Under the pieces are notes generated by a model. The model was not told the origin of the DNA and ran no database searches. It worked only from the letters and a program-made list of their open reading frames with translations. From a virus (Duplodnaviria > Caudoviricetes): 64,000 nt of DNA. The stretch lies in IMG/VR virus record IMGVR_UViG_3300027571_000004, positions 28,290 through 92,289 of that record, one strand, 5' to 3'. The translations under genes and the position numbers were made by a program. Shown piece by piece: positions 1 through 64,000 of the stretch (its first letter is position 1; the number at the start of each line of letters is the position of its first letter).

Positions 1-1074
1 AATAACTCAATTTCTGCAACAGTTGGAATGGAATACGAAAAGTATACTGATCTAATTGTTAACAATGGAGAGCCAGGATTTATTTGGCTTGATGTTGCTC
101 GTAACTATGGTCGTCTATTAGATCCAGCAGATGGAAAAGACTATCGTGTTATGGGCTTTAATCCTTGTGCGGAGCAGCCATTGGAATCTTACGAACTTTG
201 TACACTTGTAGAAGTGCACTTAAATCGTCATGAATCCAAGGAAGACTTCCTCAAGACATTAAAGTTTGCATATCTTTATGGTAAGACTGTCACTCTTCTT
301 CCAACACACTGGCCACAAACAAACGGTATCATGCAACGTAATCGTCGTATTGGTACGTCTCTCACTGGTATTGCATCTTTTGCAGATCAAAAAGGATTGC
401 CTGCAGTTCGTGAATGGATGGACGAGGGATACAACAAGATTCGTCACTATGACCACCAGTATTCAGAATGGCTATGTGTTCGTGAATCAATTCGTGTAAC
501 AACAGTTAAGCCATCAGGATCAGTTTCAATTCTTTCTGGTGCAACTCCTGGAGTTCACTGGGGGGTCCAGGTGGAGAATTTTCTTCGTGCAATCCGATTT
601 GGAGATACTGATCCAATGCTGCATTTGTTTAAGGCAGCAAATTATAATGTTGAAAAAGATGTTGTTTCAGCAAATACATCAGTGGTTTACTTTCCAATCA
701 AATCAGGCCAAAAGCGTTCTGAAAAAGATGTAACATTGTTTGAAAAGATTGCTTTAGCAGCAACTGCTCAAAAGTACTGGTCAGACAACGGAGTATCTGT
801 CACACTTTCATTTGACAAAGAAACAGAATCAAAGCATGTTGCATCTGCTCTTCATATGTATGAAGGTCAATTAAAGGCTGTATCATTCTTGCCAATGGGA
901 AACACTGTTTATCCACAGCAACCATACACAGGAATTACGGAAGAGCAGTATGAGTCTTATATTGGCAAAATAAAGCACATTGACTTTTCTGCTATTTATG
1001 ACGGGGTAGATAATCTTGAGGCTCAAGGCGAAGCCTACTGCACAACAGACTATTGTGAGATTAAAATCAAGTAG
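1..1074 (+). CDS. nrdJ: Class II (adenosylcobalamin-dependent) ribonucleotide reductase, 5'-truncated by the window edge
   Basis: GEPG, NPCAEQPL (thiyl Cys), LCTLVEV, TTVKPSGSVS and C-terminal CTTDYC redox pair. Frame is open from position 1. Confidence 0.93.
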   Translation, partial: NNSISATVGMEYEKYTDLIVNNGEPGFIWLDVARNYGRLLDPADGKDYRVMGFNPCAEQPLESYELCTLVEVHLNRHESKEDFLKTLKFAYLYGKTVTLLPTHWPQTNGIMQRNRRIGTSLTGIASFADQKGLPAVREWMDEGYNKIRHYDHQYSEWLCVRESIRVTTVKPSGSVSILSGATPGVHWGVQVENFLRAIRFGDTDPMLHLFKAANYNVEKDVVSANTSVVYFPIKSGQKRSEKDVTLFEKIALAATAQKYWSDNGVSVTLSFDKETESKHVASALHMYEGQLKAVSFLPMGNTVYPQQPYTGITEEQYESYIGKIKHIDFSAIYDGVDNLEAQGEAYCTTDYCEIKIK

Positions 1075-1077
1075 TCA

Positions 1078-1088
1078 TGTGGTAAAAT
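1078..1088 (+). promoter_or_regulatory. Extended -10 promoter TGTGGTAAAAT
   Basis: TGTG-G-TAAAAT ends 9 nt before ATG 1098; no SD sequence. Confidence 0.6.
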
Positions 1089-1097
1089 AGACTTATA

Positions 1098-4000
1098 ATG
1101 TCTAACCCATCAAACCTATATGCTGAAAAGATTTTTGCTGAACATCCAGCAACTCTTTGGGCTTTAGACGATCAGGTAGACTATCTTTCCTTAGTCTCAG
1201 AAGAAGAAAGAACTGTTTCTTCCTGGAAAGATATATCAGGAAACTCACTTGGTCTTTCTGCTGTAACTGTTACAGATGTTCTTGACCAGCCATTTCCTAC
1301 CAGTAATGTTACAAAGATAACAGGAGAAATTCCTACTGGAGACAGCGGTGAAATTACCTGCATCAGTCTTCCTATTAAAAAATTTACACAGTTTGATTAT
1401 GAATTAGGAACCTTTGCTATTGGTGGATACTTTTATGCAAAAAGTCCTTTCATTACTGGAATCCATATCGGCTATGAGTATCGTGATGACACAAGTGGAG
1501 AGAAAATAACAAAGTTAAAATACTTTGAAACATTAGTATCAAACGAATGGATATTTCTTTCAGAAACTTTTCAAGTTCCACTAGAAGACTCTGAAATGAG
1601 TATAGTTATAAAGATAAATTATCGTGCAGGATCTGAGGTAGAGGAAGATTATGTATTTTTTACAAACGGAATTACATTGGGACAATGGTCAGAAGAATTT
1701 TGTGCAACCTCTCTAGGATCAACAAAAACATTACTTCCTTCATCAATCGCCATTGAATCCCCAACAACGTTTTCGATTGAAGCAAAGTCTTACGGATTAC
1801 AGGAAAATCCTGGATACTATATTATTAACAACAACTTTTTACTGGCAAAAAATAGCGGGATCCCCATGGTTTATGGTGCTTCTAATGTAACAGTCTTATC
1901 TCCCAACCCAGATCCATTTTATCCTTCATTGATAATTCCAGGACTAGGATTTTTAAATAAAGAAGGTCAATACAATAGTTACACTCTTGAGTTTTGGATA
2001 AGAATAAACTCAGACGCTACTCTAGTACCACTAAGAATTGTTGGCCCCATAGGTTCATCCGATGGAATATATGTTGATGGTCCATTTCTAAAGTTAAAAA
2101 TTGGTAACACATCTGGTTCATATTTTATTGGTGAATGGACTAGACCAATGCTAGTAGACTTAGTAATAAAAAATGATTCTGCAAATTTGTTAATAAATGG
2201 AGAGTCCGTAATATCTCTTTCCTATACAACTTCTGACCTTGACCTTCCCTACAAATTAAATAATGGTAAAAATCAAGACTGGGTAGGTTTTTATGCCTGG
2301 GAAAATGTTGCACCAATAGAGATTGATTGTGTTGCAATATATACATATGAAGTTCCTTCTATCGTAGCAAAAAGAAGGTTTGTTTATGGTCAGGGTGTAG
2401 AATTTCCAGAAGGTATTAATCAAGCGTATAGCGGATCTTCTATATATATAGATTATCCCTTTGCAGACTATACAAACAATTATTCTTATCCAAATATTGG
2501 CAAATGGCAACAGGGTAAACTAAACAATCTATCTGCTGCTAACAATGTTCTATCTACACCAGACTATGAATTGCCAGAAATATACTTATCTAATTCAGAC
2601 ACCGTATCTATATATGCAGATAACGATCTTGTGCAACAAGAAAATGATTTGTTCTTTTCTTTTAGGCCATCTACCACATGGGCACAGCAACATGGATACT
2701 TGTTATTCAGTAATTTAAATATGTTGCGTGAAAAGGTAAGATCTTTTTATGGAACATTTAAAGTAAAAAGTTTGTCAACAAGTGACGAAGTATTATTTTT
2801 AATAAAGTCAGGTGTTACAACAAATACTTTATCTATTGTTCTTAATAATACAACTATCAACTATGTTTTAAACTATAATGGACAAGAGTCAGTGATTCAT
2901 TCTTCATACAATGTTTATCCTGGAGAACCTTTTTCTGTTGCTATGGATCTAGACTTGTTCTCTGCTAATTTTGGCGGAGACGTAGAATCTTTTTTAGCAA
3001 ACTTTAACAGCCTAGAACTATATGTTGGTGGAAAAAGCAATCTTTCAAATACTTTTAGTGGTAACATCTATAACATTGGATTCTGTAACGAGTCAAATCA
3101 CTCAAAGATACAAGATCTTTTTAACGAAATCGGAACTTCAAAAGACTACGAAAACCTTTTTAACAACTATACAAATTCAGTAAATCATGATGGAGGAAAC
3201 TCTTATTTTGGAACAGAGGGGTGGTACTATAACTCAGAGAACGAACTTCAGAGAGTCGGATCTTCACAGTTCTGGGACTACTACCTTGACGGAGGAAACC
3301 CAGGGTCTTACTCAACATTTAAATTTAAAGATCACACAGCAAGTTATACACTAAGGCCAAAGGTTTATTTTGAGGAATACTCATTAGACATAGATGTTAG
3401 TTGCTCTTGGGAAGATTATGTCCCACTTACTTATTTTTCTCAATATGTAAAAGATGCTCGTGGCGATGACTATTATGATTTAGACTTTATTCAGTTTAAC
3501 ATCAACTATCCTTCTCCATCAAAGTTTTTAGAAGAAGAGCAAACTGGCTCTTGGACATACGCAGAACTTCAGAATGATTACTCAAACCCAATTCAAAGAA
3601 CTTATGATTCACTAGACAATCAACTTTTTACTGGTTATATGGACTACTCTGACTTAAAGAATAAATCAACCAAAAACTATAAATATAATACATCTTTTTC
3701 TTTGGTTAGGTCTTATGTTACATTTCAGTATATTGAGTCAGGGGCAAATGCGGTAGATGGGTATTTTATTAATAAAGAACTTCCACCAAAAGAAGGAGTC
3801 GTTAATCCAGGGAATAACTGGATGAATACAAAATATGAGGTTATAAATAATATGATTATCTATCCACCCTCTACAGCAGATACAAAAGATTTGGCCATCG
3901 TTACTCACCTTGAGTTTTTAGTTCCTGGAATCTTAAGAAATAAAGTCTCAATTAAAAGCCTTGAGTATGCGTCTCAATCATTTAATGAGTCATCCCCAAA

Positions 4001-4865
4001 TCCAATTGGGACTAGGTTTGGAAACTCTTTATATCCATACACAATGGCTGGAGACTATTTTGATTATAAGTCTAAAAACCCTTTTACAATTTACAAGGGG
4101 AGTTCCCCATATCTATATTTGACAAGAACTAGCGGGATAGAGTTAAAAGGAACATACGATCCTTTAATTAGTAGGGGCCTTTCAATTCCAATAAATGAGA
4201 ATGTCTCTTCAGATTATAAAATTATGGCAATGCAAAGTGCAATAAGGTTTGATCAAGACTTTTTCCCGTATGCTCCTACAGAGATTTTTGAGATTGAATC
4301 AGAAAGTGCACACATTAAGTTTTTTATTGTTGCAAATGGCCCAGATGGAAAGAGGGCAAAGATTTATGCTATAAATGCTCGAAGCGGACAACTAGAAGAC
4401 GGTATAGCGTTTTACTGGAACGGAAAGTTAGTAAAAGAGCCAACTCTGACAGTAAAGGAGTGGGGATTCCTTGGTGTCTATTTCCCAGTCCTACTTGATT
4501 TTAAAAATATGGTCGGATCTCTTAGGATTAATGGTCCAATAACCTTTAACACAATTTCATATTATAAATCCACAAACCTTATAGAAAATCAAAGGATTAT
4601 AACTAGGCCATGGTTTAACGTAAAGACTGGCCCAAACAGTCCTATTGAGTGGGCTTTCTGGGCACCAGAAGGTATCTTGTGGCGTGGGGTACTTATTAGA
4701 TCATCAACAAGCCCTGGAGGAGTCAACCCGTCTACAATCTATAAGAGTTACACAGGAACAAATAAAATAATTGTTGATAGTGAAAAGATTTTAAGATTAA
4801 AAGACTACAAGTATAGTCTTTATAGCCAAGTCACTTGGACACAAAGCACTAACACCGCCGTTTAA
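1098..4865 (+). CDS. Large virion-type structural protein, probable LamG/concanavalin A-like beta domains
   Basis: 1255 aa, beta/aromatic-rich. YTLEFWIRI...LLINGE...IDCVAIYTYEV resembles a LamG-like fold. Lies just upstream of the portal. Confidence 0.55.
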   Translation: MSNPSNLYAEKIFAEHPATLWALDDQVDYLSLVSEEERTVSSWKDISGNSLGLSAVTVTDVLDQPFPTSNVTKITGEIPTGDSGEITCISLPIKKFTQFDYELGTFAIGGYFYAKSPFITGIHIGYEYRDDTSGEKITKLKYFETLVSNEWIFLSETFQVPLEDSEMSIVIKINYRAGSEVEEDYVFFTNGITLGQWSEEFCATSLGSTKTLLPSSIAIESPTTFSIEAKSYGLQENPGYYIINNNFLLAKNSGIPMVYGASNVTVLSPNPDPFYPSLIIPGLGFLNKEGQYNSYTLEFWIRINSDATLVPLRIVGPIGSSDGIYVDGPFLKLKIGNTSGSYFIGEWTRPMLVDLVIKNDSANLLINGESVISLSYTTSDLDLPYKLNNGKNQDWVGFYAWENVAPIEIDCVAIYTYEVPSIVAKRRFVYGQGVEFPEGINQAYSGSSIYIDYPFADYTNNYSYPNIGKWQQGKLNNLSAANNVLSTPDYELPEIYLSNSDTVSIYADNDLVQQENDLFFSFRPSTTWAQQHGYLLFSNLNMLREKVRSFYGTFKVKSLSTSDEVLFLIKSGVTTNTLSIVLNNTTINYVLNYNGQESVIHSSYNVYPGEPFSVAMDLDLFSANFGGDVESFLANFNSLELYVGGKSNLSNTFSGNIYNIGFCNESNHSKIQDLFNEIGTSKDYENLFNNYTNSVNHDGGNSYFGTEGWYYNSENELQRVGSSQFWDYYLDGGNPGSYSTFKFKDHTASYTLRPKVYFEEYSLDIDVSCSWEDYVPLTYFSQYVKDARGDDYYDLDFIQFNINYPSPSKFLEEEQTGSWTYAELQNDYSNPIQRTYDSLDNQLFTGYMDYSDLKNKSTKNYKYNTSFSLVRSYVTFQYIESGANAVDGYFINKELPPKEGVVNPGNNWMNTKYEVINNMIIYPPSTADTKDLAIVTHLEFLVPGILRNKVSIKSLEYASQSFNESSPNPIGTRFGNSLYPYTMAGDYFDYKSKNPFTIYKGSSPYLYLTRTSGIELKGTYDPLISRGLSIPINENVSSDYKIMAMQSAIRFDQDFFPYAPTEIFEIESESAHIKFFIVANGPDGKRAKIYAINARSGQLEDGIAFYWNGKLVKEPTLTVKEWGFLGVYFPVLLDFKNMVGSLRINGPITFNTISYYKSTNLIENQRIITRPWFNVKTGPNSPIEWAFWAPEGILWRGVLIRSSTSPGGVNPSTIYKSYTGTNKIIVDSEKILRLKDYKYSLYSQVTWTQSTNTAV

Positions 4866-4867
4866 TA

Positions 4868-4876
4868 TGGTATACT
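4868..4876 (+). promoter_or_regulatory. Extended -10 promoter TGGTATACT, leaderless start
   Basis: 7 nt upstream of ATG 4884; no SD. Confidence 0.65.
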
Positions 4877-4883
4877 TGTGTAT

Positions 4884-5288
4884 ATGAATATGGAAAAACC
4901 AACCAAAAAGCGTAAGCAAGCGCCCAGAATGAAAGGGCAAGTGGGAGACTCCCGCGTAAAAGTTATTGAAAAGCACTACGAATGGGGTCTTTATGTTTAC
5001 AAAAAGTCTAATGGAAAATGGTTTACAGACGGCACAGGCTCAGTATTAAATATTGAATCAATGCGGGGAGACATTCTTCAGATATCAAAACTAAAAGAGG
5101 CAGCAAGACACTTTGGAGATGAAGGAGATGGCGAGTGCGTCTTCGTCCCAGGACTTACAAGAATTTCAGAAGAAGAATATTCTGAACAAAAACAAAGACT
5201 GTCAGAAGGCCTTATTCCTTCTATGAACGATCTTGGTGCAGTACAGGCAGCCAAAGATACTATTGCAAAATATGGAAGTGATGACTAA
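4884..5288 (+). CDS. Hypothetical protein preceding the portal
   Basis: Stop overlaps the portal start (TAATG). Start moved to ATG 4884 on promoter spacing. Confidence 0.75.
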   Translation: MNMEKPTKKRKQAPRMKGQVGDSRVKVIEKHYEWGLYVYKKSNGKWFTDGTGSVLNIESMRGDILQISKLKEAARHFGDEGDGECVFVPGLTRISEEEYSEQKQRLSEGLIPSMNDLGAVQAAKDTIAKYGSDD

Positions 5289-6898
5289 TGTCAGAAGATA
5301 GACAAGAGTATGTTAGAATTAAAATGGATGACACTCCAGAAGAAATAAATGTCTTTCAAGCACAAGATCCATTCAACAAAACTTGGGATGAACTAAAAGA
5401 TTTATCTGGACTAGACAACAACTTTAAACGCAGAACCTCCAGGGTAGTTAAATCTGAATCCATAGAGATGGGAAAAGTAGATGCATCTCAAGGATACATT
5501 GACTCTGCTCGTGCAGTAAACACTGGTATTAATGGAACAGCATCTAAAGAGATTAACCCAGGATTAATTTATCGTAATGGCTATGGCCTGTTTGATGTAA
5601 TTACACCACCATGGAACTTGTACGAATTAGCAAACTACTACGACACATCATTTGCAAACCATGCAGCCATTGACGCCAAGGTAGAAAACATTGTAGGACT
5701 TGGATACGATTTCAAGATAGCAGCAAGAACTATGCTTAAGTTAGAGGGATCTGAAGCAAAAGCAGCAGAGGCTGCAAGAAAAAGAATTGAAAGAGCCAAG
5801 ATTGAACTTCGTGATTGGCTAGAGTCTTTAAATAATGATGATTCATTTACATCAAGCATGGAAAAAGTATTTACTGATCTTCAGGCAACTGGTAATGCCT
5901 ACCTTGAAGTTGGAAGAACCGTAACAGGAGACATTGGATATGTTGGACATATTCCATCAACAACTATGCGTGTTCGCAGACTTCGTGATGGTTACGTACA
6001 GGTTATTGGAAACAAGGTTGTATACTTCCGTAACTTTGGAGCAACGAATCCTAATCCACTTGGAACGGACCCAAGACCAAATGAGATTATTCACTTTAAA
6101 GAATACTCACCTCTAAATACATTCTATGGAGTTCCAGATATTCTTTCTGCAATTAATGCTCTTTATGGTGATGCTTTGGCTTCACAATACAACATTGATT
6201 TCTTTAGCAACAAAGCAGTCCCAAGATATGTAGTAACTCTTAAGGGTGCAAAGTTATCTCCAGAAGCAGAAGACAAGATGTTTAGATTCTTGCAGACTGG
6301 ACTCAAAGGACAAAACCACAGAACATTATATATTCCTTTGCCAGCCGACTCAGACACAAACAAGGTTGAATTTAAAATGGAGCCTATTGAAAACGGTATC
6401 CAAGAAGGATCATTTAGAGACTACCGCAAGTCTAATCGTGATGATATTCTTGTTGCTCACCAAGTTCCTCTTTCAAAGTTAGGTGGATCAGATTCAGCAG
6501 CAATTGCTGCAGCCCTAGCACAGGATAGAACTTTCAAGGAGCAGGTAGCAAGACCAGCACAACGTAATCTTGAAAAGATGATTAATAAGATAGTTCGTGA
6601 AAAGACAGACATTGTTGATTTTAAGTTTAATGAACTTACCCTTACAGATGAAATCGCTCAATCTCAAATTTTAGAACGATACATTAAGACACAGATTATG
6701 GTTCCTAATGAAGCAAGAGAAGTTCTAGGTTTACCACAAAGAGATGGAGGAAACGAGCCTTTCCAACCTAAGCCACAAGATACTGCAAATGACAACGCAG
6801 ATCGTGCACGGGATGGAGAAAGACTAAACAACCAATCCGATGGGTCTGCTACAGTAAGTGGTAGAAATCCCAAAGGTGAAGGACGAGCATCTCAATAG
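5288..6898 (+). CDS. Portal protein
   Basis: 536 aa with TGNAYLEV, EIIHFK, YGVP and PNEAREVLGLP motifs typical of HK97/PBSX-type portals; precedes protease and capsid genes. Confidence 0.92.
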   Translation: MSEDRQEYVRIKMDDTPEEINVFQAQDPFNKTWDELKDLSGLDNNFKRRTSRVVKSESIEMGKVDASQGYIDSARAVNTGINGTASKEINPGLIYRNGYGLFDVITPPWNLYELANYYDTSFANHAAIDAKVENIVGLGYDFKIAARTMLKLEGSEAKAAEAARKRIERAKIELRDWLESLNNDDSFTSSMEKVFTDLQATGNAYLEVGRTVTGDIGYVGHIPSTTMRVRRLRDGYVQVIGNKVVYFRNFGATNPNPLGTDPRPNEIIHFKEYSPLNTFYGVPDILSAINALYGDALASQYNIDFFSNKAVPRYVVTLKGAKLSPEAEDKMFRFLQTGLKGQNHRTLYIPLPADSDTNKVEFKMEPIENGIQEGSFRDYRKSNRDDILVAHQVPLSKLGGSDSAAIAAALAQDRTFKEQVARPAQRNLEKMINKIVREKTDIVDFKFNELTLTDEIAQSQILERYIKTQIMVPNEAREVLGLPQRDGGNEPFQPKPQDTANDNADRARDGERLNNQSDGSATVSGRNPKGEGRASQ

Positions 6899-6928
6899 TT
6901 GAGATATCGTAAAAAAAGGCTCTATAAT
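6899..6928 (+). promoter_or_regulatory. Sigma70/SigA-type promoter TTGAGA-18-TATAAT, leaderless
   Basis: TTGAGA 6899-6904, TATAAT 6923-6928, GTG 6 nt downstream. Confidence 0.65.
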
Positions 6929-6934
6929 ATACTT

Positions 6935-8320
6935 GTGACTAATATCTTCAAAGCCCATTGGAATTCAGATGGGGATAACATACGACTATCTATGCCTCTA
7001 ACAAAGGTTGACAAAGAACGTCGAATTGTTTCTGGTTTTGCATCATTAGATAACGTTGATAAGCAAGATGATATTGTAACAGCAGAAGCATCTATGGATG
7101 CATTTGCAAAGTTTCGTGGTAACATCAGAGAAATGCACCAACCATCAGCAGTAGGAAAGATGGTTTCATTTAAAGAAGATAAGTATTTTGATCCAGAATC
7201 AAAGAAGTTTTATAAGGGTGTTTTTGTGTCTGCCTATATTTCAAAGGGAGCACAAGATGCATGGGAAAAGGTTATTGATGGAACATATACAGGATTTTCA
7301 ATTGGCGGAAGAATGAACAAGTGGGATGATGCTTATGATGAGAAGTCAGATAAGTCAATTAGAGTTATTAAAGAATATGATTTGGTAGAGTTGAGTCTTG
7401 TTGATTCCCCTGCTAATCAGTTTGCAAACATTGTATCTGTTGAAAAAGTTGACGGAGTAGATGTTATTAAAGTTGACGAAACAGTTTTAGAGAATGTTTT
7501 TTATGATAAAGAATCAGGCCTTGTAATGGTTTCAGAGAATGAATCTGAAGTTAGTCCAACATCAGGTGAAGATATGGTGAATATAGGTTTCGTTGAAAAA
7601 ACGGATAACGAAAAACTAAATATGATAAAGTTCTTAGTCGATAGTGCTAAAGGCATTAATACTTCTAAGATTAACAAGGAGGCAAATCCTATGGCAAAAA
7701 CAACAAAAAACGTAACAGAAGAAATCGTTGAGAAATCAGAAGTTGCAGTTGAAGCAGTAGAGATCGCTCCAGAGGCAGTTGCCGTTGCGGAAGCAACAGA
7801 AGCAGTCGAAGAAGCAGTAGCAAAGTCTGATACAGAGAAAGCAGTAATGCCATCTCATGGTAAAGATGATGCTGAAGAAGATGCAGAAGAATCAACAGAA
7901 AAGGCTGCAAAGCCAATGACTGATGAAGAAATTGCACTTGCTGAAGAGGCTGAGGCAAAGAAGCCAATGGCTCCTAAGTCAGACGAAGTTACTGCAGATG
8001 CAGATAACACTGTCGATCTTAACCAAGCCTTTAGCGATCTAGTATCAACAGTAAAATCATTGCAGGCAGAAGTAGAAATGCTTAAGTCTTCAAAGGTAGA
8101 TGTTGAAGTAGCAAAAGAGTCATTTGAAGCAGTTGCAAAAGATATTGCATCAGCAACAAATACATTCAATGAATTTGGTAAGCGAGTGGAACTTGTAGAG
8201 CAAGACACTGCTTTCCGAAAGTCTGGCGATCTCGGCGAGATAGTACAGAATCAGCCTGAAACGGTTGAAAAATCCCTATGGGGCGGTAGTTTCCTCAAAA
8301 CAGCCGATCTATTCATTTAG
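6935..8320 (+). CDS. Prohead maturation protease fused to acidic scaffold domain
   Basis: EMHQ, GFSIGG and ELSLVDSPAN are HK97-type protease motifs; E/A-rich coiled C-terminal half. Start set at GTG 6935. Confidence 0.88.
   Translation: MTNIFKAHWNSDGDNIRLSMPLTKVDKERRIVSGFASLDNVDKQDDIVTAEASMDAFAKFRGNIREMHQPSAVGKMVSFKEDKYFDPESKKFYKGVFVSAYISKGAQDAWEKVIDGTYTGFSIGGRMNKWDDAYDEKSDKSIRVIKEYDLVELSLVDSPANQFANIVSVEKVDGVDVIKVDETVLENVFYDKESGLVMVSENESEVSPTSGEDMVNIGFVEKTDNEKLNMIKFLVDSAKGINTSKINKEANPMAKTTKNVTEEIVEKSEVAVEAVEIAPEAVAVAEATEAVEEAVAKSDTEKAVMPSHGKDDAEEDAEESTEKAAKPMTDEEIALAEEAEAKKPMAPKSDEVTADADNTVDLNQAFSDLVSTVKSLQAEVEMLKSSKVDVEVAKESFEAVAKDIASATNTFNEFGKRVELVEQDTAFRKSGDLGEIVQNQPETVEKSLWGGSFLKTADLFI
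7691..8320 (+). CDS. Probable nested in-frame scaffold protein
   Basis: Strong SD AAGGAGG (7676-7682) 8 nt before in-frame ATG 7691 at the protease/scaffold boundary. Confidence 0.6.
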   Translation: MAKTTKNVTEEIVEKSEVAVEAVEIAPEAVAVAEATEAVEEAVAKSDTEKAVMPSHGKDDAEEDAEESTEKAAKPMTDEEIALAEEAEAKKPMAPKSDEVTADADNTVDLNQAFSDLVSTVKSLQAEVEMLKSSKVDVEVAKESFEAVAKDIASATNTFNEFGKRVELVEQDTAFRKSGDLGEIVQNQPETVEKSLWGGSFLKTADLFI

Positions 8321-8343
8321 AAAAAATCACAGGAGGTGACAAT

Positions 8344-9492
8344 ATGTCGGAACAAAATATAGAAAAGAACCAGCCTGGAACATCAGGTCAACTTGGTGGC
8401 ACAGCCCCAGGTTTGTATCAAGGACAAGGAGCATTTGCTTCAGGTTCAGATGCAGGTTCAAATGTACCAGGTAATTACACTGATGGTGGTGTATTGGGTA
8501 ATATCCCAACAGCACTAGCAGGAGTAAACTCTGGTCCAAATGCAGTTAACCCTTCAGGTGAGGCTGGATCAGGTATCCTACGCCCAGAGCAAGCACGTCG
8601 TTTTATCGACTACGTGTGGGATGCTACCATTCTCGCCCAAGATGGCCGTCGTGTTACTATGAGAGCCAATACAATGGAACTCGAAAAGGTAAACGTCGGA
8701 GAGCGTGTTATTCGTGCAGCAGCGCAAGCAGTTGGCGATTACACAAACGCAGGTGCAACATTCTCAAAGGTTGAATTGACTACAAAGAAGATTCGTCTTG
8801 ACTGGGAAGTATCTGCAGAATCACTAGAAGATAATATCGAAGGTGCACAACTAGAAGACCACATTGTTCGTTTGATGACAAATGCTTTCGGTAATGATAT
8901 CGAAGACCTTGCAATCAACGGAACAGGATCTGGTTCAGATGCATTCCTAGGAATTATGAACGGATTCGTAAACCGTGTAAAGACAGACGGAGATGCTCAT
9001 GAGTCAGTTGTAACAGTCGCTAATAACGCCTGGACAACAGATGTAATGCAGGACATCATCCTTGCAATGCCACGTAAGTATCGTGCTATCAAGTCTAACT
9101 TGAAGTTCTATGCTGGTACAGACGCATTCCAGGGAATCGTTAAGAATAACGGTACTCTAGCAGACGCAGTCGCAGAAGCATTTGCTTCTCAGGCTGGCGG
9201 TACTCCAACAAATCGTCAAGCATATCTTGACGGTGGAGCACAGACATTCGGTGGAGCACGTACAACTCGTGTCCTAGGAATTGACGTACAAGAAGTTCCT
9301 TACTACCCTGCAGGATATGTCGACTTGACATTCCCACAGAACCGTGTATGGGGCTTCCAGCGTGATATCACTGTTAACCGTGAATACAGAGCAAAGAAGG
9401 ACACTGTAGAATATACAGTATTCGTACGCTTTGGACTTCAATGGGAAGAACAAGATGCTATCGCATTCGCTGATGCTGCAGCAGACGCATAA
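8344..9492 (+). CDS. Major capsid protein (HK97 fold)
   Basis: SD AGGAGGT. GILRPEQARRFID, SLEDNIEG, DIEDLAINGTG and RVLGIDVQEVP motifs. Strong codon bias; follows the protease. Confidence 0.92.
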   Translation: MSEQNIEKNQPGTSGQLGGTAPGLYQGQGAFASGSDAGSNVPGNYTDGGVLGNIPTALAGVNSGPNAVNPSGEAGSGILRPEQARRFIDYVWDATILAQDGRRVTMRANTMELEKVNVGERVIRAAAQAVGDYTNAGATFSKVELTTKKIRLDWEVSAESLEDNIEGAQLEDHIVRLMTNAFGNDIEDLAINGTGSGSDAFLGIMNGFVNRVKTDGDAHESVVTVANNAWTTDVMQDIILAMPRKYRAIKSNLKFYAGTDAFQGIVKNNGTLADAVAEAFASQAGGTPTNRQAYLDGGAQTFGGARTTRVLGIDVQEVPYYPAGYVDLTFPQNRVWGFQRDITVNREYRAKKDTVEYTVFVRFGLQWEEQDAIAFADAAADA

Positions 9493-9511
9493 TCTGTAAA
9501 CAGTAAATTTT

Positions 9512-9548
9512 AGGGGGAGTAGGAGTTAGTTCTCCTGCTCCCCTTATT
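9512..9548 (+). terminator. Intrinsic terminator after the capsid gene
   Basis: AGGGGGAGTAGGAG / CTCCTGCTCCCCTT stem followed by A/T tract. Confidence 0.8.
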
Positions 9549-9557
9549 AACTTATAA

Positions 9558-9566
9558 TGATATAAT
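9558..9566 (+). promoter_or_regulatory. Extended -10 promoter TGATATAAT
   Basis: Directly after the terminator; SD AGGAGG and ATG 9585 follow. Confidence 0.65.
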
Positions 9567-9584
9567 ACTATTTAGGAGGAAATA

Positions 9585-10040
9585 ATGGAAAATATAAATG
9601 AAAATCCAGCAACAGAGCCAGAAGTATTTGAGACTCCAGTAATTGTTGAAGAGCCAATTGTTGAACAATGGCATCCACCAGTTTTTGAAGAACCAGTACA
9701 CGTAGAGCCTGCAGTGGAAGAAGTTCCTGTTGAAGCACCAGCAGAAGTCATTCATGCACCAGCATATCCAACAGAGCCAGAAGTTCAGGCTTTAGGAAAT
9801 GTAAACGGAGCAATTGGTGTAACAACTGCACCAGTAACAAGAAAGATTTCTTCAAAGAAGTCAACAGAGCCAAAAGAAACAGTTGCACTTAGATCTACAA
9901 AAAATGTAACTTGGCCAGGAGTAGGCAAGATCTACAACGGTATCAATATTGTTGAAAAAGATGCTGCTGATCAGTGGCTAACTCGTTCACATGTTACGCT
10001 TGCAACACCAGAAGAAGTTGCCAAGGAATTTGGTAAGTAA
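9585..10040 (+). CDS. Hypothetical head-associated protein with E/P/V-rich N-terminus
   Basis: Good SD; lies between capsid and adaptor genes. Confidence 0.7.
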   Translation: MENINENPATEPEVFETPVIVEEPIVEQWHPPVFEEPVHVEPAVEEVPVEAPAEVIHAPAYPTEPEVQALGNVNGAIGVTTAPVTRKISSKKSTEPKETVALRSTKNVTWPGVGKIYNGINIVEKDAADQWLTRSHVTLATPEEVAKEFGK

Positions 10041-10043
10041 TTC

Positions 10044-10961
10044 ATGGAAATATTGAGGGTTCCGCCATACGAAACAATTGCAGTAAATTTTGTTGTCCCA
10101 GCAGGGTACATCAATGTAGACATCTATGCAAGAGTTACGGACATGGCGGATCTTTCAATCCAGGATATAGAGTTTTTAGATTCATCTACAGGAGATGATT
10201 TAGAAATTTCTCTTCCTGGAAGATACGACAATAACTACAGAGTAGAACTTTTTAAAATTGTTAGCGGTACAGAAGTTTTAATCTACGAAGAGTTTTATGA
10301 ATTAATAAGACCATATGTAGATCCAAATACATTAGGAACAACAGCATCAGAAATTGCTGAGTACACAACTCTAGAACTAGTAGCAAGATCAATCATTGAC
10401 ACCTTTGCTACAGATGGATTTTATAATAAAAAAATTACTTTAGTTGAAACTGGTAACGGTTCCGACTACCTTCATTTATGGAACAAGGCTTACAGAGTTT
10501 TTAAAGTATACGAGAATAACGAACTAGTCTATGACAGATCGACTCCAGATACAAATAAATATGATTACGCAATAACATCAGACAAGACTGCAATACAGAA
10601 AACCTATGCTGGACAATTCAACAGGTCTGAATCTACTGGACCAAATCTTATTTCTGCAAGAGGAGACCTTGGAGAATATGGTTATGGAGGGGCTTCTTTC
10701 CCTCAAGGACATGATTACAAAATTGTTGTTGATCAGGGATATCTCACAGTTCCAGCAGACATTGAATATGCCTCAAAACTTTTGATTGAAGATTTAAAGT
10801 GTGGCAAGTTGGATTACTATAAGAGATACGTAACTGCATACAACACAGATCAATTTAGAATTCAATTTGATAAGACTATGTTTAACGGTACTGGTAACTT
10901 CTTGGTAGATAAGATACTGGAGAAGTATGTTAAGACCATTGTCAAGCCAGGGATAATTTAA
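10044..10961 (+). CDS. Putative head-tail adaptor/connector
   Basis: Synteny; C-terminal GYLTVPADIEYA...TGNFLVDKILEKY is typical of adaptor proteins. Confidence 0.7.
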   Translation: MEILRVPPYETIAVNFVVPAGYINVDIYARVTDMADLSIQDIEFLDSSTGDDLEISLPGRYDNNYRVELFKIVSGTEVLIYEEFYELIRPYVDPNTLGTTASEIAEYTTLELVARSIIDTFATDGFYNKKITLVETGNGSDYLHLWNKAYRVFKVYENNELVYDRSTPDTNKYDYAITSDKTAIQKTYAGQFNRSESTGPNLISARGDLGEYGYGGASFPQGHDYKIVVDQGYLTVPADIEYASKLLIEDLKCGKLDYYKRYVTAYNTDQFRIQFDKTMFNGTGNFLVDKILEKYVKTIVKPGII

Positions 10962-11407
10962 TGATATGCGAATCAACAGACTTTATTTTCCCAATGCAAG
11001 CGGATATATTCTATCCTATAGTTGAGCAAGGCGCATACGGAGATTTAAAAAAGACTTGGATTATTGATAGAACTATTGCCTGTAATTTTTCACATGCAGG
11101 CTCTGCAACAAAAGAAGAAGTCACCCCCAATGTAAACATAACACAAGAAAATCTTTTAATAGGTAGATCAAAAACTGATGTAAGAATTTCTAGTTTAGAC
11201 TCAAAGAACTCAGTAACTAATATCGTTATAAGCAATATAAAAGATAAGTCTGGCAATCAGGTTTATATAGAAACCGCTGGAATCAGATCTGGCAAAGCAA
11301 CCCTTTTTGAGATAGCATCCGTACAACCATTTCTTGGTCCATTTGGCAATGTTGAATATTACAATGTTCTTATACGTCGTTCTGAAAATCAGGCGGTAGA
11401 CCTATGA
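10961..11407 (+). CDS. Putative head-closure (stopper) protein
   Basis: Size and position after the adaptor; translationally coupled. Confidence 0.55.
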   Translation: MICESTDFIFPMQADIFYPIVEQGAYGDLKKTWIIDRTIACNFSHAGSATKEEVTPNVNITQENLLIGRSKTDVRISSLDSKNSVTNIVISNIKDKSGNQVYIETAGIRSGKATLFEIASVQPFLGPFGNVEYYNVLIRRSENQAVDL

Positions 11408-12078
11408 TATCCTTAAAATTTGATAGCAAAATGTTTAAGAAGGAAATGGACAATATAATGGAGTACTCTGTTGGATTTGTTGATGGGTTTGTAAGTGGAA
11501 GAAAAGAGTTTTTAAATAATCTTGGACCAGAAGTTGCAGAATTAGCCTCACAGTTTATTGATACTAATGCAAGAGTAAGCCCTGCTACACTGCACCATGT
11601 TTATGAATGGACAAAGGTTGGAAGCCCAGGAGCAAGATTGTTTGATATTAAATACTCAATAAACTCTTCTGGTTTATCTTTTAACTCTAGTTTTAAACAG
11701 TCTGATAGCATTAAGCAGGGGTCTAGCGTTCCTTTCTATAACAAAGCACAGATCATGGAAAGTGGAACAGCCGTGACCATCTCTCCAAAAGAAGGACAGT
11801 CTTTGGTGTTTGAAGTTAATGGAGAAACAATTTTTACAAAGGGTTCTGTGGTTGTAGAAAACCCAGGGGGAGACGTTCAAGGTCAATACTCAGATGTATT
11901 CGATGTATTCTTTAGTAGATATTTTTCTCAAGCATTTTTAAAGACTAGCGGACTATATCAATACTTTAATAACCCAGTAGTATATAAAGCAAACCTTCGT
12001 AAAGGTAAAAGATCTGGTAGAAGTGCTGGACTTTCCACGGGATACAAGTGGGTTGCAGGAGCAAGGATAGGTGCATAA
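11404..12078 (+). CDS. Putative neck/tail-completion protein
   Basis: Synteny; ATGA overlap. Confidence 0.5.
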   Translation: MISLKFDSKMFKKEMDNIMEYSVGFVDGFVSGRKEFLNNLGPEVAELASQFIDTNARVSPATLHHVYEWTKVGSPGARLFDIKYSINSSGLSFNSSFKQSDSIKQGSSVPFYNKAQIMESGTAVTISPKEGQSLVFEVNGETIFTKGSVVVENPGGDVQGQYSDVFDVFFSRYFSQAFLKTSGLYQYFNNPVVYKANLRKGKRSGRSAGLSTGYKWVAGARIGA

Positions 12079-12707
12079 TGGCTAATGACTCAACACTAAA
12101 TACCCCAGTTATCTGGATCAACAAATACCTTCAGCATAAGATTGCTGAACTAACTAGTAATCAAGATACAGACCTAACTAAGGGTTTTGGTATTCCTATT
12201 TTCCCGTCAAGCCCATCAACGATAGACGATCTAACAGAAACCTTTATTAAGATTAATGGAGAGAACTATTCGTATTCAGGTATCGCAGCCTACTGGGATA
12301 GACTTGCCAAGATGAACAAGTCTGGATTCCCACATATTAAGTGTGAGCAGATACTATATTATTTTTATTCAACACAAGAAAATGTAATTGAAAAACTAGT
12401 CAGAACTCAGGAGGCCGTCCTTAGACTTATGGATCGAGGAGATGAAACGGCTGAGGAAATAAACGACTGGTGTAAACACAGACAGGTAAACCTTGGAGGA
12501 GAACTCGTAGACAATATGTTCTATTTCCATAACTTCAAGGTGTACCAACTAGAGGAGACCAGAGACATTATTGACTTTGGCTCAGCCCGTACCTATGGTG
12601 GCAACAAATTTATCATTGACTACGATTATCATCAAATGCCAGAATTAACCAATAATGCCTGGCAGCCAGAAGTTCGTCCAGCAGGACAAGATAAATATAT
12701 AGTTTAA
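12078..12707 (+). CDS. Putative tail terminator
   Basis: Immediately before the major tail protein; start at ATG 12078 (TAATG overlap). Confidence 0.5.
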   Translation: MANDSTLNTPVIWINKYLQHKIAELTSNQDTDLTKGFGIPIFPSSPSTIDDLTETFIKINGENYSYSGIAAYWDRLAKMNKSGFPHIKCEQILYYFYSTQENVIEKLVRTQEAVLRLMDRGDETAEEINDWCKHRQVNLGGELVDNMFYFHNFKVYQLEETRDIIDFGSARTYGGNKFIIDYDYHQMPELTNNAWQPEVRPAGQDKYIV

Positions 12708-12713
12708 AAGGGA

Positions 12714-12722
12714 TGTTATAAT
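12714..12722 (+). promoter_or_regulatory. Extended -10 promoter TGTTATAAT
   Basis: Intergenic, upstream of the major tail protein. Confidence 0.65.
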
Positions 12723-12773
12723 TATCATGAGGAAACAAGCCCTTTAATCTAAAAGAAAAAAGAGGTGAAATAC

Positions 12774-13403
12774 ATGGCATATACACGTGGTAGTTCAAAC
12801 GATATTATCGTTGGAGCAGCAGCACTCTTCACATACGAAGCAGGCGCACTTGCAGACGCAGATCTTCCAGCATACGTATCAGGAACTTCATACAAGGAGA
12901 CACTTGCAGCACCTGCAAACTCCGATGAATTCCGCAATGTTGGATACACAATGAATGGTTTGGAAATACAATTCCAACCAGATTTCGGCGAAGTAGCAGT
13001 AGACCAGGTACTTGACGTTGCTAAGTTATTTAAGCAAGGCATGCAAGTAAATCTGAATACTACATTCGCAGAATCAACACTAGAGAACCTTCTATTTGCA
13101 TTAGCAGGTAAAGATTCATCTATGACTACAGTATCAGGAAACCCAACACTTAATCTTTCAGCAGGAGACATCGGAGATGTTCCAGTCGAGCGCGGTTTGG
13201 TTGCAGTTGGTCCAGGAACTGGAGACGCTTCAGAAAATATTGAGCGCGTCTACGTTGCATACCGTGCACTTTCAATCGAAAGCGTATCAGTATCAGCAAA
13301 GAGAGACGAAGCGACAATGTTCGAAGTATCATTCCGTCTTCTTCCAAATGATAATGCATCATACGGTAAGATCGTAGATCGTACTGTTGGCGTAGCATCA
13401 TAA
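12774..13403 (+). CDS. Major tail (tube) protein
   Basis: SD GAGGTG. NVGYTMNGLE, VDQVLD, AESTLENL and FEVSFRLLP are siphovirus tube motifs; followed by a terminator and chaperones. Confidence 0.88.
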   Translation: MAYTRGSSNDIIVGAAALFTYEAGALADADLPAYVSGTSYKETLAAPANSDEFRNVGYTMNGLEIQFQPDFGEVAVDQVLDVAKLFKQGMQVNLNTTFAESTLENLLFALAGKDSSMTTVSGNPTLNLSAGDIGDVPVERGLVAVGPGTGDASENIERVYVAYRALSIESVSVSAKRDEATMFEVSFRLLPNDNASYGKIVDRTVGVAS

Positions 13404-13425
13404 TACAACTTAATATATACAGTTT

Positions 13426-13456
13426 GACCCAGACCCTAAAAAGTCTGGGTCTTTCT
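13426..13456 (+). terminator. Intrinsic terminator
   Basis: Perfect 9-bp stem GACCCAGAC / GTCTGGGTC followed by TTTCT. Confidence 0.8.
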
Positions 13457-13464
13457 GTTATACT
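13456..13464 (+). promoter_or_regulatory. Extended -10 promoter TGTTATACT, leaderless
   Basis: 6 nt before ATG 13471; no SD. Confidence 0.7.
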
Positions 13465-13470
13465 ATATGT

Positions 13471-14160
13471 ATGGCAACAACTGTTTATAAAACTGGATTA
13501 ATCACATTAATGGATGGGACAGAGTTAGAACTGTCTCCTCTTAAAATTAAACATCTAAGATATTTTATGGATAAATTTGAAAATGTTAAATCCGCACAAG
13601 ACGACATAGAGGCAATAGAAGCCTTGTCTGATTGTGCACAAATTTGTATGAAACAGTTTAAGCCAGAGATCGCTATTTCAAAAGAAATATTTGAAGAGTA
13701 CGTTGATATAAAAACTGTATACGCAATTCTTGACATTACTGCTGGTATTAAGATTGATAAAGAATCAGAAGAACCAGTAAAAAAGCAAGCAGTGGATTCA
13801 GGTTCAACATGGGAAACCTTAGACTTAGCAACATTAGAGTCTGAGGTTTTTTTGCTCGGCATCTGGAAAGACTATGAAGAACTTGAACTATCCTTATCTA
13901 TGTCAGAATTAACGGCTACATTAAACATAAGTCGTGACTTAGACTATCAAGGAAAGAAATTTATGGCAGCAATTCAAGGTGTTGACCTAGATAAGCAAAG
14001 CGGTAGAGATCAAGGAAATGCCTGGGAAGAAATGAAAGCAAGGGTATATTCTAAGGGTCAGGCAAGTAACGCAAAAGACATACTCGCACTACAAGGCGCA
14101 AACGCAGCAAAGGCTGGATTCGGTATTGGTATGGGATTATCATACGAAAAGATTGAATAA
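13471..14160 (+). CDS. Tail assembly chaperone, long GT-like form
   Basis: Between major tail and tape measure genes. N-terminal ~100 aa align by eye with the 14210 product; extra C-terminal domain. Confidence 0.75.
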   Translation: MATTVYKTGLITLMDGTELELSPLKIKHLRYFMDKFENVKSAQDDIEAIEALSDCAQICMKQFKPEIAISKEIFEEYVDIKTVYAILDITAGIKIDKESEEPVKKQAVDSGSTWETLDLATLESEVFLLGIWKDYEELELSLSMSELTATLNISRDLDYQGKKFMAAIQGVDLDKQSGRDQGNAWEEMKARVYSKGQASNAKDILALQGANAAKAGFGIGMGLSYEKIE

Positions 14161-14173
14161 AAATAAGCCTGTT

Positions 14174-14184
14174 TGTGGTATAAT
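14174..14184 (+). promoter_or_regulatory. Extended -10 promoter TGTGGTATAAT
   Basis: Intergenic; SD GGAGG and ATG 14210 follow. Confidence 0.7.
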
Positions 14185-14209
14185 TAACTAACCTACATTG
14201 GAGGAACAA

Positions 14210-14527
14210 ATGACAGACCAGAATAACAGCATCCACCTTATGGATGAAACAGAAATAAAGATCAGACCGCTAAAGATATCTCTACTAAAGCCATTCCTAA
14301 AAGAATTTAAAAGCCTAGAGAAGGTTGCGGATAATGATGAAAAATCTATGGACGTTTTGCTTAACTGTGTTCAAATTGCACTTAAGCAGTATGCTCCAGA
14401 ATTAGCAGAGGACAGAGCAAAGATTGAGGACAGTATTGACCTTCCTACAATCTACAAGATTATTGACGTTGCTTCAGGTATTAACTTAACTGACACAGCA
14501 TCACTTCTTGGTTCAGTCCCAAAGTAA
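14210..14527 (+). CDS. Tail assembly chaperone, short G-like form
   Basis: Paralog of the N-terminal domain of 13471; directly before the tape measure gene. Confidence 0.75.
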   Translation: MTDQNNSIHLMDETEIKIRPLKISLLKPFLKEFKSLEKVADNDEKSMDVLLNCVQIALKQYAPELAEDRAKIEDSIDLPTIYKIIDVASGINLTDTASLLGSVPK

Positions 14528-14540
14528 GAGGGTGTTATGA

Positions 14541-17500
14541 TTGTCTGACGTAAATGCTAATATAGGTATTAATTTTGATACCCAGCAAGCACTTGCATCT
14601 TTACGTCAGTTACAGGCGGGACTTAGCCGTTTCAATCAATCCCTAACACAGGGGAATATCGCTGCTGAGAATGCACAAAAGGGTTTAAATGCCCAATTGA
14701 TGCAGTCTATCAATGCCACTGGAAAGTTTGTAGCATCTCAAAAAGTTGTTGCAGGCAGTACATCAGCATTTACAACAGCCTTAGAAAAGAATCAACTCTC
14801 TATGGGAGAGTACTTTAGATTTACTGCAGCAGCAGCGACAGCAAACACTAAAGTCTTTTCTAAGATGTTTGCTCATGAACGAGACATATTTAATCGTGCT
14901 CGTAAGGATAGAGTAAAGTCTTTACAGACTCAATACATACAATTAACTAGCGCCAATGGTGAACTAGTAAAGGTTCTTCAGGTAGTTCCAAAGCACCTTC
15001 AGATGGTCAATGGCAAGTATGCAGACTATGCTACAAGAACTCAGATGGCTGCACAAAGACAACAGATGATGAATCAGTTGCTCAAGCAAGGTTCGACTCA
15101 ACTTCTAAACTTTGGTAAGAATACTCAATGGGCAGGTCGCCAGTTGATGGTTGGTCTTACAGTCCCTCTCACAATGCTTGGAGGATTTGCCTCTAAGGTT
15201 TTCAGGGAGATGGAACAGTCAGTAATCGCATTCACAAGAGTTTATGGAGACATGACTACAAGTGGAGATGCAACTAATAAAGCAATTGCAGACATCCAAA
15301 GACTTGCAAAAGAATTTACAAAGTATGGAATCGCAGCAAAAGATACTATAGAGATGGCTGCCAAAGCAGCAGCAATGGGTTTAACTGGAAACGATTTAAA
15401 TGCACAAGTAATATCAGCAACAAGGCTTGCTGTTCTTGGTCAAGTGGAACAACAACAAGCACTCGAAACAACTATTTCTCTTCAAAACGCTTTTGGAATT
15501 TCTTCAGAACAACTTGCAGAAAAGATTAACTTTCTTAACGCAGTAGAAAACCAGACAGTACTTTCTATTGAAGACTTAACTATTGCAGTTCCAAAGGCTG
15601 GACCAGTTATAAAGCAACTAGGTGGATCTGTAGAAGATCTTGCATTCTTTATGACTGCAATGAAGGAAGGTGGAATCAACGCATCAGAAGGTGCTAACGC
15701 ACTTAAGTCTGGTCTTGCTTCTATGATTAATCCTTCTAAGAAGGCAGCAGGATTCCTTGCAGATCTTGGTATCAACATAAAGGGTCTTGTTGAAGCAAAC
15801 GCTGGAAACCTTAAAGGAACAGTCATTGGTTTTGCAAAAGCACTTGACACACTAGATCCACTAAATAGAGCAAGAGCAATTGAACAAATGTTTGGTAAGT
15901 TCCAATTTGCTCGTCTATCAACATTATTTCAAAACGTAACAAAAGATAGTTCTCAGGCTGCTAGAGCACTTGGACTTGCTGGAGCATCAGTTGAAGAATT
16001 AGCAATCTTATCTGAGAGAGAACTTGGAAAAGTAGAAGATGCTGTTGGAGTTAAATTCCAAAAAAGTATTGAACAATTAAAATTAGAACTCATTCCAATT
16101 GGAAAGACATTCCTACAAGCGCTAACACCAGTAGTTGAATTTCTTGGTAAGATTTTAGCGAAGTTTAATAACTTTAGCGATGGAACTAAAAAGGCTTTTG
16201 CAATTATTATTGGAGTTGTAGGGGGACTTGCCCCAGTTGCACTGATGACATTTGGTCTATTCATGAACGCTATTGCAAACGGCATTAAGTTATTTGCTGC
16301 CCTTCGTAGTGGAATGGCAAAACTAAATGGTCAGAACAATGTACTAGGTGGAGGATTTGATTACCTTACACAACAAGAGATTGAACAACTAGCACAGACT
16401 AACGCCCTTCACACATCTCACCAACAATTAATTAGCACATTTAATGTGGAGTCTGGAGCAGTTAATGCTCTTGCTGCAGCCTATGCAAATGCAGCAAGCC
16501 AAGCAAGAACTCTTGCAGCATCATCACCAGGATTATTTAATACAGTTCCAGGACCAGTAGGCGCAGTTGCAGGTTTACCACCTGTTCAAAAGTTTGCAAA
16601 AGGCGGAGTTGTTCCAGGTACAGGAAATAAAGACACCGTACCTTCAATGCTTACTCCTGGAGAAGTTGTACTAACTACAGATACTGTAAAAAAGAATCCA
16701 GAACTTGTTGCAGCACTTCTTACTGGCACTGTAAAGAAGTATGGTACAAGTACTCAGTCTGAAGGTGGAGGAATGAAGCCTCCTAAACTAGGCATAGCAA
16801 GTGTTACAGAAATGATGTCTATGGGTATAGATGATTTTGCAGCAGAGATTGGAAAACTTGGAAAAGGTGCTTCTCAAGCAACAGCCATTGCAGAAGTTAA
16901 GTTAGAATTAACTAAAGCGACAGACCGTGCAGGAGAAGATATGGCAAATGCAATTAAAAGAATGCTTGCAGAAGCAGCACAGTCTGTTGAAAAGGTATCT
17001 GCTGATTGGGTAAAAAATAGAGCAAAAGATATTAATCCAGAAACTGGGGAACAGTGGAGAGCGCCATATGCAAATACATCTTCAACACCATGGCAGCCAA
17101 GTGATCCAGCAAGAGCACAAGTAGAACCAGGCGGTAGATATGTTGCTGCTCACATGGAAGCACCAAAGCCAAAGATTACAGACAAAGCCGAGTTAGAACG
17201 TCTTGCAGTTCTTGCTGGAAAATCAGGCCTAGGCGAAGCCCTTGCTCTCGCAGCAAAACATGGTGGCTCTGCAACACCAATGGGCAGTTTTACAGCGATG
17301 CTTCCAGAAGAAGCAAACAAAACAACTGCTTTAAATTTGTCTGACCCTAACGATGTAGCGATCCACTCTCAACTTGCAGCAAGAAGAGGGTTAGCGCCAG
17401 CACAATTTTCTGGTGACGATGCAAAAGTATTTGAAATGCCTAAGTCTGGAATACAGGATTTATTTAGTGGAGAAGATGCAGGTAAGTCTCTTTCTCCAGT

Positions 17501-20500
17501 AATGAGAGAAATTGCAAGACTTCATGGCAAAACCTTTGAACAAGGTCTTAACGACCCAGCAATTATGTCAGAGATGACTGCTGGTGTTGATAAGTTTGGT
17601 GGATTTATTGCAGAAGAGATGGACCAACTTCCAGATAAATTTGGAGAAGAAGATTTTTATGCAGCGGTGCAAAGAGCAAAAGATAGACTCACTCAAGCAG
17701 ACGGAAAATTAAAAGAAGCAGTAGATAATCTAGGATTAACAACTACTTACTCAGTAACTACAAATGCGCCTAAAGAAGACGGCTCAAGAGATAGAAGAGC
17801 AAACAGAAAAGATGTTCCACAAAAGGCCCCCGCATTAAGAGACGAACTTGGACTTACAGATGCAGGAGTTGCAACAACAACACCTAAAGGAAAAACAAAA
17901 GTAATTCCTTTTGGCTCTTATCAAAAAAAGAATACAGACAATTTAGATTCTGGAGACATTATAGATCAACAAAGAGAGAAAGATAATGCTCCAACTGTTG
18001 AGGCTACCCCAGAAGAAATAGCAGCAGCAGAAGCAGCAGGTGCAGAGATTGGTAAAGCAGCAGCAGACGGAGTAAGAAGTACAGAAGGAACAGATGCAGA
18101 CTCTCCATCTAAAAAGGGTATCAAGGCTGGTAAAGAAGTTGCAGACGGAATTATCCAAGGAATGAAAGAAGGAGAAGCAGCAGTAACTACGCAGGCTTCG
18201 CAACTTGGAGATGCAGCAGTACCAACAGCAGCAGAAACACAAGCAAGAGTTGATAGGATGGATCTTGGTAACAAGGCGTTCTATGATGATCTCAATACCC
18301 CAGAGATGCGTGATGAAAGACAAATACTTAAGTCTCAAGATAGACAAAGAAGAAAACTAGGCGCTACAGCAACAGTAGATTCTGTATCTGACACTCCAGT
18401 TTCTGCACAAACTTCATCTGTAACTGTTGCTTCATCAAAGAGGGTAGCAGAAGCAACAACGAAACTAGCAGTAAAAACTGAAGAAGCCGTGACTGCTCAA
18501 TCACAAGTTGTTCAACAGATTAAAGATGAAAGCAGATCAAGAGTTACGATTAAAGGCAACACTGTTAATATTCAGAAGGCTAGGGAAGATGCTGATAAGG
18601 CTGAAAATGAAGCAGCGATTACAAGAGCAAGAGCAGCAGCCCTTGAAAAGGAGCAAGCAAAGCAAAAGAAAACTGGATCTCCAACTACCATTACTGACGA
18701 GCAAGTTCTTGCTGCTAAAGAAAAGGCTAATGCTGCAGAACTAGAGTACGCAAGAGTAAGACAAGAATTGGCAGAGCAGGGAATTACTGCAGCACAGCCA
18801 GGGGAAATGCAAGAAATTATTAATCAAGATCCAGTAAAGACTCCATCAAAGGTTAAAAAGGCAGAAGAAATTATGTCTAACGGAACCGTTGAAGCAGGAG
18901 ATGGAATGCGACGAATTGTTGACGGGACAAATGACACAGCAGACTCAACCCTATTAGTTGCAGATCAAACAGGCGATCTTGCAGATGCAACTGGAGAAGC
19001 ATTTATTACTCAAACAGGAAGCAATCAAAACCTACTAACGGCTTCTCAACTAGCAAGCGTAACTGCTGGAAATCTTGGTGATGTGGCTAATGCAACAGAT
19101 CTAACAGGAAATGCTCAGCAAGATGTGCTTGAGTCAACACAGGCCATTGATGAACAAAATAGAAAAATTGAAGAACATAAGCGAATGCAACTCAAGGTAA
19201 TGCAAGAAGAGTTTGCTAGAAGAGAAGCAATTGCTAATGCTCCTGTAATACCAGAAGGAACTCAATCAGGGAATCCTGTACTGGGTCCAAATCCTATGGA
19301 CAGATTAGAGGCCTACGACTATGCAATGGGTAGAGATCCAGGAACATATGGACCAGATGATCTGGGAGAACAAGGATTCACAAGAGACCGAAAAGGTCGT
19401 ATTGTTATGGATCCAGAAAAAGATGCTAAGGGAAAATATAATCCAACAAAGATGTCTTTGAAGCAAGTTAAAGAAAAGAAGCGTGGCATGCGTAGAGCAG
19501 CCGTTGGTCAGTTTTCTGGAAAAGTTTCAGGTGGACTTGGAACTGCAGCAATGGTTGCTGGTATGGCAGGAGCACCACCACAAGTTACAGCAGCACTTGG
19601 TACTGCAGCGACAGTAGCACAGTTTGCTCCAATGATTGCGGGGACTGGACCAATTGGTCTTGCAGTAGGAGCAGTAGTAGCATTAGGAGCAGCAGCATAT
19701 CTAGTAAACAAACACTTTAATCAGGTGGCTGCAAAGGCAGCACAGTTCGCAAAAGACTTATCAGCAACTAGAGATGGATTAAAAGCAATAGGAGAAATGT
19801 CTGGCAAGGTTGGGTCTTCTCAAAAGATGGACAAGCGCAGATCAAAGACTCAGTATACAAAATATACTGACGCTGTAAAGATTGATAATACTTTTGGCAA
19901 GAACTACATGGCTTCTGATATTGGTAAAAAAGAAAAGAAACTATTTAAAGAAAACATGGAAAAGTTTGGAAAGAGCAAAGCCGTTAGTGATCTAACTTTA
20001 AAACTTGCCACGGCTGTTGCAGATGGAGTTATTGATGCTGACCAAGCAAACAGTATTGCAGCAGGCCTTGCCTTACAACTTAAAGACACATCAATTGAAA
20101 TGCAGGTTGTTGGTCAACTATCAATGATCCTTGGCCCAGACGGTAAAAATCTAAAAGACAACCCAATGTCTACAAGGATCTTGCTTATGGGCAAGGCAAA
20201 CCAAAGAACTGCAAAACTTGAAAAAGACATTTCTAAAAAGTCTGGGTTTGGAGAAAGTTCAAGAGAAGAAGTAGCACAACTTGCAGCCCTTGGCATGAAC
20301 AATATGGAAATGGCTACTATGATGGCAGATCAAATTCAAGTAGAGTATGAGGCTGCAAAACAAAAATTAGAAACAGAGTTAGCATCAACAGCAAATGCAC
20401 AAAAGAAACTGGAGATTGAACAACAACTTTCTGATCTTAATTCAGAGAATCTAAAAAATTCTCAATTTATGAATGATCAAATCTTTTCTCAGATAATGAA

Positions 20501-23500
20501 AAATCAGCAGAGTTTTGATAAAGTCTGGAGCGGTTCTGTTTGGGGCAAGCAGGCTATGCGTGAAGATGCATTCTTTGATGCATCAAGATCACAAGTTACC
20601 TCAACCTATAAAGGAACAGACCAAGAAGATGCTGCTAAAAAGTTCTTAAATAAAACAGAGGCACTTTCAAATGATACAACCACTGGAAAGTATAACTCTA
20701 AGACTGGTGAGTATGTAAAGACTGGATTGGGTACTGCTCAAAATGCACAGAGGTTCCAGGCAAAGATGGAAATGCTTGTTGGAAGTAAAGTCTTAACTCC
20801 TACACAAGCAACAAGTTACATGGACCTATTTAGTGGCAAATTAAATGAGTTCGACTTCTTACTTAATGCTAGCATTAAAACAAAGGGAACAGCAAAAACT
20901 AAAGAGTTGTTTGATTCATTTGCAGGCTTCAAGAGTACAAAAGGAAGGCAGCAAGCAACAAACATCATTACAGAAATGACAATGAGAAAGAAAGATCCAA
21001 AAGAATTTGATGCAATTATGGAAACTATCAGAAGCCTACAGGCTTTAGATGGAAATACCATTGACTTTGAGATTTTGATTACAAAGGTTGGAATGAAGGG
21101 CCTTCAGAAAATCAGGAAAGAGCAAGAAGCAATCGAAAAAATAAAAGAAGCAGCAGAAAAAGAAGGCAAAAAATCTCTTGTTTCAAAAGATGCTACTGGA
21201 AAAGAAACTGTTGATCCACGAGTAGCAGGAGTTAGCGCAGATATTTCAGAAGGAATTGCTGCGTTACAGAAAAATGAAAAAAGGTTTACCGCATTTAAAA
21301 ACGCAAGCACAGCAGCCCAAGCGGATTACTTACAGGCACTATCAGCAAATATTTTATGGGAATCAACCGCTAATGCTGCAGAGCGAGATGCAGATATTGC
21401 ATTTATGGCAGAGCAGTATGCATTAGATCAAGCAATGACTCACAACTTCTCTACAACTAGCCAGCGATACATTGATCTAGTAGCACAGAAAATTGCAGAC
21501 CTTAAGGCTTTAAGTCCAACAGAATATGCAGTTGAAAAAACTGGTATTTCATGGAACCCTGGTGTAACTTATACATCCCCACCACCAACAACAAGCAAGG
21601 GTCCTGGCACAGGTAGTGATCCTCTAGACTTCCTAGACGAACTTGCAATGAGAATTAAGAATGTTCGTGATGGCGCATTTGATGCAACTAAGCCTCTTCA
21701 ATCAATGATTGCAGCCTTTACTAGCAAGAAAGCCAAAAAAGATGTATCAGCAATGTTTGACATGTTTGATGGCTTGCAACACAGATTACTTAAATTAAAA
21801 GTTCCACAAGAAATGAGAGACGTTATCTCTGGTATGAGTTCAGAAGAGTTTACAAAGTTCTCTAACTTGGGCAAGGGAAAGAATTTATTTACTTATGATA
21901 AATACACCTCTGGGCCAAACAAGGGTAAAGAAAAGCCAAAAACAAAGAAAAATATTAAGGGACTAACCAATGAAGGTAAGGCTGTTATGGCTACCTACCG
22001 TGAAGCAAATGTAGGTGCCTCACAACTAGTAAATAAAGAAACTGTTGTAAATGTTAATGAACAAAAGAAGGCCATGAACATGCTCATGTCTGCTGGTCTA
22101 TCAGCAAAGGATGCTTTAGCAGCAGTTGAAGATCAGTTAGTGGCATCGGCTATTGCTAATGGTGCTATGGGAGAATCTGGAACTAAAGAGTTTAAAGAAT
22201 ACAAGAAGGCTATTGTAGAGGCTAATAGCGCTCTTGAAAGACAAGCCATTCTTCAAAACTTAACTCAAAAGAATGCAGATTTTAAATTTTCCGTACAAGC
22301 CCAAGATTTTGCAAAAGCCTTTGCAGATGCAGGTCTATCTATTGAACAAATTAATGAAGTGCTTGAAGACCCACAACTTACTGGTCAACTTATAGACGAT
22401 CTTAAAAATGGTAGAGTTGCTGCAGAACATATAAGAGACTACATAAACTCAATACCTAAAAGACTTGAAGTATCTTTGACGACTAAAATCAATTCAGGAG
22501 ATCTAAAGGGCGGAGCAGAGCCAGGTCTTGAAATTGTTGATCAAATGTTTTCAATCCAAGAAGCACTAATCCGTGCAGGCGCTGCCGATGCTGCATCCGC
22601 AGCCAATGTTAAAATAATTGAAGAGAATGAGAAATTAATTGAACAAGAAGAAGCAAAACTACGTGCTTTGCAAGAGACTCAAGTTGTAAGAGAAAGTCTT
22701 GCTGGAGTTTTAAAGGGTACTGCAGCAGGGGCTTTTGAAGGCACAAAAATGAATTATCAAGACCTACAGGATGCTGCTAAAGCAATGAGCGATCAAATTG
22801 AAGTAGCACAAAGAGACCTTGAAATGAATGCTGAGTACGGATCAAGAGCAATAGACGATCTAAATGAAAGTGTAAACGATTTAAACAGAGACATGGAAAT
22901 GAATAAGGACTGGGGTTCTAGAGCAGTTCAAGCATTACAAGATGAGTCAGGGGTCTTGTCACATGACTTAGATTTAATTAATAAGGCTGCAGAAGGTGTT
23001 AATGAAAAATACGATAAACAAGCAGAGGCCCTTCAAAAAGTTCAACAGATTAATCAAAATATTCTTGCTTTGCAACAAGATCAATTAGACCTTGCTGGTG
23101 CTTTAACTTCTGGAGATATTTCTTCGGCAGCAAAGGCTGCTCAAAAGATGAGAGCCACTGCTGCTGGACAATTTGCTTCAGGACAAACTGATGCACTTGA
23201 GCAAGCAAGAAAGAATTCTATAGACTCTCTAAAGAGTGGATCTGGAATGACAAGCAAGCAGATCCAAGACAGACAGTACGAGATTGCTGAAAAGATTTAT
23301 AAGATGGAAACCCACCCTGATAAACTTAAAACGCAAAAGCAAATTCAAGAAACTCAAGATAAGATTTATACTCTTGAAGAAAAGCGTAAACTCAAGATGG
23401 ACGAAATTCAGAAAATTGAAGATGCTATTTATCTTGTTAATAAAGAACTTGCAAAAGACGACGGGGCTATTGACAAGATAAACAGAAAACTAACTAGTTA

Positions 23501-24767
23501 CAACACAGCCCTCAGCGATGCACAAAAAGCAATTGATAAGCAAGTGGCAGAGATTACGGTAATGGGTACTGATAAAAAAGGTTGGGATTTAGTAAAGACT
23601 AAGTTAGAGGCCTATGATCTTGCTAAGAATTGGGAAAGTGTAAAAACTAAGTTGGCTGGACTTCTTGCGTCTACTACTGCTATGGAAAAAGACTGGGGAA
23701 ATATTCACAATTGGCTAGACCAGTTTATGAAGATGCCTGCTGATAAAAAAGTAAATATTAATGTTATAACAAAGTATACCTATGAAGGAACTCCTCCTCC
23801 TGGAGCAGACAATGTAACTCTAGACGGCTGCCCTGAAGGAATGGTAGCAGATGCAAATGGATGGTGTGTAAATGTTCACAAGGTTCTACCTTCTGGTACA
23901 CCTAATTCATCAGGAACGCCAACGCCTTCACCAAGCAAGACTGCTTCTCCAACACCAACAACTACGACTTCTCCAAAACCATCAACTACTTCAACACCAA
24001 CAAAGAGTACAACATCGACCCCAACATCATCTGGAACACCAACACCAACACCGACTGGCCCAAAGGTCGGAGACACAAAGTATGTCGGTTCGATGTTAAT
24101 GACATGGAATGGCACAATGTGGATGGATCAAGTTGCATATAATAATGCAAAGGTTGCTCCAAAAGTTGGAGAAACAAAGTATGTAGGTTCCGACCTAATG
24201 ACCTGGAATGGTTCACAGTGGGTTACTCAAGTTGCATATAATGCTAAGAAGATTGCAGATCAAAAGGCTAAAGACTTAGCAGAGAAAGTAGCAGCAGAAC
24301 AAGCAAAAAATAGAGCACTTGTTGCAGCACTTGAGGCCAAGGCAGCATTAATTCCAAAATCACGCACTAAGCCAGGAACTGGAACTTATCTTGGCGGAAT
24401 GTTTATTCCACCAGTAACACAATATTTGCAACCAGGAACTGGAGTTGTAGTTAACGGTGTATTGAGAGATCCAGTATACAAGTATTCTGGAGGTTTGATT
24501 GGTATGACCCCACGTGGATCAGACACTGTTCCAGCAATGCTTACACCAGGAGAGTTTATTATGAGCAAGTATGCTGTTGATAACTTTGGAGTAAATAACT
24601 TAAAGGCCATTAACAGCGGATCTACAAGTGTCGGTGGAGACTCAGTGTATAATTATAACCTAACAGTAAATGCAAAATCTAATGCCAGCCCAGATGATAT
24701 TGCAAGAACTGTTATGGCTCAGATCCAACAGATTGATTCACAAAGAATTCGGGGAGTAAGAATATAA
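14541..24767 (+). CDS. Tape measure protein (3408 aa)
   Basis: Longest ORF, Ala/Gly-rich and helical. TP901-like core (GRQLMVGLTVP, NAVENQT, GANALKSGL); follows the chaperones. Confidence 0.93.
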   Translation: MSDVNANIGINFDTQQALASLRQLQAGLSRFNQSLTQGNIAAENAQKGLNAQLMQSINATGKFVASQKVVAGSTSAFTTALEKNQLSMGEYFRFTAAAATANTKVFSKMFAHERDIFNRARKDRVKSLQTQYIQLTSANGELVKVLQVVPKHLQMVNGKYADYATRTQMAAQRQQMMNQLLKQGSTQLLNFGKNTQWAGRQLMVGLTVPLTMLGGFASKVFREMEQSVIAFTRVYGDMTTSGDATNKAIADIQRLAKEFTKYGIAAKDTIEMAAKAAAMGLTGNDLNAQVISATRLAVLGQVEQQQALETTISLQNAFGISSEQLAEKINFLNAVENQTVLSIEDLTIAVPKAGPVIKQLGGSVEDLAFFMTAMKEGGINASEGANALKSGLASMINPSKKAAGFLADLGINIKGLVEANAGNLKGTVIGFAKALDTLDPLNRARAIEQMFGKFQFARLSTLFQNVTKDSSQAARALGLAGASVEELAILSERELGKVEDAVGVKFQKSIEQLKLELIPIGKTFLQALTPVVEFLGKILAKFNNFSDGTKKAFAIIIGVVGGLAPVALMTFGLFMNAIANGIKLFAALRSGMAKLNGQNNVLGGGFDYLTQQEIEQLAQTNALHTSHQQLISTFNVESGAVNALAAAYANAASQARTLAASSPGLFNTVPGPVGAVAGLPPVQKFAKGGVVPGTGNKDTVPSMLTPGEVVLTTDTVKKNPELVAALLTGTVKKYGTSTQSEGGGMKPPKLGIASVTEMMSMGIDDFAAEIGKLGKGASQATAIAEVKLELTKATDRAGEDMANAIKRMLAEAAQSVEKVSADWVKNRAKDINPETGEQWRAPYANTSSTPWQPSDPARAQVEPGGRYVAAHMEAPKPKITDKAELERLAVLAGKSGLGEALALAAKHGGSATPMGSFTAMLPEEANKTTALNLSDPNDVAIHSQLAARRGLAPAQFSGDDAKVFEMPKSGIQDLFSGEDAGKSLSPVMREIARLHGKTFEQGLNDPAIMSEMTAGVDKFGGFIAEEMDQLPDKFGEEDFYAAVQRAKDRLTQADGKLKEAVDNLGLTTTYSVTTNAPKEDGSRDRRANRKDVPQKAPALRDELGLTDAGVATTTPKGKTKVIPFGSYQKKNTDNLDSGDIIDQQREKDNAPTVEATPEEIAAAEAAGAEIGKAAADGVRSTEGTDADSPSKKGIKAGKEVADGIIQGMKEGEAAVTTQASQLGDAAVPTAAETQARVDRMDLGNKAFYDDLNTPEMRDERQILKSQDRQRRKLGATATVDSVSDTPVSAQTSSVTVASSKRVAEATTKLAVKTEEAVTAQSQVVQQIKDESRSRVTIKGNTVNIQKAREDADKAENEAAITRARAAALEKEQAKQKKTGSPTTITDEQVLAAKEKANAAELEYARVRQELAEQGITAAQPGEMQEIINQDPVKTPSKVKKAEEIMSNGTVEAGDGMRRIVDGTNDTADSTLLVADQTGDLADATGEAFITQTGSNQNLLTASQLASVTAGNLGDVANATDLTGNAQQDVLESTQAIDEQNRKIEEHKRMQLKVMQEEFARREAIANAPVIPEGTQSGNPVLGPNPMDRLEAYDYAMGRDPGTYGPDDLGEQGFTRDRKGRIVMDPEKDAKGKYNPTKMSLKQVKEKKRGMRRAAVGQFSGKVSGGLGTAAMVAGMAGAPPQVTAALGTAATVAQFAPMIAGTGPIGLAVGAVVALGAAAYLVNKHFNQVAAKAAQFAKDLSATRDGLKAIGEMSGKVGSSQKMDKRRSKTQYTKYTDAVKIDNTFGKNYMASDIGKKEKKLFKENMEKFGKSKAVSDLTLKLATAVADGVIDADQANSIAAGLALQLKDTSIEMQVVGQLSMILGPDGKNLKDNPMSTRILLMGKANQRTAKLEKDISKKSGFGESSREEVAQLAALGMNNMEMATMMADQIQVEYEAAKQKLETELASTANAQKKLEIEQQLSDLNSENLKNSQFMNDQIFSQIMKNQQSFDKVWSGSVWGKQAMREDAFFDASRSQVTSTYKGTDQEDAAKKFLNKTEALSNDTTTGKYNSKTGEYVKTGLGTAQNAQRFQAKMEMLVGSKVLTPTQATSYMDLFSGKLNEFDFLLNASIKTKGTAKTKELFDSFAGFKSTKGRQQATNIITEMTMRKKDPKEFDAIMETIRSLQALDGNTIDFEILITKVGMKGLQKIRKEQEAIEKIKEAAEKEGKKSLVSKDATGKETVDPRVAGVSADISEGIAALQKNEKRFTAFKNASTAAQADYLQALSANILWESTANAAERDADIAFMAEQYALDQAMTHNFSTTSQRYIDLVAQKIADLKALSPTEYAVEKTGISWNPGVTYTSPPPTTSKGPGTGSDPLDFLDELAMRIKNVRDGAFDATKPLQSMIAAFTSKKAKKDVSAMFDMFDGLQHRLLKLKVPQEMRDVISGMSSEEFTKFSNLGKGKNLFTYDKYTSGPNKGKEKPKTKKNIKGLTNEGKAVMATYREANVGASQLVNKETVVNVNEQKKAMNMLMSAGLSAKDALAAVEDQLVASAIANGAMGESGTKEFKEYKKAIVEANSALERQAILQNLTQKNADFKFSVQAQDFAKAFADAGLSIEQINEVLEDPQLTGQLIDDLKNGRVAAEHIRDYINSIPKRLEVSLTTKINSGDLKGGAEPGLEIVDQMFSIQEALIRAGAADAASAANVKIIEENEKLIEQEEAKLRALQETQVVRESLAGVLKGTAAGAFEGTKMNYQDLQDAAKAMSDQIEVAQRDLEMNAEYGSRAIDDLNESVNDLNRDMEMNKDWGSRAVQALQDESGVLSHDLDLINKAAEGVNEKYDKQAEALQKVQQINQNILALQQDQLDLAGALTSGDISSAAKAAQKMRATAAGQFASGQTDALEQARKNSIDSLKSGSGMTSKQIQDRQYEIAEKIYKMETHPDKLKTQKQIQETQDKIYTLEEKRKLKMDEIQKIEDAIYLVNKELAKDDGAIDKINRKLTSYNTALSDAQKAIDKQVAEITVMGTDKKGWDLVKTKLEAYDLAKNWESVKTKLAGLLASTTAMEKDWGNIHNWLDQFMKMPADKKVNINVITKYTYEGTPPPGADNVTLDGCPEGMVADANGWCVNVHKVLPSGTPNSSGTPTPSPSKTASPTPTTTTSPKPSTTSTPTKSTTSTPTSSGTPTPTPTGPKVGDTKYVGSMLMTWNGTMWMDQVAYNNAKVAPKVGETKYVGSDLMTWNGSQWVTQVAYNAKKIADQKAKDLAEKVAAEQAKNRALVAALEAKAALIPKSRTKPGTGTYLGGMFIPPVTQYLQPGTGVVVNGVLRDPVYKYSGGLIGMTPRGSDTVPAMLTPGEFIMSKYAVDNFGVNNLKAINSGSTSVGGDSVYNYNLTVNAKSNASPDDIARTVMAQIQQIDSQRIRGVRI
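24060..24242 (+). repeat. Two 99-nt (33-aa period) tandem repeats in the tape measure C-terminus
   Basis: PKVGDTKYVGSMLMTWNGTMWMDQVAYN and PKVGETKYVGSDLMTWNGSQWVTQVAYN start at 24060 and 24159. Confidence 0.9.
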
Positions 24768-25450
24768 TGGCAACAGCAGCATATATTAATGGTAGAAGAA
24801 AATACCAAAGACCACAGGCAATGCTATGGTCTGACAATCCTGGCACTCTTGTAGCCTCTCCAACAACTGCTTATCCTGATAGGAAAATGTATGTTCCAAC
24901 TGGCTATGAGACAGGCTTTAATACCCCCGTAGGAACCGATACAAGCCTCATTAACGAGTTTTTAATCCTGTCAGATGATAATAGATCGGCCATAGACTTT
25001 AAGCCCTCTAGAATTGAAATACGTGAAAGAATGATCAATGGACGCATGAGGTCTTATCACACTGCAGACAAACTACAGATTAGCACTTCTTGGGATATGC
25101 TACCATCAAGATCTTTTGCTATAAAACCAGATTTTAATGACGCTGGAAAATCAGACATGACTGGACAAAGAGGTTTGGCTAATTATCCCGATATGGAATA
25201 CACTACTGATGGTGGTGCTGGCGGAGCAGAGTTGTTTGAATGGTACAACAATCACCCAGGATCTTTCTGGGTATTTTTAGCCTATGACAATTATCCAAAC
25301 TTTGGCAATGACGATGCTGCATACGGTCATCTAGATCAATATAACGAAGTGATAGAGGTTTTCTTTACTGACTTTTCCTACTCTGTTCAAAAACGTGGCG
25401 GGTATAAGCATGACTTTTGGAATGTTTCTGTATCGCTGGAAGAGGCATAA
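24767..25450 (+). CDS. Distal tail (Dit-like) / minor tail protein
   Basis: Directly after the tape measure; RERMINGRMRSY and terminal WNVSVSLEEA. Confidence 0.7.
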   Translation: MATAAYINGRRKYQRPQAMLWSDNPGTLVASPTTAYPDRKMYVPTGYETGFNTPVGTDTSLINEFLILSDDNRSAIDFKPSRIEIRERMINGRMRSYHTADKLQISTSWDMLPSRSFAIKPDFNDAGKSDMTGQRGLANYPDMEYTTDGGAGGAELFEWYNNHPGSFWVFLAYDNYPNFGNDDAAYGHLDQYNEVIEVFFTDFSYSVQKRGGYKHDFWNVSVSLEEA

Positions 25451-28400
25451 TGTTTCAAAATGAAGAACTTAAGAATCACCTAGAAACTAGTTCTGTTGTA
25501 TCTACTCAGACTGCTGTGATTGCTGAATGGAATATGAACATTCCAACAAATATTTTTACAATAGGAAACTATAGGTATAGACCCACATCAACGAAGCCAT
25601 CCGATGTAAAATATACATCTCTTCCAAATACTTTTGATGCAAACGATGATGGTAATTTTTACAAAGGCGCTACAGATGCTGATGTATTAATTGATGGAGG
25701 ATTTACTGATGCTGGAGCACCAACTACTTTAACAGTTCTTAAAGATAGAGTCAAGATGCTTTATTCTTTAGAAGATTGCTTTAGACCTTTCAGACCAAGG
25801 TCAGGAATTAATAAAGCAAGGTACATTCCTGGTTCATATATTCATAGCCCTAATGCTAACATGGCTAGAAGACCTAGATATTACCTTTCAGATAAAAACG
25901 ATAAGTTTAAATACTGGTCATCATATAGAACAGAGGGTACTTCAACGTACGGAATCTCTAGTAACAATATAGTCTCTGGCAGATACATAATTGAAGATGC
26001 GGTTCCGTTTGTTGTGTATAATGAAAAGATTCCAACAAATAGGCTAGTTATAAAGATGCAGACAAATGTTGGAGATATTGATCTTGGAACTTCCGATCCA
26101 CTTTATGGAGATAACAATAGAACAGTTCCCAATAAGTGGAAGGTTCAATCATTAAAAGATAATAATTGGGTAGACTTGTTTTCATTTAACGAGGGTACAA
26201 AAAGATCAGACGGAACAAATGTAATTAAGCATGATGGCTATGTAGAGTTATCTTATGGATTAATCGTTCCAAGCAAGTATAAAGACATGTTTATTTACGC
26301 AGAGACTCTCCTGTCTGAAACATTAAAGCCAATTAAGGCAGTACACGGATATGCTTATTTAATTAAATCAAGTGTATCAGATATTGGTGTTTTTCATATC
26401 TGGAATAAAGACAAGTGGGAATTATTTACTCCAGTTTATGGTTGGCAACTAGAAGAAGAGACGGTTGATAGACTGACTAACTTTGTAACAGATCTAACAA
26501 GCCCAATAGCCTACACCTTAGCAGCAGATGGAACTCAAAAATATAGAGAGTTTGAGTATCTTAAAGGAGTTCGTATTGTTGTTGACAACATGGTAAAGGC
26601 AAATTCTTCATTTGATCTAATTGAAATTTCTCCAAGACTTACAGTAAACTTAACAGACAAGGTTACAGATATCTCTGTAAAGAAGAGTGCATCAGATTTA
26701 GGAACTAGCGGTATGCCAGTTGGACAACTCTTGGCTTCAACAGGATCTTTGAGTCTTTTTGATTATGATGATTCTTTTAATCCAAATAATTCTTCTAGTA
26801 TAATCAATAACTATATAACTAGGAATCTTCAAATAAAGATATATGACATTATCGTTAATGTAGATGGGTATGATTATTTTGTTCCAATTAAAACAATGTA
26901 CTCAGAAGGCTTTCCTACACTGGATAATAAAACAAAAAGAGTTGAGTTAAGTCTGCGTGACTTATACTTTTATTTTGAATCAACGCTAGCACCACAAACC
27001 CTTTCTACTGGAGTATCTTTAAGTTCTGCAGTTTCAATGCTTTTGGATTCTATTGGTTTTTCAAACTATGCTTTTAAGCGAGTTGCTGGCGAAACAGAAA
27101 TCACAATCCCATATTTCCATATTCCACCAGAAACAAGTATTGCCCAAGTTCTGCAAGATTTGGCGGTATCAAGCCAGACAGCAATGTTCTTTGATGAATA
27201 CAATAACTTTATCATGATGAGTAAAAACTACATGATGCCTACAGAATTACAAAGAGCAACAGATATAACTCTCTATGGATCAGCAGATTCTGAAGATACT
27301 GGGGTAGTTAGAAACAGCCAAACAAAACCCAAACTTGCAAACATTGCAGAGATTACTACACAGGACAATCAACTATATAATAGCGGTAAGATTACTTATA
27401 GTTCAAAATACATTCAAAGATCTCTTGGTAGCATTAAGCAGGCTAGTTTAATTGATAATGAACAGTCTTGGATATATAAGCCAGTCCTATTATGGGAAGT
27501 TTCTGGCGAGAGCAATACAAAGTCTGTTAATGGTGAGGTAGGAAACCAATCCACATATGTTCTTAGTGCTATACCACTTAACTCAGATCTATCAGACACA
27601 AAGCCTTTTGTTTCAAATAATCAAATAAAAAATAACGTTATGGATTTTGGAGAAGGAGTTTATTGGATCACAAGATACAATGGATACTTCTATGCCAATG
27701 GAGAAATAATTAAGTATGATGCTGTTGAGTATAGCGTCCCAGGTGTTGGAAATGTTTGGATTAATAACGTTCAAGAGTATGAGTACTACTTTGCTAAACT
27801 TCCATTTAATGGAAAGATATATCCAACAGGCCTTGTAAGAATTTACTCTGAACCAAACTATGAAGAGGTTCAGGGGGTTTTAAGATTAAAAAATGGAGAA
27901 GTTTCTAAGCATGGTAGAGGACAGTTTGGAACAACACCTGTTTATCATGTTGCTGGATTAAACCCATATTGGGCAGATAATGCAAATGTTCGTGGTTGCA
28001 CAATGAGAAGTGAGTTTTTATTTAATCCACTAAGAACCACTACTCTCACCAATGTAAATTCAACGGGATCTACTCTTACAGTATCTTCTACCTCTTCTAT
28101 TTCAGTAGGACAACAGTTGACCATGCTTAGTGGAACTGGAAAGTTATCAACAATACAAAAAACTTTAGTTATAGCAAAGCCAACAGAGACAACTTTGCTA
28201 GTTAGTCCAGCGCCTACCACTGCTCTTCTTGACGCAACTATTTATTTTGAGACTCTAGTTCCAACAACGATTGATGCTCCAGCAGGAATTAATAACACAC
28301 TGGCTCAGCAAACAACAAGAAATGGAATTATTAAAAACTTCTTCGCTTCTAATTATATTGAAGATTCAAAAGTAAGAGCAATGCTAAGTACTCAATCGGG

Positions 28401-29928
28401 AACTCTTCAATCTTCTGCTTTAGTCATGACTGGACCAGGGTTTACAAGTACAGAAAAGCCTAGAGATTTTGTTTCTTATGTTTATAAAAAATTAACAGAT
28501 AAGTTTACTCATTTTGGAACCAGAATTAGAATAGTTGGAAAAATTGAGAATGACGCATCTCGTGGACAAACCCCAGTAGGATCTACAGCATATTTTGTAA
28601 TCCCAGGAACAACTCCAGACAAAGATATTAGTATCATTGGCGGTAGTGGTGGAATGGCAGTAATGATTAATCCAGAATCAAATAGTGGATATTATTTTGA
28701 AATTGTAGCCCTTGGTTCAAGTTCTTTGACTAGTGAAGAACAACAGAATGTAAACAACTTGCTATTCTATAAAGTAGGGCAATCAGGCACAGACGCTGTT
28801 CCAACTATTCTTTGGCAAGGACTTGCAAATGTTATTGTTGATGATGGAAAGTTTACTGGTCAATATAGAATGGTTACTGAAGAAAATCCAACAGTCTATG
28901 ATCTTGCTGTAGAGTATCAAGATATTGGAAGTTTTAGAAAGTTCTTCTTGTATGTAAACAACAACTTGGTAGCCACGGCTATTGACGAAAACCCTATTAA
29001 AGCATACAATAATATGGCATTATTTACTCGTGGATCTTCCAGGGTAATGTTTGAAAACATCTATGCTATTACTAATAACTATAGTCAAAACACTGCTTTT
29101 GCCGTTAATACCCCAATCAATTCTATTTTTGGAGACACAGAAATAAACGTAAGTGAGTCTTTGAGAAAATATGCAATGAGTGGAGCAATCCAATCTACCT
29201 ATCTTTCTGGAATAAGTTCTTCATCCCCACCCTCATATAATATATACTTTGAAGAGTTTGGCAGTATAATGAGAGAGGCAGCATCGTTTAATGTTAAATA
29301 TGATAAAGCCTACCCAGCGCTTTACGCAAAGATGTCACCAACTTTTAATTCTATAAAAGGGTATACGGTTTCAGGATTTAGAGCAGGTTCGTATGGGGCA
29401 GAGTTTATGGTATTCAACGCAACCGACACCGCTTTAAGCCTAGATGAAACAACGGGTAACTATTTAAGAATTCAAGGAATAACGTTTACACAGCAATCAA
29501 ATAATGATTTAACTGTTGACGAGTATTTTTCAAAGAACTCTGACTTTACTGATCCACAATTTGTTGGCTCAACGCTAGTGTCTTCTCCGTTTAAAATAAA
29601 GAAAGACTACGAAGACATTAAACTAAGCAGACTAACCTACGGAGTAAAAGACTTTGCTCTAACCGTCCCTTACCTTCAAACAGCAGACGATGCAAACGAT
29701 CTTATGAAGTGGATGGTTTCAAAGGTAATGAAACCAAGGAAGTCAGTCGGAATAAAGATTTTTTCTAACCCTACTATTCAATTAGGAGATATTGTTAATA
29801 TAGACTACTTTGAAAATGGAATAGACAAGGTTGATTCAAAAGATAAACGCTTTGTAGTGTATAATATAGATTATTCAAAAAGTTTGCAGGGACCAAGCAT
29901 GACCATTTACGTAAGTGAGGTAGCCTAA
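25450..29928 (+). CDS. Baseplate hub / large tail tip protein
   Basis: About 1490 aa after the Dit-like gene. LQDLAVSSQTAMFFDEYN and NPTIQLGDIV are hub/Tal-like signatures. Confidence 0.7.
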   Translation: MFQNEELKNHLETSSVVSTQTAVIAEWNMNIPTNIFTIGNYRYRPTSTKPSDVKYTSLPNTFDANDDGNFYKGATDADVLIDGGFTDAGAPTTLTVLKDRVKMLYSLEDCFRPFRPRSGINKARYIPGSYIHSPNANMARRPRYYLSDKNDKFKYWSSYRTEGTSTYGISSNNIVSGRYIIEDAVPFVVYNEKIPTNRLVIKMQTNVGDIDLGTSDPLYGDNNRTVPNKWKVQSLKDNNWVDLFSFNEGTKRSDGTNVIKHDGYVELSYGLIVPSKYKDMFIYAETLLSETLKPIKAVHGYAYLIKSSVSDIGVFHIWNKDKWELFTPVYGWQLEEETVDRLTNFVTDLTSPIAYTLAADGTQKYREFEYLKGVRIVVDNMVKANSSFDLIEISPRLTVNLTDKVTDISVKKSASDLGTSGMPVGQLLASTGSLSLFDYDDSFNPNNSSSIINNYITRNLQIKIYDIIVNVDGYDYFVPIKTMYSEGFPTLDNKTKRVELSLRDLYFYFESTLAPQTLSTGVSLSSAVSMLLDSIGFSNYAFKRVAGETEITIPYFHIPPETSIAQVLQDLAVSSQTAMFFDEYNNFIMMSKNYMMPTELQRATDITLYGSADSEDTGVVRNSQTKPKLANIAEITTQDNQLYNSGKITYSSKYIQRSLGSIKQASLIDNEQSWIYKPVLLWEVSGESNTKSVNGEVGNQSTYVLSAIPLNSDLSDTKPFVSNNQIKNNVMDFGEGVYWITRYNGYFYANGEIIKYDAVEYSVPGVGNVWINNVQEYEYYFAKLPFNGKIYPTGLVRIYSEPNYEEVQGVLRLKNGEVSKHGRGQFGTTPVYHVAGLNPYWADNANVRGCTMRSEFLFNPLRTTTLTNVNSTGSTLTVSSTSSISVGQQLTMLSGTGKLSTIQKTLVIAKPTETTLLVSPAPTTALLDATIYFETLVPTTIDAPAGINNTLAQQTTRNGIIKNFFASNYIEDSKVRAMLSTQSGTLQSSALVMTGPGFTSTEKPRDFVSYVYKKLTDKFTHFGTRIRIVGKIENDASRGQTPVGSTAYFVIPGTTPDKDISIIGGSGGMAVMINPESNSGYYFEIVALGSSSLTSEEQQNVNNLLFYKVGQSGTDAVPTILWQGLANVIVDDGKFTGQYRMVTEENPTVYDLAVEYQDIGSFRKFFLYVNNNLVATAIDENPIKAYNNMALFTRGSSRVMFENIYAITNNYSQNTAFAVNTPINSIFGDTEINVSESLRKYAMSGAIQSTYLSGISSSSPPSYNIYFEEFGSIMREAASFNVKYDKAYPALYAKMSPTFNSIKGYTVSGFRAGSYGAEFMVFNATDTALSLDETTGNYLRIQGITFTQQSNNDLTVDEYFSKNSDFTDPQFVGSTLVSSPFKIKKDYEDIKLSRLTYGVKDFALTVPYLQTADDANDLMKWMVSKVMKPRKSVGIKIFSNPTIQLGDIVNIDYFENGIDKVDSKDKRFVVYNIDYSKSLQGPSMTIYVSEVA

Positions 29929-30461
29929 TGGCAACTGACGCAACACCAAACTCTTTTGCTATGAGTGCAACCGAGCAAGCATTAGCACAAGCAGCAATAA
30001 AAATAGCCACACCAGCCCTGGTAGCATTAGGCAGTCCAACTCTAAACATAGAGTACATGACAGACCTAATCTTTGAAGACATTGGTGGACAAGAACTAAT
30101 TAATATCTCAAGAGGAGATATTATTAATGGTCAAAATATCATGTACCAGCCAATTAAAAATTTGACAAATATTCTGTTCCAATATAATCCACAGAATATA
30201 TTAAAACTACAGGATACTTCAGCAACATACTTTAAGAATTTTCCAATAAGACTTGAAACCAAGATCCCCAATTGTGGAACTGGGTTTGCATATGTAAGTG
30301 GACAGAGGGTTGACAACTGCAAGATAGTTTATATGGACAAAGATCCAAACTCAATCACTTATGGAAGCATTATTATAGACTTAATCAATCTTCAATCAGA
30401 TGAACAGGTAGAAGTGCAGGTGTTGTCTTCAGGGGCAATACTTAGTGATACAATATACTAG
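29928..30461 (+). CDS. Minor tail protein (hypothetical)
   Basis: Coupled ORF within the tail module. Confidence 0.6.
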   Translation: MATDATPNSFAMSATEQALAQAAIKIATPALVALGSPTLNIEYMTDLIFEDIGGQELINISRGDIINGQNIMYQPIKNLTNILFQYNPQNILKLQDTSATYFKNFPIRLETKIPNCGTGFAYVSGQRVDNCKIVYMDKDPNSITYGSIIIDLINLQSDEQVEVQVLSSGAILSDTIY

Positions 30462-30470
30462 GGGAAAAAT

Positions 30471-31919
30471 ATGATAACTAACACTGGCAAAAGCATTATA
30501 GCAAAATACCTTGTGGGGCAGGCACCAGCCTATGCTTCTTACATTGCCATTGGCTGTGGGCCAATACCAATTAACTCAAATGCTACTCTGGGAGACTATT
30601 CTTCAAAAACTTCATTAGACTTTGAAATGTTTAGAGTTCCAATAACTTCACGAGGTTTTATCAATGAAGATGGAGTAAATAAAATTGTATTGACAGCAGA
30701 ACTACCCACAGAAGAAAGGTATGAAATTTCTGAGGTAGGACTATATTCTGCTGGATCAAACCCTTCAGTTGGAGCATATGACAGCAAGACTGTCTATATA
30801 TTTAATGATTCTGAAGGTTGGGAATATCACCCACAGAACAGTACGCCATCAACCATCTCTTCTATATTTGTTCCAATCGGAGGGGAGAGTGGATTAATCT
30901 CTGGAGAATATCCAATAAACACAACAACAAGAGCGTACGATTCTAACGGAACATTAACAAAACTACCCGTGTTTAAAACAAGCGCAGACAATAAAACTTT
31001 TACTGATGAGGTAAGAATTAACAGATATGAAAGATCTAGATTTTTAAATAGCGTAATTCTTATTCAAGGAGATAACTCAGGACTATCTGTTGAAGTAGAT
31101 GGAGGAATTAAAAGACTTAAGGTTCAGTCACAGTCAAACCACATTCACTTAACTGGAGCAAATTTAGACTTTAGCAAGAACGCCCCTTCAGATGAATTAA
31201 AACTAGCATTTTCTATAATAAGCAAAAGTCAACTAGTATCAGCACCAGCCCCAGATCGTGTTAGAATACTTTTTGAGTTTGCATCAAGTGATATTCATGG
31301 TGCAGGACAATGGGCAAGGTTTGAAGTAGACGTTGACGATACAGCCTTTGCAGCAACTAATCCAACAGAGGCATCAACAACTACTCATAACTTTACAACT
31401 AGCAGATATATTACAGTTGCTAAGCAACTACAAGATTTAAGAAAAAGTTCTGGGTTTACTTGGGCCGAAGTCGATGTAGCAAAAGTTTATGTTTCTGTAA
31501 TAAAAGGAACTGCTCTAGTTAGCAATAAAGCAGCAACTTCTACAACTGTAACTCTAACAACATCCGCAACACACGGATTTAGTGTTGGTGATCAGATACT
31601 TGTTAATGGATTAGGAAACTCTGCAAGGTTTGACGGATTGTTTTCAATTACTGAAGTTACACCTACTACTATCAAATATTTTAAAACAGGCTCAGTTGTT
31701 GCCTCAACTGCGGTTTCTCCAACAATAAGGATTGAATCTCCAAGTGATGACTACTATGTTGCTTTAGATGCATTTAGATTAGATAATAAATCACAAGCAA
31801 ACCCCCTATATGGACTTACTGGATATTCTGTTATAAAAAACACTGGGGCAAGAACAATAGTTAAAGATGCAAATACAACTAATTATGTTGAATTTAGATT
31901 TGGCATGGATGTAGTCTAA
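30471..31919 (+). CDS. Minor tail/baseplate protein
   Basis: MITNTGK...YIAIGCG...EISEVGLY resembles tail-collar/fibre-attachment N-termini; beta-sandwich insert near the C-terminus. Confidence 0.65.
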   Translation: MITNTGKSIIAKYLVGQAPAYASYIAIGCGPIPINSNATLGDYSSKTSLDFEMFRVPITSRGFINEDGVNKIVLTAELPTEERYEISEVGLYSAGSNPSVGAYDSKTVYIFNDSEGWEYHPQNSTPSTISSIFVPIGGESGLISGEYPINTTTRAYDSNGTLTKLPVFKTSADNKTFTDEVRINRYERSRFLNSVILIQGDNSGLSVEVDGGIKRLKVQSQSNHIHLTGANLDFSKNAPSDELKLAFSIISKSQLVSAPAPDRVRILFEFASSDIHGAGQWARFEVDVDDTAFAATNPTEASTTTHNFTTSRYITVAKQLQDLRKSSGFTWAEVDVAKVYVSVIKGTALVSNKAATSTTVTLTTSATHGFSVGDQILVNGLGNSARFDGLFSITEVTPTTIKYFKTGSVVASTAVSPTIRIESPSDDYYVALDAFRLDNKSQANPLYGLTGYSVIKNTGARTIVKDANTTNYVEFRFGMDVV

Positions 31920-32362
31920 TGGCAGACAGTGGCATCAAGAAAGCAATTATTTCAAAGGAAAAATTAGGAACAGTAATCGCGTCCAACGAATATGTTGTTC
32001 GATATAGAGTTGTTTCAGAAGATAAAAATAGGGCATCTCATTGGTCCCAAAACCATATTGTGCTTTCCACACCTATTGAGACTGTTCTTGGAAATGTAAG
32101 CATCTCAAAAGAGAGCGTAAGCGTAACCTGGCAAAACCCAATACAAAGACCAGAATTTGATGTTTTTGTAGGTTTCAATAATGTTAGCCCAACATGGCAT
32201 GGATCAACATTAACAAACACTTATCAGTTTATCAAAACAGGAACCCTGCCAGTAAGAGTCATAGTTCAGATAAAGTATACTGGCAATCTTAATAATGGTA
32301 TATTCTCTAAAGAACTAAACTCTGATTTAGCGGTATATGATTCTGGACAGGTTCTGGTATAA
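31919..32362 (+). CDS. Minor tail protein with FN3/Ig-like features
   Basis: YVVRYRVVSEDKNRASHWS and VSVTWQ. Confidence 0.5.
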   Translation: MADSGIKKAIISKEKLGTVIASNEYVVRYRVVSEDKNRASHWSQNHIVLSTPIETVLGNVSISKESVSVTWQNPIQRPEFDVFVGFNNVSPTWHGSTLTNTYQFIKTGTLPVRVIVQIKYTGNLNNGIFSKELNSDLAVYDSGQVLV

Positions 32363-32372
32363 TAGAATAACC

Positions 32373-32810
32373 ATGTCAATCATCCCATTACCAGAACGAG
32401 GCCAACCACTAGATGTGACCTACATCTATCAACTTGCTAGTGCAGTAAATCAGTTAGCAACAACTACTCCTGCTACAGATAAGCGTGTTCACATTAATAT
32501 AGGCGGTAGTGTAGACAATAAAAACATTAATGATTTAAGGATTGTGGCTTCCGAAGTTACAATTGCAAAGCAGACAACTACAGCAGGGGAAGAGTTCACA
32601 TTTCCTATCCCCTACCCATTTGAATTTAGACATAGACCAATCATAACTGCAACACCAGTAAACGTTAGAAATACTCCAGCAGGTAAAAATGTAACAGTTG
32701 TTCTTAATGATATAACTACATCTTCTGCTCAAGGAACTGTGCGATTTGGCACAAGCGGAGACCTATCTGTTGCCGTTCACATTCTTATAATGGGCATACC
32801 AAATCAATGA
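32373..32810 (+). CDS. Minor tail protein with C-terminal H-type-lectin-like fold
   Basis: YPFEFRHRPIITATP...VHILIMG pattern; TGGTATAAT promoter at 32355-32363. Confidence 0.5.
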   Translation: MSIIPLPERGQPLDVTYIYQLASAVNQLATTTPATDKRVHINIGGSVDNKNINDLRIVASEVTIAKQTTTAGEEFTFPIPYPFEFRHRPIITATPVNVRNTPAGKNVTVVLNDITTSSAQGTVRFGTSGDLSVAVHILIMGIPNQ

Positions 32811-32998
32811 TCAAGTGTATAAAATGCAGGTCCAGAATGTTTATTGATCGTCAATATAGTTCTGCTATGCACCTAGAAATGTATTGTTTGTATTGTGGAT
32901 CAAGAAGATTTTTTAATCCACCTCAAAGTACTGCGGAGGGTAGATGGCTACTAAAAAAGGAACAATTGAGAGCGAAGGCTACAATCTCCTCCCTATAA
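32807..32998 (+). CDS. Small zinc-ribbon protein
   Basis: CIKC...CLYCG; ATGA overlap. Confidence 0.6.
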   Translation: MIKCIKCRSRMFIDRQYSSAMHLEMYCLYCGSRRFFNPPQSTAEGRWLLKKEQLRAKATISSL

Positions 32999-33486
32999 TT
33001 CCAGGGAATAAAAAAGTTTGGTTTTTAAATGGTAGTCTTGTTAGAATCCATCACTTAAATAAATCTAACGGAATAATGTCTGTTTATAATATTACTAATG
33101 ATCAAATTGAAAGTTGTTTAATTAGTGATTTTAAAAATAAAAGAGAACGAGCATACACCGTAGGGCAGACTGCTGATTTAGTTAATCGTCACAAAAAGTA
33201 TATGCCATCACTAATGAAACGAGGAGTCATCCCATTTCCAACGGGATCTCAAAAGGGTGGGGCTAGAGGATTTCAAATAAGATCATACTATTCAGAATCA
33301 CAGGTAAGAGCCATACGTGATATACTTGCTTCATACCATATTGGTAGACCAAGAAAAGATAAATTAATAACAAATGATATTACGCCTAGCAAACAAGAGT
33401 TGACACGTAGAATGGGCGATGGTATACTTACATATACGAGAACTGAAGATGGTCGATTCATTCCAATCTGGTCTGAATCTATTTAA
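32944..33486 (+). CDS. Putative MerR-like HTH DNA-binding protein
   Basis: YTVGQTADLVNRH...RGVIP...RSYYSESQV is a MerR/Xis-like pattern; SD GGAGG. Confidence 0.65.
   Translation: MATKKGTIESEGYNLLPIIPGNKKVWFLNGSLVRIHHLNKSNGIMSVYNITNDQIESCLISDFKNKRERAYTVGQTADLVNRHKKYMPSLMKRGVIPFPTGSQKGGARGFQIRSYYSESQVRAIRDILASYHIGRPRKDKLITNDITPSKQELTRRMGDGILTYTRTEDGRFIPIWSESI
33400..33428 (+). promoter_or_regulatory. Consensus promoter TTGACA-17-TATACT (extended TG) inside a CDS
   Basis: TTGACA 33400-33405, TG 33420-33421, TATACT 33423-33428; upstream of the replication genes. Confidence 0.75.
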
Positions 33487-33494
33487 CGAAGGGT

Positions 33495-33707
33495 ATGAAG
33501 ATGGAAAATGATTTAACTAAGGTATCTGTAACACTGGGGTACACACTTAACCTAGGAAACTTTCAATCACTAAGACTTGATCTTGGTATTGTAGATTCTA
33601 AGCGTGGTGACGAAAGCACAAACGATGCGTTTGAGCGTGTTTATAAATTTGTTGAAGATAAACTTGCTGAAAAGATTAACGAAGCAAAGTCTGAAATCAA
33701 CGAGTAA
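33495..33707 (+). CDS. Hypothetical protein
   Basis: Coupled ORF with LGYTLNLGNFQSLRLDLG. Confidence 0.7.
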   Translation: MKMENDLTKVSVTLGYTLNLGNFQSLRLDLGIVDSKRGDESTNDAFERVYKFVEDKLAEKINEAKSEINE

Positions 33708-34015
33708 TGGCCGAACGCAAAGACCGAATGGCTTTGCTTTCACGCTACAGTAAACACCATACTGCAAAGTATGAGCAAAAGCCATCACTAAATTTAAATG
33801 TAGAACAATGGGCAGCAGATGCCCTTATAGAGTCCTACGGCATGCCAATGCTGTATGATTTGCTAGAGCACTATTTTAATGTAGCACAGACACCTACTTG
33901 GAATTATTTTGCATACAATGCAGAAAAAATATTGCAGGCACAAAGAGATAAACAACAAGATGACAAAGAGAGAGCAGAGCGTAGACGAATGGCAAAGGAG
34001 TGGCTAAGTGAATAA
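33707..34015 (+). CDS. Hypothetical protein (possible helicase loader/initiator)
   Basis: Directly upstream of and overlapping dnaB; function inferred from position only. Confidence 0.55.
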   Translation: MAERKDRMALLSRYSKHHTAKYEQKPSLNLNVEQWAADALIESYGMPMLYDLLEHYFNVAQTPTWNYFAYNAEKILQAQRDKQQDDKERAERRRMAKEWLSE

Positions 34016-35231
34016 TACAGAAGCAAAATTAATCTCTGCAGTCCTTAACGATAAGCAGGTTCACGTTCTTCTCCAAGCAAATGTGGATAACTTACTAAGA
34101 ACCCACAACGATGTTTGGAACTTTATAAGAAACTATTTTGAGCATAATAAGTCTATTCCACCACTCGATCTTGTTGTAGACAAGTTTAGAGATTTTCAAC
34201 CCATTGATGGAGTCGGTGCAACAAAACATCATCTTGAAGAGTTACAGTCAGAGTACCTCACTGATAGCCTAAAAGATATTATCCGAACTGCAGCAACCGA
34301 GATTCAGACTGGTAATGGTGGGGAGGCTCTTGACCAACTCATTACTAAGACATCTGAGTTAAAGAAAAACACTTCAGCAATCCGTGATATTGATGTAACT
34401 GATCTTCAGTCCGCAATAGCGTACTTTGAAAATTTAAAAGAGCAACAGGCTCTAGGTCATGTTGGAATTAAAACCAACCTACCAGGATTTGATAACTACC
34501 TACCCTCTGGAATTATGCCAGGGCAGTTAGGAGTCTTCTTAGCATACCCAGGTATAGGAAAGTCATGGATGGCTCTATACTTCGCTGTACAGGCCTGGAA
34601 ACAGGGTAAGACACCCCTTGTAATCTCCCTTGAGATGTCAGAGACAGAAGTTCGTAACCGTGTATTTACAATCATGGGTGAAGGCTTGTGGTCTCATAGA
34701 AAACTCAGTAATGGTGAGATTGAAGTGGAAACCCTAAAGATGTGGCATGCTAAACATCTACAAGGTAAGCCAGAGTTTCACATTATTTCAAATGACCAAG
34801 GTGGCGAGATTAACCCCTCAGTCCTTCGTGGAAAGATTGATCAGTACAAGCCAGACTTTGTAATCGTTGACTACCTTCAGTTGATGGCTCCCAATCAGAA
34901 GTCAGATAATGAAACGGTACGAATGAAGAACCTTTCAAGAGAACTTAAACTAATGGCTATTGGCGAAGAGGTTCCTATTATTGCTATCTCCTCTGCCACA
35001 CCAGATGATGTTAATGATCTTAGTGGGGTTCCTACTCTTGGTCAGACTGCTTGGTCTAGACAGATTGCTTATGATGCTGACTGGGTTATTGCCCTAGGCC
35101 GTGCAACAAATAGTGATATCATTGAATGTGCTTTCCGTAAAAACCGTAATGGTTTTATGGGAGACTTTCTAGTCCAAGTCGATTTTGACAAGGGATACTA
35201 CAGATATAAAGACTTTGAGGATAAAAATTGA
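34008..35231 (+). CDS. dnaB: DnaB-like replicative helicase
   Basis: Walker A AYPGIGKS, SLEMS, VIVDYLQLM, DADWV and KNRNG. Confidence 0.95.
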   Translation: MNNTEAKLISAVLNDKQVHVLLQANVDNLLRTHNDVWNFIRNYFEHNKSIPPLDLVVDKFRDFQPIDGVGATKHHLEELQSEYLTDSLKDIIRTAATEIQTGNGGEALDQLITKTSELKKNTSAIRDIDVTDLQSAIAYFENLKEQQALGHVGIKTNLPGFDNYLPSGIMPGQLGVFLAYPGIGKSWMALYFAVQAWKQGKTPLVISLEMSETEVRNRVFTIMGEGLWSHRKLSNGEIEVETLKMWHAKHLQGKPEFHIISNDQGGEINPSVLRGKIDQYKPDFVIVDYLQLMAPNQKSDNETVRMKNLSRELKLMAIGEEVPIIAISSATPDDVNDLSGVPTLGQTAWSRQIAYDADWVIALGRATNSDIIECAFRKNRNGFMGDFLVQVDFDKGYYRYKDFEDKN

Positions 35232-35252
35232 CATAAGTAGTTATAATATGAT

Positions 35253-35579
35253 GTGCCTAATTATCACCATAAGCCAATTAAGAAGTTCTCTTTAGATGGA
35301 GTCATCCATGATGAAGCCTCTATTGGAAGATTAAAGATTGAATATATTAGGCTAGTAGTATCAGAAATGAGATTAAATGGATATGTGCCAAGGTTTGACA
35401 TAGATCCAGATTTTACGATAGACTATAATGAAGTAAAGAAAAGTTTTTATTTTGCATTGACAGTACATGGAGTTCACGTAGGGAAAAGGAAAAGCGAATG
35501 GATATCAGGAATAGACGGCACCAAACCAATCTATATACAAAAGAGCAAATCAAAAGAGTCATTACAGGCTCAGGTCTAA
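35253..35579 (+). CDS. Hypothetical protein
   Basis: GTG start 5 nt after TATAAT (35242-35247); overlaps the primase start. Confidence 0.65.
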   Translation: MPNYHHKPIKKFSLDGVIHDEASIGRLKIEYIRLVVSEMRLNGYVPRFDIDPDFTIDYNEVKKSFYFALTVHGVHVGKRKSEWISGIDGTKPIYIQKSKSKESLQAQV

Positions 35580-36442
35580 CTATTGAGTCAGAGGTCGACT
35601 CTGATTATATTCTTTTTTGCCCATTCCATAATAATAACCGTACGCCTGCAGGAGAAGTAGATAAAAATAACGGAACCTTCTTTTGTTTTTCTTGTCATAA
35701 AATTGCAGACCTAATTGAATTAGTAATGCACACAACTGGCAGAACCTACTTTGAGTCTATTAGGTTTATTAAGAATAAAGAAACCCAGATGGATCTGGAA
35801 AAAGAAATTAACAAGCAACTATTCACAAAGCCAGAGTTTGTTCCGTTTGATGAGTTAATTCTAAAAAGACTTTACAACAACCTTGTAACATCTGAAAGAG
35901 CAAAAGATTATTTTAGATATCGCAAACTAGAAATTTCTTCTTGGGCCAAGTTCTCTTTAGGCTATTCAGAAAAACAAGACATGGTCACTGTTCCAGTTCA
36001 CAGTCCAGATGGAATTCCTTTAGGCTTTGTAGGCAGATCAGTTGAGGGCAAAGAGTTTAAAAATACCCCAGGACTTCCAAAATCAAAAACATTATTTAAT
36101 TTACACAGAGTAAAGACAGCAGATAAGGTTTATGTGGTAGAGTCATCTTTTGATGCTATCCGACTAGACCAGTGTGGATTCCCAGCGGTAGCAACACTTG
36201 GATCTAATGTATCCAATATACAAATAGAATTGCTTCAAAAATATTTCAATAACATTATTGTTGTTGCAGATAATGATGAGGCAGGAGGAAATATGAAAAC
36301 TAAGATAGTTGAAAAACTAGGTTCTCGTGTATCCGTTATCAAACTAGATAAACAATATAAAGACATTGGCGATATGGGTGATGAAGAAATAAAGAAGTTA
36401 GACTTCCAGTTTGACAAATCCATACAGTCTATGCTAAACTAA
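35498..36442 (+). CDS. dnaG: DNA primase (CHC2 zinc finger plus TOPRIM)
   Basis: CPFH...CFSC, FVGR, VESSFDA, ATLGS, DNDEAG and KDIGD. Confidence 0.93.
   Translation: MDIRNRRHQTNLYTKEQIKRVITGSGLTIESEVDSDYILFCPFHNNNRTPAGEVDKNNGTFFCFSCHKIADLIELVMHTTGRTYFESIRFIKNKETQMDLEKEINKQLFTKPEFVPFDELILKRLYNNLVTSERAKDYFRYRKLEISSWAKFSLGYSEKQDMVTVPVHSPDGIPLGFVGRSVEGKEFKNTPGLPKSKTLFNLHRVKTADKVYVVESSFDAIRLDQCGFPAVATLGSNVSNIQIELLQKYFNNIIVVADNDEAGGNMKTKIVEKLGSRVSVIKLDKQYKDIGDMGDEEIKKLDFQFDKSIQSMLN
36411..36440 (+). promoter_or_regulatory. Promoter TTGACA-18-TAAACT (extended TG) in the primase 3' end
   Basis: TTGACA 36411-36416 and TGCTAAACT 36432-36440; upstream of the SSB gene. Confidence 0.7.
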
Positions 36443-36467
36443 TACAAACAACACAAAGGAGAAATAT

Positions 36468-37121
36468 ATGAGCGTAATTAAGGGATTAAAAGATATCAAC
36501 GCCCTGCTCGAAAAACCAAAGTATGAAGGAACAGGACAAAAAGTTCGTTGGGTCAAGTTGGCTGACGGACAATCTGCAAAGGTTCGCTTTGTAGAAGAAC
36601 TAGATCAGGACTCAGCACACTACGCAGAGGCCCGTGGTCTTTCGGTTGTAGTTTCAGAACACACAAATCCAAAGGACTATAAGCGCAAGGCTGCTTGTAC
36701 CCAAGATTCAGAAGGCCGTTGCTTCGGCTGTGAAATGGCTCGTAAGGAACCAAAGTCTGGCTGGAGAGCACGACTTCGTTTCTATTGCAATGTCCTTATC
36801 AATGACGGAACAGAAGATGCTTACATCGCTGTTTGGTCACAAGGCATTTCAAAGCAGTCAGCATTCAACAACATTCGTGAGTATGCACTTGACACAGGTA
36901 GCATCTCAAACCTAGAGTGGAAGTTAAAGCGTAATGGTCAGGGAACTGAAACCAACTACACACTTCTACCATCAAAGCCAGATGCAGAACCATTTGCATG
37001 GGATGGCTTTGAATACTTCAACCTAGAAAAGGTTGTTCGTGAAGTTCCATATCCAGAGCAAGAAGCATTCTACTTTGGGTTTGACACTCCATCTGTTACC
37101 AGCACAAATATTGACTGGTAA
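36468..37121 (+). CDS. Single-stranded DNA-binding protein (gp32-like)
   Basis: Zn-type H..C..CFGC, RFYCNV, KLKRNGQGTETNY, terminal IDW; between primase and polymerase; SD AAGGAG. Confidence 0.75.
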   Translation: MSVIKGLKDINALLEKPKYEGTGQKVRWVKLADGQSAKVRFVEELDQDSAHYAEARGLSVVVSEHTNPKDYKRKAACTQDSEGRCFGCEMARKEPKSGWRARLRFYCNVLINDGTEDAYIAVWSQGISKQSAFNNIREYALDTGSISNLEWKLKRNGQGTETNYTLLPSKPDAEPFAWDGFEYFNLEKVVREVPYPEQEAFYFGFDTPSVTSTNIDW

Positions 37122-37124
37122 TTG

Positions 37125-40100
37125 ATGAACTACGTAGGCTTACACGTACACACCCATTACTCCCTCTTTGACGGGATCGCTACTCCAGAAGAATACATTG
37201 ACCGTGCAGTTGCGTTAGGGATGCCAGCCATTGCCATCACTGACCACGGTACTTTATCTGGGCATAGGGAACTGCATCGTATTGCAAAAGCGAAGGGTAT
37301 TAAGCCTATACTTGGTGTAGAAGGCTATATGTGTCAAGATAGATTTGATACTAGAGACAAGTCTGAAAGAGACGGGGATCTAGATTTAATTTATAACCAT
37401 ATAGTCCTTCTCGCCAAGAACCAAATTGGTCTAGAAAACTTAAACAAGATTAATGAGATTGCGTGGACAGAAGGATTTTTTAAGAAGCCTAGGTTTGACT
37501 TTGAGATTCTTGAGAAGTATGCAGAAGGCATAATTGTAACTTCTGCATGTCCTAGCAGCGTACTAGTCAAGGCTCTTGAAAATAACGAGTTTGCCGTTGC
37601 TAAAAAGCATATTGAATGGTTTAAGCGAGTATTTAATGATGACTACTACATTGAGGTAATGCCTCACAACCCTGCAGAAATTAACAAACAACTAATTGCA
37701 CTAGCAGATGAGTTTGGCGTACAGGTTGTAGTTACCCCTGACTGCCACCACAGTTCAACAGATCAAAAAGAAATTCAGGAGTTTAAACTACTTCTGAATA
37801 CTCACGTCAAGATTGACAAAGAGCATACTTTTGAAAAGTCTAAGAAGCACCCAGACATGATGAAGCGCCTAGACTATCTATATGGGGAAGACCGTCAGAT
37901 TACATTTAATAAGTTTGACATTCACCTTCTTTCCTATGAAGAGATGAAGTCTGCTATGGAAGCACAAGGCATTGATCGTCCAGACATTTATTCCAACACA
38001 ATATCTATTGCAGATAAAGTCGGGGACTATGGAATTCAAGAAGGAATGGATCTACTACCAGTACAATATAAAAACCCAGATAAAGAATTAAAGACTCTTG
38101 CTATTGAAGGCTTGACAGAGCGTGGTCTTGAAAATAATAAAGAGTATCTAGATAGACTAGATGAAGAACTCAAAGTAATTAAAGATAAAAAGTTTGGTCC
38201 ATACTTCTTGGTTGTTCGTAGCATGATTGCTTGGGCAAAGAAAGAAGGAATTATGGTAGGTCCAGGTCGTGGTTCTGCTGCTGGATCATTACTATGTTAC
38301 ACATTGGGAATTACAGACATTGACCCAATCAAGCACAAACTTCTGTTCTTTCGTTTTATTAACCCAGACCGTAATGACTTCCCTGATATTGATACTGATA
38401 TTCAAGATAACCGTCGTGAAGAAGTTAAAGATTATCTTGTTAGACAGTATAAGCATGTTGCGTCTATTGCTACTTTCCTTTCTTTTAAAGACAAGGGTGT
38501 AGTTCGAGATGTTGCACGAGTATTAAACATTCCGCTAACAGATGTTAACAAAGTTTTAAAAATGGTTGACACTTGGGAAGACTATTGTAGTTCTAAATCA
38601 ACAAGAGAGTTTCGTGAGAAATATCCAGAGGTAGAAATTTATGGAGAGCAATTACGTGGTCGCATTAGGGGTACTGGTATTCACGCTGCAGGAGTTGTTA
38701 CTAGTAAAGATCCAATCTTTAGGTTTGCGCCGATGGAGACTCGTTCTTCTACTGGATCTGACGATAGGATTCCAGTGGTTGCAGTCGATATGGAAGAGGC
38801 TGAGCGCATTGGCTTAATTAAGATTGATGCTCTTGGTCTTAAAACATTATCTGTTTTACAAGATGCTATTCAGATTATTAAAGAGCGTGATGGAAAGACT
38901 ATTGATCCATTAAATATTCCTATGGATGATGCTAATGTATATCAGATGCTTTCTGACGGATATACAAAGGGTGTGTTTCAGTGTGAAGCAGCACCATACA
39001 CAAACCTACTGGTTAAAATGGGTGTAAAGAACCTTGCCGAGTTAGCAGCATCAAATGCATTAGTTCGTCCAGGTGCTATGAATACAATTGGAAAAGATTA
39101 TATTGAGCGTAAACATGGTCGTCAAAACATTGGGTATACTCATCAAGTACTAAAAGAATTTACGGAGGAAACCTATGGTTGTATTCTTTACCAGGAACAA
39201 GTTATGCAAGCATGCGTATCGCTTGGCGGTATGTCCATGTCGGAAGCGGATAAAGTTAGAAAGATCATTGGAAAGAAGAAGGATGCTAAAGAGTTTGATG
39301 TATTCAAAGACAAATTTGTCAATGGTGCTTCTGCCTATATTAGTCCCAATTCGGCTCGTGATCTATGGCATGACTTTGAAGCGCATGCAGGATACTCGTT
39401 CAACAAGTCTCATGCGGTTGCTTACTCTACGCTCTCGTATTGGACGGCGTGGCTAAAGTATCATTATCCATTAGAGTTTATGTACTCACTACTAAAAAAT
39501 GAAAAGGACAAAGATGCACGTACTGAATACCTTATTGAAGCAAAGAGAATGGGGATTAGTGTTAAACTTCCTCACATTAATGATTCGGATATCGACTTTA
39601 AAATTGAAGGAAAGGGCATTCGTTTTGGTTTGTCGGGCATTAAGTTCATATCTGACAAAATCGCAGAGAGGTATATTTCTGCTAGACCCTTTAATTCGTA
39701 TGCTCAGTTGGAAGAGTTCACGTTTACAAAAGGAAATGGTGTCAACTCTAGAGCGCTGCAAGCGCTTCGAGTTATTGGCGCAGCCACATTTAATGACCAA
39801 CCAAGAAACGAAAACGAAATAAAAGAAAATCTATACGAGTATCTAAATTTACCAGAGTTTAATCTTTCTGTTCCTTCTCACTATCATGCTTGGATTACAC
39901 AGAATGAAGACTATGAAGAAAAAGGTTCTTTTATTCTTATGGGTATGGTAAAGAGTATTAAGAGGGCCACGGGATGGTCAAGAGTAGAAGTTCTTGACAA
40001 GACTGGAAGCGTAGGTATCTTTGATGATGAGAATACTACCATTGAAGCAGGTACATCATATATCATTCTTGCTAATGACAACAGGATTCTTTCTGCTGTC

Positions 40101-40397
40101 CCTGTTGATCAGATAAAGGGTTCAGATAGTGCTCTTATTAAGTTCTTGAATTATAAGATGCTTCCATACAAAGATGATGACATGTTTGTGGTATCCTTTA
40201 AACCAAGGATTACAAAAACAGGAAAGAAGATGGCTTCACTTACACTTGCAGATTCTTCAAGGGATTTGCACTCAGTCACCGTATTCCCTACAACGTTTGC
40301 CAAAGCGTATATGAAACTTGAAGAAGGACATGTATATAAGTTTAGTTTTGGAAAGACTAAGGATGGCACAGTAATATTGGAGGATATCAATGCTTGA
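37125..40397 (+). CDS. dnaE: DNA polymerase III alpha subunit (family C)
   Basis: PHP HVHTHYS/TDHG, GPGRGSAAGS, PDIDTD, GIHAAG, KIDALGL, YSFNKSHA. Confidence 0.97.
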   Translation: MNYVGLHVHTHYSLFDGIATPEEYIDRAVALGMPAIAITDHGTLSGHRELHRIAKAKGIKPILGVEGYMCQDRFDTRDKSERDGDLDLIYNHIVLLAKNQIGLENLNKINEIAWTEGFFKKPRFDFEILEKYAEGIIVTSACPSSVLVKALENNEFAVAKKHIEWFKRVFNDDYYIEVMPHNPAEINKQLIALADEFGVQVVVTPDCHHSSTDQKEIQEFKLLLNTHVKIDKEHTFEKSKKHPDMMKRLDYLYGEDRQITFNKFDIHLLSYEEMKSAMEAQGIDRPDIYSNTISIADKVGDYGIQEGMDLLPVQYKNPDKELKTLAIEGLTERGLENNKEYLDRLDEELKVIKDKKFGPYFLVVRSMIAWAKKEGIMVGPGRGSAAGSLLCYTLGITDIDPIKHKLLFFRFINPDRNDFPDIDTDIQDNRREEVKDYLVRQYKHVASIATFLSFKDKGVVRDVARVLNIPLTDVNKVLKMVDTWEDYCSSKSTREFREKYPEVEIYGEQLRGRIRGTGIHAAGVVTSKDPIFRFAPMETRSSTGSDDRIPVVAVDMEEAERIGLIKIDALGLKTLSVLQDAIQIIKERDGKTIDPLNIPMDDANVYQMLSDGYTKGVFQCEAAPYTNLLVKMGVKNLAELAASNALVRPGAMNTIGKDYIERKHGRQNIGYTHQVLKEFTEETYGCILYQEQVMQACVSLGGMSMSEADKVRKIIGKKKDAKEFDVFKDKFVNGASAYISPNSARDLWHDFEAHAGYSFNKSHAVAYSTLSYWTAWLKYHYPLEFMYSLLKNEKDKDARTEYLIEAKRMGISVKLPHINDSDIDFKIEGKGIRFGLSGIKFISDKIAERYISARPFNSYAQLEEFTFTKGNGVNSRALQALRVIGAATFNDQPRNENEIKENLYEYLNLPEFNLSVPSHYHAWITQNEDYEEKGSFILMGMVKSIKRATGWSRVEVLDKTGSVGIFDDENTTIEAGTSYIILANDNRILSAVPVDQIKGSDSALIKFLNYKMLPYKDDDMFVVSFKPRITKTGKKMASLTLADSSRDLHSVTVFPTTFAKAYMKLEEGHVYKFSFGKTKDGTVILEDINA

Positions 40398-40707
40398 TGA
40401 TTTGTCTATAAAGTTACATGAAGTTGCAGTAGAAAAAGGTTTTTGGCCTGAAGAGGTTGATGACATTTTTATTGCTAAGCAGTGCATGATGATTGTTTCA
40501 GAAGTAACAGAAGTAATGGAAGCAATTAGAAAAGATAAGGGCGAAGAAGAAATAACAAAAGAGGTTGCTGATATTTTGATTCGTACTCTTGATCTATACG
40601 CAGGCTTGGTTGAGGCAGGGTATACTAAGTTATCACTTGATTATGCACTAAAAGAAAAAACACAATTTAATAAAACTAGACCAGAGAAGCATGGGGTAAG
40701 ATTTTAA
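40390..40707 (+). CDS. MazG-like nucleotide pyrophosphohydrolase
   Basis: SEVTEVMEA...KEVADILIR (EXXE...EXXD) and K..FNKTR. Confidence 0.8.
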   Translation: MLDDLSIKLHEVAVEKGFWPEEVDDIFIAKQCMMIVSEVTEVMEAIRKDKGEEEITKEVADILIRTLDLYAGLVEAGYTKLSLDYALKEKTQFNKTRPEKHGVRF

Positions 40708-41717
40708 TGTCAGTCACAGTAGAAGAAGCAATGGCACAATTAGATCCAAAATTAAGAAAGAAGTTAGGCACTGGAGTTGGTGTTAACTATGAGTACCAAC
40801 CTACTCCAAGTTATGGCTTAAACCGTGCTCTGGGGGGTGGGCTTCCATATGGTAGACAAGTACTCATCTGGGGTTCAAAGTCGTCTGCAAAGTCCTCTAT
40901 GTGCCTTCAAATGATTGCTCTAGCACAAGCAGAAGGAAAGTTGTGTGCATGGATTGATTCAGAAATGTCATACTCAGAAGACTGGGCCAGAACTCTTGGG
41001 GTAGATCCAGAAAAACTAATCTACTCACAAGCAAGAACTATTAGTGATATGGTAGATGTTGGCGTTGGATTAATGAATGCTGGTGTTGACTTAATTGTGG
41101 TAGACTCTATTACATCAATGCTTCCCGCAATCTATTTTGAAAAAGATACAGATGAAATGAAAGCATTGGAAAACACCAAACAGATTGGAGCCGAATCCCG
41201 TGACTTTAGTAACGCATGGAAAATGCTTAACTATGCAAACAATAAAGTTAAGCCAACTCTGCTTGTTCTTATTTCTCAGTCTCGTAACAATATCAATGCT
41301 ATGTATACTAGCCAGCAGCCTTCTGGTGGTCAGGCTACTAAGTTTTATTCCTCATGTATTATTAAACTCTTTTCTTCAGAGTCAGACAATCAAGCGATTA
41401 AAGGCAAGATCAAGGTAGGAGATAAGTTAATTGAAGAAAAAGTTGGAAGAACTATTCGTTGGGAATTACAGTTCTCTAAAACCTCTCCAGGGTTCCAGTC
41501 TGGTGAGTATGATTTTTATTTTAGAGGTGACGATATTGGTCTTGATACCATTGGCGATTTGGTTACTACCGCAGAACTAAATGGTATTGTAGAACGAACT
41601 GGTGCTTGGTACATCCTACCTGACGGATCAAAAGTTCAGGGCAAAGAAGCATTTATTAATCGTGTTAGAGAGGATCTTGACTTGCAAGAATCAATCAAGT
41701 CTAAGTTAAATGGCTAG
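40707..41717 (+). CDS. recA: RecA/UvsX-like recombinase
   Basis: LNRALGGGLPYGR, WIDSE, IVVDSI, GGQATKFYSS, GAWY; variant Walker A GSKSSAKS. Confidence 0.92.
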   Translation: MSVTVEEAMAQLDPKLRKKLGTGVGVNYEYQPTPSYGLNRALGGGLPYGRQVLIWGSKSSAKSSMCLQMIALAQAEGKLCAWIDSEMSYSEDWARTLGVDPEKLIYSQARTISDMVDVGVGLMNAGVDLIVVDSITSMLPAIYFEKDTDEMKALENTKQIGAESRDFSNAWKMLNYANNKVKPTLLVLISQSRNNINAMYTSQQPSGGQATKFYSSCIIKLFSSESDNQAIKGKIKVGDKLIEEKVGRTIRWELQFSKTSPGFQSGEYDFYFRGDDIGLDTIGDLVTTAELNGIVERTGAWYILPDGSKVQGKEAFINRVREDLDLQESIKSKLNG

Positions 41718-41886
41718 TTATACAGTTTATACTGGAAAGTTTGTTTGCCATGAGTGCAAGGCAGAAGTTAAATCTTTAAGGCTTTATGCTGAGACAAAGA
41801 CAATGACTTGGATGTGCCCAGCAAAACATTTAAGCACAGTCAAGTTTGGTAAGCAGAAATGGAAGGGCAATGACAGAGAAGAGTGA
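41710..41886 (+). CDS. Small zinc-ribbon protein (58 aa), absent from the ORF track
   Basis: Hand translation MASYTVYTGKFVCHECKAEV...WMCPAKHLS...; fills the gap between recA and the resolvase with short overlaps. Confidence 0.7.
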   Translation: MASYTVYTGKFVCHECKAEVKSLRLYAETKTMTWMCPAKHLSTVKFGKQKWKGNDREE

Positions 41887-42151
41887 GTCCAAGAGGATAG
41901 GTGCTAAGCAGCACAAGAACTCTGGTCGTAATACTCAAAAGGGAGATGCTTCCTGGAAAAACTTTGTCGTAGACTTTAAAGAAGTTGGAAAGTCTTTTAC
42001 ATTAAACAAAGAGGTTTGGGCAAAGGCTACAACCGATGCCATGAAGAACGGCAAGGATCCAGCCATAGTAGTCGTAATGGGCGAGGGCAACTCTAAAGTA
42101 AGACTTGCTATAATTGAGATGAGTATATTAGAAGATCTAGTGGAGGAATGA
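41870..42151 (+). CDS. PD-(D/E)XK nuclease, Holliday-junction-resolvase-like
   Basis: E..NSGR..KGD..VDFKE pattern. Confidence 0.7.
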   Translation: MTEKSESKRIGAKQHKNSGRNTQKGDASWKNFVVDFKEVGKSFTLNKEVWAKATTDAMKNGKDPAIVVVMGEGNSKVRLAIIEMSILEDLVEE

Positions 42152-42456
42152 TGGAACAACAGGTAACAACAATAGACATGATAAACGGCTTGGCAGAAAT
42201 TGCTGACTATATGGAGGACGAAGAACTTACTACAGCCCTTACAATGATTGCTAAGTTAATTATTAAACCAGACATTCCAATCAATGTCGCCCATGTTGAA
42301 ATTGTAAGACTTCAGGCAATCGCTGCTAAGATGGCTTTTAAAGCAACTTGGATGGCAAATGTTGATAAGTCAGATCGTGGAAAGAAGAATCTTTACTACA
42401 CGGCAGCAGAGTCGTTAAACAATTTAGTATCTGCGTTAAAGTATATTACACGCTAA
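42148..42456 (+). CDS. Hypothetical helical protein
   Basis: SD GGAGG, ATGA overlap. Confidence 0.7.
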   Translation: MMEQQVTTIDMINGLAEIADYMEDEELTTALTMIAKLIIKPDIPINVAHVEIVRLQAIAAKMAFKATWMANVDKSDRGKKNLYYTAAESLNNLVSALKYITR

Positions 42457-42492
42457 TATGCTATACTTATACTAATAGAAACGAGCATAAAA

Positions 42493-43293
42493 ATGACAAA
42501 AAGTTTATTACAGCAGGTTATGATAAAGCAAGAGAAGGCTTCAGTCCATCCAATAGATGTTGCTGGACTAACTGAAAAAATTCAGTCTGGCTATACTGTT
42601 AATCGAGTTGACAAACACACACAAAAGAAAACGTTTGCACCTTCAACAATTGCATATGGTCACGGAGAATGTCCAAGATATTGGTACCTAGCCTTCGATG
42701 GCCAAAACTTTCAAGATGATGCAACACCATTTAGCGCTGCAAACATGACTGCAGGAACTAAATCTCACGAAAGAATCCAAGAAGCAATGGGTAATGTTCC
42801 AGACTTCCTTGTTGATTCAGAATTTAAAATTACTCATAATGATCCACCAATCTTTGGGTATGGGGATGTTATTGTTAATTGGCAGGGAGAAGAACTCCTT
42901 GGTGAAATTAAGACAATGATGAATGAAGGTTTTGAATATCGAAAGGCTCATTTAAAGCCTAAGACTGGGCACCTAGTTCAACTCTTAATCTACATGAAAA
43001 TATTAAAGAAAGCCAAGGCAGTTCTAATCTATGAGAATAAAAATAATCATGAGATTTTAGTTTTGCCAGTAGAAGTAAATGATTATTATCGTCGGTGGGT
43101 AGACCAGACGTTTGAATGGATGAGATCAGTTCGTAAGGCTTGGGTCGACAGAACCCTACCTGAAAAGAACTATCGATCCAATTCAAAGATTTGCAAATCA
43201 TGTCCAATTAAACAGGCATGTGCAGACGCTGGCCCAGGAGTCTTTAAAATAAAGTCCATGGAGCCTATAGATGAAGCATTGTCAATGGTGTGA
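42493..43293 (+). CDS. Cas4-like PD-(D/E)XK exonuclease
   Basis: CPR, GTKSHE, GYGD, EIKT, QLLIY, CKSCP..C (four Fe-S Cys); TGCTATACT promoter at 42459-42467. Confidence 0.85.
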   Translation: MTKSLLQQVMIKQEKASVHPIDVAGLTEKIQSGYTVNRVDKHTQKKTFAPSTIAYGHGECPRYWYLAFDGQNFQDDATPFSAANMTAGTKSHERIQEAMGNVPDFLVDSEFKITHNDPPIFGYGDVIVNWQGEELLGEIKTMMNEGFEYRKAHLKPKTGHLVQLLIYMKILKKAKAVLIYENKNNHEILVLPVEVNDYYRRWVDQTFEWMRSVRKAWVDRTLPEKNYRSNSKICKSCPIKQACADAGPGVFKIKSMEPIDEALSMV

Positions 43294-43546
43294 TAACGTA
43301 TTCACAACAGAAATAAAATACCAGATCTACTGTTCACAAGAATGTAGAGAAGGTGCAACAAAAGAAAAAATTGCTGCACGGTACATAGTTGAAAGACGTC
43401 AAAAAAGAATAGGCAAAGAGAGAAAATGCAAATGTTGCGATGAATTGTTGTCTATATATAATGACGAAAGTCTTTGTGTAAAGTGTAACATTAATCCAAA
43501 AGATGTAACAAAAGCATTAAAAGAAATTAAGGATAACTTAAAGTGA
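43271..43546 (+). CDS. Cys-rich zinc-binding protein
   Basis: CQWC, YCSQEC, CKCC, CVKC. Confidence 0.7.
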   Translation: MKHCQWCDNVFTTEIKYQIYCSQECREGATKEKIAARYIVERRQKRIGKERKCKCCDELLSIYNDESLCVKCNINPKDVTKALKEIKDNLK

Positions 43547-44136
43547 AACTAGCAGAGGCAATAGGGACTAAGGCTCCAAAAACTATTTGTGCTATAGACG
43601 CAAGCACCAATAGCCTTGCCTTTGCTTTGTTTGACACACAAGAAAAAACCTTGATTACAATTGGTAAAATAAACTTTGAGGGAAAAGACACATATCAAAA
43701 AGTGATGGATGCTGGTAAAAAAGTAAAAGCATTTTTTGATATCTATGGTGGTTTTGAGGCAATAGTAATTGAGCACACAGTATTTATGAATAGCCCTAAG
43801 ACTGCTGCAGACCTTGCTCTAGTCCAAGGGGCCATACTTGGATCTGCAGGGCAGACTGGAACAAAGGTTATTGGCAAGGTCTCTCCTATTACTTGGCAAA
43901 ACTATATTGGTAATAAAAAGATTTCTAAGGATGAAAAGTTTTACATTAAAGCACAAAACCCAGGAAAGTCTGACTCATGGCTAAAGACCTATGAAAGAAA
44001 CCTTCGCAAAGAAAGAACAATTAAGTTTATTAATGTTCAATACGACAGAACTATTACTGATAATGATGTGGCAGATGCTTGTGGTATTGGGCACTGGGCT
44101 ATGAAAAATTGGGGTAAAGCAATTGGAACAGAATAG
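43543..44136 (+). CDS. RuvC-like Holliday junction resolvase
   Basis: AIDAS, IVIE, PITWQ, DNDVADACGI (D, E, DxxD catalytic set). Confidence 0.82.
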   Translation: MKLAEAIGTKAPKTICAIDASTNSLAFALFDTQEKTLITIGKINFEGKDTYQKVMDAGKKVKAFFDIYGGFEAIVIEHTVFMNSPKTAADLALVQGAILGSAGQTGTKVIGKVSPITWQNYIGNKKISKDEKFYIKAQNPGKSDSWLKTYERNLRKERTIKFINVQYDRTITDNDVADACGIGHWAMKNWGKAIGTE

Positions 44137-44383
44137 CAGCCCTACTCAGTTAAAGGCACACGCAATGATTGAACATCTTATCTTACAGAATGCTGTAGAA
44201 ATGTCAGGGATTGACAGTAAGACTGGTGAAATGCTATACTATATTACAGATAAACTAAAGACTGTAAACCCAAAACTATATAGAGAACTAAAGGGAGACT
44301 TTGAAAGAAGGATGTTTGAGATAATTGATAAAGGTCCTGAATCAATGCAATGGAAGTTTAATGCGGAGTTCTTTGATGAGTAA
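44123..44383 (+). CDS. Hypothetical protein, paralog of 57125
   Basis: SGIDSKTGEMLY matches SGIDEETGEFLY. Confidence 0.65.
   Translation: MEQNSSPTQLKAHAMIEHLILQNAVEMSGIDSKTGEMLYYITDKLKTVNPKLYRELKGDFERRMFEIIDKGPESMQWKFNAEFFDE
44211..44240 (+). promoter_or_regulatory. Promoter TTGACA-18-TATACT (extended TG) inside a CDS
   Basis: TTGACA 44211-44216 and TGCTATACT 44232-44240. Confidence 0.7.
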
Positions 44384-44528
44384 ACTATACACTAATGAAC
44401 TTTGGCTAAAGAAAAGGTTTCATCTTGACAAGAAAACTCCTGATGAGATTGCAAAAGAGTGTGGAGTTACAGTAGAAACTATTTATGTATATCTGGCAAA
44501 ATTTGGATTAAGGAGATCAAAGAGATGA
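44376..44528 (+). CDS. Small HTH DNA-binding protein
   Basis: TPDEIAKECGVTVETIYVYLAKFG. Confidence 0.75.
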   Translation: MSKLYTNELWLKKRFHLDKKTPDEIAKECGVTVETIYVYLAKFGLRRSKR

Positions 44529-44650
44529 AAAAATTAAAGATATCATTAGCACTGGCTGTACTGGCAAGTGCGGTTGGAGTTAGTTATGCTCTATTTACAC
44601 TAAGAGGAATGCCAGATACGTTTGATTGGGAAGAGGATGAAGATGAGTGA
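44525..44650 (+). CDS. Small single-TM membrane protein
   Basis: MKKLKISLALAVLASAVGVSYALF followed by an acidic tail; SD AAGGAG. Confidence 0.6.
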   Translation: MKKLKISLALAVLASAVGVSYALFTLRGMPDTFDWEEDEDE

Positions 44651-44885
44651 TAACCTAAATATTACGGTTGACCAAGTAAATCATCCTGTTCATTACACTA
44701 CAGATCCTTCTGGTGTTGAGTGTATTCAGATTACTCGTCATAGAAATTTTAATATTGGGAATGCCTTTAAGTACCTTTGGAGAGCGGGACTTAAAGATGA
44801 GTCCAAGACTATTCAAGACCTTGAGAAAGCAATCTTTTATATCAAAGATGAAATTAATAGACTAGAGGGAAAGTATGTCAATTGA
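44643..44885 (+). CDS. DUF3310-family protein
   Basis: VNHPVHY, ECI, GNAFKYLWRAG.K and QDLEKAIFY. Confidence 0.85.
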   Translation: MSDNLNITVDQVNHPVHYTTDPSGVECIQITRHRNFNIGNAFKYLWRAGLKDESKTIQDLEKAIFYIKDEINRLEGKYVN

Positions 44886-45408
44886 AGAAGACTTGGTTAA
44901 ACACCAAGATCAGATTAATAATGTTGTAGAAGAATATTTAAAAGGTAATGACCCTACACAGATCTCTAAAGATCTTGCTATACCAAGACAAAGAGTTGTT
45001 GCTTACATTGATGAGTGGAAGGTAAGTGCTTCTAACAATGCAGCAATCCGTGCTCGTGCTAAGGAGGCCTTGTCAGGCGCAGATGCCCACTACAGCAAAT
45101 TGATTTCAAGATCTTACGAGGTTATGGATGAAGCATCTATGACTAATAATCTTAGTGCAAAGACTGCTGCAATTAAACTGGTTATGGATATTGAGTCTAA
45201 AAGAATTGATATGCTACAAAAGGCTGGACTGCTTGAGAATAAAGAATTAGCAGAAGAGATGATGGAGATTGAGAATCGTCAGGAAGTTTTGATTGCAATT
45301 CTTAGAGATATTGCTTCTGAATATCCACAGGTTCGTGATGAGATCATGAGAAGACTTTCTACTATATCAAAAGAAAATGAAGTTATAACGGTAATAGCAG
45401 ATGTATGA
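44875..45408 (+). CDS. HTH protein, candidate terminase small subunit
   Basis: N-terminal HTH (PTQISKDLAIPRQRV) plus coiled coil; overlaps the large terminase start. Confidence 0.55.
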   Translation: MSIEEDLVKHQDQINNVVEEYLKGNDPTQISKDLAIPRQRVVAYIDEWKVSASNNAAIRARAKEALSGADAHYSKLISRSYEVMDEASMTNNLSAKTAAIKLVMDIESKRIDMLQKAGLLENKELAEEMMEIENRQEVLIAILRDIASEYPQVRDEIMRRLSTISKENEVITVIADV

Positions 45409-47170
45409 TGAGTTTTTAGAAGTCCTTAAGGATAATAACTTTAGAGAGACTCCAGTAAATGCTAAGGAGTTTGTTGAAGGTGAAGCATACTTAGGTCAGC
45501 CCCCATTATCACAAGTACAGTATGACATTGTAGAAGCAATGAGTCAAATCTATAGACAAGAAGATCTGGTTGATTTGATGGGCACAGAAGACGGAACCCG
45601 TTACTATAAAAAATATACTAAGAATGAGATTATCCTGCAACTTGGCAAGGGATCTGGAAAAGACTTCGTATCAACAGTAGCCTGTGCATATATAGTATAT
45701 AAACTATTGTGCTTAAAGGAGCCAGCAAGATACTACGGAAAGCCTTCTGGAGACGCTATTGATATTATTAACGTTGCGATTAACGCCCAACAAGCAAAGA
45801 ACGTTTTCTTTAAAGGTTTTAAAAACAAGATTGAAAACTCACCTTGGTTTGCTGGTAAATATAACTCTAAGGCTGAGAGTATTGAGTTTGAGCATGCTAT
45901 TACTGTTTACTCTGGTCACTCAGAAAGAGAATCACACGAAGGATTAAACCTTTTAGTAGCAGTCCTTGATGAGATCTCTGGCTTTGCCCAAGATGTTGGA
46001 ACTGGAAATGACCAAGGAAAAACTGCTGATAATATCTATAAGGCTTTCCGTGCATCAGTTGATTCTCGTTTCCCTGATCTTGGTAAGGTTGCATTGCTTT
46101 CCTTCCCCCGTTATCCTGGAGACTTTATTTCACAGAAGTATGATGATGTTATTGCAGATAAAGAAGTTATAACAAAGACTCATAAGTTTACTATGAATCC
46201 AGATTTACCAGAAGGAGCAGAAGGAAACTATTTAGAAATTTCCTGGGATGAAGATACAATTCTTTCATACAAATATCCAGGAGTATTTGCATTAAAGAGA
46301 CCAACCTGGGTAGTAAATCCAACTAGATCAGTAGATGATTTTAAGATTTCATTCTTCACAGACCTTGGAGATGCAATGCAAAGATTTGCTTGCGTACCAA
46401 CTTATTCTACAGATGCATTCTTTAAGCAAATAGAAAAAGTCAGATCATGTATGACACTGAGAAACCCACTAGACAATCATAGAAGGTTTGATGAAACCTT
46501 TAAACCAGATCCAAACAAAATTTATTATGTTCACGCAGACCTTGCACAAAAACACGATAAATGTGCTGTTGCTATTGCTCACGTAGATAAGTGGGTAAAT
46601 ATACAGGTCATTAATAACTATGAACAAGTAGCACCTATTGTAGTAGTAGATGCAGTAGCATGGTGGGAACCAAAGATTGAAGGCCCAGTAAATCTTTCAG
46701 AAGTAAAACAATGGATCCAAAACCTTAGAAGACTAGGGTTTAATTTAGGAATGGTTTCCTTTGACCGTTGGCAATCTTTTGACATTCAAAATGAATTAAA
46801 GCAGGTAGGAATAAGAACTGATACTGTTTCTGTTGCAAAGAAGCACTATGAGGATATGGCTATGCTTGTGTATGAGGAAAGAGTTGCTATGCCAGCGATT
46901 GATTTATTATTTGAAGAACTAACAGAGTTAAAAATAATGAAAGGCAATAGAGTTGACCACCCAAGAAAATCTTCTAAGGACTTAGCAGATGCCGTGTGTG
47001 GAGCAATATTTGGGGCAATATCACATACCCCAAAGGATAATAACACTGAAGTGGAGATTCATACTTTTAGGGATAAGCCCAGAGTTGACAACCCCTTCAC
47101 CAATGTGATAGAATATAAACCTATGCCAAATGATGTAAAAGATTATTTGGATAGATTCAATCTACTATAA
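45401..47170 (+). CDS. Terminase large subunit
   Basis: Walker A GKGSGKD, Walker B VAVLDE, SFP coupling motif; nuclease HADLA, SFDRWQS, VDHP..SKDLADA. Confidence 0.92.
   Translation: MYDEFLEVLKDNNFRETPVNAKEFVEGEAYLGQPPLSQVQYDIVEAMSQIYRQEDLVDLMGTEDGTRYYKKYTKNEIILQLGKGSGKDFVSTVACAYIVYKLLCLKEPARYYGKPSGDAIDIINVAINAQQAKNVFFKGFKNKIENSPWFAGKYNSKAESIEFEHAITVYSGHSERESHEGLNLLVAVLDEISGFAQDVGTGNDQGKTADNIYKAFRASVDSRFPDLGKVALLSFPRYPGDFISQKYDDVIADKEVITKTHKFTMNPDLPEGAEGNYLEISWDEDTILSYKYPGVFALKRPTWVVNPTRSVDDFKISFFTDLGDAMQRFACVPTYSTDAFFKQIEKVRSCMTLRNPLDNHRRFDETFKPDPNKIYYVHADLAQKHDKCAVAIAHVDKWVNIQVINNYEQVAPIVVVDAVAWWEPKIEGPVNLSEVKQWIQNLRRLGFNLGMVSFDRWQSFDIQNELKQVGIRTDTVSVAKKHYEDMAMLVYEERVAMPAIDLLFEELTELKIMKGNRVDHPRKSSKDLADAVCGAIFGAISHTPKDNNTEVEIHTFRDKPRVDNPFTNVIEYKPMPNDVKDYLDRFNLL
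47085..47114 (+). promoter_or_regulatory. Promoter TTGACA-18-TAGAAT (TGTG extended) in the terminase 3' end
   Basis: TTGACA 47085-47090 and TAGAAT 47109-47114; upstream of the secreted protein 47184. Confidence 0.7.
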
Positions 47171-47183
47171 GAAAAGGAACAAA

Positions 47184-48569
47184 ATGAATTCATTTAAGAA
47201 AATCTCAATTGCTACTGCTGCAGCCCTAGCAATCGTTGGACTTTCTGTAGCACCATCTTCGGCAGCACCACTAGCCGTAACGGTTGCAACAGCGACTAAC
47301 GCAACTACATCAGCAGCACCAGCAACAGTAGCAGTTCCATCAAGTAATGTTATTACTTCTGGAAACACTATTGCTCTTGCAGCAACAGCAGACACAGGTA
47401 CAAATGTTACCTTTACTGCTTCATCAACTGTAAAGTTGGTAACAGCACTTAACACAACAGATGCACCAAAGACAGTCGCATCAGGTGTTTCAACAGTTAC
47501 AATTGCTTCTGCTGGATCAGCAGTAACAGTTTATGCTTACACAACTACAACAGCAGTTGGTTCAGTAACCATCACTAATGGTTCATACTCAACAATTGTT
47601 TACATCTCAGGTACTGCTGGAGCAGCATACAACCTAGCACTAACAGTTCCTTCTGCAACAGCAGTTGGCACAGTGCCTACAATTGCTCTAGTAACAACAG
47701 ATGTATTCGGAAACTCAGTTTCAGATACAGCAACAGTAACCTTAATTGGTTCAACATTTGCTGATGGTTCTGTCACCAAGTCACTAACTACAGCAACAGC
47801 AACAAACACTTCAACTGGAGCAGTTCTTGGAACTGTAACAGCAGCCCTAGCAACATCAGTTGCTGGTGAAGTCACAGTAGTTGCAACAGGCCTTGCATCA
47901 GTAACAGCCGTAACTGGTCTTGCTGCTCCTGTAAAGTCTGTCATTGCTAAGTTCACAGTTTCTGATCTTTCAGGAATTATTGCAGGACTTAAGTCAGACC
48001 TTGCAGTTGCTAACGCAACTAACGCAGCACATGTTGCAGACAAGTCAGCACTAGCAGCAGCAGTTGCTGCATCAAACAAGGCAAGAGATGATTTCTCAAC
48101 TGCCCTTGCAAGCGCAAATGTTCAGATTGCTAAGGCTCTTACTGAAGCAGCAGATGCTAAGAAGGCAAGCGATTCAGCAATCAAGGCTCTTACAGAAGCA
48201 AACGCTGCTACAGAAAAGATCCTTGCTGATCTTAAGGTAGAACTTGCAGCAAGCAAGGCAGATCTTGCAGCATCTAATAAGTTGTTTGATGCACTAAAGG
48301 CTTCATCTGCTAAGGCACTTGCTGATCTAAAGGCTTCTTCTGATAAGGCTCTTGCAGATGCTATCGCAGCACATGCTAAGGCTCTTGCAGATGCTAAGAC
48401 ACTTTCAGATAAGGCTCTTGCAGATGCAAAGACACTTTCAGATGCAACAGCAGCATCAGTCAAGGCAGCAAATGACCTTGCAGCAGCAAAGGCAAAGGCT
48501 GACTATAACAAGTTGGCTGCAAAGTGGAACAAGGCTAATCCAAAGGCCAAGGTTGCACTAAAGAAGTAA
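47184..48569 (+). CDS. Secreted Thr/Ala-rich protein: Ig-like beta region plus C-terminal coiled coil (surface-protein-like)
   Basis: Sec signal MNSFKKISIATAAALAIVGLSVAPSSA; DVFGNSV Ig-like motif; 11-residue KALADAKTLSD repeats; basic C-terminus. Confidence 0.7.
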   Translation: MNSFKKISIATAAALAIVGLSVAPSSAAPLAVTVATATNATTSAAPATVAVPSSNVITSGNTIALAATADTGTNVTFTASSTVKLVTALNTTDAPKTVASGVSTVTIASAGSAVTVYAYTTTTAVGSVTITNGSYSTIVYISGTAGAAYNLALTVPSATAVGTVPTIALVTTDVFGNSVSDTATVTLIGSTFADGSVTKSLTTATATNTSTGAVLGTVTAALATSVAGEVTVVATGLASVTAVTGLAAPVKSVIAKFTVSDLSGIIAGLKSDLAVANATNAAHVADKSALAAAVAASNKARDDFSTALASANVQIAKALTEAADAKKASDSAIKALTEANAATEKILADLKVELAASKADLAASNKLFDALKASSAKALADLKASSDKALADAIAAHAKALADAKTLSDKALADAKTLSDATAASVKAANDLAAAKAKADYNKLAAKWNKANPKAKVALKK

Positions 48570-48585
48570 TTTCACTTCATAAGTT

Positions 48586-48620
48586 AGGGGGTTGGCCATG
48601 TGCCAGCCCTCTTTCTTTTT
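48586..48620 (+). terminator. Intrinsic terminator
   Basis: AGGGGGTTGGC / GCCAGCCCTCT stem followed by TTCTTTTT. Confidence 0.85.
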
Positions 48621-48629
48621 GCAATAAAA

Positions 48630-48638
48630 TGATATAAT
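48630..48638 (+). promoter_or_regulatory. Extended -10 promoter TGATATAAT
   Basis: Between the terminator and SD AGGGGG of 48672. Confidence 0.65.
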
Positions 48639-48671
48639 AACCTTATTACACATTGTGTATTTAAGGGGGAA

Positions 48672-51395
48672 TTGGAGATTAGAAGATTATTACGCATACT
48701 GTTAGTGCTATCTCTAGCCTTATTCCCACTCATTGTAGGCATTGACAAGGCTCATGCAGCAGAAGGCTTGACTGCCCAGGTTTACAATGTCCTGGGACAG
48801 AACAATGCCCCTTATATACCCCAGGGAGCCTCTCCAGTAGTAACTACAAATGTACCTAACATTGACTTTCAATGGGGTGGTGGTAGCGTCCTTGGAGGCC
48901 CATCAGAGGATGTTATAGTAAGGTTTACGGGGTCAATTAGAAGCGATTCTACTCAAGACATATCATTTTTAGCAACAGCAGACGATGGTACAAGGCTATA
49001 TATTGATGGAGTCTTAGTGGCAGATGACTGGAGAGACAAGGGTGGGGGAGGAACTACAACTGCCCCAATAGCCTTTACAGCAGGAGTACCTAAAACCATA
49101 GAATTAATGTACTATGAAAATGGTGGTGGAGCAAACGTATTTTTAAACTGGGATCAATCTGGATCAATGCAGATCATCCCATCATCAGCCTTTACTTCAC
49201 AAGCAGCACCAGTAGTTAAAACAATAGGGCCACCAAGGAACCTCACTGTCGTTGATGGTGCAACTACAACGGTTTTAGATTGGGATGCTCCAGATACTGG
49301 TAACACTCAACCAGAAAGATATGCAATAAGTTTTAATTGTTCTGGGTGTAACGGATGGGGAATTGCAACTGGAAATGTTGGCGGACCTAATTCACTTAAT
49401 ACAACAATAACAATTGATCACTCATTGCTTGAGTCACTAAGACCAAGCGGGACCGTATGGTCATTTCATATTAGATCAGACAATGATACATTAGCGCTAT
49501 ACTCTCAAAACTCAAATGTTGTTACATTAAAAATTGGAAAGACTGCTGAAGAGATTGCAGCAGAGCAAGCAGCAGCACAGGCTGCCATTGATGCAGAGAA
49601 CGCAAGACTCGCTGCAATTGCTGCAGAAGAAGCAAGGTTAGCAGAAATAGCAAGACTAGCAGAAGTGGCAAGGCTTGCAGAGATTGCTAGACTAGCAGAG
49701 GTTGCTAGGTTAGCAGAGGTTGCTAGGCTTGAAGCAGAAGCAGCAGCGTTGTTAGCAGCACAGCAAGAAGAGGCAAGAATTGCAGCAGCAACTGCTGAGG
49801 TTGCAAGATTAGCAGAGGTTGCAAGATTGGCTGAGGTTGCAAGACTCGCAGAGGTATCACGACTTGCTGAAATCGCAAGACTCGCAGAGGTAGCAAGATT
49901 GGCAGAGGTTGCAAGATTGGCAGAGGTAGCACGACTTGCTGAAATCGCAAGACTGGCTGAAGCAGAAAGACTTGAAGCAGAAAGAATTGCAGCAGCAACT
50001 GCTGAGGTCGCTAGACTTGCTGAAGTAGCACGACTTGCAGAAGTTGCTAGGTTAGCAGAAGTAGCAAGACTTACAGAGATTGCTAGGTTGGCGGAAGTTG
50101 CTAGGATTGCAGAAGTAGCACGACTTGCAGAAGTTGCTAGGTTAGCAGAAGTTGCAAGACAAGCAGAAGCAGAAAGAATTGAAGCAGCAAGAATCGCAGC
50201 GCAGGTTGAGGCTGCTCGTGTAGCAGCAGAAGTAGAGGCTGCTCGTATAGCCTCTGAGGTTGAGGCAGCAAGAATTAAAGCAGAAGCAGAAGCAAAAGCA
50301 GAGGCTGAAAGAATTAAAGCAGAAGAAGCAGCAAGAGAAGCAGCAAGAATTAAAGCAGAAGCAGAAGCAAAGGCAGAGGCTGAGAGAATTGCAGCAGAGA
50401 TTGAAGCAGCAAGAATTAAAGCAGAGATAGAGGCCAAGCAAGAAGCAGATCGTATTGCAGCAGAGGCTGCAGCAAAGAAAGCAGAAGAAGAAAGAATTGC
50501 TGCAGAAATAGCCAAGGCTAAAGCAGAGGCAGAAGCAAAGGCTGCAGAGGAGGCAAGGTTGAAGGCAGAGGCTGAGGCAAAAGCCAAGGCAGAAGAAGAT
50601 GCACGACTTGCAGCAATAAAGAAAGCAGAAGAAGAAGCCAGAGCCAAAGCAGAAGCAGACAGGCAGGCACAAATTGCTAAAGATAAAGCAGCAGAAGAAG
50701 CAAGAATATTAGCAGAGCAAAAGGCTAAAGAAGCGGAGGCTGCAAGAATAAAAGCAGAGGAAGATAGAAAGATTGCTGAGCAAAAGGCTTTGACTGACGG
50801 AAAGATTACAGCAGAAGATACTAAAAAGGTTTTAGATAACATTAACTCTGATGGTAAAGTAACTCAGGCAGAAGTTAAGAGTATTGTAGAAGCAATTAAA
50901 CAATCAGATGCTCCATTAACTGTTGAGCAAAAAGATTTAATTGCAACAGTAGTCATTGCAGCAGCAGTTTCATCTGGAGAAAATGTTACGGCAACACAAA
51001 TTCAAGATGCTGGTATTGAATATAAAGATCTTCCAAAAGAAACTCCTGTTGAAGTTAGAACATCTGAAAGCGGAGAACCACTTGTAATTACAGCAGAAGT
51101 TGCTGCAAATGTAGAATTGGTTACAGATGCTGGAGCATTGTTAGAAGCAGCATTTACTGATCCAGGAGCAGCACTTGCTGCCATTGGAAGTATTGGTGCA
51201 GATATGACTGAAGGAGAAAGAGAAGAGGCAACAGATATGGTTGTTGCAACAGTTGTCGCAGCAGGAGCAGCAATGAACGCTGTCGGTGCTGCAGCAGGAT
51301 CCACTGGAGGATCATCATCAGGAAGTAGTTCTGGTGGAGGATCAGGTGGAGGAGGAGCCTCTGGCAATTCCAAGGGAGTAAGGAGAAGACCATGA
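48672..51395 (+). CDS. Secreted PA14 + FN3 protein with long helical repeat stalk and C-terminal anchor
   Basis: Signal peptide ending AHA. PA14 motifs GLTAQVY, IDFQWG, ADDGTRLYIDG, YYENGGGA. FN3 PPRNLTV/LDWDAP. Repeat stalk, hydrophobic segment, Gly/Ser tail and RRRP. Confidence 0.85.
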   Translation: MEIRRLLRILLVLSLALFPLIVGIDKAHAAEGLTAQVYNVLGQNNAPYIPQGASPVVTTNVPNIDFQWGGGSVLGGPSEDVIVRFTGSIRSDSTQDISFLATADDGTRLYIDGVLVADDWRDKGGGGTTTAPIAFTAGVPKTIELMYYENGGGANVFLNWDQSGSMQIIPSSAFTSQAAPVVKTIGPPRNLTVVDGATTTVLDWDAPDTGNTQPERYAISFNCSGCNGWGIATGNVGGPNSLNTTITIDHSLLESLRPSGTVWSFHIRSDNDTLALYSQNSNVVTLKIGKTAEEIAAEQAAAQAAIDAENARLAAIAAEEARLAEIARLAEVARLAEIARLAEVARLAEVARLEAEAAALLAAQQEEARIAAATAEVARLAEVARLAEVARLAEVSRLAEIARLAEVARLAEVARLAEVARLAEIARLAEAERLEAERIAAATAEVARLAEVARLAEVARLAEVARLTEIARLAEVARIAEVARLAEVARLAEVARQAEAERIEAARIAAQVEAARVAAEVEAARIASEVEAARIKAEAEAKAEAERIKAEEAAREAARIKAEAEAKAEAERIAAEIEAARIKAEIEAKQEADRIAAEAAAKKAEEERIAAEIAKAKAEAEAKAAEEARLKAEAEAKAKAEEDARLAAIKKAEEEARAKAEADRQAQIAKDKAAEEARILAEQKAKEAEAARIKAEEDRKIAEQKALTDGKITAEDTKKVLDNINSDGKVTQAEVKSIVEAIKQSDAPLTVEQKDLIATVVIAAAVSSGENVTATQIQDAGIEYKDLPKETPVEVRTSESGEPLVITAEVAANVELVTDAGALLEAAFTDPGAALAAIGSIGADMTEGEREEATDMVVATVVAAGAAMNAVGAAAGSTGGSSSGSSSGGGSGGGGASGNSKGVRRRP
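49603..50790 (+). repeat. Coding tandem repeats: (ARLAEV/I)n hexapeptides, then E/A/R/K-rich repeats
   Basis: 18-nt degenerate units with synonymous variation; a larger block RIAAATAEVARLAEV... occurs twice. Confidence 0.92.
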
Positions 51396-51565
51396 TGAAA
51401 GTAATAAAAGATATGATAGATCAATTGTGGACACTTTTGGGTATGTTTATTGCCTGGGTAGTCCTTGATGGCTCTGCAAAGACGATAGTGGGTTATGCAA
51501 TTATAGGAACACTAATTGCATGGGCAATTACCTATCCGATTAGAAATAGAGATGATGACGAATGA
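51392..51565 (+). CDS. Small 2-TM membrane protein (57 aa), absent from the ORF track
   Basis: MMKVIKDMIDQLWTLLGMFIAWVVLDGSAKTIVGYAIIGTLIAWAITYPIRNRDDDE; SD AAGGAG; ATGA overlaps at both ends. Confidence 0.8.
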   Translation: MMKVIKDMIDQLWTLLGMFIAWVVLDGSAKTIVGYAIIGTLIAWAITYPIRNRDDDE

Positions 51566-51774
51566 AAGATAAATTAATGTGGGTAATTACCCTTGGAATA
51601 TTAGGCTTCATAGGCCTTGTAGTTATTGGAGAATACTCTTCAATGTTAATGCAACAGGCAACATCAGGAGAAAAGTTTTCAACTAACTCAGATGCAATCG
51701 CCTTAGTACAAAATGCACTGGTAGGACTAATAGGAATTATTGGTGGCTACTTTGCAGGAAAAGGAGAAAAATAA
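51562..51774 (+). CDS. Small 2-TM membrane protein
   Basis: Two hydrophobic helices; GLIGIIGGYFAG. Confidence 0.75.
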   Translation: MKDKLMWVITLGILGFIGLVVIGEYSSMLMQQATSGEKFSTNSDAIALVQNALVGLIGIIGGYFAGKGEK

Positions 51775-52058
51775 TGGCAACTAAAAAAATAGTAGAAACC
51801 CCAAAGCAAGAGCACCCACAGAAAGCAATAACAAATATTCTAATGAGAATTCTTGCGGTATTCGCAGCATCAGGACTATCAGTCTTGGGAGCAGGAGCCG
51901 TAGTAGGAATTGAAACTGTACAGGCAGTCATGCTTGCAGGACTCTTAGGGGTAGCCACAGTTATTGAAAGACTGGCAAGGGCTTTTTTGGACGATGGAAG
52001 GCTATCATTAACAGAAATAAATGATGCCTTTAAAACGGTAGATAAAAAGGCTAATTAG
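51774..52058 (+). CDS. Membrane protein, holin candidate
   Basis: Two hydrophobic segments, then DDGRLSLTEINDAF. Confidence 0.55.
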   Translation: MATKKIVETPKQEHPQKAITNILMRILAVFAASGLSVLGAGAVVGIETVQAVMLAGLLGVATVIERLARAFLDDGRLSLTEINDAFKTVDKKAN

Positions 52059-52074
52059 TCATTATCACCCCTAG

Positions 52075-52103
52075 TTGACAGCCCCTCTAGGCAATGGTAT
52101 ACT
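52075..52103 (+). promoter_or_regulatory. Consensus promoter TTGACA-17-TATACT (extended TG)
   Basis: TTGACA 52075-52080, TATACT 52098-52103; SD GGAGGG and ATG 52133 follow. Confidence 0.85.
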
Positions 52104-52132
52104 TAATTATACCTATCTGGAGGGGCTTTCGC

Positions 52133-52657
52133 ATGACCGTTATTGCTGTTTTAAAACATGAAGACAAAATTTATATGGCTGGAGATCGTGGAGCATCAGA
52201 TGATGGTACCATTCTAGCACTTGAAGCACCAAAAGTTTGGAAGACTGGTCCCTATTTAATTGGCTATGCAGGATCAATGGACGGAGAAAGAATTCGTCAC
52301 AACTTTAAACCAACTGCTCCCACTCTCAAAGATACAGATAGATTTATGCATACAAAGTTTATTAAAGAACTTCGTGAATTTTACAATGAGTTCTGGGTTG
52401 ACACATCTAAAGAAGGAGACCTTGGATTAATTATCTGTGTCCGTGGACAAATCTATGAACACAGTTCTGGAGATATGTCTTTATCTAAGTACATGCTTCC
52501 ATATCTGGCTATGGGATCTGGATCAGAGTATGCATATGGGGTTTTATATGCAACAGATAAGCAGAAAAATGCAAGGAATAGAGTGACGCAAGCAGTAAAT
52601 GCTGCTATTAAATTTAACCCATCATGCATGGGTCCAGTTGACGTTGTCAGTCTTTAG
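52133..52657 (+). CDS. HslV/proteasome-beta-like Ntn hydrolase
   Basis: N-terminal Thr after Met (MTVIAV), AGD, PKV, IGYAGS, AMGSGSEYAYG. Confidence 0.85.
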   Translation: MTVIAVLKHEDKIYMAGDRGASDDGTILALEAPKVWKTGPYLIGYAGSMDGERIRHNFKPTAPTLKDTDRFMHTKFIKELREFYNEFWVDTSKEGDLGLIICVRGQIYEHSSGDMSLSKYMLPYLAMGSGSEYAYGVLYATDKQKNARNRVTQAVNAAIKFNPSCMGPVDVVSL

Positions 52658-52666
52658 GAGTATACT
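52638..52666 (+). promoter_or_regulatory. Promoter TTGACG-17-TATACT
   Basis: -10 ends 6 nt before ATG 52673. Confidence 0.65.
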
Positions 52667-52672
52667 TTTAAT

Positions 52673-52876
52673 ATGAATCATTCACACGACGATCTGTCGC
52701 CTGAAGAGCAAGAGTTTGGTATCTGGCTTGAAAACGGTATAGAAAGAGGCTGGGTTACACCTCCTTATTGCAATACACATGATGGTGGATACGAATATAT
52801 GGGTGAAGAAGAGTTAGAAGAGTGGGACGCAGGTGGCGACCCATGTCAGCATGTCATCAGATTGATGATATCGTAA
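52673..52876 (+). CDS. Small acidic hypothetical protein
   Basis: CNTHDG...GGDPCQH. Confidence 0.7.
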   Translation: MNHSHDDLSPEEQEFGIWLENGIERGWVTPPYCNTHDGGYEYMGEEELEEWDAGGDPCQHVIRLMIS

Positions 52877-52893
52877 AAATGAAAAGGAATAAA

Positions 52894-53670
52894 ATGAAGA
52901 AAATCGTAGCACTAGTAGCAGTATTATTTTCAGTTGTAGTACCAGTTCAATCACAAGCAGCAGACGCAAAGTCTCTTGTTATTATTGATTCTTATTTTGA
53001 TTCAAGAGTTACAACATCAGCAATTACTTCATTAGGAACTGTGTGTAATACAGTAAAGCCAGTTAAAAATGCTACACCTTCATCTCCATACAATCATGGA
53101 AATGCTATGTATGCTGTGGCAAAGTTGCAAAATCCATCACTTAACATTATTCCAATCTGTGCATCAAATGCCCAGTCTGATGTTTTCCCAAGCCAGTTGA
53201 TCTCATCACTAACATGGGTAAAGAATAATAAGTCTAAGGTAAGCGCTGTCTCTATCTCTTTGACTTTTAATAAAACACAAACAGAGTGTCTACCATTTGG
53301 ACCTTCTAAAAATGTAAGCATTATCAAAGCAGACGATAAGGCTATTCGTGACCTTGTAAATGAATTATCAACATCTGGAATTCCAGTATTTGCATCAGCA
53401 GGTAACGACACAAATAAATCTGTAAGTTACCCAGGATGTATTGCTAATACAATGGCAGTTGCTCACGCTGATGAAACAGGAAAGCCATTGGCTCGTGCAG
53501 ATGTCAACACTGACTATTTTGTAAAGTTATCTGATGACGGGTCTAAGTGGTCTTATTCTACACCTCTGACTGGCCTTGTTTCACAGTCTTCTTCATCTGC
53601 AACAGCAGCACTTGCTGCTATGTGGGTTACCAATCCAATCGCACCAGGAATTGTTAAGCCAAAGATTTAA
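52894..53670 (+). CDS. Secreted subtilisin-like (S8) serine protease
   Basis: Signal peptide; IIDS (Asp), NHGNAM (His), ASAGND (oxyanion Asn), SSSATA (variant of GTSxA Ser motif). Confidence 0.75.
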   Translation: MKKIVALVAVLFSVVVPVQSQAADAKSLVIIDSYFDSRVTTSAITSLGTVCNTVKPVKNATPSSPYNHGNAMYAVAKLQNPSLNIIPICASNAQSDVFPSQLISSLTWVKNNKSKVSAVSISLTFNKTQTECLPFGPSKNVSIIKADDKAIRDLVNELSTSGIPVFASAGNDTNKSVSYPGCIANTMAVAHADETGKPLARADVNTDYFVKLSDDGSKWSYSTPLTGLVSQSSSSATAALAAMWVTNPIAPGIVKPKI

Positions 53671-53677
53671 AAGGTTT

Positions 53678-53750
53678 TGGGCTGTAACTCAGTTGGTAGA
53701 GTGGCGAACTGTTAATTCGCAAGTCGTAGGATCGAGGCCTACCAGCCCAG
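53678..53750 (+). tRNA. tRNA-Asn (GTT)
   Basis: Acceptor TGGGCTG/CAGCCCA; anticodon arm GCGAA-CTGTTAA-TTCGC; T arm GTAGG-ATCGAGG-CCTAC; G73; no encoded CCA. Confidence 0.9.
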
Positions 53751-53754
53751 CAAA

Positions 53755-53828
53755 GGTCACGTAGTTCAGTTGGTTAGAACGCCACCCTGTCACGGTGGAG
53801 GTCGACGGTTCGAGTCCGTTCGTGATCG
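53755..53828 (+). tRNA. tRNA-Asp (GTC)
   Basis: Acceptor GGTCACG/CGTGATC; anticodon arm CCACC-CTGTCAC-GGTGG; TTCGAGT loop; G73; no encoded CCA. Confidence 0.93.
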
Positions 53829-53852
53829 CAAATAAAGTGATATGATTGATAT

Positions 53853-53936
53853 GCTCTGCACGGGACCTTAGTGATGGATTAGTTACCCATTGGATAGAGA
53901 CCGTGGCGCAAGTCAGGTGAATTGCCTGTGCAGAGC
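53853..53936 (+). ncRNA. Candidate structured ncRNA, about 84 nt, three-way junction
   Basis: 12-bp closing stem GCTCTGCACGGG/CCTGTGCAGAGC; two internal hairpins, one with a GCAA tetraloop; starts 6 nt after TGATATGAT (-10). Confidence 0.65.
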
Positions 53937-53964
53937 CTCAACATTTAGCGGTATAATAATATTA

Positions 53965-54237
53965 ATGACTGACAAAGAGTTAGTATTATATAACAAACAA
54001 CAGTTTAAAAAAAGACTGTTAGATATTAAAGAGGCGTCTGGGTGTGTTGATTGTGGTCTTAAAAATCACATTGTCTTAGACTTTGATCACCTTCATGATA
54101 AAAAATATAACATTTCAAGAATGATTCATGACGGATTTTCTTGGGCAGCAATTAAAAAAGAGATTGCAAAATGTGAAGTAGTTTGTGCTAACTGTCATAG
54201 GATTAGAACTCATGACAGATTGACAGGTCAGGCTTAG
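53965..54237 (+). CDS. HNH endonuclease
   Basis: CVDCG, LDFDH, CEVVCANCHRIRTH; leaderless start 7 nt after TATAAT (53952-53957). Confidence 0.85.
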   Translation: MTDKELVLYNKQQFKKRLLDIKEASGCVDCGLKNHIVLDFDHLHDKKYNISRMIHDGFSWAAIKKEIAKCEVVCANCHRIRTHDRLTGQA

Positions 54238-54249
54238 TTCTGATATAAT
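54220..54249 (+). promoter_or_regulatory. Promoter TTGACA-18-TATAAT (extended TG)
   Basis: TTGACA 54220-54225 and TGATATAAT 54241-54249; upstream of the endolysin. Confidence 0.75.
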
Positions 54250-54286
54250 AGAGTGTAGTCTGTTTACTAGATAAAGGAGTTTTACC

Positions 54287-54925
54287 ATGGCAATTAAAGG
54301 ATCAGTAGAAGCAATCATTGAGGTTGCAAAGAAGGAAGTGGGCACAATTGAAGGCCCTAAAGATAACGAAACAAAGTACGGTGCATGGATTAAGGTTAAC
54401 TTCCAGCCATGGTGCCAATCATTTGTTTCTTGGGCAGCATTTACTGCGGGAGTAAAATCATTCCCTAAGTCTGCATCAACAGTCGCAGCAGCAGATTGGT
54501 TTAAGAAAGCAGAGCGTTGGTCAGATGCTCGTAATGATGATCCACAAGCAGGAGACTGGATCTATTTTGATTTCCCAGAAGATGGTGTAAATCGTATTTC
54601 ACATGTGGGTATTTGCATTAAGAACAACGGTGATGGAACAATTCAAGTTATTGAAGGCAATACTTCAGGAACTGCAAAGGGAGACCAGCGTAACGGAGGA
54701 ATGTGCGTTGAAAAGACTCGTGGTTATGTAAAGAACAACAAGAAGAAGTTGGTCAATGCTGTAGTTGGTTGGGGTCGTCCAGTTTATTCTGGAGAAGAAA
54801 ATGCTCCACTACTAAACAAGTTATCAGAAACTCCTGTAGTAGCACCTAAAAAGGCTGCACCAAAAGAGATTAAGCCAGTAGCAAAGAAGTCATCTGGTGG
54901 CGGTAAGTCACAGGTAGCACTGTAA
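54287..54925 (+). CDS. CHAP-domain peptidoglycan hydrolase (endolysin)
   Basis: PWCQSFVSW (Cys), PQAGD, SHVGI (His), IEGNT; K/P/A-rich tail. Confidence 0.85.
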   Translation: MAIKGSVEAIIEVAKKEVGTIEGPKDNETKYGAWIKVNFQPWCQSFVSWAAFTAGVKSFPKSASTVAAADWFKKAERWSDARNDDPQAGDWIYFDFPEDGVNRISHVGICIKNNGDGTIQVIEGNTSGTAKGDQRNGGMCVEKTRGYVKNNKKKLVNAVVGWGRPVYSGEENAPLLNKLSETPVVAPKKAAPKEIKPVAKKSSGGGKSQVAL

Positions 54926-54927
54926 TA

Positions 54928-55668
54928 ATGTCTAAAGATATTTATTTTATTGCAAAAGATCAGTTTGGTTTTGACACACAGTTAAGGCCTTATCCTGCTT
55001 CTTCTGGTGTTCCTAAGTGGTTCAAAGATGAACTGCCTTATGAAGTCAGTGATGAAAATAAAAAAGGTGGAACATTAATTGTAAAAGATGGCGCTTCGAA
55101 TGCCAGTTTTAAAAAGTGCACACCTATGTTAGATGCAATTACTTCTGGATATATTGTTCCATTATTTACAGATGTACAGGTAAGAATTGAGTCTGATGGA
55201 TTTCAAAGGATAACTTGGAGAACTGTTCAAAATCCTTTTGAGGGGCATGGAGATGTCTTTCAAAAACATGGAGACAGTGCAGCAAGAGTGAAACCTCCAA
55301 CTGGATATGGCAAGGTATTTAAGTATATGAACACTTGGATACCTAAGACTCCACCAGGATACTCTACAATGATAAGTCATCCTGCTGGGTATGAAGATGG
55401 TCCATTTAGAGCAATACCAGCAATAATTGATACTGATAGTTCTGTATTAGAGGTAGTTTTTCCTGTATGGCTTCAAGAAGGGTTTGAGGGCATTGTTCTA
55501 AAGGGAACTCCTATGATTCAGTTAACACCTTTTAAAAGAGATACATGGCAGTCTCACTTCCTTAGTTATGAGGGAGATGAACACAAAAAACTTCAAGAAA
55601 GAAATTTTAACTCAACAATTTTTAATAACTATATTAAGAATCACTGGACAAAGAAGGTATATAGATAA
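54928..55668 (+). CDS. Conserved hypothetical phage protein (beta-rich)
   Basis: PKWFK, FKKCTPMLDAITSGY, TPPGYS and KGTPMIQLTPFKR; function not assignable. Confidence 0.7.
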   Translation: MSKDIYFIAKDQFGFDTQLRPYPASSGVPKWFKDELPYEVSDENKKGGTLIVKDGASNASFKKCTPMLDAITSGYIVPLFTDVQVRIESDGFQRITWRTVQNPFEGHGDVFQKHGDSAARVKPPTGYGKVFKYMNTWIPKTPPGYSTMISHPAGYEDGPFRAIPAIIDTDSSVLEVVFPVWLQEGFEGIVLKGTPMIQLTPFKRDTWQSHFLSYEGDEHKKLQERNFNSTIFNNYIKNHWTKKVYR

Positions 55669-56075
55669 TGTATGAATACTATGTAAGAAAAGTAGAGAAT
55701 GTCGTAGATGGAGATACCATTGATGTTCTTATTGATTTAGGGTTTGATATCCTATTTGCATCTCGTGTTAGACTGGCTGGTATTGATACCCCTGAGTCCC
55801 GTACTAAGGACCTTGCTGAGAAGGCCCTAGGTCTAGAAGCCAAGGAGTATCTAAAGAAGGCTCTAAAGGACGCTAAGTCTGTTGTAATTAAGACTGAGAA
55901 GATGGATTCATCTGAAAAGTATGGTCGCATTTTAGGCTGGGTATATGTAGATGGAAACACCGTATCACTTAATGATATGATGATTAATGATGGATATGCT
56001 TGGGGTTATCTTGGAGATACCAAAGTAAAAGATTTTGGTGCACTTGCAAAGGCAAGGAAGAAAAGCGGTAAGTAA
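55668..56075 (+). CDS. Thermonuclease (SNase family)
   Basis: VVDGDT, RVRLAGIDTPE, KYGRILG, LNDMMINDGYA. Confidence 0.92.
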   Translation: MYEYYVRKVENVVDGDTIDVLIDLGFDILFASRVRLAGIDTPESRTKDLAEKALGLEAKEYLKKALKDAKSVVIKTEKMDSSEKYGRILGWVYVDGNTVSLNDMMINDGYAWGYLGDTKVKDFGALAKARKKSGK

Positions 56076-56260
56076 TGCCAGCGTATGATTATGTTTGTTC
56101 AGACTGTAATTTAGAATATACAAAAGTTAGAGGAATGTCAGAAGATGATCCAGGTTATTCCTGTGAGAGTTGCAATGTTCCTCTAACTCGTGTATACTCA
56201 TCTATAGGAGTTACTTTTAACGGTAGCGGATTCTATAAAACAGACAATCGAAAGGTATAA
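56075..56260 (+). CDS. FmdB-family zinc-ribbon protein
   Basis: MPAYDYVCSDC...CESC...FNGSGFYKTD. Confidence 0.85.
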   Translation: MPAYDYVCSDCNLEYTKVRGMSEDDPGYSCESCNVPLTRVYSSIGVTFNGSGFYKTDNRKV

Positions 56261-56261
56261 T

Positions 56262-56531
56262 ATGAGTGTGATAACAGATAAGATTTTTAACCGTGAAGTT
56301 GATGAGGTTAAGGAATGGACTCTCGGTCCTAAAGATAGATGTGACAGTTGTAATGCTGAAGCCCTTGTAAAAGTAACTGGAATCTCTGGGGACTTAATGT
56401 TCTGTGGACACCACTACAACAGGATTATGGCAATTCCTGATGGGTACAATAGTATGATGTCCTTTATGATAAGCATTGTAGATGAACGAGAAAAACTAAT
56501 AGAGAATAGAGCAAAGGGAGAATCCTACTAA
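56262..56531 (+). CDS. Small Cys/His protein (actinobacterial-type hypothetical); start may be GTG 56268
   Basis: DRCDSCNAEA...LMFCGHH; TATAAT 56256-56261 lies 6 nt before GTG 56268. Confidence 0.75.
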   Translation: MSVITDKIFNREVDEVKEWTLGPKDRCDSCNAEALVKVTGISGDLMFCGHHYNRIMAIPDGYNSMMSFMISIVDEREKLIENRAKGESY

Positions 56532-56854
56532 TGAATAACAATAAATTTTATATTCTGGTTGCCGACTGGTGTCCATATTGCAGAGCAGCAAAGAGTGCTA
56601 TCTTTGATCTGGTAGAAAAGTATTACTCAAATAATAACATTGTTTTAATTGAAGATAGTGCAAATGAGTATAGAGAGATTTCTTCACAACTAGAAGCAGA
56701 TATGATTCCAGCATTTGTAATAGCAGATGAAAATGGGAAAAAGATTAAGGCTTATGACGGCTCAGATAGATCATTTGAGGCACTTCTTGGTTTCTATGCT
56801 GAGAATACAGGAACAAAGGTTCTTGAAGAAGACCAACCAATTTATAGCAACTAG
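56531..56854 (+). CDS. Thioredoxin/glutaredoxin-like protein (CPYC)
   Basis: ADWCPYC and cis-Pro IPAF. Confidence 0.8.
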   Translation: MNNNKFYILVADWCPYCRAAKSAIFDLVEKYYSNNNIVLIEDSANEYREISSQLEADMIPAFVIADENGKKIKAYDGSDRSFEALLGFYAENTGTKVLEEDQPIYSN

Positions 56855-56862
56855 GAGTAGTT

Positions 56863-57123
56863 ATGTCAACAGTATTATATTTTACAGCCCAATGGTGCGG
56901 TCCTTGCAAGGCAATGAAGCCAATTGTTGAAGAGTTTGAAAAAGAATATTTAGAGCCATCAGTCATAAGGATTGATGCTGATGATGAATTCAAATTGGCT
57001 CAAGAGCATAAAATTCAGGCTGTTCCTACTTTTATTCTTTTGTCTGAAGAAGGCGAAGAGTTGAATCGTTGGAAGGGTCCAATGAATAAGGAAAAGTTTA
57101 AAAAATTTGCTTTAGGAGAATAA
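56863..57123 (+). CDS. trxA: Thioredoxin
   Basis: FTAQWCGPCK, IDAD, VPTF; SD AGGAG. Confidence 0.9.
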   Translation: MSTVLYFTAQWCGPCKAMKPIVEEFEKEYLEPSVIRIDADDEFKLAQEHKIQAVPTFILLSEEGEELNRWKGPMNKEKFKKFALGE

Positions 57124-57124
57124 C

Positions 57125-57454
57125 GTGAATCCAGACGATCAGATTGAAAATATGATCCTTGATGGATCGCTAGAGGTTTCTGGGATTGATGAGGAGACTG
57201 GAGAGTTTCTTTATACTTTTACAGAAAAACTAGCAAAAAACTATCCAGAACTATATAAAGATACACAAACATATTTCTCAAAAGAAATGATGTTCCTGTG
57301 GGAAAATAATTTTGTTGTTATGGATGTTACAGATTCAAACCCTTTGGTTTCATTAACAGAAAAAGCATTGGACAAAGAAGAGGTGGCAAAACTAAGTCCA
57401 GAGGTTCAAATAATGCTTAAAGAGGTTGTAAGAGTCCTGTATTTTGATGAATGA
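57125..57454 (+). CDS. Hypothetical protein, paralog of 44123
   Basis: Shared SGID..TGE.LY..T.KL motif; SD AGGAG. Confidence 0.7.
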   Translation: MNPDDQIENMILDGSLEVSGIDEETGEFLYTFTEKLAKNYPELYKDTQTYFSKEMMFLWENNFVVMDVTDSNPLVSLTEKALDKEEVAKLSPEVQIMLKEVVRVLYFDE

Positions 57455-57466
57455 TATAATTAAACT

Positions 57467-57895
57467 ATGATAAGCCTAGAGTATTTTGTTGGTGCTTTTG
57501 TTGGCATATTTTTTATTATTTTTATTCAAAACAAAAACAAAATAAAGATTAATAAAAAAGACTTTGTTATTAAGTATAGCCAGTCTCACATGCTTGAAAT
57601 AGTTAAACCCTTACTTCCACCTCAAGAAGGTAAAAAAATAAATAAAAATACACAGGCATACAAGCATGAAGAAAAAACCAATGTTCGTGTAATAGTTTTA
57701 GATGGTCAGGCTTTTTGGATCAGGGACAACCTGTTTTATTCTGCCGACTTTTTGGGGGATGTGATTGATAAAGACTCAACATCCGTAGTTGACACAATGG
57801 GTATGGACAAGGTACAATTAGACAAGATGCTTTTTATAATAGATCAACTAAGAGATGGGAAAGACAATGATAGTAGCAGTTCAGGGAACAAGTAG
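57467..57895 (+). CDS. Hypothetical protein with N-terminal TM helix
   Basis: Leaderless start 6 nt after TGATATAAT (57452-57460). Confidence 0.7.
   Translation: MISLEYFVGAFVGIFFIIFIQNKNKIKINKKDFVIKYSQSHMLEIVKPLLPPQEGKKINKNTQAYKHEEKTNVRVIVLDGQAFWIRDNLFYSADFLGDVIDKDSTSVVDTMGMDKVQLDKMLFIIDQLRDGKDNDSSSSGNK
57789..57818 (+). promoter_or_regulatory. Promoter TTGACA-18-TACAAT inside a CDS
   Basis: TTGACA 57789-57794 and TACAAT 57813-57818. Confidence 0.6.
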
Positions 57896-58217
57896 TTTTA
57901 GTGACTACAACGTGTTTCTTCGTGCTATGGGTGTTGCCATGTCAGCATTAAAAGATGAAGATCAGTATTTCTATGTTTACTCAGCAGGTCCAGGTGCTCT
58001 TAACTCCATGGTCTCTGAGTTTGTAAACTTATCTGAAAGAGGAATGAAATCTCGTGGAAAGAAGATAAAGTTTTATAAAGTAGCACCAAGTTGGATAGAG
58101 GATAATCTGGTAGATATAAACTACTTTGCATTCTTTTCATTGCCAAATGAGCAGCAATCTAAACTTGTAGAAAAGGCATTAAATCAAAATATTGAAACCG
58201 CAATATTTAGTTACTAA
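57867..58217 (+). CDS. Putative SLOG/YspA-like Rossmannoid protein
   Basis: MIVAVQGTSSFSDY resembles the SLOG start (IxGxRxFxDY); YFAFFS. Confidence 0.5.
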   Translation: MIVAVQGTSSFSDYNVFLRAMGVAMSALKDEDQYFYVYSAGPGALNSMVSEFVNLSERGMKSRGKKIKFYKVAPSWIEDNLVDINYFAFFSLPNEQQSKLVEKALNQNIETAIFSY

Positions 58218-58226
58218 GGGAGAGAA

Positions 58227-58436
58227 ATGAATATTACATCATTAGAAAAAATGGAAGAAGTCGTTGCAAAGAACAAGTCCTTGTTTTGGGATGGATGGAC
58301 AGTGGTAAACTCATATGTTTCTGATAAGGCAAGAACTTCTAACCAAGGTGCTTTTAGGAATGGTCAATGGCATTTTCAAAAGCGCTTTGAACCAACAACA
58401 CTTGGCTGGGATATACCTGATAAGTTTGTAGGATAG
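58227..58436 (+). CDS. Hypothetical Trp-rich protein
   Basis: SD GGGAG; LFWDGWTVV. Confidence 0.7.
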   Translation: MNITSLEKMEEVVAKNKSLFWDGWTVVNSYVSDKARTSNQGAFRNGQWHFQKRFEPTTLGWDIPDKFVG

Positions 58437-58437
58437 T

Positions 58438-58725
58438 ATGCCTAAGCATGAGTGGAAAGACGATGGACTTTGTTTAGACTATGATACAAACTTATTCTTT
58501 GATAAGTATGAAGAGGATGCATTTCTTAGACCAGCAGTAGATAAACTTTGTTCCACGTGTCCAGTTTCAAATACTTGCTTTGCAGTGGGCATATCTCAAA
58601 AAGAATGGGGAGTGTGGGGAGGAGTATTCCTTGAAAGTGGTATAATATCTAAGGAGTTTAATAATCATAAGACTAAAGAGGCCTGGGCAAATACTTGGGA
58701 AGCACTAACAATAGAAAAAGGATAA
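58438..58725 (+). CDS. whiB: WhiB-family Fe-S transcription factor
   Basis: C..FF..CSTCPVSNTC four-Cys pattern and WGVWGG turn. Confidence 0.92.
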   Translation: MPKHEWKDDGLCLDYDTNLFFDKYEEDAFLRPAVDKLCSTCPVSNTCFAVGISQKEWGVWGGVFLESGIISKEFNNHKTKEAWANTWEALTIEKG

Positions 58726-58726
58726 A

Positions 58727-59740
58727 ATGACAGCCACAACAATACTTCATAACACTACTGAACGCAATCCTGTTTTCAAATATTCTTGGCACCCTCAAAT
58801 TTTGGGGGGACAAGGGCAATCACATAGGTTTCTAAATACTCCAGTAGTACCAGGAGAGGTAAATCTTAAGTTAGTAGAGCGTGATCCGAATACGATGGTT
58901 TTTGTATCAGATCAGCCAAAGGTTTTTATGACTATGTTTAACGGACCATATCACTTTTTTCATGAGACGGTTGCTCCTTTTTTATATCAATTTGAAAAGA
59001 CTCCAGAAGCATTATTCATATTTGATATTAGAAACATGTATGAAATGGACGAAAAATATCTAAAAATGTTTTCAAGACTACTATCAAAACTTAAAGCAAA
59101 CTTTAGATTTATTAAAACAGATGAGTCAACAAATATAGTTGCTGATAACTTTTATACTCAGACCACACTAAATGATGATGTCAATCCAGGAAATGCTGTT
59201 TATGATCTTTGCAGAAAGTTTATTATTACAGAAGATGTAAAGCCTTTTAGAAAGGTTTATCTAAGCAGAAAGTCTATGGGCAATAGGGACTATGAAGACA
59301 CATTTGTTGATGGCCCATCATTTAAAAATGATAACAGGATAGATAATGAAGAAATTTTAGAAAACTTTTTTACTTCTATTGGGTTTGAAGTTGTAAGTCC
59401 AGATATAAAATTTGAAACATTTGAGGATCAAGTAAAGTTCTTTTATGAAACTGAAACCCTTGTTCATTTAACTGGTGGAGGTGGCACAAACGCTATTTTT
59501 ATGCAACCAAGATCAAACATAGTTGAGTTAGTAACTACAATGGTTGTAAATAATAATACAAGAGAGGATGGAATGAAGGACTCAGAAGAAGCCCTACATC
59601 ATTTCTATTCAGCATATGCATTCAATAAAGATCACAACTACATAAGCATACAAAATAAAAGCAGAAAAGCAACAGACATTGTAAACAAAATAAACAATGA
59701 CAAACTTCTTTCTGCAATATTTGAAAGGATTACCACGTGA
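58727..59740 (+). CDS. Glycosyltransferase family 61 (DUF563-like)
   Basis: YHFFHE, KVYLSR, NRIDNE, FEDQVKFF, GGTNAIFM, IVEL. Confidence 0.8.
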   Translation: MTATTILHNTTERNPVFKYSWHPQILGGQGQSHRFLNTPVVPGEVNLKLVERDPNTMVFVSDQPKVFMTMFNGPYHFFHETVAPFLYQFEKTPEALFIFDIRNMYEMDEKYLKMFSRLLSKLKANFRFIKTDESTNIVADNFYTQTTLNDDVNPGNAVYDLCRKFIITEDVKPFRKVYLSRKSMGNRDYEDTFVDGPSFKNDNRIDNEEILENFFTSIGFEVVSPDIKFETFEDQVKFFYETETLVHLTGGGGTNAIFMQPRSNIVELVTTMVVNNNTREDGMKDSEEALHHFYSAYAFNKDHNYISIQNKSRKATDIVNKINNDKLLSAIFERITT

Positions 59741-60729
59741 GCATATCAACAATAAAACAGACAAACAAAGACCATCTAACACACTATGAAGGTTACTACA
59801 CTATAGAGTTTGATCGGCCTAGTTTAAGGTTTGACATAGTACACCCAAAAGAAGGTCATGTTGAAGAATTCACTGATACTTTTCCTTCTTTTTGTTCTCC
59901 TGATAAAAAGATTTTGTTGTCATTAAATATTGGAATGTATAATTTTTACTATACCTGCGTTCCTGCAATATTGTTATCGCACAGAGAACAACCAGATGCA
60001 ACATTGCTATTAGACTCTTCTGGAGTTACTTGGGAAGATGAAAAAAGTTACTATAAGTTTCTTAAAAGATTCCTAGATGATCTTGGAATAAAGTACATCA
60101 TTGAAGACATGTCTAAGTTTAGTAAAATTTATATTAATAACTTTTATTCAGCAGATTGGTTTACAAGATCAGAAGATGAACTTGAACTGCTTTATAAGGC
60201 TGTAATGCCGTATGTAAAAAATCCATCAGTGAGACCATTTAGAACTGTCTATATAAGTAGAGGCAAAGTAGAGGACAGAACTTTTAAATATACTAAGCCA
60301 GGAGCCAGTTTTGCTGGAGACAATAGAATTTTAGATGAAGAAGTTCTTGAGAAATTCTTTATTGATAATGGGGTTGAAGTTATCTATCCAGAAGACATTC
60401 CAGATTTTGCAGATCAGATAAATTACTTTTACGAAACAAAGACATTGATTTCTTTAACAAGTTCTGGAATAGCAAACTCTTTATTCATGAAACCAGGTGG
60501 AACAATTCTTGAGATAGTGACACCTCTTCTTCAAGCAATGGGAAATCCTTTCGATCCAAATAATCCAGTAGATGTCAGAGAAGACATTCATCACATATAC
60601 AATGCGATGGCTTACAACAAAAATCACTATTACTTATCAATACAAAATCATGATAGACAATCACAAACTATTATTAATAAGATGCTAAATCATGACTCTT
60701 TCTCCTCTCTTGTTAGAAACAATAAATGA
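59737..60729 (+). CDS. Glycosyltransferase family 61, second paralog
   Basis: VYISR, NRILDE, PEDIPDFADQINYF, GIANSLFMKPG, ILEI. Confidence 0.78.
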   Translation: MSISTIKQTNKDHLTHYEGYYTIEFDRPSLRFDIVHPKEGHVEEFTDTFPSFCSPDKKILLSLNIGMYNFYYTCVPAILLSHREQPDATLLLDSSGVTWEDEKSYYKFLKRFLDDLGIKYIIEDMSKFSKIYINNFYSADWFTRSEDELELLYKAVMPYVKNPSVRPFRTVYISRGKVEDRTFKYTKPGASFAGDNRILDEEVLEKFFIDNGVEVIYPEDIPDFADQINYFYETKTLISLTSSGIANSLFMKPGGTILEIVTPLLQAMGNPFDPNNPVDVREDIHHIYNAMAYNKNHYYLSIQNHDRQSQTIINKMLNHDSFSSLVRNNK

Positions 60730-62081
60730 AAAAATTAATAATATTTGATCTTGATGGTGTCCTTATTGATAGCAAGGGGATGCACTTTGATGCTTTAAAT
60801 AAGGCTCTTGCTGGTGTAGATGAAAAGTATGTTATATCTAAAGAAGAGCAGGCAACAATATATGAAGGTCTTCCTACTCACTCCAAGTTAAACCTTTTGT
60901 CAGATCGCAAGGGACTTAGCAAGGAGAGCCATAGAGATATCTGGATGGACAAACAAAGAATAACTGTAGATATGTTTAGCAACATACCCGAAGACACTGA
61001 GTTAATTTCTTTCATGGAATTAATAAAGAAAAATAATATTAATATTGCTGTTGCCAGCAATAGTATTTTAGAAACAATTGAGATATGTTTAACAAGACTA
61101 GGAATCAAAGATTTTGTAGAGCATATAGTTAGTAACGAAGATGTTAAACATCCTAAGCCTCACCCAGAAATGTATTGGAAGGCAATGTCATATTTCGGCT
61201 GCATCACTGATGATACTATTATATTTGAAGATAGCATTGTTGGAAGGATTGCTGCTATTGATAGCAAGGCTACCTTAATAAAAGTAAAAAATAGAAGAGA
61301 TCTAGACTTAGATAAAATTGAAAAGGCTGTTACTATATTACTATCAAATAAAGGTTCTTGGAAGGAGTCTAACCTGAACGTTCTAATACCCATGGCAGGG
61401 GCTGGAAGCCGTTTTGCGGAGGCTGGATACGCTTTCCCTAAGCCACTTATAGATGTACACGATAAACCCATGATTCAGGCTGTGGTGGACAATCTGGCTA
61501 TTGAGGCTACCTACACATACATTGTACAAAAATCTCACTTTGAGAAATATAATCTTAGTTATCTTCTTAATGCTATAACCCCTAACTGCAATATTGTGCA
61601 GGTAGATGGAGTAACAGAAGGAGCAGCAGTAACATGCCTATTGGCTAAAGAGTTTATCAACAATGACGAGCCTCTAGTAATGGCTAACTCTGATCAAATA
61701 GTTGATTGGAATAGTAGAGAGTTCTTGTATGAAATGCATAGCAAGAATGCTGATGGTGGCATTGCTACCTTCAAGTCTACCCATCCAAAATGGTCATATG
61801 CGAAAGTAAATGAATTGGGACTGGTAACTGAGGTTGCTGAAAAGAAACCTATTAGTGATGATGCTACTGTTGGTATTTATTATTGGAAGCACGGATCTGA
61901 TTTCGTAAAGTATGCAGAGCAGATGATTGAAAAAGATATCAGAGTAAATGGTGAGTTCTATACTTGCCCTGTTTTTAATGAGGCTATTGGAGATGGAAAG
62001 CAAGTTTATACAACCACAGTTAATAAGATGTGGGGCATTGGAACTCCAGAAGACCTTAATTACTATCTATCAAATAAATAA
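60726..62081 (+). CDS. HAD phosphatase fused to nucleotidyltransferase / GT-A (BcbE-like) domain
   Basis: FDLDGVL, SNS, KPHP and FEDS HAD motifs; then IPMAGAGSRF..GY..PKPLI, EGAAVT, VAEKKPIS, NGEFY, GTPEDL. Confidence 0.88.
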   Translation: MKKLIIFDLDGVLIDSKGMHFDALNKALAGVDEKYVISKEEQATIYEGLPTHSKLNLLSDRKGLSKESHRDIWMDKQRITVDMFSNIPEDTELISFMELIKKNNINIAVASNSILETIEICLTRLGIKDFVEHIVSNEDVKHPKPHPEMYWKAMSYFGCITDDTIIFEDSIVGRIAAIDSKATLIKVKNRRDLDLDKIEKAVTILLSNKGSWKESNLNVLIPMAGAGSRFAEAGYAFPKPLIDVHDKPMIQAVVDNLAIEATYTYIVQKSHFEKYNLSYLLNAITPNCNIVQVDGVTEGAAVTCLLAKEFINNDEPLVMANSDQIVDWNSREFLYEMHSKNADGGIATFKSTHPKWSYAKVNELGLVTEVAEKKPISDDATVGIYYWKHGSDFVKYAEQMIEKDIRVNGEFYTCPVFNEAIGDGKQVYTTTVNKMWGIGTPEDLNYYLSNK

Positions 62082-62083
62082 CA

Positions 62084-62875
62084 ATGAAGATATTTTTTAA
62101 TTGTTTGGTCTATAAAGATCCAGATGTTGTAGGCGATTTAATTCTTAATATTAAAAAGTTTGTAAAAGATCCTGTGATTGTTTTGCATGTGTCACCTGAT
62201 TTTAATGATTTTGATTTCAATAGATTTTCTTCTATAAATAATGTTTATATTAATCCTAACAGATATGCTCATGGTCAATGGGGTACAAAAATAAAAGCAT
62301 TGGTTTCAAACCATGACCTGCTAATAAGCAAGAGCATAGGCTTTGATTATGAGATTATATTTTATCCTAAGATGTTGTTTATTAGACATGGGATAGAAGA
62401 ATATTTAGATGGAGTTGATGCTTGTATGCCAACGCCAACAAAAGAAAAAAGAGATGCAATGGAGTACGCATTAAATACAAAAATGGATGTCTTTACTGAA
62501 GAAGAAAAAACCTTTTTTAATAATGACATTGAAAAGTTTTTGGTAGAGGGTATTTCTTTTAGTAAAACAATTTCAAACAGAATGTATGAAATGATAAAGT
62601 GCACACCTCTGTATAATAGAGAGGGTCATTGCTATGAAGAGTTTATAGTCCCCACTGTAGCCAAGTATTTTTCAGAAAAAGTAAAGGACTATCCTGGTAT
62701 AATTAGTTATTGGGACCTATCTATAGAAGACCTAAAGTTGATTTTAAGCGGGGAAATAAATAAATTTTCTTCGTTTTTCACAGATAGTCAGAATATAGAT
62801 CAGGTATACTTAGTTCATAAGGTAGACTATGGGTATAACAATCCCGTACGAAAGTTAATAAGGGAGATAACATGA
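62084..62875 (+). CDS. Putative glycosyltransferase
   Basis: VLHVS, NNVYINP.R, YEEFIVPT and terminal HKV..NNPVR; glycan-module context. Confidence 0.5.
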   Translation: MKIFFNCLVYKDPDVVGDLILNIKKFVKDPVIVLHVSPDFNDFDFNRFSSINNVYINPNRYAHGQWGTKIKALVSNHDLLISKSIGFDYEIIFYPKMLFIRHGIEEYLDGVDACMPTPTKEKRDAMEYALNTKMDVFTEEEKTFFNNDIEKFLVEGISFSKTISNRMYEMIKCTPLYNREGHCYEEFIVPTVAKYFSEKVKDYPGIISYWDLSIEDLKLILSGEINKFSSFFTDSQNIDQVYLVHKVDYGYNNPVRKLIREIT

Positions 62876-63312
62876 TTAAAATAGCACACCGTGGTAATGT
62901 GATGGGGCCAGTTCCAGTATTGGAAAATCGCCCAGACTACTTACTTGATGCAATCGCACAGGGTTATGATGTAGAGGTAGATGTTTGGTGGCATCAAAAT
63001 GCAATATGGTTTGGTCATGATGAGCCACAATACATTGTTTCACCAGAAGAGTTTTACAAGATCAGAGATAAGGCTTGGTTTCATTGCAAGGACTTCAATG
63101 CTTTAGATCATTTTATTAATAAGCAGCCAACAGCAAGATTCTTTTGGCACCAACAAGATGACTTCACACTAACAAGTAACGGATACATCTGGACCTATCC
63201 AGGTAAGGCAACTGGAAGTAATTCTATTAAGGTTGATCTTAGATTAGATAGTAATGAATTAATGTACACTCCTGCGGGGATTTGCACAGACTACCCGTAT
63301 CTGATACAATAG
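62872..63312 (+). CDS. GDPD/PLC-like phosphodiesterase
   Basis: IAHRGN, EN, DVEVDV, GHD, HCK, GICTD. Confidence 0.85.
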   Translation: MIKIAHRGNVMGPVPVLENRPDYLLDAIAQGYDVEVDVWWHQNAIWFGHDEPQYIVSPEEFYKIRDKAWFHCKDFNALDHFINKQPTARFFWHQQDDFTLTSNGYIWTYPGKATGSNSIKVDLRLDSNELMYTPAGICTDYPYLIQ

Positions 63313-63335
63313 ATATCTAATAGATAGGCTTCATA

Positions 63336-63542
63336 ATGTTTTCATGGGTATTAGCCGTAATTGGCGTTACAGGCATCTTCTTTGTTGGTCGTAAGACCAT
63401 TTGGGGATGGTATGTGTTATTGTTTAATGAAGTACTTTGGATTGCTTATGCTATCAATACAGATCAGTATGGTTTTATATTTAGTGCATTAGCCTATGCT
63501 GCTGTTTATATTAAGTCCTACCTACATTGGAAGAGAGAATAG
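63336..63542 (+). CDS. PnuC/SemiSWEET-like small membrane protein
   Basis: Three TM helices, RKTIWGW and QYGF; TGATACAAT promoter at 63302-63310. Confidence 0.55.
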   Translation: MFSWVLAVIGVTGIFFVGRKTIWGWYVLLFNEVLWIAYAINTDQYGFIFSALAYAAVYIKSYLHWKRE

Positions 63543-63544
63543 TA

Positions 63545-63781
63545 ATGTATACAGATTCAATGAGAAGAGCCTTTAGATCACTTAGAGGACCAAAGAATTT
63601 TGAACTTCAAATAGTAGATCATGACAACTTTTTAACAGTAAAGGCAAGTGAAAAACAATTTATGAGCCTTTCTGGTGAAGAAAGAAAAGAAGCAGTAGAA
63701 TATATGGTTCGTGCAAAAAAAGCCCTAGAAGACAACGGAGCAATTGTACTCTTAGTTCGTGAAGGAGGCAAAGAAGATTAA
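63545..63781 (+). CDS. Hypothetical protein
   Basis: Start at MYTDSMRRAF. Confidence 0.7.
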   Translation: MYTDSMRRAFRSLRGPKNFELQIVDHDNFLTVKASEKQFMSLSGEERKEAVEYMVRAKKALEDNGAIVLLVREGGKED

Positions 63782-63917
63782 GAATATAATTATTTGTAAA
63801 ATAATTGGACACAAAAGCAGAATATCTAAATGTCCATTTACTTTAAACGTTTACGATGTATGTGATAGATGCCAAGGCACAGTGATCATTGGAAGTTGGA
63901 ATCCAAATGAACAGTAA
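63759..63917 (+). CDS. Small zinc-finger-like protein (52 aa), absent from the ORF track
   Basis: Hand translation contains ICKIIGHK, CPFT and CDRC. Confidence 0.5.
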   Translation: MKEAKKIKNIIICKIIGHKSRISKCPFTLNVYDVCDRCQGTVIIGSWNPNEQ

Positions 63918-64000
63918 CTCAGAGATATGGTTTGATGATGAGTTTCCTAGAGATGGAAGTTTAGACTATTATGTATGGAGGGATTTAAATGATTAACACT

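What the first reader, a model, noticed from the sequence alone, without database searches (positions are those of the whole stretch)
53838..53940. Promoter-delimited 84-nt structured RNA between the tRNA pair and an HNH gene
Seen: TGATATGAT (extended -10) ends at 53846. Six nt later, the same spacing as the leaderless genes in this window, a 12-bp stem begins (53853-53864 pairing 53925-53936, one G-U). It encloses hairpin TGATGG/CCATTG (53872-53892) and hairpin ACC(G)TGGC-GCAA-GTCA-GGT (53900-53918, GNRA tetraloop), with purine-rich linkers GATAGAG and GAATTG. ACCT 53865-53868 can compete for AGGT. The element is GC-rich in an AT-rich genome and has no tRNA T-loop and no U-tract. The HNH gene has its own promoter, so this is not its leader. 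Inference: a free-standing small RNA that I cannot assign to a known family (tRNA/Y-RNA-like decoy, ribozyme-like junction or protein-binding RNA).
Basis: partly seen in the sequence, partly recalled or inferred. Interest (0 to 1): 0.8.

Follow-up and report, generated by a model that had tools for sequence, protein, structure and literature searches.

The report
New phage small RNA beside HNH gene
This is a real, previously uncatalogued folded small RNA gene of uncultured freshwater phages. A selfish DNA-cutting-enzyme (HNH) gene has usually inserted just behind it, much as such genes sit beside tRNA genes in other phages, and what the RNA does is still unknown.

Summary
Bases 53853-53936 (+) fold into a three-way junction closed by a 12-bp stem (RNAfold z -3.6). 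A -10 box ends 6 nt upstream.

No Rfam 15 family matches at E<=10, ARAGORN calls no tRNA there, and blastn finds nothing in 50,697 GenBank phage records. The element occurs in well over 200 IMG/VR phage contigs.

On 75 distinct sequences, 9 of 12 closing-stem pairs and 2 of 6 pairs of hairpin 1 show compensatory changes. The loop word UAGUUAC never varies. G-U pairs and model scores (105 versus at most 26 bits) fix the + strand.

Linkage to the 90-aa HNH gene is strong but not obligatory:
- RNA to HNH: 97 of 97 canonical contexts, 63 of 68 in a divergent clade.
- HNH to RNA: 78 of 79.
- Six RNA-only loci keep promoter and fold.
- One pair of contigs differs only by insertion of HNH plus its promoter behind the RNA.

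Best reading: an autonomous small RNA gene with a homing-endonuclease gene parked 3' of it; the two often travel together. Molecular function and a discrete transcript remain unshown.

First readers of this scan noted the same RNA in at least eight other genomes.

The parts
53838..53846 (+). Promoter of the RNA: TGATATGAT (TG-extended -10; hexamer TATGAT 53841-53846)
   Evidence: Sequence. In 96 of 96 related contexts a TANNNT hexamer ends 5-10 nt before the paired start of P1, with different hexamers: TACAAT, TATAAT, TATGAT, TAATAT, TATACT, TAAAAT. Not called by the two-hexamer consensus scan, because there is no -35.
53853..53936 (+). The structured small RNA (84 nt, three-way junction)
   Evidence: RNAfold z -3.62. 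Covariance model R1 scores 105.2 bits, E 2e-28, and this is the only hit in the window and in the whole 92-kb record. No Rfam family at E<=10.
53853..53864 (+). P1, 5' strand of the closing stem
   Evidence: 9 of 12 pairs show changes on both sides in 75 distinct sequences, and 95% of cells are paired.
53865..53871 (+). J1/2, ACCUUAG: nearly invariant joiner (CCUU kept; A/G variants in divergent clades)
   Evidence: Alignments A1 and A5.
53872..53892 (+). P2 hairpin. Stem GAUGG/CCAUU plus an outer pair 53872/53892. The loop is 53878-53886, and its last 7 nt, UAGUUAC (53880-53886), are the same in all 75 distinct sequences.
   Evidence: pair 24-45 takes 6 standard pair types, pair 26-43 changes A-U to G-C once, two pairs switch G-C/G-U, and 94.9% of cells are paired. 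Loop invariance read.
53893..53899 (+). J2/3, a variable A/U-rich joiner. It varies in length and is cut to a few bases in the shortest (RNA-only) variants.
53900..53918 (+). P3 hairpin (GCAA loop here). The 5' strand ACCGUGGC is semi-conserved; the 3' strand and loop differ between subtypes.
   Evidence: RNAfold predicts a hairpin at this place in all 31 distinct inner segments examined, but in different registers. The type-A pairing is not kept in other types: 73% of cells paired.
53919..53924 (+). J3/1, GAAUUG joiner (GAWUNR-like; missing in one divergent member, L354)
53925..53936 (+). P1, 3' strand of the closing stem
53950..53957 (+). Promoter of the HNH gene (GGTATAAT). Its -10 ends 7 nt before the ATG, which implies a leaderless mRNA.
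   Evidence: Sequence. The same arrangement is seen in relatives. This promoter and the HNH ORF together form the ~330-nt insertion in L504 relative to L591.
53965..54237 (+). 90-aa HNH nuclease gene, read as a free-standing homing-endonuclease gene inserted 3' of the RNA gene
   Evidence: phrog_2255 E 2e-22 and phrog_3106 E 1e-19. Invariant CxxC...DFDH...N...CxxCH pattern in 22 aligned sequences. Best GenBank relatives are actinophage HNH genes inside tRNA clusters. Pfam HNH only E 0.11, and fold matches are weak.

Best explanation
The element is a gene for a new family of phage small RNAs.

How it is made (inferred): transcription starts about 7 nt after its own -10 box, at the first base of the closing stem P1. 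P1 (11-12 bp) pairs the 5' and 3' ends into a compact three-way junction, which should resist exonucleases.

What it displays (shown): two sequence-invariant single-stranded words, the joiner CCUU(A/G)G and the hairpin-loop word UAGUUAC. The second hairpin and the A/U-rich joiner are free to vary.

How it acts (inferred): the RNA works in trans. The invariant words bind a conserved partner, more likely a protein than a nucleic acid, and the partner is not the neighbouring HNH protein alone.

The HNH gene: it is a free-standing homing-endonuclease gene that has settled, with its own promoter, in the gap just 3' of this RNA gene. This parallels related HNH genes that sit among tRNA genes in cultured actinophages. 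That the enzyme uses the conserved DNA of the RNA gene as its landmark is inference.

Once joined, RNA and HNH are co-inherited and appear together in several genomic contexts.

Shown versus inferred:
- Shown: the fold, the strand, the promoter geometry, the linkage counts and the HNH insertion polymorphism.
- Inferred: the transcript ends, action in trans, the partner, and the homing target.

How sure I am of each layer (my estimates):
- That this is a real, selected structured RNA family: about 0.9.
- That it is autonomous and the HNH gene is an endonuclease parked beside it: about 0.6.
- That it is a trans-acting binder of a conserved partner: about 0.4.
For: RNA-level selection.
- On 76 sequences (75 distinct), P1 has 9 of 12 pairs with compensatory changes and P2 has 2 of 6. 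95% of cells are paired, against 36-50% when the partners are slid.
- 0 of 500 shuffles reach the observed value on four of five measures.
- Frequent G-U pairs, for example 69 of 75 at the P2 closing pair, would be mismatches on the other strand.
- Model R1 scores 45-112 bits on the + strand and at most 26 bits on the - strand.

Promoter.
- A TANNNT hexamer ends 5-10 nt before P1 in 96 of 96 contexts, with six or more different hexamers.

Autonomy from HNH.
- In the 'CCUUGG' clade, 5 of 68 judgeable contexts have no HNH within 1.5 kb downstream (L487, L519, L557, L559, L591). L467 from metagenomes is a sixth.
- All six keep the -10 box and a full P1, and score 46-63 bits, E<=7e-11.
- L504 (hsp20|RNA|HNH|420-aa gene) and L591 (hsp20|RNA|420-aa gene) align through both flanks and the RNA. 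They differ only by HNH plus its promoter.
- In L166 a different, 169-aa HNH (52% identical core) follows a near-identical RNA.
- In 5 of 78 HNH-ascertained loci another gene lies between RNA and HNH. In the L264-type locus examined it is a glutathione-peroxidase-like gene.

Homing-endonuclease character.
- The RNA+HNH pair is present or absent between the same flanking genes. L173 against L107 (hsp20 and endolysin) is one case. Of 74 judgeable endolysin loci, 60 lack both and 13 have both.
- Contexts differ: tRNA within 400 nt upstream in 6 of 105, endolysin downstream in 32 of 81, S8 protease upstream in 16 of 94.
- The nearest GenBank relatives of the HNH lie inside tRNA clusters (ArcherS7 gp155, Tribute gp97).
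- Precedent: the SegB homing endonuclease is significantly co-located with phage tRNA genes (PMC13096335; abstract and section 10 read).
Against: - No discrete transcript is shown. In four metatranscriptome runs the element lies on contigs that also carry its flanks. One is a 373-nt contig covering 53605-53977; another is a 753-nt contig running through RNA and HNH. Depth is low, 2.8-17. DNA carry-over or read-through cannot be excluded.
- In the canonical clade no RNA-only locus was seen (0 of 97), and 78 of 79 HNH genes have the RNA. A functional tie to HNH is therefore not excluded.
- Where the pair is absent, both are absent together. The RNA gene therefore cannot be the homing target in those genomes.
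- The partner of the invariant words is unknown. No host counterpart turned up in 185,579 species genomes by exact core pattern, nor by model R1 in 153 genomes.
- Much of the core's invariance in the first sample was imposed by the search pattern. Only the HNH-ascertained sample is free of that bias.
Confidence: 0.5

Rival explanations
1. The RNA is the working partner of the 90-aa HNH protein. Either it is an RNA subunit or specificity factor for a nuclease that lacks a DNA-binding domain, or it is an RNA inhibitor ('antitoxin') that holds the nuclease in check.
For: - The linkage is nearly reciprocal. RNA to HNH is 97 of 97 in the canonical clade and 63 of 68 in the second clade. HNH to RNA is 78 of 79.
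- Strand and order are the same in all 160 contexts where an HNH was scored (97 + 63), because only same-strand downstream hits were counted.
- Separate promoters would allow an excess of RNA.
- The pairing survives insertion of another gene between them.
- The HNH is only the nuclease core: it matches residues 96-172 of a 211-residue PHROG profile.
Against: - Six RNA-only loci have intact promoter and fold.
- One HNH-only locus exists, L296, with no RNA within 1,500 nt upstream.
- A near-identical RNA sits beside a different, longer HNH in L166.
- Small HNH relatives in cultured phages have no such RNA.
- No segment varies in the way a guide would.
- Nothing tested here bears on binding.
Confidence: 0.15
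2. The element acts in cis on transcription. It would be an insulator or terminator that shields the next, leaderless gene from upstream read-through, or a tandem-promoter device that sets how much of the downstream gene is made.
For: - A stable stem is followed by a T-rich tail: a run of 3-4 T in 79 of 96 contexts, mean 5.3 T in 10 nt.
- In the contexts read, a promoter for a leaderless gene lies a short distance 3' of P1, whatever that gene is: HNH, peroxidase-like or the 420-aa gene.
- Other structured leaders before phage nuclease genes were reported earlier in this scan.
Against: - It has its own promoter placed to start exactly at the stem. That is pointless for a terminator of upstream genes.
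- About 30 nt of strictly conserved single-stranded sequence are not needed for termination.
- The window copy has no T-run, and the terminator scan calls nothing here.
- There is no complementarity to the spacer or to the HNH 5' end beyond shuffles: mean z 0.13 over 26 cassettes.
- The downstream genes have no ribosome-binding site to mask.
Confidence: 0.12
3. A specific version of the trans-acting reading: hairpin 1 mimics an anticodon arm and decoys a tRNA-directed host enzyme or defence nuclease. The homing endonuclease spreads this counter-defence cargo.
For: - The invariant loop word reads A-GUU-A-C. The window's own tRNA-Asn anticodon loop reads U-GUU-A-A.
- The RNA sits at the 3' end of tRNA clusters in 6 of 105 contexts.
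- HNH relatives live in tRNA clusters.
- Precedent: a homing endonuclease amplifies phage tRNA and other anti-defence loci (PMC13096335, abstract).
Against: - The loop has 9-10 nt, not 7.
- The base at the position of the universal U before the anticodon is A.
- There is no tRNA-like score.
- The resemblance is four to five letters and could be chance.
- No defence system is implicated by any search.
Confidence: 0.08
4. The conserved sequence is a DNA-level site only (recognition, nicking or recombination site of the HNH enzyme, or a cruciform) and makes no functional RNA.
For: - It is an inverted repeat beside a nuclease gene.
- Homing enzymes need conserved DNA targets.
- No discrete transcript was seen.
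Against: - G-U pairs are kept on one strand only.
- There is a large score gap between strands.
- The internal hairpins have compensatory changes.
- The -10 box is kept at fixed spacing.
- The element persists without HNH.
Confidence: 0.05

Closest known systems
Free-standing homing-endonuclease genes beside phage stable-RNA genes. Example: SegB in the tRNA region of T4/T6-like phages (PMC13096335; abstract and section 10 read).
   Same: - A nuclease gene with its own expression signals sits next to a small, highly conserved RNA gene and is co-inherited with it.
- It is polymorphic between related phages.
- The nearest cultured relatives of this HNH lie inside tRNA clusters.
   Different: - The RNA here is not a tRNA and belongs to no catalogued family.
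- The enzyme is HNH. From recall, SegB is of the GIY-YIG type.
- Cleavage and homing are untested here.
int-alpA RNA motif (Rfam RF02996) and the related leader RNAs before phage nuclease genes reported earlier in this scan
   Same: A small three-armed RNA found directly upstream of selfish nuclease genes of uncultured phages.
   Different: - No match to RF02996 or any other family at E<=10.
- Those leaders pair a loop with the ribosome-binding site. This HNH gene has none and has its own promoter.
- No complementarity was found.
- This RNA also exists without a nuclease gene.
HEARO / IscB omega-RNA (Rfam, 'HNH endonuclease-associated RNA and ORF')
   Same: A structured RNA encoded just upstream of, and on the same strand as, an HNH-containing protein.
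   Different: - No Rfam hit.
- The protein is 90 aa and matches only an HNH core. From recall, IscB carries a RuvC domain and is several times longer, and its RNA is about three times longer with a guide segment.
- The IscB HNH appears only as a weak fold match, Z 3.2.
Type III toxin-antitoxin loci (ToxIN type)
   Same: RNA gene first, then a stem with a T-rich tail, then a gene for a potentially toxic nuclease.
   Different: - From recall, type III antitoxins are tandem repeats processed by an endoribonuclease toxin. Here there is a single copy per genome, a second promoter, and a DNase-type fold.
- RNA-only and HNH-only loci both exist.
Bacterial Y RNAs (YrlA) and other stable RNAs closed by a long terminal stem
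   Same: The 5' and 3' ends are paired in a long stem that closes a small multi-helix module. Size is tRNA-like. Some are phage-encoded (recall).
   Different: - No Rfam Y RNA-type hit at E<=10.
- No T-loop-like arm.
- No Ro/Rsr gene was looked for.

Membership tests
tRNA (Rfam RF00005) or tRNA pseudogene | Cloverleaf recognised by ARAGORN or the tRNA covariance model | tested here: not met
   ARAGORN finds only the two neighbouring tRNAs. RF00005 matches only those, even at E<=10 on 53780-54000.
tRNA (Rfam RF00005) or tRNA pseudogene | Seven-nucleotide anticodon loop and a T arm next to the 3' acceptor strand | tested here: not met
   The P2 loop has 9-10 nt. The 12-bp stem is formed directly by the two ends, with no T arm.
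Any Rfam 15 family (hammerhead, twister, pistol, hatchet, riboswitches, Y RNA, 6S, SRP, int-alpA, HEARO) | Covariance-model match | tested here: not met
   No match at gathering score in the 64-kb window. At E<=10 on 221 nt there are only two spurious rows: HPnc0260 on the other strand, and snoZ278 at 11.7 bits.
int-alpA-like leader of nuclease genes | A loop complementary to the ribosome-binding site or start region of the downstream nuclease gene | tested here: not met
   RNAduplex of the RNA core against the spacer plus the first 60 nt of HNH: mean z 0.13 over the 26 cassettes tested of 87. The gene has no Shine-Dalgarno sequence.
Intrinsic (rho-independent) terminator | G+C-rich hairpin with a short loop, directly followed by a U tract | tested here: not met
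   The stem encloses 60 nt. The window tail has no T-run, and the scan calls no terminator here. In relatives the T-run is 3-4 in 79 of 96 contexts and 2 in 17.
Type III antitoxin RNA | Tandem direct repeats upstream of the toxin gene | tested here: not met
   There is one R1 hit in the window and one in the whole record, and one + strand match in every locus searched.
IscB/HEARO RNA-guided nuclease | A large protein with RuvC and HNH domains next to a long guide-bearing RNA | tested here: not met
   The protein is 90 aa and hits only PHROG HNH families. The RNA is 75-84 nt and shows no variable guide-like end.
Free-standing homing-endonuclease gene (for the HNH ORF) | Presence/absence polymorphism between otherwise collinear genomes | tested here: met
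   L504 against L591: only HNH plus its promoter is inserted. L173 against L107: RNA+HNH are present or absent between hsp20 and endolysin.
Free-standing homing-endonuclease gene (for the HNH ORF) | Site-specific cleavage of the endonuclease-free allele and gene conversion | not testable with these tools
   Needs purified enzyme or co-infection crosses.
HNH (beta-beta-alpha-metal) nuclease fold | Profile or fold match, with catalytic His/Asn/His and zinc-binding cysteines | tested here: inconclusive
   For: PHROG HNH families at E 2e-22, and invariant C27, C30, D41, H42, N49, C74, C77, H78. Against: Pfam HNH E 0.11, below its cut-off; no PDB sequence match; Foldseek E>1 and VIA Z<=4.5, with HNH enzymes among unrelated rows.

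The most novel reading that the evidence does not exclude
The 84-nt RNA and the 90-aa HNH protein form a two-part nuclease. The RNA supplies the substrate recognition or the control that the domain-less HNH core lacks. This would be by far the smallest RNA-associated DNA nuclease system known, carried as a mobile cassette by phages. The RNA-only loci would then be survivors of HNH loss, or would serve a second role.
Probability: 0.1. Interest if true: 0.9.

Novelty: new variant of a known kind. Interest (0 to 1): 0.62.

Why it matters
It adds a well-supported, widespread structured RNA class that Rfam lacks. The class is found only in phage contigs so far: more than 200 IMG/VR contigs, 0 of 185,579 species genomes by its core pattern, and 0 of 50,697 GenBank phage records.

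Its invariant 7-nt loop and joiner, clamped by a freely covarying stem, point to a specific molecular partner in an abundant but barely cultured group of freshwater phages.

It also extends the rule that homing endonucleases park beside tRNA genes to a non-tRNA small RNA. The natural set of alleles (RNA+HNH, RNA only, neither) makes homing, co-conversion and the RNA's own role directly testable.

If the RNA turns out to be a counter-defence decoy or a nuclease cofactor, the interest would be much higher.

Tried and rejected
Searches that found nothing:
- blastn of the element against GenBank phages at E<=10: no match.
- An exact 25-mer of the window's stem plus core in IMG/VR: 0 hits, because the stem differs in relatives.
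- The core pattern in one genome per 185,579 species: 0 hits.
- Model R1 in three cultured-phage HNH loci: only short hairpins at 4-12 bits.
- R1 in two MAG genomes and in 151 genomes of one class: none. The tool itself warns that an empty answer shows little.

Expression. Metatranscriptome contigs of runs X1, X2, X3 and X9 cover the RNA only together with its flanks and at low depth, with no ends or strand information. This is neither for nor against a discrete RNA.

Antisense idea. There is no duplex with the HNH start region beyond shuffles.

HNH fold.
- PDB profile search: no relative.
- Foldseek: E>1.
- VIA-align: Z<=4.5. These matches are only suggestive.

P3.
- The type-A pairing is not conserved in the other types.
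- I did not build a register-corrected alignment, so P3 rests on per-sequence folds.

Pattern scans.
- The relaxed pattern in metagenome contigs was mostly chance. Only 11 of 113 loci hold the RNA; the rest include gut and soil contigs. No habitat claim is drawn from them.
- In the second viral scan, 28 of 115 pattern loci gave no nhmmer hit and were dropped.

Host.
- The WhiB protein of the window finds only phage-like contigs binned into MAGs labelled with many phyla, so I make no host call.
- 'Actinophage' rests on WhiB, leaderless-type promoters and the actinophage relatives of the HNH.

Considered by eye and rejected:
- Hammerhead-like junction: J2/3 is variable.
- Kink-turn or C/D-box-like reading of the GAUGG word: the geometry does not fit.
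- An alternative ACCU/AGGU helix: absent from the type-B sequences.
- An N-terminal extension of the HNH ORF through the RNA. The frame is open from TTG 53890 in the window, but an in-frame stop lies upstream of the start in L125 (read by eye).

Literature. Four full-text searches found no description of this RNA. These were listings only, apart from PMC13096335. Supplementary files were not consulted.

It is resent here with that field filled.
Full report
THE OBSERVATION

The window is the 3' 64 kb of a 92,289-base IMG/VR virus record.
- TGATATGAT ends at 53846.
- G53853 opens a 12-bp stem with 53925-53936, containing one G-U.
- The stem encloses two hairpins (53872-53892 and 53900-53918) joined by ACCUUAG, GAUAGAG and GAAUUG.

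RNAfold gives this three-way junction as the minimum-energy fold: -33 kcal/mol, z -3.62. The opposite strand folds less well, z -2.57.

ARAGORN and Rfam see only tRNA-Asn and tRNA-Asp just upstream. At E<=10 no family covers the element in a meaningful way.

The next gene, 53965-54237, encodes a 90-aa protein. It matches PHROG HNH families at E 2e-22 but Pfam HNH only at E 0.11. TATAAT ends 7 nt before its ATG.

RELATIVES AND STRUCTURE

GenBank phages hold nothing similar. Loci fetched through the neighbouring protease and endolysin proteins contained about 20 copies. In these the inner 68 nt were identical and the outer stem differed in a paired way.

That gave 142 instances, 109 distinct contexts and 56 distinct RNA sequences. 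I built covariance model R1 from them. It finds one copy in the window (105 bits) and one in the whole record.

This first sample was chosen by its core sequence. I therefore drew a second sample through the HNH protein:
- 78 of 80 loci have the RNA upstream.
- One of the other two has no room for it.
- The other, L296, truly lacks it within 1.5 kb.
- 17 of the 78 RNAs do not fit the pattern.

On the pooled 76 sequences (75 distinct):
- The closing stem has compensatory changes in 9 of 12 pairs.
- Hairpin 1 has them in 2 of 6 pairs, and two further pairs switch between G-C and G-U.
- 95% of cells pair, against 36-50% when the partners are slid.
- No shuffle of 500 reaches the observed value on four of five measures. 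On the fifth, further pair types, 194 of 500 do.

The loop word UAGUUAC is the same in all 75 sequences, and CCUU of the first joiner is kept.

Hairpin 2 is present in every variant according to single-sequence folds. Its 3' strand, loop and register differ between subtypes, so the type-A pairing is not conserved.

G-U pairs and the score gap between strands (45-112 against at most 26 bits) show selection on the + strand as RNA.

PROMOTER AND ENDS

In 96 of 96 contexts a TANNNT hexamer ends 5-10 nt before the paired start of the stem. The distance is 6 nt where the stem has 12 bp and 8 nt where it has 11. The start point is therefore fixed relative to the -10 box, and the hexamer itself varies. 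This matches the spacing between the HNH promoter and its ATG.

After the stem there is a T-rich tail, with a run of 3-4 T in 79 of 96 contexts. It is not a canonical terminator, and the window copy has none.

Expression as a discrete species is not shown. Many metatranscriptome runs hold the core. In the four runs laid, the contigs also carry the flanks and have low depth.

RELATION TO THE HNH GENE

In the canonical sample every judgeable context (97 of 97) has an HNH gene downstream. It is directly adjacent in 94 and lies behind one extra gene in 3.

The surroundings otherwise vary:
- tRNAs within 400 nt upstream in 6 of 105 contexts.
- Endolysin downstream in 32 of 81.
- S8-like protease upstream in 16 of 94.
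- Elsewhere hsp20 or a PstS-like gene upstream.

Between hsp20 and endolysin the RNA+HNH pair is either present or replaced by a 90-nt leader (L173 against L107). Of 74 judgeable endolysin loci, 60 lack both and 13 have both. At that point the pair looked like one obligate cassette.

A scan for a divergent clade (joiner CCUUGG) changed the picture. Of 68 judgeable contexts:
- 62 have HNH adjacent.
- 1 has it further away.
- 5 have none.

A sixth RNA-only locus came from metagenome contigs. All six keep the -10 box and a complete stem, and score 46-63 bits.

In four of the five viral RNA-only loci the RNA is followed after 20-29 nt, including a -10 box, by a 420-aa gene of unknown function (phrog_2859).

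L504 and L591 share hsp20, the RNA and this gene. They differ only by the HNH ORF with its promoter, about 330 nt inserted between the RNA and the next promoter.

Further observations point the same way:
- In L166 a different, 169-aa HNH follows a near-identical RNA at the end of a four-tRNA cluster.
- The closest GenBank relatives of the HNH lie within tRNA clusters of Mycobacterium and Streptomyces phages, without this RNA.

INTERPRETATION

The RNA is a gene in its own right. The HNH gene behaves as a free-standing homing-endonuclease gene that occupies the gap 3' of it, and the two then tend to be inherited together.

This mirrors the documented association of the SegB endonuclease with phage tRNA genes (PMC13096335; abstract and section 10 read).

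That the enzyme recognises the conserved DNA of the RNA gene is inference. So are action in trans and binding of a conserved partner through the invariant loop and joiner.

I found no complementarity to the HNH start region. I found no host counterpart by pattern, nor by model in 153 genomes.

Rivals:
- Functional RNA-HNH partnership. It is kept alive by the near-reciprocal linkage and weakened by the RNA-only loci, the HNH-only locus and the swapped-HNH locus.
- A cis-acting insulator or terminator. It is weakened by the RNA's own promoter and by the conserved single-stranded words.
- An anticodon-arm decoy. The resemblance is only a few letters.
- A DNA-only site. It is contradicted by the strand-specific covariation.

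NOVELTY

- No Rfam 15 family matches and no GenBank phage record matches.
- Four full-text searches found nothing in print.
- First readers of this scan had flagged the same RNA in at least eight other genomes, beside HNH genes or after hsp20. No follow-up on it was shown to me.
- Earlier follow-ups on other phages described int-alpA-like leader RNAs before nuclease genes. This RNA is not one of them.

VERDICT

This is a real new structured RNA family with solid comparative support and an informative natural genetics with a homing endonuclease. Its molecular role is unknown. I score interest at about 0.6.

Noticed in passing
Related loci, e.g. L107 about 3930-3975, L082 about 3545-3580, L255 about 6204-6250. 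None in the window.: A small, abundant pseudoknot-like motif (141 regex hits in the loci held).
- It is a 3-5 bp hairpin with loop CUNRGYAW, followed after a few bases by AAACU(G/A)CYY.
- The last five letters of that word pair with the loop and covary with it (GGGCA/UGCCC, GAGCA/UGCUC, AAGCA/UGCUU, GGGUA/UACCC).
- It sits between a promoter and the endolysin ribosome site, before tRNA-Asn, or just upstream of the RNA-HNH pair.
- The RNA+HNH pair replaces it in the hsp20|endolysin context.
- No Rfam match at E<=10.
   Followed up: partly
L504 about 2775-2808; also L248, L275, L321, L323, L325, L328, L332, L343, L352: In one subclade a ~32-nt G-rich segment (GUCGGGGGAGACAGCGAC...) lies between the usual -10 box and the closing stem. 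The RNA there may carry a 5' extension or use another start.
   Followed up: no
window 54220-54249: A perfect TTGACA-18 nt-TATAAT promoter with TG lies in front of the endolysin gene. Its -35 hexamer lies inside the last codons of the HNH ORF.
   Followed up: no
window 53890-54237: The HNH reading frame is open upstream to a TTG at 53890, inside the RNA. In relative L125 an in-frame stop lies between the RNA and the ATG (read by eye), so I take the ATG at 53965 as the start.
   Followed up: partly
L264 721-1473 (-). The same arrangement may hold in L305, L308, L309, L327, L328, where I checked only the spacing.: A 251-aa glutathione-peroxidase-like gene (Pfam GSHPx, E 5e-10) with its own -10 box is inserted between the RNA and the HNH gene. 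It occurs in two different RNA lineages.
   Followed up: partly
L166 7831-8337 (-): A 169-aa protein with an N-terminal cysteine-rich part and a C-terminal HNH core (52% identical to the window's) follows the RNA at the end of a tRNA-Met/Glu/Ser/Arg cluster.
   Followed up: partly
L394 and L429, about 500-880 nt upstream of the RNA: A second nuclease-like ORF of 121 aa (cysteine pairs and a DHNH...HNC pattern) lies upstream of hsp20 in these contigs.
   Followed up: no
L365-L372 (genome contigs): Relatives of the window's WhiB-like protein (58438-58725) lie on contigs binned into MAGs labelled Chitinophagaceae, Methylococcus, Polynucleobacter, Saccharibacteria, Bifidobacterium and others. These are probably phage contigs mis-binned into the MAGs.
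   Followed up: no
L296 about 1200-1500: This is the only HNH gene of the family found without the RNA. The spacer and promoter before HNH are kept, but an unrelated ORF end replaces the RNA.
   Followed up: partly
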